NCBI GenBank assembly: GCA_965285935.1
Contig: OZ260663.1
Coordinates: 55,118,001 to 55,182,000, forward strand
DNA: 64,000 nucleotides
DNA from: Ophelia neglecta
Lineage: Eukaryota
Direction of reading: 5' to 3'
Shown: positions 1 to 64,000 of the stretch, one piece after another
Layout: the number at the start of each line of letters is the position of its first letter
Numbering within the stretch: position 1 is the stretch's first letter
Notes under the pieces: generated by a model
Database searches by the model: none
The model's input: only the letters and a program-made list of their open reading frames with translations
Told to the model about the DNA's origin: nothing
Translations under genes and position numbers: made by a program

Positions 1-924
1 TCAGACAATAAATGGGGATGAACAATACGTCTAGGAAAGTGTGCTGCAGATCATTAGGGCTGTCCATCCAAAAGGAGAGAACTGGTGGACAAAAGTCAAG
101 TAACAAAAGGTGATTCCACCTGACTGAATGTCTAAAGGTGTCTTCCTATTTCAACCAGTCCAGCAGACCAATGAGACGTATTAAATGTTTAAATACAAAC
201 GCCTGGTTATACTGGAGGGGAGTTGTGATAATATGTGTCTTTACATACGGTAATTAAGGGTTCAGGTGCCCTTTAGCCCCACTAGCACACAAGCCGTGAG
301 AAGCTACCTTGAGGTGACTCAATTGGCAAGCCAACCAAACTATTACCTAGCGGGAAGTTCATATCGCCATAGCAACTCAACAAAAGGGCCTGCCTTCAGT
401 TGACATTGACAGGCTTAAAGCTTTGACAAACAGTGAGGTTCACGTTCACGCTTAGCCTCCTCCTTGCATACCTATCACATTATTTTGCATATTCATGAGG
501 CTCGGATCATGTATCTTTAAGTATAATGGCTGGTGACGAAAACTATCATAACTTTGTAATTCTTTATCAAACCAATTTTATTCCTATGAAAGTAATAGGA
601 TGCACATGTGACATGTACTTTTCAGATGAGATAAGTTGAGAATTTGGCAAGTACGCCCAACAAGCAATCGAAATGTGTATAAAGTGATATTCCACTATCC
701 TCCTCCCATGTACTAGTCAATCACTCATACAAAATGGCTGTTTAAATACCAGAGGCGCCAGGCAGTCTGGCTCGACTACCTCACTGGGCCAGCCGGCTAT
801 TTTTAGTCAAGGCAATCCGCAGTGATCCCCAGAATTTCCTCAAATCTTACCAACAATGAATCACACTAGGAAAAAGATTTAATTTCAAGAAAATTAATAA
901 GACTAGGAAAAGCAGATTACTCAC

Positions 925-1003
925 GACATGAGCTTCGATAGTACGGATTTTGGTAATAGGGATGGTGTCCATGATGGTATGGTTGCTTTTGATATGGGTA
1001 CAT
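925..1003 (-). CDS. TCF12: Putative alternative first coding exon of the E-protein: MYPYQKQPYHHGHHPYYQNPYYRSSC (in-frame upstream ATG at 1030 adds MIGESCWSR)
   Basis: ATG-initiated, strongly biased Y/H/P/Q peptide ending at C|gtgagt in phase 1, the same phase as exon 3; no good acceptor upstream; local CpG-rich patch. Confidence 0.6.
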
Positions 1004-1214
1004 TCTCGACCAGCAAGACTCTCCTATCATTACTATGTGTAAGCCACGCTCACTTTCAACACAGTTCCTGCTATTCCAATACACACTTCTAATTATCCAA
1101 TAAATCAGTGACAAGGGAATTCCATGCTCAAAATGTCCTATGTAGAGTTCCTCGGCAAACTTCTGGCTGTATTTTTGCTTGTCCTCTGTGGCAAACTATG
1201 TACAAGTATGAATG

Positions 1215-1375
1215 CAAACAGAGCTGACTGCACGTTATCGCACCTTTCTCCTCTGGCCGCGAGGGAACCCCAGGTCTCAATTTAAATATTTGTTCTTTGC
1301 AGCTATGTTTATCTACGTCACTTGAGTCTGTCATATAACATAAGAATTTATCCTTTTGCCCTCAGCCAATAGCTG
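1215..1375 (-). promoter_or_regulatory. Putative internal promoter for the alternative first exon (TSS ~1229)
   Basis: The 11-mer CAGTCAGCTCT (1230-1220) is identical to the sequence at the main Inr (32289-32279); CCAAT near 1366; several CpGs inside an otherwise CpG-poor intron. Confidence 0.45.
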
Positions 1376-4300
1376 TCTTATCATTTGCAGATCTCCGAAG
1401 TTATAAACTATGCGCAAGGATTGCCTGTTCGAGGGGATCATTCACAACTTTTATCACTTCAAAAAAGTTGCTTACACCAATCCATTTTTCAACAGGGAAC
1501 ACCAATAACACAAAGCAAACTTTTTAACAGCGAATATACGTCTATTAACACAAACTGGTAAACATGCTTTACAAGTTACAGACGACTTACATACACAATT
1601 AGGGGCTAAGGGTACAAAAGCAGTGATTCCCTCAAGATTGTTTGGAATGCCTCTACCTTTGCCCCCACCCACATTAGGAGATTCCGCTGTACAGTGTGTG
1701 AGAGGGCCCATAAATTGTACCCTTGTGTCACACAAACAAAGGTCCCTGCCTCTCCGAGGGTGTAGAGTTGCACGTTCAGGTCATTTATCACACATAGAGA
1801 GGTATTCCCTGGTGCCGCTATGTCTAGCTGGGCAAACTCTTAGCCAATCAACAAATAGTTGTGACTCAGCAAGCATGACCGAGTTAGCTTGGCTTGGTAG
1901 ACATGCTGGCGCCCAAACAACCCAATACATAATACAGCTGCTAGTAAAATGCATGCAATCTAGGGACTCTCTCTTATCTGAGACTTGGCTAGTAAAAAAA
2001 TTGACAGACGTAAACTTAATATTCCAGCCATGGTAGTTTTAGGCTGAAAGAACATGGGTAAAAACTGTTGGCTTAATATTTGACAGGTCCAATGTATATG
2101 GTGGTGCACAGGCCCTTACTTTCGAAGTGTATGTACCTCCCACAGACTTAGTGTTTCATCCTGATGTCAATGCACAAGCGCAAATAGAAAGTTGATACCG
2201 GCTTCATCCCTAGTTCATTTCTTTAATTTGGACTAGCAATCCCTGCAAAGCTGCTTCCTCACACCTCTGGTCCCTGTCAGGCTTATATTTGTCCTGCTCG
2301 CTGCTTTCACCGGCTTTGGTTTTAATTCAACACAATTCTGCAGAGTAACGGTGCCACACGGTGAATACACAACGACATCCCCCTTTGACTGAGCATCAGT
2401 CCCATGGATCAACAGTTGGACTGAAATATCATTCATATTCTAATAGGGCCCCCCAAACTATAAATTCTCCAAGATCAATGGCCAACACCCCAGCATTGAC
2501 ATACTAAGTAGGAAGAAATTAAGCCTGGCCCTTTCCATCTCTTTTATTCTCACTCAGGCTACAAGCTTCACTTGCTGCACGTGAAAGGGTGAAATATGAT
2601 GGAAATTTGTTGAAGTAAAGCTGAGCAAGCCGACAGCTTCCTCCGGTGAAGCAGGATTGCCGAGAAGGTCCATTATCACGATTCTGCTGTATTAAACAAC
2701 GATTTGTCAAACATCTCTCAATCAATGGGTATTGTCGAAGGCATTAAAGCGAGAGCTTGGTCAATGTGGGACGATCAAAGGCCGCACTCCATGCAATGAA
2801 TCTTACTTCCAATTTTCCATCAGTCAAAGGTGACTTTACCAGCTCCAGATAGTAATTTGGTTGAGCACTATACTGAGGGAGTAAGTGGATCCATCTTGAT
2901 TTTAGTTATCTATGTTTTACTCATCACTGCACTTTGGCCAAATTAATACCCCCTGGTACAAAAACTCTATATGGTAGTTTAAAAATTCTTGTCTCTTATT
3001 AATTCAACAGATCTAACATACATACATGAAAGTAATAGAAACATCAAAAGGTAAAATTTAGTGAACAGCCCGAATAATAAGTGTAAAATACGTTTATGGT
3101 TATGTAAAGAACAAATCTAGATCAGAATGATAGTTGAAAGGGTCTGTAAATGGCTGATACCATCATCCATACAGCTCACCCTGGCCACTTTTTATTTCCC
3201 AGCCTCTTCCATGCACTGCGTACAAAGTATGTTTTTTGAACCTTTTGCATGACAGCACCTGAATTTTATCAAGCATGCTCTGATATGAATATTATCATAT
3301 AAGGGTTATGCACCAATTACTCTACACAGTGCTGGCTCATTTAAAGAATAATTCATACAAAAACACAAATGGTTTGCTTACACACACCTGTGTGCAGTAA
3401 ACCTGATGATTCAGTGTATATTCACATAAATACACAACCTTCTCTCATTGATTTACATACACCAATAGTATTTACACATTAAAGAAAACTATTTCCTATA
3501 ATGTGACAAATTCTATTTATTTTGAGATAATCAGATTTAATTTTGCACATTTTCAGATGTTCCTTTGACATATCCAACAAAGAAAAAGCGAAAAAGCGGA
3601 GAATTTTTTTTAAATCTGAGAATGAATAAACCCGTACCCTTCCCAGTACAGTAGAGTAGGGGGTTTTCAGTTTGTGTTAACTACCTATATGAACAAACCC
3701 TCTGTAACGGGCAAACCTTACTCTTCATTAAAATGACAAGTTATTGAAGAATTTCTGAAGGATGGAAAAGCTTTGATGTTTCACCACAGGTAAAACAGAA
3801 CATGACATATTAAACAATGACTACCCTGTTGAAAGCAACTTTTTATGACAGCTTTTGAAACGTATCTTGACATTCTTCATTCAAGCACTGGTGAAATAAT
3901 TACTTAAACTGCAGTGAACAATGACTGTGCATAGAGTTCATGATCCTTACTTTTTTTTTCAAAGACATTGCAGGCCATGGCCAATTGGCAATATGTTGGT
4001 GTTGGTAAACAGTACTCCAGTATCAGCTATCAAACGTGCTGTTGTACTGGTTACAGTCTAAAAGTACATATCCCAAGGCTGATAATTTGGATAAGACAAG
4101 GTTGAATGTAACCAAATAAAAAGGGGCAATGCTTTCAACTTTGGTGCGTTCCTTGATAACTACGGTTTATATCACGATACTTGAAAGCAAGATTATAGAA
4201 ATGAGGCGACATGCCCCACCAGGCACCTGCTATCTCATTTCAAACAATTGGCAATTATCACTTAAAATACAATAGACAAGAAAAAAAAATATTTAAGGCG

Positions 4301-7300
4301 GATATTAAATGGCTTTGAAAAACCATCTTACATTTTCTTCTTTTCTTATGAACATGTACTTATGAACTTTCGAATCTGATTTAGATAATGCAAATTTATG
4401 TTAAGCTCTGATTTTACAAGGTATTATTATCTGAACATATGTTTCATATTTCTGGCATTAATATCTTAGTACTGAAATTTGAATGGAATAATTAATATAC
4501 TGAAGTTCCTATCACAGTCCTGTTCAACCCAGTGACATGAAAAACCGATCCTGAGCCTATCAAATTAAACAGGCACAATGTTAACGCATGGCTGTGATAC
4601 AAGTAGAGTCCCCAATTACCAAACTTAACACTTCAGTGACACACCATGACCTATATGTGACAGGCATTATGACCTGGCCTAAATATGGCAACATTTGCCT
4701 TTACCAATGCCAGGGTATTGATTTCCACAGTTTCTATGGCACCTCCCATCTGTACAGTGTAATGGTGAAAGCCCACAGCCCGTGAGCCTGCCTGATGATC
4801 AGGTCTGTTTACGTTTTTTTGCTGCTTTGCTAGTGTGTACAGTTGTGAACAGCTGGGGTCTTTACCCGTGACTCTACTCCTGCTCAGCAGTGGCATAAGA
4901 ACATCTGCGGCTCTACCGCCCAACTCCAGCTGAACTTACTCTGGATCACTTGTCTCACCAGCAGCCAGCCCCAGCCTCAACAAGTTGCTCATGGGAGAAA
5001 GAACAACTAAACAGTTCTTTTAATGCTGAGGATGAGAATGCAAGAAAATATGTCACAAGACAATGTTATCAACATACAGTATTTGCATCAGGAATCATAC
5101 ATGTATGTCAGTATTCTGAATAAATTAAATACAATCATTGATCATTTCTAGCAATTTTCAAGTTTTGCTGTAAAAACAATTAGTAATTGGAAAACTGCCA
5201 TTTACTCATAAAAAAAAACAAATCCTTCCTGAGAATTAAAGAGCAAATGAAGACTTCAAAGTAGCAATGTCTGCTATGACAATACTCAATTGCTAACCAC
5301 CTACCTAGCATGCTAACACAATCAAGAGATAATTGCTAGGTAGACGGACATAGCCTTCCCAATACCTAGCCTATTCTACCAACACCCCATGTGCCGGCCA
5401 TTAGACAATTGCGACAGATTGGCTGTCACTTTCAGCTGTGTGCTTGTGGGGAGTTCTCCAGACACCTCCGAGGACTAAATAATCACCATCTCCCGAGTCA
5501 ATACATTGCTGAATCCTCTGTCATTCTGGGATTGCCAGAATACTGGTAATTACCAATCAGCTTCTCACAATTAGCTCAGGTAATTGGAACAGAACTGATC
5601 TGAAGTGTTTCTTATTCAATAACCAAACAGTAGTATGGTATAAGCTAGACATGTCCAGCATTTGTAGCTATGTAATAGCGGACAAAGCACCATTTATTTT
5701 CTGTATTCTGCTAGAAATGTTTTCTGGGAGACTTTAAAATCCATTACTGACCAATATTTATTTGCAGATAAAATTTTGTTTTGGAGCTGTTGAAATTTTA
5801 TTGCTGAAGGCAACAAGAACTAGACTCAGGACTTTGTTGACTCAAAACAGCAAGATACCACAAACGTGTCAGAGAATGCCAGGATCAGGCATAAAATTTC
5901 ATGTCATGACACTTGTCTGACTCCATGTTCCTAAAATACAGGAAGTAGGGTCTGGAAAGTCGTTCAAATACAGCCCATCTCTCGGCACAACTCCCAGATA
6001 GAGTTACAGCATGGGGGAATTAAAAAGACATTCTTTGACTGGGAAGTCAAAATGTTAGAAGGTAACATGGTAATAGGGAGGGAAGCTGATGACAGTCGAA
6101 TGGAAGAAAAACAAAAACATTCAGAAATCTATTTCTAAATTGGCTACTTCACAGCCGGCAGGCAAAAAACACTCGATAATATGGAAATGTCAAATTTATA
6201 AGAAGCCAGGTATTGACAGAGGGAGATTTGTACCAAGATGCATGGTTAATTCAACTGCGTTAAATACAAGAAATTGCTGTAGGCTGTTGAAGTTCACTAT
6301 CAATGGTAATTGTTCATCTGCACGAAGACCACTGTTACGAGGCACAAGATGGTCAAGCAGAAAGATAGCAGCAGTGGAGATAATTCAGAGACAAATGATT
6401 CTATCAATCCTTCAGTAATAGGGCAATTGAGAGAAGCAAGTCCCAGTAGGGCTCTAAAAGATTGGGAAATTCATATTGAGAGACATAAATGTAAGTACCA
6501 GTAATTTGGACAGCCTCATTGTTATTAATACTCAGATGACCGTTCATTTTGTTACTGGTAAAATATCCCACTCAATACCTTCTATAAGAGTTTCAATATG
6601 AGACAAGCAATATTTTATACAAAACAAATAACATTGAAAAATGAAAAGAATTAACAGAGAACTAAACACTTCTAGCCCCTTCAAATATTATCTCAGTATG
6701 ATCATATTGAATATTGTACACTATACATCAATACAAGTTTATCTTTCACCTATCAAGTGAATTGCACCCATTCATCACTGATAACATCAGCTGAAGAAAA
6801 GAAATACATGAATCTAAATCCATAATCTGTCCAGCCACACCAAACTGCCAAACAACACTTAGAAAGGTCACAAATAGCATTATTTAATTCTCTCCAAACC
6901 ATTATTCTTGAAAATTATATCTGACACCAGACTTGTTTACCTTTGAAGATAAGGAGATTGCTTTGGAAAATTAACAAGATTTGTTTCATAATAATTTAGT
7001 CGCAAGAGGGCACACAAGGCTTGGGAACTTGGCAGCTGTTTCTGACATTAGGCTACTAGTAATCAGAAAGATGACAACATCACAACCTCAGAATGCCCCA
7101 GACCAACCAGCGATAAGCTGTCATATAGTAAGCAACATACATTAAATTTATAATGGCTAAATAATCAATAATTTCCAATGCAAAAAATGGTGCTTTACAA
7201 AATCCTTGACACAGATGCATGTAGAGGGGATGCCTTACAGCCATTTTGATTGTTTTTTTTCCGCCCAAGAATATTTTGTTAAGGTATTAAAGGAGATGTT

Positions 7301-10300
7301 TTGACACAGCACGAGACCACAAGCTATGAGTGCCAATACTATCTGATATTAATATGTAGGTCTGGATCTAAACTCAACCCATATGCTTCCAATATCTATA
7401 GCGTCTACACAAACTAGCAGTAGGGTTTTCAGCAGTATTGATCACCTCTCATGCTGTATGAAGACCCTGGCACCAATCTTGTCTGTCATAAGTTCACAAT
7501 GATATGTCCCCACCAGGAGTATTTATACAGCTTTCATTGATCACTTTCATATATCTATACTTAAGCCATTTTCACCATTTCCTCTACTAGCCCATGAAGA
7601 GAGGTGTATATACATGCTAATGCTATACACTGATCAAATAGTCTATTATTACTGGTGGTACAAACATTGCCTAAACAAGATCACATCTACTCTTAGAACC
7701 AACACTACTATGTTTATTAACTACTTGTTAATATGGATCTGGCTATAGTAATGATCAGTGGTCAACTGGTCAGATGGCAATGTTCATTGACATAGGATAA
7801 ATCTGTTTTGTAATCTGACCACTGTGCTAAGAAATGACAAAGAACTAGACAAAACATGAAGTGTTCAGTTCATCTCTGAGCCACAGTCAATCTGACAAGC
7901 GGAAGGTAGACCGCCTAAAATGACACACATCCATTGTTACTATCATTGATGGCTGGGTGCTAAGTAACAGGAAGTCCTAAGGTTTGTGTTTTGCTGGCAG
8001 TGAAGCGCTTTGGCAAACACAGGTTAATCTTCAACGGAAAGAGGCCTTCAGCATGGATCACAATTATTGATTTATCTATTGAGTAATTTAGTTATCAGAT
8101 CACTTTCTTTTCCTGCCCATTTCCTGGCCCACTTGAGAAGCAGTTAGCTGCTGTTTATTAAGTACCCTGTGCCACCTCCTACATCCCCCACCACATTCAT
8201 CATTCTCTACTACACCTCCCCGGGGACCACTGACAATCCAAAATTTAAGTCACGAAATACCAAAAATTATGCCACCTAACTCGAGTGACTCATTTTCTAA
8301 TTACTCCTGCCACATAAAGCTAACAGAAATGGCAAACATAGCGCGACATTCATCATTTTTATCACAAAAGATGAAGTCAATGCCCATCGAGTGAAGGTTC
8401 TAAGATCCTAGATCAATCGACAGTGGCCATATTACAGGCTAATTATTCAGATTTCCATCTCAAGAAACCATTCCAAGTGCTGCTAAATATTTTATATGAT
8501 CATGCTTCCATCTAGTGTCTTTGCTCCAGATACTTTCTAAATGTACACATAAGTTGGCAAGAGCAGAGAACAGCTGTTACATTTCCACAGGACTATTCAC
8601 TGGGCTAGCTGGCTCTGACTACTGCTGGTTTTTCTCATCATCGATATTCGAGTGTTGCTAACATGCAAAGCACTCGCAGGTCTTGGTTATTGGCCTCTTT
8701 TCATTTATTTATCAAATATTAACCACAAGAAGCTTTGATTAACCTATCCAATATTGGCCATATTGAGATCATTAGGCGGATATTGGCAAACTAGTCAGGG
8801 CCAGCAAACTTTCCCTAATACAAATTATGCGGCCAACCATCAATATTTCTTTCCCCGGCAAACAAGATCATGGTCTGAACATGCCTTGTGCCGCAGCATT
8901 CGCAGCAGGATGCATCTAGCTTCTTTGTTGACTTCCCTGAACCTTGCACTGCATGAGATGAAACAGAGAAACACTTAAAGCCTTCTGACAGGAACAAACA
9001 CTTAACACTTTACACATAATAAAATAACAGTCAGACTCATACCACCACATAAACTTAATAAAATCTTACTTTATATAAGCTATTAAATAGCTTACTAACA
9101 TGTTCAATCTCAAGTCACAGTGGCTTCACTGGCAGCAATGGTCCATTCCTCAAAGACACACACACAGAAGTCAAACTTGTACTTAAAGAAAGGTCAACAT
9201 TTTCAGTGCATTTCTTTTAGAAATGACCTTGTAGGTGTCTAGTAGTAGGCGTTACTAGTTTTTTGTGTGACCAAACAATATTTGAGTCCTATGTACAAAG
9301 CATTAGCCAAGAATAAAAAGATGCACCTGATTGCAATAACAGTGTTTACATGTTGCTTTGGCTGTCAATTAGTAAATTTGCAGATGTTGTCCAGATGGGA
9401 GTGAGAGGGCGGTGAGGTAAGTGGGTCAGTGGGTGAGAGAGCCACCTGGCTTGGGCCTTCTGCTGTGGTATCTATCTCTGGCTGTAGTACACACCACCTG
9501 ACCCCATTCCCACACAACCTGTCTCCTGCCCCACCCTCCACACTCCCAGCCTGTCCGCCTGCCACCCACACCAGGACAGATGCTGTCCCTCCTGCAGGTG
9601 TAGCTAGCCAGGCTGTGTCAGAGAGAGGGAGAGAGCCCTGTTATGTGTACAATGTAGTGTGCCGGGATGACTGGCTCCAGCTTGCCATTCCCTGACCCAC
9701 TTCTGCCAAAAGCACCTTGCCTGCATTTGTTTCCACTTGTGTGTCGGCAACAGGCCATGGAGCATTGGCCATCTGGGGCCCTGCTAGGCCCCACCAGCTG
9801 CTTTTACAGTCCATTCACCACTTTATTCAATGCCAGCCATTACACACAACAGGGCAGCATGGGTGTCTGTTTTATAGCCATTTATACATTTATAAATACA
9901 CTCAAATTATTGATCTACATGTATGAACATGTATGTGATGTGTTTCTACAATATATTGTTGGCAGCTTTAGTTTCCTTTTCTCTATTAGCAGAAGAGGAG
10001 CAAAGGCAACAGAGTTTATAGCTTGGCTTGGGAATCTGCTGGCCCAGCCCGACTCAGGCTCTGTGTACATCAGAATGGTGGGCAGGTGTTTTCCAGAGGC
10101 GCACAGAGATTGATTACGATTAATCACATCCCACAACTGGGGCCTGCTTTCCGTGGGCAAATCAAAATCAACTTCAGCTGGTTTTCCCTGCCAACTACAG
10201 CTTCTCTCTGCTACTGGGGCCATGTAAACTCCACTGAACGGGAATCAATCCAAAGCCAACATATGGCTAGTTACTTTATAATTTAATAAGTAAACACAGC

Positions 10301-12081
10301 AATCTAAGGGCAAAGGGAAGAAAGGAACTTAAGATGATTTTATTTCATTTCCAAAAGAGAAATATTGTTAACTCTGAAGACTTTATAAATAAATAAGAAA
10401 ATGTTTAAGATTAAGATTTTGATGTACTTTGAAAAAGTGTGACAAAAATGTTGTCTTTTGCTACCTTTTTAATTGTGTAGGGCATAAATACTTGTATGAA
10501 GGAGTACAATAATGACAAGAATGCCCAGAATGTTTCAATAAGACAATCTTTCAAGGTTAACTTCATTACATAATTGCAAGAGGAAAAAGCTGAGCTGCTG
10601 GTCCTGCTATATAGCCTGTGCTGCCAACAGGAATTATTCTCAGACAATTTGTTAAGCATTAGTTTCCCATTTACTGGAGCTATCATTTACAAACCATTGA
10701 CCCCTAGTCATTATTCTACAAATTAAGCAACCCCATTAGCAAACAATTTGACTTTCAAATAGTGCCAGAAAGCATTCCTATCAAATTTTAATAAAACATG
10801 GTCGTTCATTAAATCAATCTACAATTCCAGAATATGCAGTGGATGAAGATTAGATCAGAGGCATTAGATAGCTCCCGCAATTCAACAAAATGCATAAATG
10901 CCAGGGCTAATTTTTCCAAATATTTGGTCAGAATTTGTTGAGTGAGCAATCCCCTGCTGCAAGGTTAGTCCATTAGGAGAGTAACTCAATCTATTGTCAA
11001 AATGGTGTCATCTCCACCACGCAGCCCACTTAAGCCTAATATCAAGTCCCAATCTTAAATAATTATTCAAATGAGCCAGGGCCTCCTCTAACATGAGCAA
11101 GGCATCTAGTCCAGCATTCATTCGCACAATGCCTTTTGTTACAACCAGATCATTCAAGTTGCAAGCCATTTATATTCCACAATTTTTACTGTGCAAAAGA
11201 CTTCAAAGCAGAGACACAGTCCAACCCCTAATTCTCCTGTTACAAACTGAAACGGGGAAATTAGATTAAAGAAATTAATTTAAAACACTCACTGACAAAA
11301 GAGACAGACAAAAAGATGTCAATATAGGATTCCATTGAATGCTAAGCACAAAATGGTTGAGTGTACACCTACTCTTCTAGATATAGTTTTCCTCAACAGT
11401 CCTCGTGTAAATCCAATAATTAGTCTTGGGGCATAATAAGCCTGCTTATTCCTGTATTCACTTATATCATAATTGCATTAGGCAGGGAGCATTGTTGGGT
11501 GTCTACTCCCCTTCTAGGCAGGTTCCCCTTGATTCCATTAGAGAATTTGCTAATGTGTGTCCCTGGGCACTGAGGCCAGCCCTGACCATGCTGAATGCCA
11601 ACCCTTAGCATTGATGGACAAATAAAGGCAGCTAACAGAATAGGCCAATCAAAGTTGTATTGCTGTAAATCTTCAAGCAAATTTCCTTCACATGCAAGGT
11701 GCAATGGTACATGCAAAGCAACTTTAATTTCACGAAACGACTGCATTTAAAAATTTGATCACATGAACTGCCAGACAACCAGTGTTTCAAATTATGACTG
11801 ACCTCCCTGAGGTGATTCTTAAGCAATGCTCACTGTATGAGGATCTGGGGTCTTTTGAAGAGGTGATTTGGGACAGCTTAAAATGTAGGGACATCAGACT
11901 TGTTCACAATGATAAGTGGCCAGAGACCAGAAAATTACAATAGTCCATAGCGTTGGCCATAAATGCCAAAATTAAAATCCATTTTTGACAGTTGCCATGA
12001 AAAATCAGGCAATAATGCTGGTGTTAAGTACACTTTAACAACTCATTTCTATTCCGGCCAGTTTTAGGCAATGTTCCCCTT

Positions 12082-12200
12082 GGGTGTTGGCTCAGTGGTA
12101 ACATGCTTGCGGCTTTCCATGCCAGGGCCACAGGAGGGCCATTCTCAAAAGATAGGCGGCTGCAAAACAGACCGCTGGATTTGACTCCAAGGTTTTCAAT
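12082..12200 (+). mobile_element. Possible decayed tRNA-derived SINE head
   Basis: Pol III A-box-like TGGCTCAGTGG at 12088-12098; only a degenerate B-box candidate (ggatttgactcc ~12177); no cloverleaf. Confidence 0.28.
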
Positions 12201-15200
12201 ATTCTGGTCGAGTGCTTCGCCCTTAACTGCTCAACTCCCTTCAGAGTTTCAAGTTGCATTGTTCATGCACCAAATGAAATGCTCACTTCGACATTTCCAT
12301 ATTGTTTTCTGCCCAATTCTCTAACCCTGCGGGAGATTTTCAGAAACCTGGCGGATCAGCAAGGGGCAAGAGAAAGGCAATAGAAAGTATGACCTTTGGC
12401 TGCTTGCCACTCAAAAAGCGAGCAAAGTCCCCGAGAGAAGGCACATTCTGACTCAGACTTCCAGCTCTAGGGGGCATCTGGGTCACAAACGCACAGATTA
12501 GATTTTCGCCTTTTCAAAGATTGAGAAATGTAACAAGCTGAAACTAACGTTCACTTGTTAAGCTGGAGCAAATGAGAATGGGCAAGCAGCTACTTTCAAT
12601 GGGTGTGACTGTGGACACACCATAAATTTGTGCTCTAAGGCTACTGTTAAGCTGACAAGGAGAGGAGGAATGTAAAGAATCTCCCTCAAACTGGCGATTA
12701 GTTTCCCCGCTGTTCCAGAAATCGCAAATTAGCACAGAACAATTATTGTGAAGGCTGGATGGCAAAAACTGATGTTTCAGCTTCCACAACTTGACTCAGT
12801 TTATAAACTAAAAGCACATGGCACGTCACAACAGCAACTAGCCGTAGAATCTAACCTCACAATGAATGGTTTTACTTTGCAGACACATTTAAAAGAAAGC
12901 ATGCTTGTATTCATGCACCTTTCTAGCCAGGTGAAAGTTACCACATGTACTGGGCAACAAAATTTGAAAATGCTTCTCCATTTTGTTCTTTAAAATATCC
13001 TGGCCTGTATGAGCTATGCATTGTTGACATGCATTGGATATGATGGCAGTTGGGCTTTTTCTGAACAGAAAGATTCCTGGAAATGCATCTAAGATAATGC
13101 TGGGGTGTCACAGGAAAATGAGACTTTCAATGCACTCTAGCATGAAGGGTGGTGGCCCATTCACCACTCTATCAATGTGCTCATATACCACCACTGGGCC
13201 CGTGACAACTGGCATGTATGCCTTCAGCCCATGTCGATGAATAATGGTACGGGCAGTTAGCGGACTTATAGGAGTAGAATAGAATTTGTTTTGTTATCCA
13301 ATTCATTTCCTTTGTTATTGTAAAGAAAAATCAGCCTTGGTGTCTCACGGCCTGCAAATTTTATGTGTGATAGCCCACATCTAATACTTGTGCAATTTGT
13401 TTTTAAGCTTCAATGGGTTGCTGCAAAGAGCATAAAATGAACAAAAATGAGATAACTTGCAATGGGAGGTGATCCCACCATCTTTCCCATGTGAAAAAAA
13501 TGTGAGAACGCATGCAAAGGTTTGAAAGCTTAACCCACTTGATTTACATAGCATTATAATATGTTACCATACCCTACTGAAATAGTACTGATTCATATAT
13601 GTAGGCCTACCTCTGTTTTTACAAAACTATATATTTGATACAGGATTAGCCAGAAAATTAATACCATACTATTGTACATATTAAAGCATGCGCTACTGTT
13701 ATACCTTATGTGTTGAAGTAGTGTAAATACTCTCTCTAGGGTTTGCAGTAGTATAAGCAAAGAACGATATAGTAAAGCCAATACCTAGTGAGTGGAAAGG
13801 GTAATGGTGGCGGGGTGCATTGGGCTCCTAAATTTATAGGGTTAGGGAATTTTCATTTTTTTTATCCAGGGCGGGCATGGTTTGCAGGAGAGGGTGGGTG
13901 CCGCTGGCAGAGCAATCGAAGAAAGTGTCCTGAACCTACAATGATGACAGGCTGCCAAGATGGTCGGGGGACTAGGGGGGAAGAAGGGGGGTTGTTCACA
14001 GGGGGTTAGATGGGATAGGTTTGGGAGGAGGTATAGTGATGTGTGGGCATTAAGTTCTTGCCTGAGAAAAAACATGCTGGTAGGCGGCCCAGGGGATGAA
14101 AGTGAGTGAAGCAAACAGGTCTTTCTGGTATTTCTAAAGGCATAATGATAGCACATTAGTAAAGAAATGACACATATGCTTTATGAATATGAAAAATAAT
14201 CAATTTTACATGAACAATTAAACTGTCATAAGGAGGATCCCCCAGCAGACTATGATAGATCTCACAGGCATCAATCAGTCTATCAAGCCACAAGACCTGG
14301 AGAACCTGGAGACAGGCAGATGGTGCAGCATGACACATGAGATAGTTGAACTCCAGGTGAACAAGGTCAGAAGGTGGGGTCAAGATTTTAAGAGTTTATA
14401 CCTGTACTACCAACCAGTCAGAACTCATTCACATTGAGTTAGTGGACAACAGAACAGGGCACTGTACAAGTCAAATTATCCGGGGATGGCCAAATGTGGC
14501 AGTTCCCAAACATTTGTTTGTCTGATGCAATATATAATAGACTGTTTATAAACAGGACGTCCCTGTTACCTGTTTAATTTCAAACAGTGCAGTCAGTTTC
14601 TGATAGATTCATCAAATGAGCTGAATATGTCAAGGTTTATTTCCAGATCTTGCCGACACATCAGCAATGAAAAAGCGAACACAAGATATATCAACTTCTC
14701 ATATCACAAGGCCAGTAGAATAATAGCTAACATTAATGTTGCCATCTTACCACCACTCCTCTCCATTAGTTCCATTACTTTCCCCATCTTATATCCAACA
14801 CATTACTAAGCTACTTAGCCTTGCCAATCTTCCTTACAGGTCAGTTTTTCAATTTTCCCCCTGAAATGCTCTAATCATTGAATGATTAGGAAAAACCCAC
14901 AGGTCGCCTGGGGAACTAGTCGCCTTACTTCCAGACGAATGCACACATAAAGTTTGCAGCATCAGATATGATGGAGAAGATCCATTTTCCTGGCGACTTA
15001 ACCCCTCAGGGATTTAGCCCGCCCTCACTGCTTCACAGCTAACCATCCGGATTTGCTGCTGTCACCTCAGTCAGATATTAAATAATATTTGAATATGATT
15101 TACATGTCGCCAAACACTGGCTAATTTGACAGAGACTGGTTGCTGATGAGGGTCAAATGGCCAATGCAATAGAGCATGAAGAGGTCGGCTAACGAAATCA

Positions 15201-17129
15201 ATAATCTTAACATTGTAATACACTGGGAAGGAGACCCTTGGTTCATATCTCTAAAGGGAGCTACCAAGTATTATTGGACCATAATAGTTCAAAGTTAGCA
15301 GATAAAAAATGAAACAATGTCTTTTTTACTCAAATTTTATCTGGTTATAAGTCATCATCTTCAACATATAACACAACCATTTTCAATATCACAATATTTC
15401 ATAGAAACTTGACAATAACTAGGAGGGAGGTCAGATGGTCCCATTCTACACTTTTTTGAATAATTATTTTGTCTGTGATGTGATCCTTGACTATAAACTG
15501 TAGGTACAAACAGGATGGAGGAGGAAGGAAGGAAGGAAAGAGGAAAACCCTCCACAGTGCCACAACATCATTATAACAGATGACTAACTGCCAATCACAG
15601 ACTTCTAAATCAGCCTACACGTATTGTGTGTCAAAGGGTTGCCGAAGTCAATCACGTACCATAATGAAACCAAGTCCCTGACCCCGGAACATTAAAAGTA
15701 ACAAATGACACTTGAAATTGCAACAAGGAATTTTCTAAAAATGTTCCTACAACTATCTTAATTGTTAATACAAAACTAAACACTAAATCAATGGTGAATA
15801 AGTAGGTTTACAGTGCTCATGATGGCCATTAAGACATATCAAAACAGTAATAAATAGGAAAACCTCTGGTCTTCCACACAGTACAGCCAGTCAAACTTGT
15901 CAATGCCATCCTGAACTGTGCCAGACTAAAGCTTAATTATGGCAGGCTTTCTGAGGTGGAAGCTTTCCCAGCCCAGAGTTTTCAACAACCAGCTCCATCA
16001 AGTCAGTGTGTTCAATAGCTTTAGGAACCCAACCATCATCGTAGAGAGTTTGGTGATGCTCTGTGTGATTTGCCGCAATGTCCTTCATTCGGATGCTGAA
16101 GGAGAGTGGGGCATCTTGAACTTAAATTACACAGCTCGGAGTTGAGGAGCTGAAATCCACTTCTGGCTGAAAAGGGAGGATTCTAGCAAAGGGCTGGCAC
16201 TCGCTCTCATTCTGATCAATGGTAGTGAAGCACACTCACCCCTTAGCCCTATTTCCTCTCATCCCAAATCAAATTTATTCTAACCACATTTTGATAGAAC
16301 TCCTAATTGCAAATGTGAATTTGCTGACAGGCAGCAATCCACATTCACTCGGAAACGAATGTCCACGCGGCATTCTGCATGGCAGACAAAGACAAAGCCG
16401 CAGGACAAGCAGCACTGTCAGCTTGGAGTAATAAGCTGCTCACTTAGCCTAGTAACAAGGCTGCTCCACTTGCCCCTCTGGTAGATATTAACACAAGGTG
16501 TAATGCTGTAATCAAACTTAAACGCTAATTTACTCAGCTCAGTGGCTTTTGCCCCTGACAAAGTTGATTATAAGAAATATTGGTTGTATCAGTCAATTTG
16601 AGAGTATATGGCCCAACAAAGGCTTAAGGCAGCAAGGGATATTGATCAGAATTTGTATCGATTTCTTGGGACCCATTGATCCAGGAATTTGTCCTGTGCA
16701 AAGGAAATGGCTATGAACTGTAGACCGCTGGGAAAATGACCATATTGCCAAGCGACCACTGCACAGGACCGCAATGAAAAGTTAATGCAGGCAGCTCAAT
16801 ATCATCTCAACAAATCAAGAGAAATTGAAAATAACTGTCCAGTCAATCAGTGTGGTGGCTGGTATCTTGGAAGGGATTTGACTGAGGGTCAATGTAGATG
16901 GGTGGGAAGATTATCAGACTGATCCTGGTCTGTCTTGGGGAGAGCATACCATTGACCAGAAGCAGCATCCATCAACAGACATGCAATGATCATCAGGCAA
17001 ATAACTGGGTCAGGAATAAAGTGTTAATGGACTAGGGCAAATGGCTACAGTGTCTCTCCTTGAGTGGATGGATTCTTAGACCTAAAGTAGCCATGATTAA
17101 TTAATGGAAGGCAAGTTATTTTATAAGAA

Positions 17130-17411
17130 ATTAGGCACTTGTCAGAATGTTTTTCCTGAGGGGTGGGTAGGGTGGGGGTTTATTTTTTTGAATGGTCTCG
17201 AAAAAAAGTGCACCCCCAATACAATTTTTTCAGGCTTCAAACAATAGTGTGCGAGTGATGTGTGAGGGGAGGGGTGAGGGGCAGAATGGGCAGTGTCTGT
17301 GTCAAAAATGTGCCCTACCCCACCCTGCTTGCTATATCACTGAATTCTGTAAAAAAATTCAAAAACCTTATTACCCCTGTTCCCACAATTCTGATACATG
17401 TGTGTCCCTTT
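17130..17411. mobile_element. Degenerate non-autonomous DNA transposon/MITE relic
   Basis: G-rich left and C-rich right halves; agggtggggt/accccaccct inverted pair; loosely complementary ends (tcagaat / attctga). Confidence 0.4.
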
Positions 17412-19672
17412 CATTTCTTGAACAATTAAAGCTGAAAGAAACCATTGCTAGAGCTGGATTTGGACCTATGTGTTTGGTAGTATGTTCTTCATTATTCAGA
17501 ATCCTAGAAGTCTGCCTGTTCAGTCATGAATGCAGGTTGACCCCAGGCCCAAACTGTACAGGCCCTGGGGCACATCTCAGTCAGCTAACACCCAGCCCAG
17601 TGGGTGTCAGGGGTTAGGCCCTATCGGGTTCTGACTTCCCTCTATACTGGCTGTCCAAGCCACGTGGCAGCATACCACCTCCCAGCGTGGCCAGCTACTG
17701 TTTCCACCTTCAAAAGGCCAACTATTGCCTTTGGTCAGATTAAACATAAGTCATTGACAGAAGGAAATCCTGATCTCATGTGACTGCTTAAAGCTATATC
17801 TGAAGCAGGAAAATGCATCAAAGAAATATTAAGTCAAAGGAAAATCATCAGCAAACACCACTTGGACAACAATGCCTAATGCTCCTGTTGATACGTTTGT
17901 TATACATTTCTTCTGCAAGTCAGGGTAATACATCTTCCTAAAATTTTGTGGATCAACTAGTAACTTTGATCTACCCATCAAAAAAAACCTTAGTGTGTGC
18001 ATTAAACTGAGAGATTAAATGGACCCCCCTTTGTTTTTTAACTTGTCCTAATGCCTTTTAACCAAATGTTTGGAATCACACCTTCTGGGAAGGTCAACAT
18101 CACAGCATGCTAAATGCCAATTAACTCCCAGAAACTATATGCAGCACAACCGGTTTTCAATCTATGATAAATGCATTGTGTACAAATTACATTTTCCTCT
18201 ATTGTTGGTAGGTAAACACAAAAGAAGGGCTGATCCATTCTTTTGCTGGTCTCTAGCCCTTCGACAGATTAAACCCAAGCTCAGCAGCCCTCCTAGAGTA
18301 AATTTAACGGCCATCTATATTCGGCAAACAATGAACTAAATAAGAGTGGCCAAATGCCAGTCTATTGCAGAAGAGGACAATGCAGATTTATTATCTATTA
18401 TCTATGTTACTTAATCCCCCCCTGGGTGTGCTTGTGTCCCAGGCTTAAAATAACCACCATTTCAAGCATACAATGAGTGATTTTCATAATAGGAATTGTG
18501 AATGGAACAGTACCTTACACTCTCCCATTTTGTATGGACAAGAAGCTAAATATTTTGTGTCATCTTCACAGGGAAGCTCTGAATAGCTATTTAGAAAATA
18601 ATGCTTCATAGTCTCAGCAATTTCAATGAAAAAAGGTTGGTTTTATTTCATTGTGAAGCATATTAGCTTTACTTCAAAGGTCAAAAATTATGCAGACTCT
18701 AATGATGTGATTAAGAGGATTTGTCAAAGTCTTAATCCTTTGCTTTTGACAGCAAGAGCAATTATTAGAATGCAATGATCCTCATAATTTATTTTCTAAA
18801 TTACTCAGACTTGTCTACAATCTGAATATGAAAGAGGCAAATAATCCCTCAAAGGAAAAAGAAGCTTTTTGCAAAGCTTTCAACTATTATTGAATATGAA
18901 AGTCAAGCAAATTTGCTGAAGCAGAAAGTTAATAAAACTGTATTTATATTGGTCTTTCTTAATAATAGCACAACAGTATCATTTATATCAGTTCTTGGTC
19001 TCCCAAGAACTCTATATTTATCCTGTAAGAACAGCTGATAAACAGCTCCAGAGGAGACAGACATATATCATGTGAACATCATCAGCCATTTTGGTTAACT
19101 TCTTCTGACTTTCTGCCACCCCAGCAATCCACCAATTGGTATTGGCCAAGGATAAGACGCTCATTGAGTAGAGCAGGAGAGATCTGCTCCATCAGCATCT
19201 ACAAGCCATCAGGCATGGGACTGTTAATTACCCATTTTATCAGGCCCCCAGTGAAGGGCTACCCAGCTAACCCCTGGGGTGCCCAGGGGGCCAAGTGATC
19301 CCGCCCAGCTTGGGCCCTCCCCTGATATGTCATGCGATACAGACAAATAATTTGTATCTATCATTGCTGGCAGAGAAGCCAGCCACCCTGATATGTGCCC
19401 TTTCCTCTACCAGGAATGCACACAGTAGTACTTGCTCCTTCGGTAACCTCTCTCTGGTATCTGATTAATGTATAAATATCACCATTGATCACATCCAACT
19501 CATCTCTGCTACATTAATGCACACCTTCCCATCTTATTAGATTGCCCATCTGGGACTAAAGAGCCAAAAACCCAACTCAATATGTGCTGGAGTACTTTAG
19601 GGAATTACAGCATTTACTGCTTTAAATATTTGAGTAATGAGAAGGGTTATTTTTTGAGTCCTATAAACTTAC

Positions 19673-19757
19673 CAGTTTTGTATCCATGATGATAGTTGTT
19701 TTCCATGCTGTGTCCATTTCGCGATGTTCCACCGGGTGGGACAGGAGGGGAGAACAT
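19673..19757 (-). CDS. TCF12: E-protein exon 3: MFSPPVPPGGTSRNGHSMENNYHHGYKT(G)
   Basis: Acceptor tttttatttacag|ATG, donor ACTG|gtaagt; 85 nt, phase 0 to 1; MFSPPV continues the AD1 motif in frame. Confidence 0.93.
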
Positions 19758-20232
19758 CTGTAAATAAAAAGAAAGTCACATTAACAACCTTTATTTACAA
19801 TGTCATTCAATCATCATAATGATATCAGAGCCAGTTAAGAGCTGGATACATAGCAAGCAAAAATAGCTGGGACACTGAGACTGATTGTACCAAACTTCTC
19901 ATTAAGTTCTGTATTATCAATGCACTATTTGATGGTTATTTGTATATATTGTGAGAGATTAAAGACATTTTGCAGGAAATTAAAGCCATTTAAATCATTC
20001 ATATCATAGCTTTTCAGGATCTAGTTACAAGAACACATTGGTTTACTAGAGTACAGTGTTCATTTACAGGGTAAATGCAGTAAATCTTGCCTCAAGTAGT
20101 TTGATGGGCAAGGGGAGGTTTTTCTTATTGATAGGCCCTGACATGTAACATTATTGTAATTTGCATGTATGTCTAATTTATGGGAACTGTTTATTAATGA
20201 ACTTCTAAGTTAAAAAGTTCATAACAGATATA

Positions 20233-20292
20233 CAGTGGTCCCTGCGATGTAGGGACACCGCTAAATCCAACCAAAAGTGTCCCTGCATAGCA
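20233..20292 (+). mobile_element. Truncated relative of the 47331 MITE (left end only)
   Basis: TA|CAGTGGTCCCTGCGATGTAGGGACACC..TAAATCCAA..AAAAGTGTCCCT aligns with the first ~60 bp of the 47331 element. Confidence 0.75.
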
Positions 20293-23200
20293 TAGATTAT
20301 TTCACAAAATATTTGGCTATGTCATTGCAAATTCAAAGATGACTGCCAATTGGGTGGATTTTCTGCAATCATTACCAAGAACAGGAAAAGCTTCTGCTAA
20401 AGATACTACTGAACTACAAAATACGCTTGTGTGTGAGTAAGCTCCACCTTATTTTGTTAAAATCAAGTAGAAACAGGTACTATCTTTGGGACTAAAATAA
20501 AATGTAGAACACAGGATAATGATTTGAGAAATCTAGTTCTAATAGCCAACTGGGAAGGAACCCATTTGTTTACAATTCCCAATTAATTTATTCCAGCCGA
20601 AGAGAGTTAAATGGCCAGTAAATGTTATTGTCCTTCCCTGGAACATGTCATAGTTAGACGGGCGGCAGTAAGGAATTGTTTGCCATGGAAAGTGAGCGGA
20701 AGTCATAGGTATGGATTAGGTATAAATTGCACACTGGCCAGGAAATAGCGACCATCTGTCACACAAATTGCACAAAGGCGTACACACTCGCTGGTATAAC
20801 TAAGTCCAATCTGAAGGTCCATTATCACATCTCCACAAGACATGCCCTCAACCACAATGCTGTTAGCACCATCACAAATAAACGTTTCCTGGCCGAAAGG
20901 AAGAAGACTCAGCAAGGCGCAGTGCTGTCAATTGATTAACTCCATTGCCCAACAAGCGCCAGCTCCCCCGTTGGCTGGCTAATCGAGACCCCCTATATTA
21001 GGTAAATGTTAAATTCCTACATCAATTATGGAATTCAGTGGCTCAGGAAATAGGAACTTGAGCGTGCATGTGGCGGCAATAACCGCTAATCAGTGTGCTC
21101 AGGTATCAGAGCGGTTCATAGCAGAGAGGCAGGGGCACAGGAATCAGAGACGGCTCATAATAGGAAAATAGCATGATGATTTCTATTGAATTGCACAACA
21201 AATATCATCTTGTTGGCACAATGTCTAATCCTTAGGGCAGCCTTGCAATTTCACAATAAATGCATGTGCCAAGGGATTTCATGCATTCATGAATGAATGT
21301 TCTCTATGTAACAGGTTACAGTCAGTATTAGAAAAGATCCCTCTCTTAATATTTCATAAATAATATTGATTATATGAATGATTATAAAACTGCGGGAAGG
21401 GGCAACCCAGTCCCCATATCAATTTTCACACAACACAATATATGAATCAAATAGTTTCAGGTGACAGTGCCAAAAAAACAATCTCCTAAACCTTATTTAT
21501 ACCATTTATGATACCAATATTCAATCTACCCCAATGGAACAACTAGTTCAAAGTGTGCACAAGACTGCCTTAAATCACAAGAAAGCAAAACAGTGATCTG
21601 GCAAACAATAATCCTACACTGTGATGTACTGATATGGGCTGTATTAAGGAGCGGCAGGTACTGTGCCTGTAACACAACTGGCATCAAGGCTGGTCCCCAC
21701 ACAATAAATCCATCACCTAAGCTTCCAACTACCAATTTTTTTTATATTTACCTTTACTGTGTGTCTGATACAAGTACAACACTCTTTATTTGATATCAGA
21801 AGAGATTTAATTTCTCACTTTCTAATAAGTACCTGAGACACTCTTTCCAAGAACTGGTTTAATTCTTAATTAAAGCCGATAAAAGCAAAGGCATTGCACT
21901 TAAAATTGGCCTAAAAATCAAGATTTCTCATAAATAGCTCTGCTCTAACTGTCATGGCTCTGGCGATGTTGGCCTTTTGAGATAACAAGGCAAAGCCAGA
22001 AGAATTCACTAATATTCTATGCCAAATGATATTTGGCAGTCAAGCAGTATTACAAGATATAAAGCAACTTTTTTACATTGACCAAGGAGCTTCCTTTTTG
22101 TTTGTTAATCTATATGCTTATACTTGTAGGTAGTCGGCAGAGTTCTAGCTCATCATTATAATGCTCTGAAAATAGATGCTATGCAGATAAACATGTACAT
22201 GTAGAAAGTTGATATACACCAGCTTAAAGTGGAAGACGTTTTTAAGAAATGCTGTAAGCATCAAAGTTCAATATTGATTTTTGTAAATCATGCATGTACA
22301 TACTAGCCATGTAGCATTTAAACAACTAAAAGCCTGCAGCGGGTAAATGATTCATACATGATACATACACCTTTAACTTAACCAGGGAGAAGAAGCTTTA
22401 GGTGGCTTTACTTCCAATATTACCCATAAATATTCCATGAAGACAAAATACTTAAAATGGAAAACAAAAGCCTTGATAATGTTAAAAAGTCTAACAATGA
22501 TGACTGTTTTCATAATTCATGTTGGGGACAAGACAGCAGTGTGTCATAGCTAACTAGATGTACTATAGCCATCGAGAAAGAAACTAGACAGGCGAACTCT
22601 GTGATATGTCCACTCAAAAGGCAGCAGGTTTTTTGAGGAATGTCTTTATATAGCGTGCTGACAAAATTGATGGCTATAATAAAGCTGTCTAGTGAAAAAA
22701 ATTGATATGCCTGATCCTACACTGTAAACTCCAACAAGGCAATGAAAAACATGTTTTTTTCAATCAATGTTAATACAGCCTAGAAAGGGGGATCACTATA
22801 AAAATAACTCACTTGGGGCTACAACAAACTAGTTAATCCAATTAGAATACTTTGGCAGCCATTTTGAATTTCATATAATACTCCTCCTGAACTGGACCTT
22901 ACTATACCCCTTAACCAATACAAATTGTTGGGACCCCTGTTCCGCATTTATGTCAAAACAAAAGCCCCCACTCTGCTGATGCCCCGCTTCTACCTACTGT
23001 ATTTGTAATGTAAAATGACACCATTTTTCACAAAAAGGTACTGTCTCACTAGATTATATTATCACACTCTGTTTTCATATATATCTGCACACATATTTTT
23101 GAATTTTTCTACATGTATAGGGGCCTTAAGTATACCATCACTTTTATCACAAAGACGGTGAGGCACTTTTGAATTTATTAGGCTAATCATTTCCACAATG

Positions 23201-26200
23201 TCTTTTTCAAATAGCATCCTTCTATCTAAAATGTTTCTTGTTTTGTTTCTTCAGACACAATCATTATTTTCAGGGCATCATTTTGTGTGCCCACAGAAGT
23301 ATTGGTCATCATCGGCTGTGGTCGAAAGTTGTTTACTCTTCAGTTAATTTTAGCCGAAATAAATTTGACATCATCAGCCATGTCATCAACCTTATCAGCA
23401 ATATATCACATTGTTATCACAGAAATCCATAAAGTCAAATGTTAAAACCAGCACTACTCAATCTGCACTGTTAGCTTTATACATGTACACGTAATTGCAT
23501 GGCTTTATAATGGCAATCATTGATTAAGTAAGTGCTCCACAAATAAACCAAATTACTTGTGCTGTATCATTGGTTTATACTGACAATAAGAAATAAGGGA
23601 TACCTCCATGAATGACTAACAATTATAGTAAGTGTTAAAGCCACACACTCAATACTGATTAAGATTATTCTGACAGAATCATTTTATAATGACTATAGTT
23701 TTATAACTGACCACTATGTATCAGTACCCTCCTACAATGAGAAGGATACCTGATGTCAACAGGTCTTCATATATACATAATTTTTCAGAAGTGAACTTTG
23801 TTGAAGAAACATTTGACAGTAGAGACAGTTTGTGGTCCTCTCAGGAGACCTGTGGCCCATAGCCAATCTATTCCACGGAGATGGGTATAATCTTTGTCAT
23901 TTCAATTTGTAATTATCTCCCATGAAGATATACCGCTTTCTTAATGTTACAAGACATGGACTGGTGGATGCCAAGCAGATTTTTTGTTGTCTCTTCCCGT
24001 GACATGATAGATTTTGACAACAGATGATTGATGAGAAGTGTCTGTGCAATGTGGGATCTGCCAGCCAAGGATGGGGACAATGGCACTACTCTTCCTGGCA
24101 ATATCAATTCTTATCCACAGTCATTAAACCTTATAAACTGAATGAACTCAAATATTCCTATGACTTAATAGCAGTATACATTTAGAACTTACTGATCTGT
24201 TAAAGCTAAATAGCCATTTAATTTTTTTATCCAACTGTTATTTTTTTAATCAGGCTGTGCCACACGCACTTAACACCAAGTTTGGAAAACAATGATCCAT
24301 AGAACAAACAAATACAATGGAGAAAAGATGAATGGGATTGAGTAAATATAATATGACATATTATCTTACAACATTTTAGGGTATTCATTCAAAATATATT
24401 CTACAGCAAATAATGCCTACTGCATCATTCTAGAGAGGCCGATGTTAATTTATGACTCTCAAACAAAAAAGCAATATATGCAAATAAACCTGGAACCAAA
24501 AATGAAGCCTTGTGTACACTGGCATGCAAAGGAATCACACGATAATCAGTTTTTTCTGTGAGTATTGTAGGTATTCCAAAAAAAGTCAACAGGTGACTGG
24601 ACAGTGGTCACCATGAGACCAAATCATGAATACCACTGGCTCCACTGCTGTAGGACAGCGGTGTTAAAATGACTAATATAGTGTTTTACTCATTAGACAA
24701 GAAAAACTAAGGTCAAATTCTTTTGCATAGCCACTAACCACTATAGCAAGGTTAAAATTTATATAATACCTATTGTCCTATCTTTTCTAACCTTGCAGAC
24801 CATAGCAACCTAGTGTAGGGACACAAAATACCTATACAGCACATTATATTCTAAAAGTTACACATCTGTGTATAGCTGCTAAATAAAGGGGCCTCAAGAC
24901 ATTTGGTAGCCAAATATAATCAGATTTCCTCCTAAATTTAAACAACACATCCTTGGTCTAGGGCATTGGGCTGTACAATCCTTCTTGCACGACAGACCGC
25001 ATTAATCGGCTGCCTGCACATGAACATAAACAGATCTGATGTACAGGCAGACGGAACATTATGTTTTGAGGAATCAGTGAAATATCAGCAAACAGTTTGA
25101 AAGCAGTCTTTGCAGCCCCATTAAATTTCAGACAGACAGAGGACAGGTGGAATTTAATAACTGGCTAGCAGGGACAGTTGAACATTTCTGCTTATTTTGA
25201 CTCCTGACGGTGCATTTTTTCACACACAAATATGAAATTGGGCATTTAACATCCAATCTGAGACAGAGACACAATGGCAATGATTCTACTTTCATGCTGT
25301 CTCACCTTATGTAGGGCTGGTATTTTTAGATATATCTAATTGAATTAAACATTAAGCGGCAAAAAAAATTTCCTGCGCTCCTCTTACTAGTTTTCTTTAA
25401 ATGGTAAGTACGAGAGTCTGTGGAGTTGAATTAATTCACCATGAAATATTAAATTCTTGTTATAGATTCTATTCATAACCTGTACCTTCAGGATAAAGTA
25501 GTACTAATTATGCCTGAACCCATTTAATAATTGTGTCACAGTTTAATTTCAGAATGAGAATTGTAAGTTAGGCCTGCTACTTCACCTTCAAAGCCTGTGA
25601 CGTCCAAAAAGGCAGAAGACGGGTTATACCGCAGATGTTCGTCATCTCAGATTACAAGACTCATTTTATATGACTGATTTTTTATAATATTCCAGTGTTT
25701 TAATTTTGATGATTTTCATTTTTGTAGGGAAAGTCAAAATGTTTTTTAAACAGCACTCTGTTTCACATCGTCCTACTTTTCAGTGAGGCCACGCCAAGTG
25801 TAAAAACTTGGTTCATATTTTTTTTAGCAAATGGATTTCACATTTTCTATATTAAGTCAGATCAATACTTTCCAAGTTACAAACACACCATAAGAAAAGC
25901 ATAATTATTGCCTCACAGAGCGAGAAAAAGAAAAATTACCATGTAAAGTACTGTCTTAAATAAAGTGTGTCTTATATGTATAGTCATGTTGTATGGCCTT
26001 ATCAAGGATATTGTAAACATATAAGACCCATATACATAAAATTGGACATGGGGCTGTTTGTCATGGTGGCTACAATTGGAAGGCCCCACTATAGTTTATA
26101 ATTCTTCAATAACATGCAAATGGCATCCAGTACACATCCATAGACTTTTAGAACAACAATACACAGCAACTTGTGTGGGTAAAAACAGCACAATGCCAGT

Positions 26201-28489
26201 GTTGCATATAATTTGAATTAATCACTATCTACTTGACAGAACAAAAAGGATACATAAACTGAAATCCTATGAAATCTCACTGATTAAAAAAAAACATATT
26301 CATAGTAAGTCTTTCATTTTGCAATACTTTAAATATGCAATTTTTACTAAATGCTGTTCATAGTTATATTTTTTGTCATTTTTTATGGACATATATAGTA
26401 TGTGGATTAGTTCAACTGTTTAAGCAGTAACCATGTTTGCACACACATTAGATAGAAGATTATTTGAAGATTAGAAACATAAGCTCATATAGGATGCTAA
26501 GCTCTGGATAACATTTTAAGAATGGGTGCATAAAGTTCGATGTAATATACATGCCACACTGGGGGTCACTCACCAAGCATACACATGTACAATACAGATA
26601 TTTGATAGAGCTTATTTTAGGCTTACACTATAGGCACACATTGGGGCAAGTTAGTAGATAAAAGGTTCAGATATTACGATATCGATATCAGTTACATGAA
26701 AAGATATCAAAATCTAAACAATAATGGTATTGGATTCAAAAGTAAAAAGAATTCAAAGAACAACATTCATATGAGAGGCAAACCCAGACATGGAGTATGC
26801 CAAATAACACTGACAATGAAAGGTACAACGCTAAATCCCCCCCATTTATACTGTGACATCGTAATCCTCACAGTTTGAGTGCCTATCTGATAGACTCTCA
26901 AACAGGAGGCTTCTGGTGTACCAACCAGCATTTCATCAATTTTCATGAACATGTATATGCCATTTATCTAGATATGCTATATTATTATTAAGCCAAATCT
27001 TCATTTCATTTTGGGAGTGCTAGAAATAGTAAGGTTATCAAAAATTTATCCTGACCTATGTCTGTTCTGTCCAGCCCTACATGGCACGCAGGCTTACTGG
27101 ACACCTAGCGAAGGGAATCCTGTTTGGCATGGAAAATAGTTATCCAGTTCCTATACTGAATATGTGAGACATAAACAGAAAGAGCATGACTTTGGAAGAT
27201 AAACAAACGAGAAAGTCTCAAAGCAAACCCAAAATTCTGCATAAGTCAGAAATTTAGAAAAAATTCAAGGCCTGGTTTAACAAGGTCACCAATATCATTT
27301 AACAGTATTAAAATTGGTCACACCAAATGATATAGTCATTCTTATAATAATACTGTTACCTAAATAAGCTAATGAGCACTGCAAAGTGCCTCATTAAGCT
27401 ATACTTTTGGAGTGACAAAATATAATAATGACAAATACAATTTGTGCTTATGATCCCAACACAACCACACAATTGTGATGACCTTCGAAAATTATAAACA
27501 GAAAAGAAAATACCCATGAAGCAGTTGTCTTTGAGAGCAGCTGTAGCAGTTCAAAATCAAACATCCTAAAAGTTGATTAACATAATGTGACATAACATCT
27601 TTTGGCATCTAAAAGTTTGCTGGGTAATAGAATGGATAAGACTGGTAATAGATTTTTAAGATTCAGACTGCAAAAGACAAAAGGCAGAAAAAGTGTGCAG
27701 ACACTGGATAAAGCTAGTACAGGACATTAGGACTAAGTAGTGTAATTCCATTTCCACCTGCCTCCCTGATGCCTACCATAGTGACATCCTCCAAAGGATG
27801 AAACTAAGTCAACATCAGCCACAAGCCATGAAAAGGGGTTCCGGAATAAGAGAGGAATTTCCCAATACACCTTGGTTATTGACCAGGGTAGCAGTGGAAC
27901 CCTGGAATGTCTTGAACATTGGGAGAGAGGGAGGCTGAAATGACCATTCCATGTAAAGTTTACTGAAGTGATGCCAATTCCATAGAACGCGGGCAAATAA
28001 TACATAGGAGGGTCAGAGTCGGTATGAAGGTACCTCCAAACAAATTGCCTGCAAATGACAAACTGAGTTTGACTGAATGCTAAACAACCATCTATCCACC
28101 ACTAGCCAAAGAGAATTTCGAACATGGATGCAAAAAACTGTTTATTTCCACCAGACTACAGATCGAAATATTTCTAAAACTATTCTCCCGACCACACGCA
28201 CTCATATGCTACTGATTTTAGTTGGCAAATACAATTTAGACCAGACTCTGACAGAAACATATCTACTCTGCTCATGTTTATATAGCAAATAGGAAGGAAG
28301 AATATGGAATTTCATCAATATTGAATTATTGGATTGACAACAGTGGATGTGGTTACTGATAAGTATACGTGGCCATCCTATGTATGACAACTGATTTGAA
28401 TAAACAATGTTTTTGACTGTGTTGCCTTGAGAATCCCATGGGTTATGGAACTGACATTCTTTGGACGTCTATCACAACATGATGCTTAC

Positions 28490-28568
28490 CGCACTGAAGT
28501 CCAGCAGGTCACTCAATTCTCTGTCATTCCCTGGGTTCATGTTGTTGTTCTGCAAGTCTGCAACAAAT
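28490..28568 (-). CDS. TCF12: E-protein exon 2: (R)[26 protein letters not shown] (conserved ATG at 28540-28538)
   Basis: Acceptor ttttatttcag|ATT, donor GCG|gtaagc; LSDLLDFS motif; ATG context AACAACATGA. Confidence 0.95.
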
Positions 28569-31500
28569 CTGAAATAAAACAGATCTAAGCATTATAACAG
28601 GTAAAGCCAAGGCAAATCAAGCGAAATGCATCCATCAGTCAATCTTAAATCAAAGCTAATTAGGGAGGTTGTAGGGGGCCGGGAGCTGGGTGGGCCCCCT
28701 ATGTCAGTGTCTCGACAGACAGATTACTGCCTGGCCAATTACCTGAGCTAGGGACAGAGCATCAAGATTAAACTCAAGATCAATTCTACATTAACTGATT
28801 CTTTTTACATCAAATCAAATCAAATCGGCTTGATTTTTAAGAGTTCAAAGAAGCTGAGACTAATCAAGGAAGGACATTGATGGATGCCTGATGCCACAGT
28901 AAGAATATTGATAAATAGTGTGTTGGGAATTGGCAGAATACCTGTGCCCATTTGACATGCTGAGCAGTGCTGTTAATTGCTGCCCCAGCTCTGGCCTGAG
29001 GCATGGCTCATTTGTTAAGAGAGCATTTGAACAAACATTGATCAGAGTTTTCTTTGCAGGCCATGGGGAAACAACGAAACAGATATATACATACTATAAC
29101 AAGAACCAAATACATGAACACACATCATATATGGTATTGAAAGTACAAGTATAAAAAGGGTTTCCACAATTTGAATCCATTTTGATAGCAACACAATGAT
29201 ACTGCATGTATGAACTGACAATTTCTAACTTGATTACATATTGTGTACATCAGTCTACATATTAAATTCTTAGAATAAGGTGTATTATTTTATTTTACTG
29301 TAACTGTCAATAAATTGCTATGATTAATGAAAATTGCTCATATTTCATTTAAAGTTCAGAAAGTAATATACAGCAGAACAATAACATTCAGCTTCATATT
29401 GATCAATAAGTGGCTAATTTCTGCAGAATGCAGTACAATTCATATCAGTCATTCAGTGGGCCCTCATAATAGGTCCATGACAAATAGTTCCTTGACTTGC
29501 AAGGAAATGAAATCATAAACAATTCATATAAAGTGATCATTGGTTCAGCCCTTCCATTCACTAGATACTGGGTTTGTGGAAGGATAAGTTCTTCAGCTAG
29601 GTTCTTCAATAGGGAAATCTATTCCGTGGACTGTTATTGCAGTTCTTTCAAATTTGTCTCCCTACGGTGTGCATTGTATAAATCAGTTTATTCAAGTAGT
29701 TAAGATACTAGATTTAAAAGTTTCTGTCCAAAACTGAATGCCAGGTACTATGGACACAGCAACAAAAATTCTCGTCTGAACTAGGTCAAGAAGTGCACAC
29801 ACCATGCAAAATTTGTCTACTTTTGTCTGGCATGAAAAGGCAGTTAGGCTGAGGTACCTTGAAATGGAACAATGTCCAGCAAAGCATTCATGCGTAATAC
29901 CATTAATTCAAGGTGAAATGTCAAATTTCAGTACATGACACATGTTCCACAATGTACAGTGTAAAATTGCTGTATCCATTAGCTTGTTCAGTTTTACAAC
30001 ATACTACTGTGTAAAACTGTCCCCATGAACTTAAGCAGTTACACGCGAGTACTTTCTTTTAACGACTGGTGGATAATAGACCACAGTCTAATCTTGACCT
30101 ATATAATACAACCTGTAAACAAGCTTTCTGGTCAGTTGTTGGAAGCTAAATTATCTCTCTTTTACTCATTGAACTTAAAATATCTTATAATCTTCCAAAG
30201 GTGAAAATGGAAGATGATCATGGTCCTGTGTCTATAATTTCTCAATGGATGAGGTGAGCTGAATCACAATGAAGGAGCAACTTAGGGAAAGCCAGTATTC
30301 TCTGATACAAACCTGTTGCCTCGGTGCCAACCACTTTGATGAAATTTATAGGCCCATACTGGCATGTTGATTTTTCACAACAGGCAAATCATTGTTTTGT
30401 ATACATAATGACTGGCCTTTGGCAAGATTCACCACAATAAACTTCAAATCTCCTTCCCATTGCGATAATAAAAGATTTTTGGGAGCAATGAAGAGAATAT
30501 ATTTTAGAGGATTCAGTGACAGGACCATTTTGTCTGTTTTGGCACCTGGGGCTGGTGTGTCTGGCTAGGTCTGGGGCTGATGGGTATGTTCAGGTCTGTT
30601 TTGTTTATTGGTGATAAGTATACTAAAGGATTGTTAAAGTTTATACTACTTTTTCAAGTCTTAACAGCACCAGTACACTTACCATATGATTCAAGTTGAC
30701 AATGTGTACTACATTAATATCAAACATAGTCTAACTGCTCTTATCAAAGATTCAACAAATGGTAACACATTGTAATTGCACGACTTGACACTTGTACAGT
30801 TATGTATCTCAGTGTAGGAGTGTAAGTTGACATAGTAGTAAAAAATGGTAAATTGAAACTATTTTACATAGTGTATATTTTAAATGTCAGAATAACATTA
30901 TGAAGTGAGTTTCAAAGAAGGGACCTATAAGAAAGCATCTGTGTTCCAAGTAGGTCCAATATAATATCCTAATTACAATCATTACATCCTGATTAAGGGC
31001 TGGGCAGTATGGATATTAAATAAATTGAACACTGGATAGGCCTACACCACAGTATTTATAACCTAATAACTTAAGAAGAAGCTTTCTGGATTCTGATTGT
31101 ATATTATGCATACTTAATACGTCTGACTTTCAATTTTTAACATTTTAAAGCAGCATTGCCCATTCATGAATCCTGGCCAACCAAACTTATAAAATCCAAT
31201 CTATAGTTATACTGGACCGACAATATTTGTATTTAAAATCCCATTTTTTGAAAGGATGAACTAGTGCATAGACTACTTCTATATAAAAGCGACCTTCTAG
31301 TCTTGATAATAATAAGTAAACACAGTAGATTGGCATGTTGCTGTACCATATAGCAGACGATATTTGCCTAAGTTAACGTAATAAGTGTGCATTCTTGTGG
31401 GTGATAATACAGTGTAAAGAGTGTATCTGTGCAGATTTTCGATCCCCAGAAATATTCTACAATGGGTGACCAAAATACTTGAATCATCACACGGTAGCCG

Positions 31501-31792
31501 AACTGACATCAAACTTGATGACCCAACGAGCTGACTCAGAGGTGTGTGTATTTGGCACACACCATTGCCTTCGTCGGCAGTATGGCATCTAAACAAGCTT
31601 CAAACTCACAGAATTTTGACAGCTCTACAGAGTTAAAAAATCACTGATTAGATACCAAATGATGCACATGAATAGCTTATACAGTACTTTGTTGAACTTT
31701 GAAGATGTTATGGGACGTTTCTGTAGGATGAGCCAATAATTCAAGATTTTAACTCCAGGGATGCAGGCAAAAAGGGATGAACGTTACAATGC

Positions 31793-31801
31793 AAGATGGC
31801 G
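31793..31801 (+). promoter_or_regulatory. YY1/Pho consensus site at the start of intron 1
   Basis: AAGATGGCG ~40 nt into intron 1; motif match only. Confidence 0.35.
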
Positions 31802-31837
31802 ACCGTCGAGAGGGTCTGCCACATTTAGAGTGCTTAC

Positions 31838-31896
31838 CTGTAATTCTGCCGATCGCCTGCCTCTGTTCCTCCGACAGACCGGCCGAGATTAAGCAT
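31838..31896 (-). CDS. TCF12: Optional N-terminal coding part of exon 1: [19 protein letters not shown](R), in frame with exon 2
   Basis: ATG at 31896 with an in-frame TAA two codons upstream; 59 nt plus 28 nt of exon 2 reach the conserved ATG with no stop. Confidence 0.5.
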
Positions 31897-31967
31897 AACT
31901 TACTCCAGATTCAATTGCGACAAATTTCCTACACTCCAACCCACTTTCCCACAAAGTTTTCTTCACC

Positions 31968-32012
31968 TTACAACAGGCCGACCGACATTTTCTTTTCTTT
32001 GTGGAGCCGCAT
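31968..32012 (-). CDS. uORF MRLHKEKKMSVGLL* in the E-protein 5'UTR
   Basis: The only ATGs between the predicted TSS and 31905 (32012 and 31988) share a frame and end at TAA 31970-31968. Confidence 0.4.
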   Translation of the reverse strand: MRLHKEKKMSVGLL

Positions 32013-32284
32013 CACCGTTCCAATGGAAATCCCTACGCGTTGTGATACGGGCACTTGATGGAAAATACTCCAAAATAAACTACTCCGCGAATCGCAGCGG
32101 CAAAATCCACAGCGGTAAGGAAAGTTGGTGGTTCGCTGCTGCCAAAATACACGACTTCTCCAAGACTAGACCTGTGTACTCTTCCAGTAATGCAATTTGA
32201 CTGAAAATGTGGTTCAACTTCTCTAAGCTAAACACGATGTCCTGTAGTAGTGGGGTAGTGAAAGCAATGTTGTGTCTGAGAGCT

Positions 32285-32355
32285 GACTGAAGCCATTGAA
32301 TCCACACCAGGCTCATCGCTTGTGATTGACATTGTGGATTCCTCTGGCCAATCAG
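32285..32355 (-). promoter_or_regulatory. TATA-less core promoter of the E-protein gene: Inr TCAGTC (+1 ~32288) and CCAAT box at about -60
   Basis: Minus-strand TCAGTC at 32290-32285; GGCCAATCAG at 32346-32355; TGATTGAC at 32323-32330; lies in the CpG-rich domain. Confidence 0.6.
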
Positions 32356-32697
32356 CGCCCTTCCTGTCTTCTAAAGGTGTCCAACTCGCGTGCCCAAATA
32401 ATCGATTATGCTAAAAAGCCTTTTAGATAGGTCTTCTGTCCCATATCTGTTGCGGCACTGAATATGCCTAGCCTTAGAAGACATTAAAATTTAATATGTT
32501 TAGGCCAGACAACTTAGGCCTAGACCCATCGATGATATAGTAACTTTATTATTTAAAATCCCAAAGGTCCTGTTTTGACCAGAGAAACTAGCTTTGATGG
32601 CGCGAAATATTTATGCTTTCATGGATTCATTCAAATTGGTGGTGAAATAAGTGTAGGTTGTGTGCATGTGTTTGCATTTGGTTTTTTTTTGTTGGAC

Positions 32698-32853
32698 GAG
32701 GGGGATAATTGCTTCCTTTATATACGCCAAACGGGGGGGGGGGGGGGGGGGGCAGGTCCTTTCATATATTTATGCCTATCCCGGGGAGGGGGGGGGGGCA
32801 CTTTCTTTCCTTTATATATGCCAGGGCTATACTTCCTTTCCTTTATGTATACC
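32698..32853. repeat. Degenerate tandem array (~4 units) of G-run + cttcctttatatatgcc
   Basis: Units: ggggg..cttcctttatatacgcc / G20..cctttcatatatttatgcc / G11..ctttcctttatatatgcc / ggg..ctttcctttatgtatacc. Confidence 0.65.
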
Positions 32854-34049
32854 TGTCCCCTATTTGGGTAAGAAGGCACCCAATTAGAATGGGGAAACGG
32901 CACATAGCCTTTAAAAATGTTAGCCCTAGTTAATTAAGGGAAATGGCATGGTCCCGGGGTACGGCATTTCTTACACTAGTGAGAACACTTGTAAAAACAA
33001 ATTTACCCTTTTATTCACCTGTTCAACAAATCAGGATATACCTAGGGAAAGTCAATGGTCTAATACAGTCTCTCCATTCCGGGCCGTGTGCACGCGTCAT
33101 CCTTGACTTTGTAGGCTATGGGCATTATAGTTAGGGCGCTTTGAATGTTGTAGATTCTCGGCCCAGGGACTGTGGCATGGTTATGGTCCGAGGGGGGGGG
33201 GGGGGGTATGGTTCTCGAGACTGAGATGGCCGAAAATAGTCGAAACTTTGAGCTGGACTTCCCAAATATAGCTCGGTGATGATAAGGAGAGTGTATCGGT
33301 GCTCCACAGCTACATGCTTACATAAAACCTCAACAAATGAATTTCCATTTTTTTTGCAAAAGTATGTTGTACAAAGCTCAAAGTTTATATATGAAAAAAG
33401 ACTGATAGTTAACATATCAAGAAATATGTTAACCTGAAAGTTTGTCAGAATGTGTTAAACCTGTCTACTGTAACCCTTAGATATTTACAAAATGTAACAC
33501 TTTGACAATGAATTAGTTCAGGCACTGTGTTCCAAACGATCAGAATACGAACTGCGTCCTTTGTATCACAAAATAGCACGTGGTTGGCATCATAAATGAA
33601 AGAGAACAATGAAAGAAATACATACATATTGATACATTACTCCGAGCTTTCAGGTTGGTAGCAATTGGCCATTTTATGTTTAAAAAATGAATATGGACTC
33701 TACAGGCCTAATCTAATACAAAGAAAAGCAATGTACAATATATATACTACAGGCCTAGACAAATGAATTGTGTGCACATGTGTATTTATATCAACTAAAA
33801 TTGACAAGGTGGAGCTAAAAGGTTAATGCCAATTCTTACATACATACTTTACTCATTGAATAATCATTAGCATAGTCTTGTCAGTTTGTCCAAGTATAAA
33901 ATGCTGGCAATACGCCCAAAGTGAGTTAATTCTAAAAAGGTTGGTGTGAAGGGTTACTCTAATTGTTTGCAGATAACTATAATAAACCGTTTTAATGTCA
34001 AGAAAATATCAAAGTATCAAGGCATGCAGGAGGAAAAAAAGTAGCTCTG

Positions 34050-34450
34050 TATTTTTAGAGGTCGATTTGCAGAAGGGGTGGAGCTCTTCAAATCTTTTAC
34101 ATATAATTGGAATAGTTTTTCTGTACGAGAGGTGATAAAAGGGGTCTTAAAATTCTAAGATGTAAGGAGGCATATTAACATTTCCAAGAGAACGAGGTGG
34201 GGTATGGGCATGAGGAGTATCTCTCGGGAAAACTGCACCCGGGGGAGACTGGAGCTGGTTTTGGGTGGGGACTGCCATGGGGGAGAGGCTTATTCAGTGT
34301 TTGAAAAAGCTACAAAGAGGGGTCGTTTTTGAAATTTCCAGGGTTAAAATGGATTTTAATTGTAGAGGTAAAAAAGGGGTCTTAATAATTCAAGATTCCA
34401 AACTAGATTTTAATATTCCTGGAGATACAAATGAGGTCTTGAATATGGGA
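34050..34450. repeat. Degenerate internally repetitive element (aaaaggggtct-like motif several times), likely TE relic
   Basis: gaaggggtg, aaaaggggtctt, aagaggggtcg, aaaaggggtctt and atgaggtctt recur; ttttaat/gattttaat also recur. Confidence 0.4.
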
Positions 34451-37400
34451 CATGCAAAACGGTTTTCAGGTGTAGGTGCTATGTGGCATAGAACAGTAAA
34501 ACCCGGTATACATCACCTGATGACAGTCATGTCATATAATGGGAAATGTTGACTTTCCTGCACCTGCCTTTCATTAAATTTGATAGAGATCAGTGCCGCT
34601 GGATTGCATTGGCATCCAGGGGGCCAAGAACTTTGAAATCTTCAACCTTAGTTAAATATTAATAGGTTCCCTAAAAGAATTAAAAACAATTTCATTTGTA
34701 AATCTAACATTTCTTTAAAGCTAAAGGCTCTTCATATGCCTACAATTTTCCTACATATTGCCCCTAGTTATGTGTTTATTGTGTGCTAATGTTGGAGAAT
34801 GGGACAAAATCCAAAGGAAGTAACGTCCGGATTTTCGTTTTTCACTGTTGTTCGGCGGGTTTCAGACCTTTTTTTCATTAATTTTTGACGTTTTAAATGT
34901 ATGATTTAATATGAGAGACCATTTAATCATTTAGGGGTCACAGGCAGCATGAGACCCATAGTTTAAAACCAATAGGGGGTCACATGCCCCCCCCCCCCCG
35001 TGAACCCCTCTGGAAGCGCGTCTGGATTAATAAGCCATCTTATTAAAATGGAACGCATTTGAAAGCACCTTAACATTTTCAATGCATAGAAACAAGTAGA
35101 AATGAACTTGAGAAACATTTGGTATGTTTTTTTCTCGAAAAAATATAAGATTTTTCTCCTCTCTTGTTTTGCCAAGAAACTGTTTTTTGACAAATTTACT
35201 GTCGTGTCAGAATGTGTTTAAGCCTACATGTCAACGTGATCATTTATAAGGCATCACAGTCAAAGCTTAGGCTTTAATACCCTTACATCATTTGTCGGAT
35301 ATATAGGGCAACGCCAGGAAAAATGGTTTAATTCCAATCAGACCATCCCGTTTTATCTTTATATCAAAACTCAGTGTATACATGTGTGAACTTTGCCTGA
35401 CCTTTACCTCGTTTAATTTGTAAGGGTGGGTACATTTTAGCCAGGGGTATCGTATAGCACACATGCAGGGAAAGTTTCCTGGAATATGCCCGGGTACAAA
35501 AATGCCATCTTGGCCATCTGTGGCTGTAGTTAACGATAGGCCTTAGAAAGGCCTAACGCATTCAGTGCGCAAGTAGATAGATCAATCCATGAACTATTCG
35601 AATTTTGAAAAGATAATCCACCAGTAAATGTGTATAACATGCGACACGTATTGTTCTACTTGGTTGAGAAATTTATATGGTGGCCGCACATTAGTTTGCA
35701 GTCTTAAGCCTAAGAGAACAATGAAGAGACCCCCTCTTCTTGCTGCGGGGCATGTCTCTCCTGATAATATCAGCTTTTGGCGCGTGCACCTGCTTATTTA
35801 GGCCAATCAGAAACTCAATCAAGTCGGCCAAAACAAATACGGTCCCCGAAGGTAATAGTGCCTTTATACCTATACTGGAAGTATGCTTTATTGACATTTC
35901 AGCTATATATAGGTAAGGGCTATCATGCACGTTTTAATTTCTTTTCAAGATTTGGGACGCGCTACCCGGGGCGCTAACCTGCATACCCACACTATCGGGT
36001 AGTACTGTACATATGGGGCCTGTGAGTATATGTAGGGTAAGAATGCACGTCTAAATTTGGCCTCACTTTCAGGAAACAATCCATAATCAATGGATTCCTC
36101 GTTCCGATCCCTGTAAAAATTGAATAAATTAAAAATTGGACTTGCTAATGTATGCCTATATTGATATCCTATTGTGTTCCGTAACATCAATAATCGATGA
36201 AGTATGGTCTAGGTGGCGGATGGGTTTTTTTAGTATGCAAAAAATTACCAGATATACTTTTGCCGACTTTTAAATAAGTACGCAAGATTTGAGCGCACAT
36301 GCACGACTTGTGGCTTCATAAGACGGGGCCTAAATCCTACCTATCTCTTGAAATACTTAATTTGACTAATACGGATCTATAAAGGCCTGTTTATGTTATT
36401 TACATTTAAACTTTTTGTAGGATGCAGCAATATGTATATACATAAGTCTAGCTAGTGCAAGACCTAAACATTATAGGCACTCCCTATTTCTAGTTCTTGC
36501 TTATAAATATATGTATAGGCCCTATAGACCTACTTTCATTAGACCTGCTAGGCATAAATAGATTCTAAAGATTCTTACATGCATGGTGGACATTTCCCAC
36601 GTGTCTCAAGTTTTCCCCGACGTCTGCTCGTTTGACATTAGGGGGCCAAGTCAACAATGTATAAGCCTAGACCAGAAAATATATGTACCTCTTGGCCTGA
36701 ACAAAGGCGAGAAAACAGGCCGTGGCATGTCCTAGGCACAAAGCTTAAAATCTGTATTATATATATCCTATAGTCAGCAGGCCTACCATGCACGCAAGTT
36801 TAATACCGTGATATTTTTCAAAAAATACGTTCGTGACAATCAAATACTGGCCGAACACTTTTAGCCGAAAAGGATTTATCCATAAAAAAATGAAGCTGAT
36901 AGAAGGGCGAGCCACTTTAAAAGTACTCTTCCAACAAGTTAAATTGCTACGGAAGGGCCTTTTCGTGGAGCAATGAAGTAGAAGCGGCACATGATTCCGG
37001 GCGAAAGCGCCTTTTTCTCGGGCGGGCGACTCAGCTCAATGCTTTCCACATCAGGATGCCGCTCACGGGCTAGGGAAGTCAGCGAGATTGAATCACGAGC
37101 TCACTTATTGTCGATCGTGTTGCGCTACAAATTCACCTCCACTCATTCGAAAGCCATCCGAAAGGCGACGAATAACTCGAGAAATACTTAGAATGCGCGC
37201 CAAATTGACCTGCCTAATCGCGTGGCAAGAGGAGTTGATTCAAATAAACTGCTGGGCATTAAAACTCCCGCCGACCGAACCCGGGGGTCGGCGAATGAAA
37301 GGGAGGCAATTTCTGTCTCAGGTCGTGATATGACTTATGTCGCTTTAAGTGTGACACCAAGTGAAGCGGGGGATAAATTCGATTAATTCCCTAGAAAGAC

Positions 37401-40400
37401 GAAAGGTCGTGAAATGAGGAAAGAGATGGCGGACTAGACACTTGGAGAGCTTGGGGCCTATAGCCGCATAGTTATAGTGCTGTGAAGAGGGGTGGCTGAT
37501 GATTAGCCCAGGCGACCCTTCCATTCGGCCGCCCAGATAACTCGGCTGACTGCTAACGAATCAGTCGCCCGATAAGCCAACTGTCTCCGGACCTAGGGCC
37601 GGCTGATGGATGGAGGAGAGGAGAGCGCCTCCTAAACGGGGTCACCACCCGCTTACTGCTGGCTGAATGCATCGGCCGACAGCGGCCAACCACCTTCAGC
37701 CCGAGAAAAATGTTTAATATGACTGTTTTGATAGGCCTACTCTTCTTGGCCTTATATTATGCATATGATGTATAAACTATAATTATGAAGGAAAATGTAT
37801 TAATTTGCATCAAATGTGTATAAAAAAAACTATAGGGCAATTGCCTGTCGTTTTTGGAGAGAGAGACAGACACATATAGGCCTGGCAAATAAAATGTAAC
37901 GTTACAGCAGGCAAATTAAGCGAGGCATTCATTATAATCAACTCAGATAAAATTAGACCCAGTTTACGGAACTTAATGAGCCTTTATATTTATATTATAT
38001 AACAGAATGGGCCTAATTAAGCAACGAAACTGAGTTGGATATACATTTAGAATACGCGCGAATCGATAGCACATGCAGGGACAGGCAAGTATATATTGTA
38101 CGGCTCATAATCATATAGACAATTGGCCATATGATTAAAGCGCCTCTCATGTTATTGGTTTGAAGCCAAATACAGTATACGCATGGACTCGACCAATAAT
38201 TCATTAGAATATATCAGATGTTTACTTTTAAATCTAAACAACAATAAATGACGATTATATTGACATTAAACCTATAGATAGAGTGCTTCTTTCCTCATAA
38301 ATAAGCTCAAGGGCGCTTAATACTATAAAAAGGAAAGTACTTTGCATAAAAACTCAAATGAAATTTAATTAAAGAGGATTTAAAAACATAATTTAAACAC
38401 AGTGGCACACATTTATTTCCCGAAGGGTCAATTACCTGAGCTGGTAACTAGTCTGCTTCCGACCAGTAGTACCCGATCTTTGTTCGGCCACCGTGCATCC
38501 TTGACCGTAATTCGGTCCTTTCGTCAAGTATGGGCATATATATGCTGTTGTATAGTCTTTACACTGACCAATCTTCAAACTAGTTTTAATGTTCAGGCCT
38601 TCTGTTAATTTAACCTGACAGTGCATAGGAGGTTGTTAAGCCTGTAACGAGTCCAGCTATATAGAAACAGGAAATGGAGTTTGAAAGGCAGGAGTGGGAT
38701 GAAGGGAGGAGGCTGCATGGCAGGGCTGGGAGGGGAGCGAAGGCAAAAAAAGTGAGAGGGGTAGTGGTGGGAGGAAAGGGGGGCCTGGAGTGTGTGGGTA
38801 GAGCTAAGGGATTGATGGTAGCAAAGCAAAAGTTGTGCTAGGTATAGTGGAATTTTTAACACGAAACAATCGTCTATTTCCCTCTTGGTCTCATTATTAG
38901 ATGTACATGGTTTGACAGCCAGGAGAGTAGAATGGGGTTATTTGTCCGGTTAGTTGTCATTTATATTAAAGATAACCCGTACGTGTTGCCTGCAGCCATA
39001 ATTTATATTTCATATTGCGACAGAGTGGCTTATATTATTTTGCTTACACCCCTTGAAATAATGAAATAAAGTACAGAACTCTACTTTTAGGAGTTTCATT
39101 TTAATAGTTTTAAACCTTTTTACATTTTCTCACCCTTAGTTAGTCGCTAATGAAAACTGCTCTTCTCAAATACACCTCCAATTTCAATGCACTACTGCTC
39201 CATTTAATGTGGTTGCCCACGGGTCACTGCTAGTATATATATTACTGGGATGTTAAAGAAGAAATGATCTCGAAACGCTTTGAGAAATAACTAGCTTTGT
39301 AAGATATCAATTCTATTCTATTCTCCTTGTTTCTATATGGCTAGATCAGTGGCTATATAGATCTAAGCCTTGTTCCATGCTGAATATAAAATTCAGTGGC
39401 CGATCAATCATTCAATGTGAATTAATTTTAAAAAGGAGTCAACGTAATTTCAAATATATTCAAAGTCGCCAGTGGAATTTTGCGTTAGGGCTGTCCTCCG
39501 TTTAAGAGAATCCTATATATATGCGCTGGACATGTAGGTTAGCCACAATGTATATATACAGAGGCTCGCATAAAATAAATCAGAAATACCTGGAAATGTG
39601 AATATTATATATAATTTTATAAACTTAGTAATTTAGCAACCGCACAAATGCTTATACATGATTGGGTGCCATTTTTTTGCCTAATGTTTGCAAAATTAAC
39701 TTAACTCAGGGTATAGCAATGCGCCGGAATGGCAAGTCAACGAAGGTAGTGAACTCTTACAACGATAAGACGGGGTTTTCAAATACCCTAGGTGATGCCT
39801 TCACTATTTTATCGCGGTTTAAGCACGCTTGATTTGCGTTTAAATAGTGTATTAGGGAACGGTCTCCCACGAGCAAAATACGAGATTAACCGAGTGCAAG
39901 AACTTTATCTACGAGTGCGTAATAAGTCTGGTTACTCACTGGGATTGTGTGCCCATTGTCCCGCGTACTAACTTCCTCCATTGATTATAAATTGCATGTA
40001 TATTGCAGCAATATGGAGAGAAAATAAATTCAAAACCTTGCTTAAATTGGCTAAATGTTATTGCCATGGATCTGTCGTAGCAAATTACAGCTAGCGTCTA
40101 TGAAATAAGTTTTGCTGTTGAAAGTTTGTGAAGGACACGAAATATTGACTTCAGATGTTCTCAAGAAATTGCACGAAATAGATACTGCATCCATGATCAT
40201 TTTTAAGTCCACATTTAAAGCGTCTGTTAGGCCTATTCAATCTTTTTCGTTCATTGAGCTTCGAATCCTGATTCAGTGAGAACAGAGTACAGAAGTATGT
40301 GGGGCTAGCATAAAAAATTGCCAGGAACATACGATAAAAGTAAATAGCAATTAAACCATTATTTGTCGACATATTATCACCTGAGGAAATGTACAACAAA

Positions 40401-42509
40401 GGCAGCTTAATTCACTTTAACTCCACACACAATATTATACCTGTAAAATAAAACTCCCGCTACCCATCTGCCCCGGGGTTTCATTTCACGAAACTGTTTG
40501 TTTTATTTTGTTCCCCAAATAACACTTTTTTGTCTTACTAATGTGTGCTTATATTGAGAGGAAAAACAGCGAAGTTCGTCGATCGGTCGACCTGAAAATG
40601 ACACCACGAGTCTATCTCTCCATCACACAATGTGACATAATTGTTTTCGGTAGAATGTCATCTCAGTCGAAGCTCTTTAGATCGGATTGTTCTTGCTGTG
40701 CGGGAATAGTTTGATAACTGCATATACATCGTTACATATACACATGAGTAATGCGTATGTGGTGAGGAGGGCGGCTCGTATTCTGCACGCCATGATCGAT
40801 ACTAAATCGATAGATCACAGCTGTTACCATTCTATTCTGACTTTGACAAACGGTCGTATCGTGTTGTTCCATGCAAGAATGGCAAGAGACGACGCTCTTT
40901 CTATGTGGGCATGTTTTTAAATGTATTCCAACCAAGCTATTTGTCTCTAAGGTCATACTAACTTCAAGTGCAATAATGATTGGACCTTTGAACGTTCAGT
41001 TTAAATCGTCTACTTTTGCGCTGAAGTTCTAACGGTCGCTGGCAGGCCCTATCATACGTGCAAAATTAGCACACATAGGGCTATGTTATGTCGTGCATCT
41101 AGTCTACAATATAAACAAGATAGGGTATTATAAAAACAAGTTAATGAATTATGTGTTTCACATGAATTTCTCTAAACGTAATATTTTTCCCGAATCTGTT
41201 AATTTCGGGAGGGGGGGGGGGGGGGTAATGGATGCACTTTTGTATTGCATTTTTCACATATTAATGGGTAATGGGGGGAGGGGGGCATCAAGCTCGACTA
41301 AGCCTTACGAACAGTAATAGTTAGACAAGGAGCCTGTGGCACACATCTTTGTATATGTATGTATTTGTGTGCAGGCCAACATTCAGTCCCATACCATGTA
41401 TGAGGACAAATGTGTGGTTCTGCTAGGATATATGTATTTATTAAACAGCACCTTCGACCCATTCCCTTAGCTTATTATTTGTAATTTACATATTCTACAC
41501 AACATGATCGAGATTATGCATTTTGATCCAAAAAATCAGCAAAAAGCGGGTGAGCATGTTTAGAATAGCATCAGGCTAATTACATTTACTCCACATAAAT
41601 TTGACCCAGGGCGGTTTCAAACTTAACATAGGCGCATAGATATTGTGTATTATGGTGGAAATACAGAAACTTATTTCTTGCACACATACTTAAAAACCCG
41701 TCTATAATTTAATGCTTAATCCTATAGTTAGGCTGAAGTGGAAAAGCAGCTTCCCGTTTATGACACTGAGTCAGGGACAACAGGGGCTCAAATGCAGCTT
41801 TCATTTTACTGCATCCCTCCTTCATATGCCATTAGGATAAGAAACATATACATCTGCAAACATATCCTGTTTAGCAATGATGGAAACAATAAAAAGCGTG
41901 CATTGAGTAGATGTTCATGTTGAACATAGAGCTCGGAGCTAAATGCCACCATCATATGGGAGACAATTCCCACTCCGACTCCAACACAGTCAAAGCGTGA
42001 GGCGGGTCGAGTGGTCAGGCGATATGACAAGTGAGCAGGACTGTGTATGTGGCCAGCAAACCACGCCGTTTTGGAGCCATCAACAGGCCGAGAAGTCTGC
42101 AGGCTATTGGCGGGGACGTTTGTCTCCATAAAGTGGTGCTGGCGGATGAGAGATTCTCGGCGGCCGACTACGCGGTGTGGGCTCAGCCGGCGGGGCGCAG
42201 GTGGTCTCGGGCAGGCACGCTCCCTCCTGTGTCTTATGTCTCTCTTGTTGAACAGGAGCCAGCAAACATGTCTGAAGACGCCCATCGAAGGAGGGACATG
42301 GTGGCACGAATAGCTACCGGCAGGAGGCAGGCCGAAAACCATGAGAAAGTTTTTAAAAGACGAATTGGAGGGTTCCCAAATCCACAGCAGGCCTAGTAAT
42401 GTTTTGTATACATATATAACGATGTAGGCCCCTATACATCTAAGCCTATCATTAAGCTAACCACAGAAGACCAAATTTATACATGTATACTTTGGTAATT
42501 GAAGGCACT

Positions 42510-43095
42510 GTGGTTTGAAGCAATGCAGTGTCCTTCCTAATCCATTATCAAAGTGTTATATTTTGTCAGAAGGGCCTTTATATAGAATGTAGGGAACTGA
42601 GTAACATACATTTTCGGACAAATTTACAAAATTGACCTAATGCATTTCATTTAAAGTTTTTGAACCATGCATGTTTGGTAAATGTAACATCACCAGTAGA
42701 GAAGATTCAACTCATATATGTATATGTATAGCAACATATATAGGCCTGTGCATATTTCCCTATTTAATAGTGAAATTCAATATAATTCGGCAAAAATAAT
42801 AAATGAACAGAAACTATCTGGATGTCTAAAATTATTGCAAGATCTGAGGTAACTATTGCGAATAACCTGAAAGTTGAGAGTAATGTATCAAAATGTATGT
42901 AATCGTTTCATTATTCCCTTTCATTGATGGTGCTGACCATGTGTTATTTTATGATACGATCTTACAAAGGATGGCTTTGGCATTATGACTGTTTGAAACG
43001 AAGTGTCTGAACTAATCCATTGTCAAAGTGGTACATTTTGTCAGTATCTAAGGATTGCAGTAAACAGAGTAACTTATTCTGACAATTTTCCGAAC
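42510..43095. repeat. Diverged direct repeat pair 475 bp apart
   Basis: 42537-42569 and 43012-43044 match at 30 of 33 positions, with weaker similarity in the flanks (gtttgaa..agtgtc; gagtaac..gacaa). Confidence 0.75.
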
Positions 43096-45179
43096 TTTCA
43101 GTTATGTATATAGGTAGTCCCTGTATCAGATATTATATTAAGATATTATATAAAGATATTAACCACTGATTAACAAGCTTTAACGGATTAGGCCTAAAGC
43201 ATAAATTGTGATGCACCTTCGCATGCAAGCCACCGTCATGCATATATGCCACCAAATATTATAATTCTGTCATTTAAACAGATTGCTAAGCCTGAAACTG
43301 AAATTTCTAGGTGCATGCTGCAAGAAGTATAAAGCGTTTGTGCGTGCGTGTGTTGTTGGAGGGGGGGGGGGGGGTCATGTTTGTGCCGTATGGCCACCCT
43401 CCCCTATGCTTCTCTATACGTCTCTATGACAACCATGTTGTTAAATGATCAAATGGTACACAGAGTACTGGTAAGCCTGAATATTTTTGCTATAGAGCCA
43501 TACTTATATATATTCTAGTAACACACGTGATGTGTAAAGTGTACCGACACGTATTATGTATTTCCTGATATGTGACATATGGGCCCTACATGACACCCCT
43601 TCTTCTTCCAAATGTTCTCGGAATGAATCAACTAATTAATTTTTCTGCCAAAGGTAACGTTTTAATTGTATTAGTTATAGTCGTATCCGGGATGGGGTCG
43701 ATAGGTAATAGCAAGTTTATCTGTATTTATATCAAGACGCGTGGAAATAAGGTAATTGACTTAATGAAGGTAAACACCTTTTGTAGGTTTTTTGTTGTCT
43801 AAAACTCGTTGTTTTTTTACTTTCTCACAGGAAACGGGGTAATTAGCAACGTTTGGCCTTTGGCATGTTGCTAGATAAGGCCGCGATGTATCATTGCGAG
43901 CTTGCTGATTCTGGCAGAACGCCCGCAGCCGCAGCTGGGGGATAGACACCTCGGACCGCCGAGACGACCCGACGGGTAGGGAGAGGGCGGCACGGCTAGT
44001 AGGCCACGCTGGAAGCGAAGGATAGAAGACAGAAAGCGCGGCTCCCCAAACCCTGTACTAGACCTTCCGCCACCCCACGGCAGTCTAATAATCTAGGAAC
44101 CAGCTGCCAGACATCGGATGCGAAGACCCGAAAATCCACTTTACCTTACCCGTGTTGTGTGCGATAATGCTCTAATCGCTCAAACGCTTGTCTAAATATT
44201 CCCATTAAGAATCGGGTTCAAGGAAGGCATTTTCACTGTAATCTTTAATCCCATAACACTAATGACAAGGCCAAAGATGGAACATTGTTTTTCATTAAAT
44301 CCATCAAGTTTGATGAAGGTAATATCGGTTGACAAAATTGCTTTGAGAAATTGAGGATGGCACTTTTCTTATATTATTGCAAGAAGTTCAATTTGATATA
44401 TCTGACAGGTTGATGCCAGTTTTAACCAAATCTATTATTAACTATGCCCAGGAAAAAAAATGTTTAAAAAAATATATTAAGTAACTAAATAAATATATTT
44501 GCAACGGACAAATATATAGTATCACTTATGACAACAAAATTACACGTGCAAGGCAACTTTATAAGATCCCTCAGGCAGAAAGATAGAAATAAAGGTATCA
44601 GCAATATCATGCACTGTTGGTTATTTATAACAAATTTCTTTATAACCAGAACAATATAATTTCTACTCTACACATGATTTTTGCCAGTATTGAGCAATAC
44701 TAGTAAGCCCTAGTCTAAAGTACACAGACCTTAAATCCTTCACCAGGGGTCAGCTGTTTATATTCATCCGACTTTGGTGACTATCAATAGAACGCGAACA
44801 TTGACTGAATTTTAGAAGATTAACCGCTTTAACTATATAAATGCCAACTATTTCACTATATATTTTCATCAATAATTAATTATGTTTCAATTCTTTTCAG
44901 AATGAAATATCAAGAACCACTTGAAAATTGTACACTGTACTTGAGTTTACTGGGGAGCCTAGTAGTAGTGAAGCTCAGTATAGATTTCTTGTCTATTGCC
45001 AGTGCTTGTTTAATGAATGCTGGGAACATTTTGGAGACCAACAGATGGAATACCAGAGTGTGTATAATATGTGGGTTAAAGCATAAAACTGGGAACATGT
45101 GTTTACATTGAACAGGCTACGTTAAACCAACTGTTGCTTGCCAGATATTGATCTGGCCTTACCTAGACTATTGTCAATT

Positions 45180-45276
45180 CTTTATCTACATTTGCCTTCC
45201 TCAATGGCCTGCCACTATTTAGTGGTACTCTTTATCTTCATTTGCCTTCCTAAAAGGTCTGGGACTATTTAGTGGT
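45180..45276. repeat. Tandem duplication, 50-bp period, 2 copies
   Basis: ctttatct(a/t)catttgccttcct...actatttagtggt occurs at 45180 and 45230. Confidence 0.85.
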
Positions 45277-46422
45277 CTAGATCCTTAATACCTTACCAAA
45301 TTGTGCATGGTTAATTGCATTAAATAATTTTACACATAATGAGGTATAATGATATTTAACACATATCGAAGAATATTTCAGGTAGGATTCATTAAAACAA
45401 TAAAAATTATCAAAACTTTATGTATACATATCTAATTATAAATTAATCATGAAAATGTTTCAATGAATTTTTTACACTGTTAAAGGAGTTTTATCTTTTA
45501 ATGGGAACAACATAACTTGGGCAATTAAACGCTTGACAGATAAGCAGTTTTAATGTCTATAAAACCAATAATGGCAATTGTTAAGGCTTAAAGCCCAAAA
45601 AATATGTAAATATACATTCAGGAGGACTTAAAACCCTGGATTTGCAGCTTTACCACAATCAGTAATTTAGACTACAATTAACCCCATAAAAAAACAACTA
45701 CAAATAGAGAGTTAATCTTTTTAATATCACATTTGGAAACAAGAAGGAACGTACTATACGAAAAGAAGGACAGCTTGTAACATTTTAGCCTGCTAAAGGT
45801 ATTTTTTAATTGAATTTTGGAGTGGATAGGATGGATGCAGAATAAGTTAAACTGTGGTTACTGATATGTGTATTGCAGACATTTAAAAGCATACAATGTC
45901 ATGTATATATATCACGGATGTCTCCTTGAAAGACTAAACCTGGAATTAAACAAGCAGAATGAAACAATTAGCTGTTCCAAACATTGTTTTATCCATTCCA
46001 TTAGGGTTAAAGGTTTTGGTTTTTGTGGGGAGTCTGTTTTATAAGAGTCCCCAGCTGGTTGGGAAGCAGAGACCAGATCTAGTAGGCAGGTAGAGGCAGC
46101 TGGCTCGACAAATCTCCAGCAGCTGATAGAAAACATTGGAACCAGTTGTACTACATGTATCTACTTTGGCCCAAATAAAGACATCTGATTTGACGCCCAA
46201 ATTGACAGCCGGGCAATGTTTGAGCAGAGAGGAGCAATAGACTTCACACCAGGCCCACACCTGCTAGGACTCATACAGCACACTGATTGCCCAGCCCTTC
46301 GTTGAGGAGAGACCAGATTCCTCAATGAAAACTTGGCCCCAGCTGTGGACACCTTGCGATTCAGATAAGAGTGAAATCTAACAGAAAACATCAACAGTTT
46401 GCACACATCTGTGTGTCTGTGC

Positions 46423-46428
46423 TTTATT
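46423..46428 (-). terminator. Candidate MYCBPAP polyadenylation signal AATAAA
   Basis: First AATAAA ~140 nt after the stop, followed ~15-45 nt later by GT/T-rich sequence (tgtgtg...tgttgatgttttctgtt). Confidence 0.45.
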
Positions 46429-46568
46429 ATTGTCAAGATAACCTGCAGAGAAGTCGGAAAATCTGACATGTAAACATAAAGGGAGTATCTGGTGGAAAAG
46501 TATGAAACAGTGCTGGTCCCTGGTGGTACATTTTGGCATCACATTTTTCTTTGAATGGGTAATAAGGT

Positions 46569-46667
46569 TTATGAGAGTATGGGAAGTTTTTGCCCTCCTT
46601 CACTCTCCTGAATCTCTCCAAAGACTTCATCCATTTTATTCAACATCTCAGAGACTATGACATAGGA
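46569..46667 (-). CDS. MYCBPAP: MYCBPAP last coding exon: SYVIVSEMLNKMDEVFGEIQESEGGQKLPILS*
   Basis: ttttattttcag|TCC; 33 codons to TAA at 46571-46569. Confidence 0.87.
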   Translation of the reverse strand, partial: SYVIVSEMLNKMDEVFGEIQESEGGQKLPILS

Positions 46668-46950
46668 CTGAAAATAAAATATCCAAAATAATCATATTAT
46701 ATGAATGAATTATATGAAAAAAGAATAAGGAACAGAAATTTGTCAACACATTGATGCAATATCAAAATAAAATATTACAGCACATACTTTTTTACATAAT
46801 ATATATGCCCTGGTTATTTCTCCTGAACACCATCTCCTGAACATCAGAAGTTGCAGGTGGGATTAAACATCACCTATTGCCTGATCAAGTGATGTGGTTT
46901 ACATAAATCTCTGGGACAAGAATATGGGGTAATACATCATATCTACGCAC

Positions 46951-47118
46951 CTGAGTGTAGAGCTTCTCCCTGAACTTGGCCTCCATGATGGGATCTCCGG
47001 TGGAGAGAATGGGGCTCTGTGTGCCACTTCCAGCTCCCGGACTCTGGACTCGAGTCTTGTCCTCCCGCGTCACTGGACGTTTGCTGGCCGGGGCTACCTT
47101 CCCGGCCTTAGCAGGAGG
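46951..47118 (-). CDS. MYCBPAP: MYCBPAP exon: PPAKAGKVAPASKRPVTREDK...EAKFREKLYTQ
   Basis: atattgcag|CCT ... CAG|gtgcgt; 168 nt. Confidence 0.88.
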
Positions 47119-47330
47119 CTGCAATATTTTGAGGAACCGTTAATAATATAAATCTGTTTGAAAAAAGTATATTTTGTGCATATCAATTATTTGAACAGAG
47201 ATGTAAAACATAAGAGCACTTTTATCTAGTTCTTACCCCCTAGGAGCCATTTATGTTGACATGACAATAAAGATTCATGTTATGAACTAGATTTATAGTA
47301 ATAACTATATTTTAACTAAATATTTAACTA

Positions 47331-47508
47331 CAGTGGTCCCTGCAATGTGGGGCCACCCCTATATCCAAGGAAAAGTGGCCCTACATTGCAAGTGACCCTT
47401 CATCTGAGGTACTTTAACGTGGTAAAGATAGGACATGGGAATTCGAAAAGTGGCCTGCCTTAGCAGGTGGCCCTTCATTGGAGGGGCCCTACATCACAGG
47501 AACCACTG
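47331..47508. mobile_element. 178-bp MITE, Tc1/mariner-pogo (Tigger-like) type, TA target-site duplication
   Basis: TA|CAGTGGTCCCTGCAATGTGGGGCC ... GGCCCTACATCACAGGAACCACTG|TA, imperfect ~24-bp TIRs; internal repeats of aaaagtggcc and cccttcat. Confidence 0.85.
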
Positions 47509-48286
47509 TATAACTAAACTGAGTTTTACTGTTGGGATAACATTTTAGTCGAATTTTGCAAATATTAATATCTATGGAATCACTATGAATCAGATAATAT
47601 AAACTCCTACATATTCCTAAAGCTAGTCAAGAAAATAACTTTTTTTTTTCTAATAAAAGTTGAACTATAATATCACTAATGGTTATTCAAACCAACAATT
47701 ATTTCTTACAATTATGATATAATGGCAATGATTTGACTCTATAAATGATGACATGAATGTTGGAATGGGATTAATTTAATGTTTCAATATTTTCAGAAGC
47801 GAATAAATGTATTGGCAATTTTATTGGATGCAGCTATTAATGACCAATCACATTGTAATTAAGTTGAACAATAGATGATCATCAGAAAGTTCTATTTTGG
47901 TGAGGAAAGGCAGGAGCCCATGTACCTTCCTTTCAACATTGTATTGGTTAGATTATAGTCACCAACCAAAAGAGTGCCTGAGGACAAAATTGTGTTGGTG
48001 ATTATCACGCAAGATTCCCCACTGGTCCTGATGGACATTAATGCATAAGGGCCATGTGCAGGGACACAGTACCATATGCCAAATGGACAGTGCAAATAGT
48101 ATGTTCAGACCAATGTCCTGATCGACAGGTGAACCAACAAGAAAACTGAGAGCCAACAAATCCATGTTCTACATGATCAGGCTCTCCTCTCTGTTTGCTG
48201 AGTATGATCAATGGAAGATTTGACTGTTTGCTAACATCAGCCAAGGTGTCAGAGATGGATGCAGAGCTCTCAAAAGTTCCACTACT

Positions 48287-48336
48287 ATAGTCCCTGGAGC
48301 TATTAAAGTCCCAGGAGCTCCCATAGTACCAGGAGT
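48287..48336. repeat. 18-bp tandem repeat, ~3 copies
   Basis: atagtccctggagctatt / aaagtcccaggagctccc / atagtaccaggagt. Confidence 0.6.
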
Positions 48337-48387
48337 AAATAATTGTTTGCCATATATATGTACCTACAACTAAGGATTTTTACTCAC

Positions 48388-48482
48388 CTCTTTTGCTCCT
48401 TTAGGAGCAGGTTTGGTATCTTTCCCCCCCTTTTTATCTTTTGGATCTGGTTTTCCTTTCCCTCCTCCTTTTTTGCCTTCAC
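48388..48482 (-). CDS. MYCBPAP: MYCBPAP exon: EGKKGGGKGKPDPKDKKGGKDTKPAPKGAKE
   Basis: tgtttaatag|GT ... GAG|gtgagt; 95 nt, phase 1 to 0; needed to join the upstream phase-1 exons to the next exon. Confidence 0.88.
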
Positions 48483-49351
48483 CTATTAAACAAATGTCCT
48501 TCTTAGTAATGCTGTTATAGTAGACATAGCTCTGCCCTATAGACTAAGGAATCTAGGGCTACTTCTGTAAATTTAAGTTGAAATGTAGATAAAATCTAAT
48601 GTAATACAAAATATAAAAAAACATATGAACAAAATATAGAAATCTGCTGATTATTACAAAAGATATTCCACAGTAAATAGTCTTTCACAATTCATTCAAA
48701 CATATCTATAATTACTTTGGTTAGTATGTCAAACACACCTAGCTAAAATGGCTAAACATACAATTCTAATAAATGTTAGTAGGAATGACATTGTTTAGCC
48801 AAAAGCAAGGCTTCACACATTATCTCATTAATAAATCACTCTTATGTTATAATGTTTCTTTATCTTAAAAAAACATCAGTTTCTTTTTAAAAAGTTGGCA
48901 TGGTCAGAATGTAATAGTTGCTTCAGAGTGTAACTAAATCATTTATAATAATTAATCATATAAGAAGATTAAGATTTCAGAGAAACACTGGCCAATTAAA
49001 ATAATCTACATGTACATGCACCTAAAATTCCTCCTGGATTGAATTTTAGTGCCTGACTCTCGATCTACTCTACAATAAGCGTAAAATTGCCTGCTCCAGG
49101 CAAATTACACAAATGAACCAATAACATTTTAATAAAAGCTCGCACTTATTATGTTTCCGCCAAAAAATAGAAACTGTTTCATAAATATTTCATTTTAGGC
49201 TATAATATGATGAGGTGCAGATACAAAACATCTTGATTTTGGAACATTGGGACGATAAAATGCAGACGCATATTGACCTCACAGTGAGGCATAAGCGAGA
49301 CACAATATAAGTCTGACATTGACACACCCACCACCTAGCCACCCCACTTAC

Positions 49352-49405
49352 GAGATGCTGGTGTCTTTACGTCACCTCTTTGCCCTTTTCCACTGGGCGA
49401 GCCTG
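49352..49405 (-). CDS. MYCBPAP: MYCBPAP 51/54-nt symmetric exon with NAGNAG acceptor: (A)GSPSGKGQRGDVKTPAS(R)
   Basis: tttttaaag|cag|GC ... C|gtaagt; starts at 49405 or 49402; phase 1-1. Confidence 0.72.
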
Positions 49406-50338
49406 CTTTAAAAATTAATTTAAGTTGCTTTAAATACCCCACAAGCTGCACTGATTTAATACTAAAAAATAAGCACCAGACAACATCTTAAAAAGATTTG
49501 CGCTTTCTTTGTGGTTGACCTGAAATTCTGATTCCGATTTAGCACACTAGCCTACTTTAAGATAATAACTTATTATGTTGTGGTACTTTGTTATTTAAAG
49601 AATTAATTAATTAAGATACACGGGTGCATTAAACATGTGCAGAATGTAACTGAGAATAAAACAAATAACTGGATAATATCTGAAACTTAAATGAAAATTA
49701 AAGGGTCGCAATTAATCAGTAAGAATTGTATTGGTAATTATTAATTCATAAGCAACGATTGAGAAACAAACACATAGCATGAGACAATTCATTCAGTTGG
49801 TGTAACAAAAGGTTTTCTTTAATAAAATAGATTGCACAAAACACATTATTACTTATCATGCAACTGAGCATTCATGCTTTGGGTTATTGTATTGATGTGT
49901 TATTTAAGTCGAAGGGAAGGGGTAGTGACTTGGGTCAAATAAAAGACATACATTTTAGATATTGATTCAAGGGGAGAGACACAAACATGCATTTCTCTAG
50001 GATACATATTCCATGCAGATAGAACGCATGTTGCCAAAGTTGGCTTTACTGTAGTAACCAATATCCTTCTTCAGAGACGGACATTCCTACAACAGCCATC
50101 TCAGGGGTTAGGAAATTCATTTTTTCATGAATGATACAGAATTCATTACAATAGTAATCTATATGGTTTAATACTGATAATATCAGGTTATTTAAAGAAT
50201 TTAGCAGTTTTTTTGAGTGGCTGATTTATGAATGTCAGTGGAAAATGTTCTACATAGTACAAATAACATCAAAATTAATTGTATGCAGTAGTAGCCAGGT
50301 CAGGTGACACACATAGACATTAGGAGTGATGGGTTTAC

Positions 50339-50359
50339 CTCGCTCTGATTGGGAACTGG
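50339..50359 (-). CDS. MYCBPAP: MYCBPAP 21-nt microexon: (A)SSQSER(G)
   Basis: Strong tract ttctgccttccttttcctacag|CC ... GAG|gtaaac; phase 1-1. Confidence 0.65.
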
Positions 50360-53272
50360 CTGTAGGAAAAGGAAGGCAGAAATTCACAGTGAATCAGGAG
50401 AAAAATTAAATGAATTATCATGCAAAATATGATTTAAAGGTAAAAGCAAATTTTGAACATCTCCACTTCAAGGCACACAGGTAAAATAGTACATTGGCAT
50501 TTCAAAACTTATGTTTAATATTTCTAAGTCGGCCATCTGTATGTTTTATGTTTATTTTAACATCAACATCTCAGTCATAAGCATCACTGTACTTTGTACA
50601 TGATAATAACAGTTTACCCCCTAGTTTACCCCAGAGAAAACAGATATATGAGTGGGGGATGTACCCATAGTATAAATGACTTGAAAACTAAATCATTGCT
50701 GAATACTATGAAGAAAAACATAAAATAACAGCTTCCCCTGGAAGAGAGATGATGTTGGAGAAGGCGTGCAATATCTTTACACTGTAAATGAATAGCAGAT
50801 ATTGAACACATATACAAATCTAGAAAAGGAACTACAATTTTCATGTTCACATTTGAATATTACAACTACAAAGCATCTAAATTAATGTTGCAACAGTGGC
50901 TTGGCAGAAAAAGTTAAGACAACATTCATTTGAGATAGCATCTTATAAGAAATTGTCTTTGCTAAGAACAAGCCACCTGATTGTGTGCCCCTAAATGTAC
51001 AAGAAAGTACAATTTGGCCTGGCAAGAGACATATTGTAAAACAACAGATCTAAATCTATGTACTATCAGTTCAAACCTTGAGGATGATGTATCGTATTTA
51101 ATGAGCAAAAATAAGACAAGTTTTGTAATAGCTTCTTGGTTGTATATTGGTCACCAGACTTCAGCACAAGGCATTGTAAATTGTTGACATTTATACAAAG
51201 AGGGCTTTGTCTGAATGTAACAATGCCCTTTCCACATTTCATTCAAATCACTTACTATTTCCATGTCATTGGACTTACTTTCATGAACACTACTCTATTG
51301 CCATGTCAGCCATTGTCTGTGTCTGTCATGGCGTAATAAATGCTGGCTTCCAACTAACTGCAGATTGTCTACGGGAGCATTGTTCCCAATGGGCTGAGAG
51401 AAGGGCCATCCAACAAGCTTTCAGAGCATATCATACTATTTACAAATAAATTATTTACCACCATTAATAATGACAGGCACAGAGTAATTACTGGTTGGAT
51501 TAAGGCATATTTCAGGAAGATGTCCCATAGGAGAGAATGCGATTGCACCCTACCATTTCTCCATTAAGTTGTAACTAGTGCCAAGGAAATTCAATTTGTT
51601 TCACATTAATACACTTAGGCAGTTTGTCGAAAGCATTTGGATTTTGATCTGGCAACTTTGGAATGGCAATGTTTGCACAAATAACGGCATCAAAAAGGCT
51701 AATGTCCATTATTGCATCTTTGAACTTCAGCATCAATAAAAATAAATTGAATGAAGTGCGCCTAATTTTGGTAACTTGACAACAGTGCCAGCCATTTGGT
51801 CCTGCTTTTCATTGCCTTGGTCAATTATTCTGATAGCTGAAAAACTGTGCCGTAAAAAGAACTGGCCATTATTCAGTATCCTTGAGTTTTTAAGTTATTT
51901 GGGATTGCTAAAGATCAATATAAATAGACCATTTGATGGCATTGCACAATTTCAATTCCAAATATGTTTTGAAGCCTTCCTATAGTTTACATTGCTACTT
52001 CAAATAGTGTATCATGATGAACATTAAATAAACAAGGGTAGTGGCTGACTTTAGGTTTACAGCACTGCCTGGTCTTTTATATCTGTTTTATTATTAAGTC
52101 AGTTTAACAGAGAGGCAAAGGAGGCCACTAGATGGAAATGATTGTCATGTTCTAAGTGCACCATTATTGTATATAAAAAAAGCCATAAACCCACTGATGG
52201 AAGACATAGTTAATATAACAGAATGGTATTATTTAGGAGGTTTGGGGCACATAAAATGGTGTCCTAAAGTTGCTAGGGTGTAACCAAAATATTAAAGTAA
52301 AGGAAGATTTTAATATGGCTTGGTATAATAATAACTAAATTATGATCTGAGGTATATAGTACAGGTTGTAGTTGTTCAACAGAATCAAAAAAGTATGTAC
52401 ATACAGAATGATTGGTTATAAATCATATATCTTCTAAAAGATCAGATCTACTGGATTTCAATCATAAAATGCAGTTTTTCTGAAGGGCTTCCTCTGACAA
52501 ATAACAATTCTTTATATTAAGTCTATTTGCCAAGAAGCAGTAGTATAAGCTTGTAACCTGCCGAATGGTAAATGTCAATTATTAGCCAGTCAGTGTTGTG
52601 GTCTTTTAATGTGCAAATATATAGAGGCCAGGTCCAGGGGTGTCATAGGTAGTGGATATTGTTGTGAGGAACATGGTAAGCAGTATGTGTTTAGTATGCT
52701 CATGGTTTGTGGTTTGGCTTTTTATTTTTCATTTGGTTGAACTAACAAAAAGTTGTTTAATCACATTTTCACACTACTACTGCTACCATGATGCTAGGTA
52801 TAATGTTCGCTTCATCAAGGCAGGTCACTAGCTTTAAATATTTTTTCCTCCCATTTATTACAGCTCTAGTAACAAAATTTTAAGCAACTCTTATTCCCAA
52901 TAAAAGAATAAACTTTCAACATGCTGAAATGTTAAAATTGTAGCAAATGAGAAATTACTGACATTGACTACCCTACTATGGTAACAAACACTGTACTTAG
53001 CTAAACTTGACAACAACCTTATTACCAACTAAGGAATGAAACAAAGATATAGCAGTTCCTAAAACAAAAAGGGTGAAGGGACATTGTTTCCACCACTGAA
53101 CATGAACGAATTAAAAAAATATGAATTATAATAGAACAAATAAAATTACAATAGAGCCAATAGGCATCAGAAAAAAGCTTTTCTACTCTAATAGCATTCA
53201 ACTGAACGGACAGTTGGTCACATGATTTAATCTGATTGGGACGGCAAGTCACATGGCCAAAGCCGTACTGAC

Positions 53273-53350
53273 CTGGTGCAGAATCAGAAGTGTTACTGCG
53301 GGAAGTTTTATTGCGTCCATAATCTTTTGAACTTCTACGCCCATCCCCGT
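53273..53350 (-). CDS. MYCBPAP: MYCBPAP 78-nt symmetric exon: (D)GDGRRSSKDYGRNKTSRSNTSDSAP
   Basis: tgttttaaag|AC ... CAG|gtcagt; phase 1-1; retains CpGs. Confidence 0.7.
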
Positions 53351-56300
53351 CTTTAAAACATTGCATTACAGTATGTTAGGTGCAGCAAGCAGTGACAAGA
53401 GTGGACGAATTATTAATACTAAAAAAAGCTAACACAAAATCCATACATTATCAATGGATGCAACACAAATTAAGGATATTAACAGAAATAGTTGTATATA
53501 TTATTAAAATTGGCATGGTGCAACACAAAATGCAAAAAGCGGTGACTGCGCGGCTTCTGATATTAAATAATGAGGGGATTAGCTGAAGAGTTTCTTGCGT
53601 AGAATTCTCCTTTGGTTATCAGGTTGCAGCAAGTGGTGAACCCTTTTATTATGATAATGCATTTTTATTCCCTTTTCTATGTAAAAAGCAAAATAATAAA
53701 TACATACTGGTAGTAGTGCACAATAAAAGTGATCAGAAAGTTTGTTATCAGGTGTTATATTGAAAATAGCCTGCATGACTAAACTAAATTTCACATTTAT
53801 CATCAGTTCACTGGCCCTGCTGATAATGGGACTTTTTATGAATTTCACAACCAAAATCTACAATTGAATATACAACAGAATGCTCTCCTTTTCAGTTATC
53901 TCAAAATATCACACTCCTATTGATGCCTAGAAAAGTGGATACATTCATGTAGATGTGAAAGTAGTTAAGAAAACACACTACCCCAGTAGATGGAAACATG
54001 GAAATCAGAAGAGAGTAAGTTTTGGCAGGCAGGAAAGCCTACACTGTTAAAATAATTACAGAAATTCAAAGATTTACTACATGAAATGAAACCCCAATAA
54101 ACAGGAGTATAAAAAAAGTTTGCAGGCCAAAAGCTTGTTGAGGCAAGCATTTAATTTATAAAGTCTGAATTTCAAGCATAAACAAGTTGCTAAATCCTAT
54201 AAAAAATAAGCTGATGAAACTATATAAACAGCCATTACCGGGCACTTGGGACTGAGTGGCATTTTTACCTTAAAAATAAGTGAAGGAAAATTAAACAGTG
54301 GCTATGATTAATAGAATAGCTAGGATTATAATATTTGGAAAGTTCTTAGCTTGCACCACTGACCAAATGTAAATAATGTAGAATAATCAGATTTAAGACA
54401 AAATTTATTAAGTATATTAATAATCCATGCAAATTTGCAGCTGAAAAATAATGTACATGCAATTTCAAGAGGGAAGGAATAGAGGTGATTAGTGTAAATA
54501 TACGAAATATATCAAGTTTTGTAAAAAAATGGATCAAGAGGGGGCAATCTTTACAAATACATTGGAACATTGTATATGAGTGATAATATATAAAGAAGCT
54601 TTCCCAGAGCGTAAGATTGTGGGGTAAGCAGTTAATAATAGGTGAGAAATTGTGAAATGTGGCTATATCAATGAAGAAGCTGCTTATGGAATTTTAAACA
54701 AGCAAGAGACCTCTAGTCTTTTATCCATGATCAACATGAATTTTATCATTCAATGTGTTCTGTAATAAAAACAGTCATTTCTGTTTGTTCAAAGAGTTTC
54801 ATGGCTGATGTTTTCTTTCAAAACTATTAAAAGAAGGGTATTTTATGCAGCATTGAAATGAAGCAACACCATAAATATTCAGTACTGCCTTATAGATTTT
54901 TGCCTACAGAATGACATTTTATTTGGGAGCAGTTAGTGATTTGATCAGCTCTGTGTATGACACTGATGATTCCACCTTATGGTGTTAATACCTCTATTAT
55001 TTTTCACCTGACATCCAATAACCTGAGCTGAAGGAATGCAGGTCTGTGTTCTGTGGAGTTTAAACAGAATAAAAAAGTGTGAGAACCTAGCAAGGAGTCT
55101 TGAGCCAATGACTTAAAGTTCTTTGAAATGAGTCTTTACAAGCCTTCACCAGTGCGGAGCACCAACTACACATAAACCTTATTAAATCTACAGCCTCCTC
55201 TAGTTAGTTTTACATAAAAGTGTCTCCAGTGAAATTCTTCTCCCACTGCCCTTTCCATTCATAAAACAAGAAAGATGAAGCTAGAATGGCCAATAAACTC
55301 TGCACTTAGAGTTGCTGCTATAAATGTCTTAGCCTAGGCCAACAAATACAACATGTATGATGGGGGAAATGAGAACTATTTCTGGTGGCATTGAATAGTG
55401 CATTTGCTGCCATTTCATGCGATTTTCATGAACATTTCATGGATAGACCAACAATAACCAGAGTATGGCATAGTTAATGTTCAGCTTACATACGGCTATC
55501 AAGGCACTTACATAGTGTAGAAGGCAGGACTTATCCAGGCAGACCCATCTCTTAAAACACATATAAAGGGCCCAGGGTGTACTAAACATTTTATGATAGC
55601 AGCACACCGATTGAATGTGAATGCCGCAATATAGAATTATGACCAAATGATGGCCCTAGTTTGATAGATATGCAGGAAAAACAAAAATAATTTGTGCCCA
55701 CTATATGGAGCTTCTGTCCATCTTTATGATAAGAGCTATGGGATGGGCAGTGATGTGACTTTAAGCTAAAGCAATGCTTTCTAAAAGTGCTGCTCCACAC
55801 AGCTACCATCTGGTTGTTAAATACATGAGATAATGCTAGGAGTATGCCGTTATCAGTTCTAGGTTCATATGGAACAGGCAGACTTCTCACGTCTATGCCA
55901 AATATTCACTTCCTACAACATATCAAAAATATCCTATGATTCACTTTTTACTTACAGGTAAATATTCTTGTACAATAATAAACAAGCACTGTGACTGGGG
56001 GAAATCTGGGGAAACCACCACTGTGATGGAAATGACAACTGGAGGTTTTCACATCAGATCAATTTATAATCTTATCAATTATTTGGTCTATTTTTTATTG
56101 TTTTCCCAGGACTATTTCCAGGATCTTATATGTCGGCACTTTTCTTCAACACTGTATCTGCAAAATTTGTGTACATTTCCTTTTATCTAGTACCAATGGT
56201 AGTAGTAATACTAAAGCCTACAGACACAGTTGGACAGTACATACTACTATCAGTAATGAAGGTGAAAGGCACTTATATACTACATCAAAACTAAGATGGT

Positions 56301-56773
56301 CTTTTTTTCTTTTTTTCTATAATGATTTTGCCATCAAAATTATCTATTGTCCTGATTTTTCCACAACAACAAAATTAAGTAACTGAAGAGGATTGAAATT
56401 AGGAAAATAGGCATCTATACAACATACAGAATTAGTGCCCAAAGTCCCCAAAGAAAATAGTAATTTAACTCAGTCATGTCCTTATCACACATATATACTT
56501 ATGCTGATACATCACAAACTGAATGTCTGTCTATTGCTAGGGACTATATTATTCTACACATCTACATACTAACTTATAGAGTTCTAAAAAATATCTATGG
56601 TAAGTTCCTTAATAAATGTGCATACACCTAGTGTCATAAGAAGAGGGTGTCCATAAAATGGACGATTTGCAAAAAGGCAATGGTGAGTTGGACAACATCA
56701 AGGGACAAATTACTAACTTACACTGATAACATTATCAAAATTACCAGTAACCCATTGAGCACTGAATATTTAC

Positions 56774-56833
56774 CATTGGAGATGCCTGAAGTGGTGGACT
56801 CTCCACTTGGTGAGGGCAGACGAAGGGGGTTAA
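56774..56833 (-). CDS. MYCBPAP: MYCBPAP 60-nt symmetric exon: NPLRLPSPSGESTTSGISN
   Basis: tgttgtttccccaag|TT ... G|gtaaat; phase 1-1; GC-rich island in an AT-rich intron. Confidence 0.68.
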
Positions 56834-57535
56834 CTTGGGGAAACAACAGTCAATATGTTAAAACACCACACAACAAATTGAATTAATACTTTAGAAAAGC
56901 ATTTAAAAATGCTTTGTATAAGTAGTGTGGGCTATATGTTTAGTTAACACTCTAATAAAGCAAAAACAACAAGAATTATTAAATATTACCTACTGCTCTA
57001 CATAAATATTAATATTAATATGTCCGAAAGTTTATAGTTATAAAAGTTTATCTTGAAATGTTATTAAAGTCAAATTCAAACAATTGTTAAATGGCTTTTT
57101 ATTCATTTATTTATAATATATTAATTTTGTTAATCCATATACTGGCCAAAGAGGGTAAAGATTACTTATAAAAAATTAACTACCTAACTAACATAACAAA
57201 GTACATTGAAAAGAAGAACCTATGAATGGAAACTAGATCAGACTCATTTCCACCACCATTCCTATATTATGTTTCATTATTCCTTTTTACAGAGTGCCTG
57301 TGTTGTTAGTAATAGGAGTTAAATTTTCTATAATGTCTGTAACAATCTACATTGTGGAGATCTAATTTGAACTGCCCCATTTTGAGTAGTATGCATTTAC
57401 ATCCCTGTAGATGTACAGTTGCATAAATAAGTGAAATTACTCTGACAGTGGTTAATCACAGTTTGGCTTTAACAGTTACATATTTTCAACCACACAGGAC
57501 ATCACTTTACAGGACAGACAGGGGAACAGACTAAC

Positions 57536-57577
57536 AATGTGTTTTAAACCTATCCTTTTTGTTGTCAGAGGCCCTAC
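57536..57577 (-). CDS. MYCBPAP: Candidate MYCBPAP 42-nt symmetric exon: (G)RASDNKKDRFKTH
   Basis: gtacccag|GT ... T|gttagt; phase 1-1, open frame; both splice sites weak. Confidence 0.35.
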
Positions 57578-58103
57578 CTGGGTACACACATGTGGTGCCT
57601 ATGATAGTTAATGAGATAGAGCTTTATAAACACTGCTTGAGAGTCATTTCTTGATAAATGGAACCCTAATCTAGTGGTACAATCACAGGAAAACTTGGTG
57701 GGCAATGGATCGCTCAATTGTCTTTATTTTCAACTGAGAAGATGACTGGGATGAATGAGTGTATCATTCAGATGTCCAATAAATTAAGCCAAGGTACTAT
57801 GTCCACTATTTTAGGAGTAGATACACAAAACTAATTGGCAGATATAAGATAGTTTAAGAGTATACAATATAAATGCAAACACAAATGCATATATATTCAT
57901 ATTAAGAGATGTTTTAGGAAAAGGTATATATAGAGGTTAGTATAGCATGTGTGAATTTTTGTGAATTACATTTTCTGGATTGGTGTGCTGCGGAATGTTC
58001 AGTCTGGGATTGCCAAGTACAAAGATTGTAATTTGTTTAATACAACTGATTTGTAGCAATTTGCAGTTATTGACAATGGTCTGTATTGGTCAAGATTCCT
58101 TAC

Positions 58104-58133
58104 CAGCTGGGGCAGTTGGAACTGGCTCAACAA
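58104..58133 (-). CDS. MYCBPAP: MYCBPAP 30-nt symmetric exon: (I)VEPVPTAPA(G)
   Basis: attttgacag|TT ... G|gtaagg; phase 1-1, open frame. Confidence 0.72.
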
Positions 58134-58391
58134 CTGTCAAAATATCTGATACAGTTAGAAAGTTCTACTATATGTTGACACAAACAATGTCTCTTCTCTT
58201 TAAAAAGTGATTAGCAAGTGTTTCACACATATTTTTTTATAGAGTTCTTCTTTATTTTTGTATTAGTTAGACTATCATATTAGGTATTTGTAGATGCTGG
58301 TCTTGTTTTTCAATCAACTGAATGCAGACTGGATTTTTTATCTGAACCAGACTATACCAATATGTTACTACTAGAACAGTGCACTACTTAC

Positions 58392-58501
58392 TAGGGTCAT
58401 CAGGTATCTCCCCTCCCTCCATCTCAGGCATTCCAAGGGCCTCTCTCAGTCTCATGGACTCCCCAGCCACACCGTCAATGGCTTCAGTTAACATCTCATA
58501 A
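58392..58501 (-). CDS. MYCBPAP: MYCBPAP exon: YEMLTEAIDGVAGESMRLREALGMPEMEGGEIPDDP
   Basis: ttttttgtcag|T ... A|gtaagt; 110 nt, phase 2 to 1. Confidence 0.9.
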
Positions 58502-58810
58502 CTGACAAAAAAGTAATGACATTTATCTAAGCTGATATACAATGGAATACCTGTAAACTTACCATCATCCTGGTCAGGGTAAATGAAGCAAGTTTCCCAG
58601 AGTTGGGTAAATTTAGCTGTCCCCCTTATAAGAAAATATCTCATTGATCAACACAGGCCTTTGTTGCCTATTATTCACAAGTAATTTTTGTGTATGATAT
58701 TTCAGATAGTGCCAGGGTTTCATATGAAAAAAAACTCTTTTTAAACTGTTTCATAATTGAGTTTCTCTGTTTCTAGGTTTTACAGTAAACTGAGCTGGGT
58801 ATAGACTCAC

Positions 58811-58935
58811 CCGACATTGAACATCTCCTGTTGTTTAGGGGTGAAAGGCGGGAACCCCAGGTTAAAGACTTGTACATTGAGCTGCTGTAACAACTCCTGC
58901 TTCTGGTCATCATCTTCATCCATTGACATTATCAT
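58811..58935 (-). CDS. MYCBPAP: MYCBPAP exon: MIMSMDEDDDQKQELLQQLNVQVFNLGFPPFTPKQQEMFNV(G)
   Basis: ttctttttattgaag|ATG ... GG|gtgagt; 125 nt. Confidence 0.88.
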
Positions 58936-59193
58936 CTTCAATAAAAAGAAAACACATACAGTGATACTATACAAGTTGATAAACCAACTGTACTATAGCA
59001 CTACAAATAGGAGTCACTGTTGAGTAAATAAAAGGAATATTTCACAATCTCTCTGTGGCTGATACAGATAAGCCTACTATACACATGGAGATACTAGATT
59101 TATGTCTTATTTCATTAAACTGCCAGTTTCATAATGGTTCGTGTTTCTTGTCGAGTCATGTTTAAAGATGAAGATCTGTGAAGTAGTTTTTAC

Positions 59194-59307
59194 CTGTTTC
59201 AGATTGTCGACTGAGAGATCCCACTCCTTGTCCTCCCTCTCTTCCTCAGGGAACAAACCCAAGTACAGGGTCTTCAGCTCACTCACATATCCATTGTGGA
59301 AGTGTAA
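59194..59307 (-). CDS. MYCBPAP: MYCBPAP exon: LHFHNGYVSELKTLYLGLFPEEEREDKEWDLSVDNLKQ
   Basis: ccaccag|TTA ... CAG|gtaaaa; 114 nt, phase 0-0. Confidence 0.9.
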
Positions 59308-59659
59308 CTGGTGGCATGGAATTATGATAATAATATACTATTAAATAACATCACCATGCACACATAGGCACCCTATGGAAGTTTAACAGCATGGCTACAA
59401 AGGACAGCCAATTAATAATGACACTACCAACTACATGTATTAATATCACTTTTAATATGTATACCCCTTTTAAATCTTTGAATAAACCAACTAAATCTGT
59501 ATCTAAGGACTTTTTCTTGACCTTCATATCAAACCCCATTTTATTTTATGAAAGGGTTAGGCGAGAGGAATAATTAACTGCAACTATCTAGATTTTTTTA
59601 CATGCTATTTGCATCAGTCATAATAATATAATTGTTGATGTACACTTTGTCTAGCTCAC

Positions 59660-59806
59660 CCCTGGGTTCTTTCTGTGGAAAACTTCTTCCTCTGTGATGT
59701 AGGCATCGACTGGTGAAGATGGTCTATCAGGGCTGCGGATTCCCTCAAGAATGTTATCCAGAACCTTCTCTACAATCTGCTCTGCCTGCTTACGGGCAAG
59801 GTCACG
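59660..59806 (-). CDS. MYCBPAP: MYCBPAP exon: RDLARKQAEQIVEKVLDNILEGIRSPDRPSSPVDAYITEEEVFHRKNPG
   Basis: ttctttcag|CGT ... GGG|gtgagc; 147 nt. Confidence 0.93.
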
Positions 59807-60050
59807 CTGAAAGAACAGGACATCCTTTTTTTCTTGAAGAATAAGACATAGAATTTTCATTTGTTTGACAATTGTTTCAATTATATAAAACATTCCTGAA
59901 GAAGCTATCTTTTGCTCTCTGCATACTTTTTCAGTTTGTTATTTTTCACTTCTACAGTAGGCCACACCTATATAATATTATACTTTTTTTAAAAAATAGG
60001 GAGACAATATACAAAGAAATTGATATCGATGGCTCAAAGTTCATATTAAC

Positions 60051-60311
60051 CTCAAGTTGGGTTCGCTCTTCTTCAAACTTATCTTGCTGCAAAGCAACAC
60101 CTCTTAAAGTGACCACCAGGGCTGCGCCACCACAAACTACAGGACGAGTCTGGAACTGCCACTGCTCAGTAAATACGCCTGCATTTGGGGACTTGAATAC
60201 AAAGGGAAACTTCATGGTGTCTCCCGGCAGGATCACTCCACTACTGGTGTTAAAGTAGAATCTCTGCACCTTGGCATTCACCATGTCAAATGGATTGGTC
60301 TTGGGAATTTT
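60051..60311 (-). CDS. MYCBPAP: MYCBPAP exon: KIPKTNPFD...QRFYFNTSSGVILPG...EEERTQLE (Ig-like/ASH-type region)
   Basis: cttgcag|AAA ... GAG|gttaat; 261 nt, phase 0-0. Confidence 0.94.
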
Positions 60312-60732
60312 CTGCAAGTATTGATATAGGATATGATTTTTTTTGCTGCATTTTTACTTGATCTTAATCCTACATCTTCAACCAAAACCAATGATTGCAA
60401 ATAGAAAATTTAAAAAAAATTAAAGATTTCAATACCTCTGCCAATGGTGACACCCACCCAAATAAACTTTAAAAGCCCAGACATGTAAAGTGGTAACCTT
60501 TGAGTTTGGTTATCAAAGTTGTAGTCTGCCCGAAAATACTACTTAGATAGTGGCCTGAACTGGGCATAACCAAAGGCAATGGTTAAACAAATTTTTCTAT
60601 TGAATAGTGCTGAAATAAACACATAAATATATCAAATACAGCTTATGAAATACAGGTATTGACATTTCAATACCACTTACATTCCCCTTAAAACAGCATA
60701 AAACTCTAATGGATTAAGATAAAAGTGCCAAC

Positions 60733-60955
60733 CTTCCAATCAAAGTAGATGGAGGTTGTTCCGTCATTGACTATCTCCAGGAAGGAGGTGGTGCGGAAGC
60801 CGCTGTAGGCCTCAAAAGTAACTCTTGCCTCAATGCCAACCTGTCCAACAAAGCTGGAGCTGTCGCCAGTCCAACGGGCTGGTTGTCCAGCAAACTGGAT
60901 AGAAGGTCCAAATATGGGCTCTGGATGTACATCTGGATGGTCTCGCAGCGGATCA
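60733..60955 (-). CDS. MYCBPAP: MYCBPAP exon: DPLRDHPDVHPEPIFGPSIQFAGQPARW...NDGTTSIYFDWK
   Basis: tgttacag|T ... AAG|gttggc; 223 nt; conserved core. Confidence 0.93.
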
Positions 60956-61261
60956 CTGTAACACAAGTCATATGTACATTTTATTTATATTATGGGCAAC
61001 TATGTGTAAATGAAGACTAAAGGGGGTTACTCTGATACTCTTTCCCACATACATAACTACTATATCTACATGTTAGCAATAAAACACTGATTAAATATTC
61101 ACAGCATATTCATTTATTATTAATAGGTTGGTAACCTAACAATGTTACCCATATCATCCTTCAATTTTGTCATCTGTATCTGCCATTTAAAGTAAGTAAA
61201 GTTTTATTGTCTGCTTAACTATATTTCAATTTTGTGATATAGTTCCAAAGAGACAACTTAC

Positions 61262-61392
61262 ATGTTTTCCACATCCATTTCAGCAAATTCTTCCCGTTGT
61301 TCCTCTTTCTCAGACATCCCTGTCTCGGACAGAACCTCCAGTTCCTTACCTGGGGGCTTGTTGGAGCCAACAATTTCCAAAACCCTCATATC
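61262..61392 (-). CDS. MYCBPAP: MYCBPAP exon: DMRVLEIVGSNKPPGKELEVLSETGMSEKEEQREEFAEMDVEN(I)
   Basis: ctccag|GAT ... AT|gtaagt; 131 nt, phase 0 to 2, fits both neighbours. Confidence 0.88.
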
Positions 61393-61605
61393 CTGGAGTA
61401 TATATACACAGGAGAGTTTGAATTAACAGTTCCAGTTAAAGAAAAAAAAATCCATCAAATCTATCTGTACATACTAGACATTTAACTGTTTAACTTACAC
61501 AGGAAGATTATGTTTTGGGATATATATATAGAGTTTGAAACAATTAAATTATATCATGCTATATGCTATAGCTTATCTAATTAATGGCATGTTCGTTAGT
61601 TCTAC

Positions 61606-61807
61606 CGGCTGATGAGGATCAAGTTCATCCATCACGGGTCTGAGTTGGTTAATTCTCTCGCGTAGATAGGGGGTCTTGTGCCAGGGTTTGTGGAAGGGGG
61701 TACGCGGCTTGTCCCAGTTGGTGCCCTTCTCCCCCAGGGCCACAGGAGGCACACCTACATGTTCTATGGGAGCGGGGTACCCCTTCTCTATCTGGGTCAT
61801 TGTCATA
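61606..61807 (-). CDS. MYCBPAP: MYCBPAP exon: MTMTQIEKGYPAPIEHVG...LRPVMDELDPHQP
   Basis: tttgtttgcag|T; donor CCG|gtagaa is weak but frame-consistent; 202 nt. Confidence 0.88.
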
Positions 61808-62659
61808 CTGCAAACAAAGAGGAGCATGTCACACAAAATAACGCTTCACTGTAAATCACAAGTTTTAATGCAAGATAATAAGTCACTTTTTCACGAAATC
61901 TTCATCACTAAACTTCTTTTGCTACAAAAACCTCAAAAATATATTCCCTTACATGCTAAATAAACTCGTTCTGCTCTCATGTAAATGGAGAAATTCAAAA
62001 TGCACAGTAACTTACACCTCATGGGTTTACAACATCTGGGTACCTATATATTAACATATATGAAAACAATAATTCCCTTTGCCTTAGAATACCATGGGAG
62101 ATTATGTTTGGCACAAATAACTTGTGGTACTTGGGAATTTCAAATTAAATTTAGCAAGCTGGCCTTAACTGGCTGCTTTAGACATATACAAGTGTTCACG
62201 ATACCCTTGTCTATAGAAAATGTAGTAGTAAATGAGTGAACACACTCACTACTGACTTTTATAAAATGAAAGTCATTTTTGACCAGTGATGATGGTTAAG
62301 AACAGTTACTTATGTCCAAGTGGCAAGAATTTCTTTGCAAAATTGAGTTCCTAGCTAATTTGCAAATCTCATTCTACTAAAAATATCTGCTCTTTCAGTA
62401 ATCAGGTGGTACACAATATCTTTTATCTTTATCACACAACTTGGAACTTTTCTGTTTCAAACTCACCATCAGTATGCATATGAAAATTAATGCTTCAGCA
62501 AAAAGTTTTCTTTAAAAAAAAGGAATTGTAGAAAAATAAACAGAATACCCGTTAGCTTTGTACAAATGCAAGAAAAATAAAATTAAACCATACTCTAGTA
62601 CATTGTGTACACATGAAGGCTGAACATACTACAGTGCCAGGGGTTCAGTAGTATCAGTA

Positions 62660-62766
62660 GTATTCAGCCCTGACTGATACTACTTGTACCCTGGTACAGT
62701 ACCAGGGTATAAGTAGTACCAGTCTACACTACCAGGGTACGAGTAGCATTAGTCAGGGCTGAATAC
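62660..62766. repeat. Foldback with one left arm and two alternative right arms
   Basis: 62672-62697 pairs with 62699-62724 (2 mismatches in 26); 62660-62696 pairs with 62730-62766 (3 in 37). Confidence 0.9.
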
Positions 62767-63900
62767 AATATAAAAAGTGCAAATCACCGAAGCAGAACCA
62801 TGTAACTATTTTTGTTTTCATATTTATGGTTGTGAATGATTCTAAAAAAGGTGTAGCCATGCTTTTTTTAAAATGAACACCTGATTTTCCTTTGTGTAAA
62901 AGGCTAAAATACCAAGTACCAAACAATGAGTGCAATCATGACATGTTGGAATTTTTACATGATTTGAACAAATATAAAAGTATCTTCTGACTAAAAGCTT
63001 AAATTATTGAAATTAATATTGAATTATACTAGGGAGCAAACCAGGGATGTTACCAATGTGCATTTTCCTAGCAACAATAATATGATTTATGTTTATCAGC
63101 AAATGTCTAACTCTTTATTAAAAAGGAAGAATAATGCTTATAAATAACATGCAAGAAATCAAATAATGTAAGATAAATTAAACTGGTCTACAGGGAATCC
63201 TAGATAACATGCATTGTAGATGTACAAATTGTTGGAGACAAGCCCTTACCACAGAGGCTCAACACACTGACTGGCATGAACCAACCAATGAGGCTGTGAT
63301 TCTTTTCTAGCAGACAAAAGGCATAACACAACATAAACATTAGAATCATTCTTTTATGGTTATAGCCAGGTCATTGATTTGACAATATAGTTGCAATCTA
63401 AGTATATAGTTGAAATCTTTGTTTGTTAAAGTGACAGACAGAATGCACCTTGAAGTTTCTTATTACTGTGTTCATGCAAATTGCATTCTCAAAACCATGC
63501 TTGTAATCTCCTACTTACATCTGAGCATGAACTTTAAATTCAAGTTTCCTTTAAAGTAAATAGTATACAAGACTTTCAAGCATATAAAGTAGTGTTTCCC
63601 ATGAAGTAAATTCAAAAGCTATAGGTGCTTTAAATGCCTGCAGTGAAATATTTCAGTTACAGCCATGTAAATAAGTAAGCACCTTGTTTTAACATTGATG
63701 CAACATGAACAATCAGTGAGTTCTAACGGTAAACATGTTGTTCAAGTTGATTTAAAGCAAACAACTCAGCATGATTTTCTTTCTCTGAAGCTGTAATTAT
63801 TTTGACACACATTGTTTTGCCCACACTGTAGCAGTAATCACACGATGCTAGCATGTCAGATTTTATGATGTTAGTTTAAAATAAAAGCAACATCACTCAC

Positions 63901-63964
63901 TGAATTCCTGTTAATTCATCCCCAACTCTTTCCTGTTGATTCCAGAACTCGCTTCCAATTCGAT
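63901..63964 (-). CDS. MYCBPAP: MYCBPAP exon: RIGSEFWNQQERVGDELTGI(H)
   Basis: tcatttcag|AT ... CA|gtgagt; 64 nt; GSEFW motif. Confidence 0.9.
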
Positions 63965-64000
63965 CTGAAATGACAAAAGGATGTGCAATAAAGCTATTAA

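Follow-up and report, generated by a model that had tools for sequence, protein, structure and literature searches.

A candidate tyrosine-rich first exon, distinct from the Alt exon, in intron 3 of an E-protein gene of Ophelia neglecta

The window, a 64,000-nucleotide stretch of Ophelia neglecta DNA (G000:C5:55118001-55182000), contains exons 2 and 3 of a gene on the minus strand and the whole of the intron sequence that separates exon 3 from the frame studied here. The 120 kb downstream were also analysed, and negative coordinates continue past the first base of the window. Exons 2-11 were traced with their splice sites and gave a canonical chain without a stop codon, while the later exons and two bHLH exons were located by tblastn and Pfam. 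Exon numbers follow TCF12 and equal TCF4 numbering minus one; they were taken from TCF12 because exon 1 was not located. The assignment of this gene to the E proteins, made in the earlier note, agrees with our results. PF00010 (bHLH) was present on two exons, the LDFS motif of AD1 and the conserved exon chain matched TCF12/TCF4 exon by exon, and the best protein matches were named TCF4/TCF12. The first of these matches came from a siboglinid annelid, and a second siboglinid ranked third, among molluscs and nemerteans. By these features the gene encodes a class I bHLH E protein (TCF3/4/12, daughterless), and the host is likely an annelid. At 59952-60353 (minus), the window also includes part of the neighbouring gene upstream: an exon for a MYCBP-associated protein (PF14646, E 2e-28).

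The candidate frame runs on the minus strand from an ATG at 1003 to 925 and comprises 79 nt (26 codons + 1 nt). As the earlier note had described, it encodes 26 residues with 7 Tyr, is followed by GTGAGT, ends in the phase of exon 3 (phase 1) and lies about 18.7 kb into intron 3, 18,670 nt from the end of the upstream exon 3 at 19673. The peptide is rich in Tyr, His and Pro, includes four Pro-Tyr pairs and starts with MY; the YYY motif is absent. The exonic side of the donor (GTC) is weak, and the ATG has an A at −3. When the candidate was joined to exons 4-11, a continuous reading frame with zero stops was obtained, and ATG, donor and frame were all compatible with splicing to exon 4 as the next internal exon. 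The internal first exon proposed earlier is probably right. A further in-frame ATG at 1030 would add 9 residues to the start of the peptide, and the reading frame is open for 92 codons from 1195.

The candidate locus is single-copy DNA, and no second genomic copy was found at the DNA or protein level. There was no tandem repeat close to the exon and no Rfam family in window positions 1-5000. Among the four Pro-Tyr units, all differences fall on third positions, an observation that is partly circular and bears only on a recent DNA repeat, which it excludes as their source. Three DNA runs, all from one sample and possibly the data behind the assembly, covered positions 1-3000 without joints. They departed from the window at 5 single bases in 3 kb, including position 987, where Lys6 is replaced by Arg (a conservative change and a single case) and the frame stays intact. 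Just upstream of the candidate, at 1334-1244 (minus), lies a further ATG-to-donor phase 1 frame of 30 codons with the donor AAG/GTGCGA; it could be an alternative donor of the candidate's promoter, or chance.

Table 1. Coordinates of the candidate, its surroundings and the related exons of the host gene (window positions unless prefixed)
Feature	Position	Strand	Basis
Candidate coding exon	925..1003	-	frame, donor and phase from sequence; exon status inferred
5' splice site GTGAGT	919..924	-	sequence
In-frame upstream ATG	1028..1030	-	sequence
Acceptor-like site, weak, in phase	1186..1205	-	score 8.3
Putative promoter region	1221..1370	.	motifs as a set not above background
Exon 3, starts MFSPP, = TCF4 exon 4, phase 0 to 1	19673..19757	-	exon tracing
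Exon 2, LDFS motif of AD1, = TCF4 exon 3	28490..28557	-	exon tracing
Exon 4, partner of the candidate	G000:C5:55110941-55111053		outside window
ATG exon before exon 7	L003:3673-3738 = -16262..-16327	-	intron scan
Alt exon	L005:5102-5161 = G000:C5:55083102-55083161 = -34839..-34898	-	intron scan and peptide match

The earlier statement that the exon has no acceptor proved too strong. An in-phase CAG before 1185 reached an acceptor score of 8.3, compared with 8.6-12.2 in nine real acceptors; donor and acceptor scores are simple in-house scores, and 8.3 was attained by 17.6% of all YAG. With this CAG and 92 open codons, a 261-nt cassette (1185-925) is possible. The candidate might therefore be the 3' part of an internal exon, either as a cassette of 261 nt, phase 1-1, lying between exon 3 and exon 4 and leaving LDFS in place, or as a second exon behind a non-coding first exon. 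Besides the acceptor-like CAG itself, this is favoured by the 64 open codons upstream of the ATG, seen at 2-3.5% of positions, and by the canonical chain, which has no stop with the cassette included. However, the acceptor scored lower than all nine real ones, the upstream 61 codons are hydrophobic-rich, unlike E-protein N-terminal exons, and no Pfam family was found in the 92-codon frame holding the candidate. We consider an internal exon decidedly unlikely.

Upstream of the candidate, the CpG patch that the earlier note had read as a promoter sign was at background level. The 6 CpG in 1201-1400 were equalled by 15.5% of 919 windows (200 nt), and the 9 CpG in the 400 nt upstream of the candidate by 22% of 459 windows (400 nt). 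Only the densest 60 nt fell in the top 4.2% of 3066 windows; 4 CpG lie in 1221-1280. Nor did the CCAAT box hold up as a promoter sign: it lies at 1366-1370 in reverse orientation, and at least one CCAAT occurs in 60% of 400-nt windows; three, as upstream of the candidate, occur in 8%. A TATA-like TATTTAA was found at 1288 and a CRE half-site at 1320. The TATA-like word would imply a start near 1258 and not at 1229, as suggested before. The conserved Alt exon of this gene, described below, has only 2 CpG in its 400 nt upstream, so a lack of CpG is not evidence against a promoter at the candidate. Several CpG-rich islands were located at window positions 31800-44200, although the window as a whole is CpG-depleted (observed/expected 0.37); they probably represent the E-protein gene's canonical promoter together with enhancers.

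We compared the candidate with all sense-strand ATG-to-donor mini-frames of 15-45 codons in 184 kb. By Tyr fraction (0.27) it ranked first of 292, followed by its own extension from the ATG at 1030 and then by the conserved Alt exon, whose third place gives the ranking a positive control. A Tyr fraction of 0.20 or more was found in 0 of 257 antisense mini-frames. Third-order Markov copies of intron 3 attained 0.269 in 1/300 cases and 0.20 in 8/300. The candidate was also the only place in six frames of the 184 kb with at least 3 Pro-Tyr pairs within 22 open codons. Hydrophobic residues (L/I/V/F/C/W) account for 1 of its 26 residues, unlike most background frames. The top rank among the 292 frames and the single match in 300 simulations suggest that the candidate is a real coding exon. 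We rate this as fairly probable and go no higher, because the scores are simple and the Tyr and Pro-Tyr criteria were post hoc, having been picked after the peptide was known.

That selection also speaks for the opposite reading, in which the candidate is a chance product of intron sequence and takes no part in splicing. The promoter signs at background, the dozens of other ATG-to-donor phase 1 frames within intron 3 and the failure to find a homologue of the peptide point the same way. The Tyr fraction matched by a single simulation, the sole Pro-Tyr cluster and the scarcity of hydrophobic residues argue against chance, which we regard as unlikely, though it has to be reckoned with.

Homologue searches with the candidate peptide gave no match in the word-index search and no usable match in the protein atlas. 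A HMMER match to P0351 (E 4e-4) was judged to be chance, as it was a repetitive 282-residue frame with 7 residues in common. Two metagenome loci were rejected: at L015 the matching frame was short and lay on the strand opposite a long ORF of unrelated kind, and at L014 it covered query residues 1-25 only, nearly all upstream of the exon. We also retrieved 205 invertebrate ids, 181 of which were full-length with bHLH. Among these full-length isoforms, 143 carried LDFS, 17 joined exon 3 without LDFS, 16 joined exon 9 and 5 were of other kinds. A Tyr-rich peptide joined to exon 4 was found in 0 of the 181; the named annelid isoforms numbered just 2, both Alt forms, so an annelid-specific exon would escape this survey.

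Scanning all downstream introns revealed an ATG exon of 20 codons in phase 0, located 35.8 kb downstream of the candidate and outside the window. It lies 2,406 nt before exon 9, and the joined chain has no stop. Its peptide contains one YY pair and no YYY. The peptide resembled the N-termini of two annelid proteins, P0001 and P0003 from Ridgeia and Lamellibrachia, and that of snail P0318, with a shuffle p of 0.001 in each case; it also resembled three vertebrate Alt peptides (shuffle p 0.014-0.017). According to PMC9385190, the HEBAlt exon sits between exons 8 and 9, and TCF4-A uses the same junction as the exon found here (Sepp 2011, PMC3137626). By position, phase and sequence, this exon is the Alt orthologue.

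The earlier note had presented the candidate as a possible counterpart of HEBAlt/E2-2Alt. That role belongs to the exon 35.8 kb downstream; the candidate is not the Alt counterpart, because a proper Alt exon stands elsewhere in the gene, at the vertebrate junction and in the vertebrate phase. The candidate sits before exon 4, five exons upstream of the Alt junction, and is in phase 1, not phase 0. The note's own remark that the vertebrate Alt exon joins further downstream and in another phase was correct (exon 9 and phase 0). Orthology to the vertebrate Alt exon, the homology option of the note, would account for the MY start and the Tyr-rich composition. However, comparison of the candidate with the three vertebrate Alt peptides gave shuffle p 0.66-0.74, with no likeness beyond composition, and comparison with two annelid Alt peptides gave 0.20-0.21. 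When the candidate was joined to exon 9, 5 stops resulted. The peptide mismatch and these stops, together with the other intron, the other phase and the far better scores of the downstream exon, tell against orthology. As the conserved junction is occupied by the proper Alt exon, this reading is refuted and its probability is close to nil.

The reading that we favour, if only slightly, is that the candidate is a lineage-restricted alternative first coding exon with its own upstream promoter, spliced in phase 1 to exon 4. A putative promoter just upstream would start the transcript, which would then splice the candidate in phase 1 to exon 4. The predicted product would drop exons 2-3 and hence the LDFS co-activator motif, and would keep the rest of AD1, the basic NLS-like exon 8, AD2 and bHLH. 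The earlier description of this product as AD1-less went too far, as exons 4-5 (= TCF4 exons 5-6, part of AD1) are retained. By analogy with TCF4 isoforms without full AD1, the isoform would still dimerise, bind E-boxes and activate more weakly, under its own promoter. The LDFS motif is needed for AD1 activation via histone acetyltransferases, as cited in PMC3137626. In HEK293 reporter assays, TCF4-F gave about 21-fold and TCF4-B 150-250-fold activation (PMC3137626). Given the loss of LDFS and this difference, a weaker activator under its own promoter seems the most likely role of the candidate isoform.

The closest known arrangement is that of human TCF4 exons 5a-c, which join the equivalent of exon 4 here and whose isoforms F, N and R keep the AD1 part of exons 5-6 (PMC3137626). 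As would be the case for the candidate, these isoforms begin at the same junction with a short unique N-terminus in place of the LDFS and MFSPP exons, and the distal AD1 is kept. The 5a-5c peptides have 5-19 residues with at most one Tyr, and no likeness to the candidate is visible. HEBAlt (TCF12) and E2-2Alt/TCF4-A share with it the internal first exon, the MY start, the Tyr-rich peptide and the loss of LDFS. Unlike the candidate, Alt is spliced in phase 0 to exon 9 (TCF4 exon 10), with loss of the whole of AD1 and of the NLS exon, and its vertebrate peptides contain YYY. The candidate is probably an extra start exon of a known kind; it is not the Alt counterpart. In HEBAlt, activity rose about 10-fold with the phosphomimic change YYY-to-EEE and fell by half with YYY-to-FFF (PMC9385190). 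More speculatively, the clustered tyrosines of the candidate might be kinase targets that raise activity on signal; control by Tyr phosphorylation has been described for HEBAlt only, and for the candidate it is an analogy.

A third Tyr-containing ATG exon was found before exon 7. It has 22 codons, 4 Tyr, phase 0 and a strong donor, and a strong acceptor with a long T-tract lies 11-14 nt upstream. It could serve as a start exon preceded by a non-coding one, or it could take the place of exon 6 as a phase 1-to-0 alternative. At this junction, abalone P0010 carries an N-terminus of equal length (22 residues, 5 of them Tyr), though the sequence match was not significant (p 0.16). In all, the host gene holds three candidate start exons that are rich in Tyr; intron 2 showed no convincing first exon of Tyr-rich composition in phase 0. 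In mollusc annotations, short and often Tyr-containing first peptides stand before exon 3 (P0011, P0097, P0156, P0319); in several molluscs they hold 1-5 Tyr. The mollusc isoforms (abalone P0010 and P0011, Pomacea P0318 and P0319, Gigantopelta P0097, Patella P0156) resemble the candidate product in being LDFS-less, and several have Tyr-rich N-termini. They differ from it in joining exon 3, 7 or 9 and not exon 4, and they are known as database gene models.

These positions would fit a wider arrangement, which we put forward as rather unlikely: lophotrochozoan E-protein genes may hold Tyr-rich start exons arranged like a ladder, with one internal promoter after another, before exon 3 (molluscs), exon 4 (here), exon 7 (here and in abalone) and exon 9 (across phyla). 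In each case, an N-terminus gated by tyrosine kinases would take the place of the constitutive LDFS co-activator dock, and a different share of the protein would be kept. Such a ladder might go back to copies of the ancestral Alt exon or to selection that acted repeatedly. For the candidate itself, descent from an early duplication of the Alt exon, with a shift upstream and a change of phase, would be compatible with its being an alternative first exon. The candidate and the Alt peptide of this gene have PYYR in common (p 0.12), their DNA alignment score was matched by 3 of 336 intron-3 windows, and the best of the 19 peptide comparisons of the candidate, with the snail Alt peptide, gave p 0.028. 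However, no signal survives multiple-test correction, the DNA match is explicable by common Tyr and Pro codons, and the phases differ. We find a duplicate origin quite unlikely.

E proteins are common partners of proneural, myogenic and blood bHLH factors. Invertebrates usually have one E-protein gene, so isoforms are their main way to vary the protein. If the ladder were true, one gene would offer all class II bHLH factors a graded series of partners that depend on signals. If the repeated Tyr-rich N-terminus is real, it would suggest that the tyrosine switch of the HEBAlt type is of general use and has been employed repeatedly, and natural variants for testing Alt-peptide function would be at hand. 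A conserved alternative E-protein form in sea urchin was reportedly described by Schrankel and co-workers in 2016 (Dev Biol 416:149), going by the title, so that an Alt form in an invertebrate is not new in itself. They are said to argue for a bilaterian origin, and Alt exons of annelids or molluscs may already be listed in that work or its supplements. The Alt orthologue common to annelids, snail and vertebrates supports an ancient Alt promoter, a point that is probably already in print. The sea-urchin study appears in the reference lists of PMC6433000, PMC5660111 and PMC6494969, and further related literature includes PMC3346973 and PMC6317319. No publication on the 5' exons of lophotrochozoan E-protein genes came up in our literature search. 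In itself, a further internal start exon is nothing unusual, since human TCF4 has 21 alternative 5' exons (PMC3137626); the interest lies in a Tyr-rich N-terminus repeated at three positions of one gene.

Three further features were noted in the 3' part of the host gene. The two bHLH exons are in tandem (L007, G000:C5:55061214-55061345 and 55060701-55060835, minus) and are probably mutually exclusive, like E12/E47 of TCF3 in vertebrates. One is similar to the type common in molluscs and annelids and the other to the cephalopod/centipede/vertebrate type, and both types occur among Lineus isoforms; a literature search found no publication on tandem bHLH exons in invertebrates. At about G000:C5:55068914-55068973 (L006, minus), the beginning of the AD2 exon is present a second time in part, 1.5 kb before the main copy. 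In the intron after the AD2 exon, at about G000:C5:55064535-55064880 (L007, minus), there is a stop-terminated open frame of 115 codons, rich in Tyr, Gln and Asn, which is possibly an alternative last exon giving a bHLH-less product.
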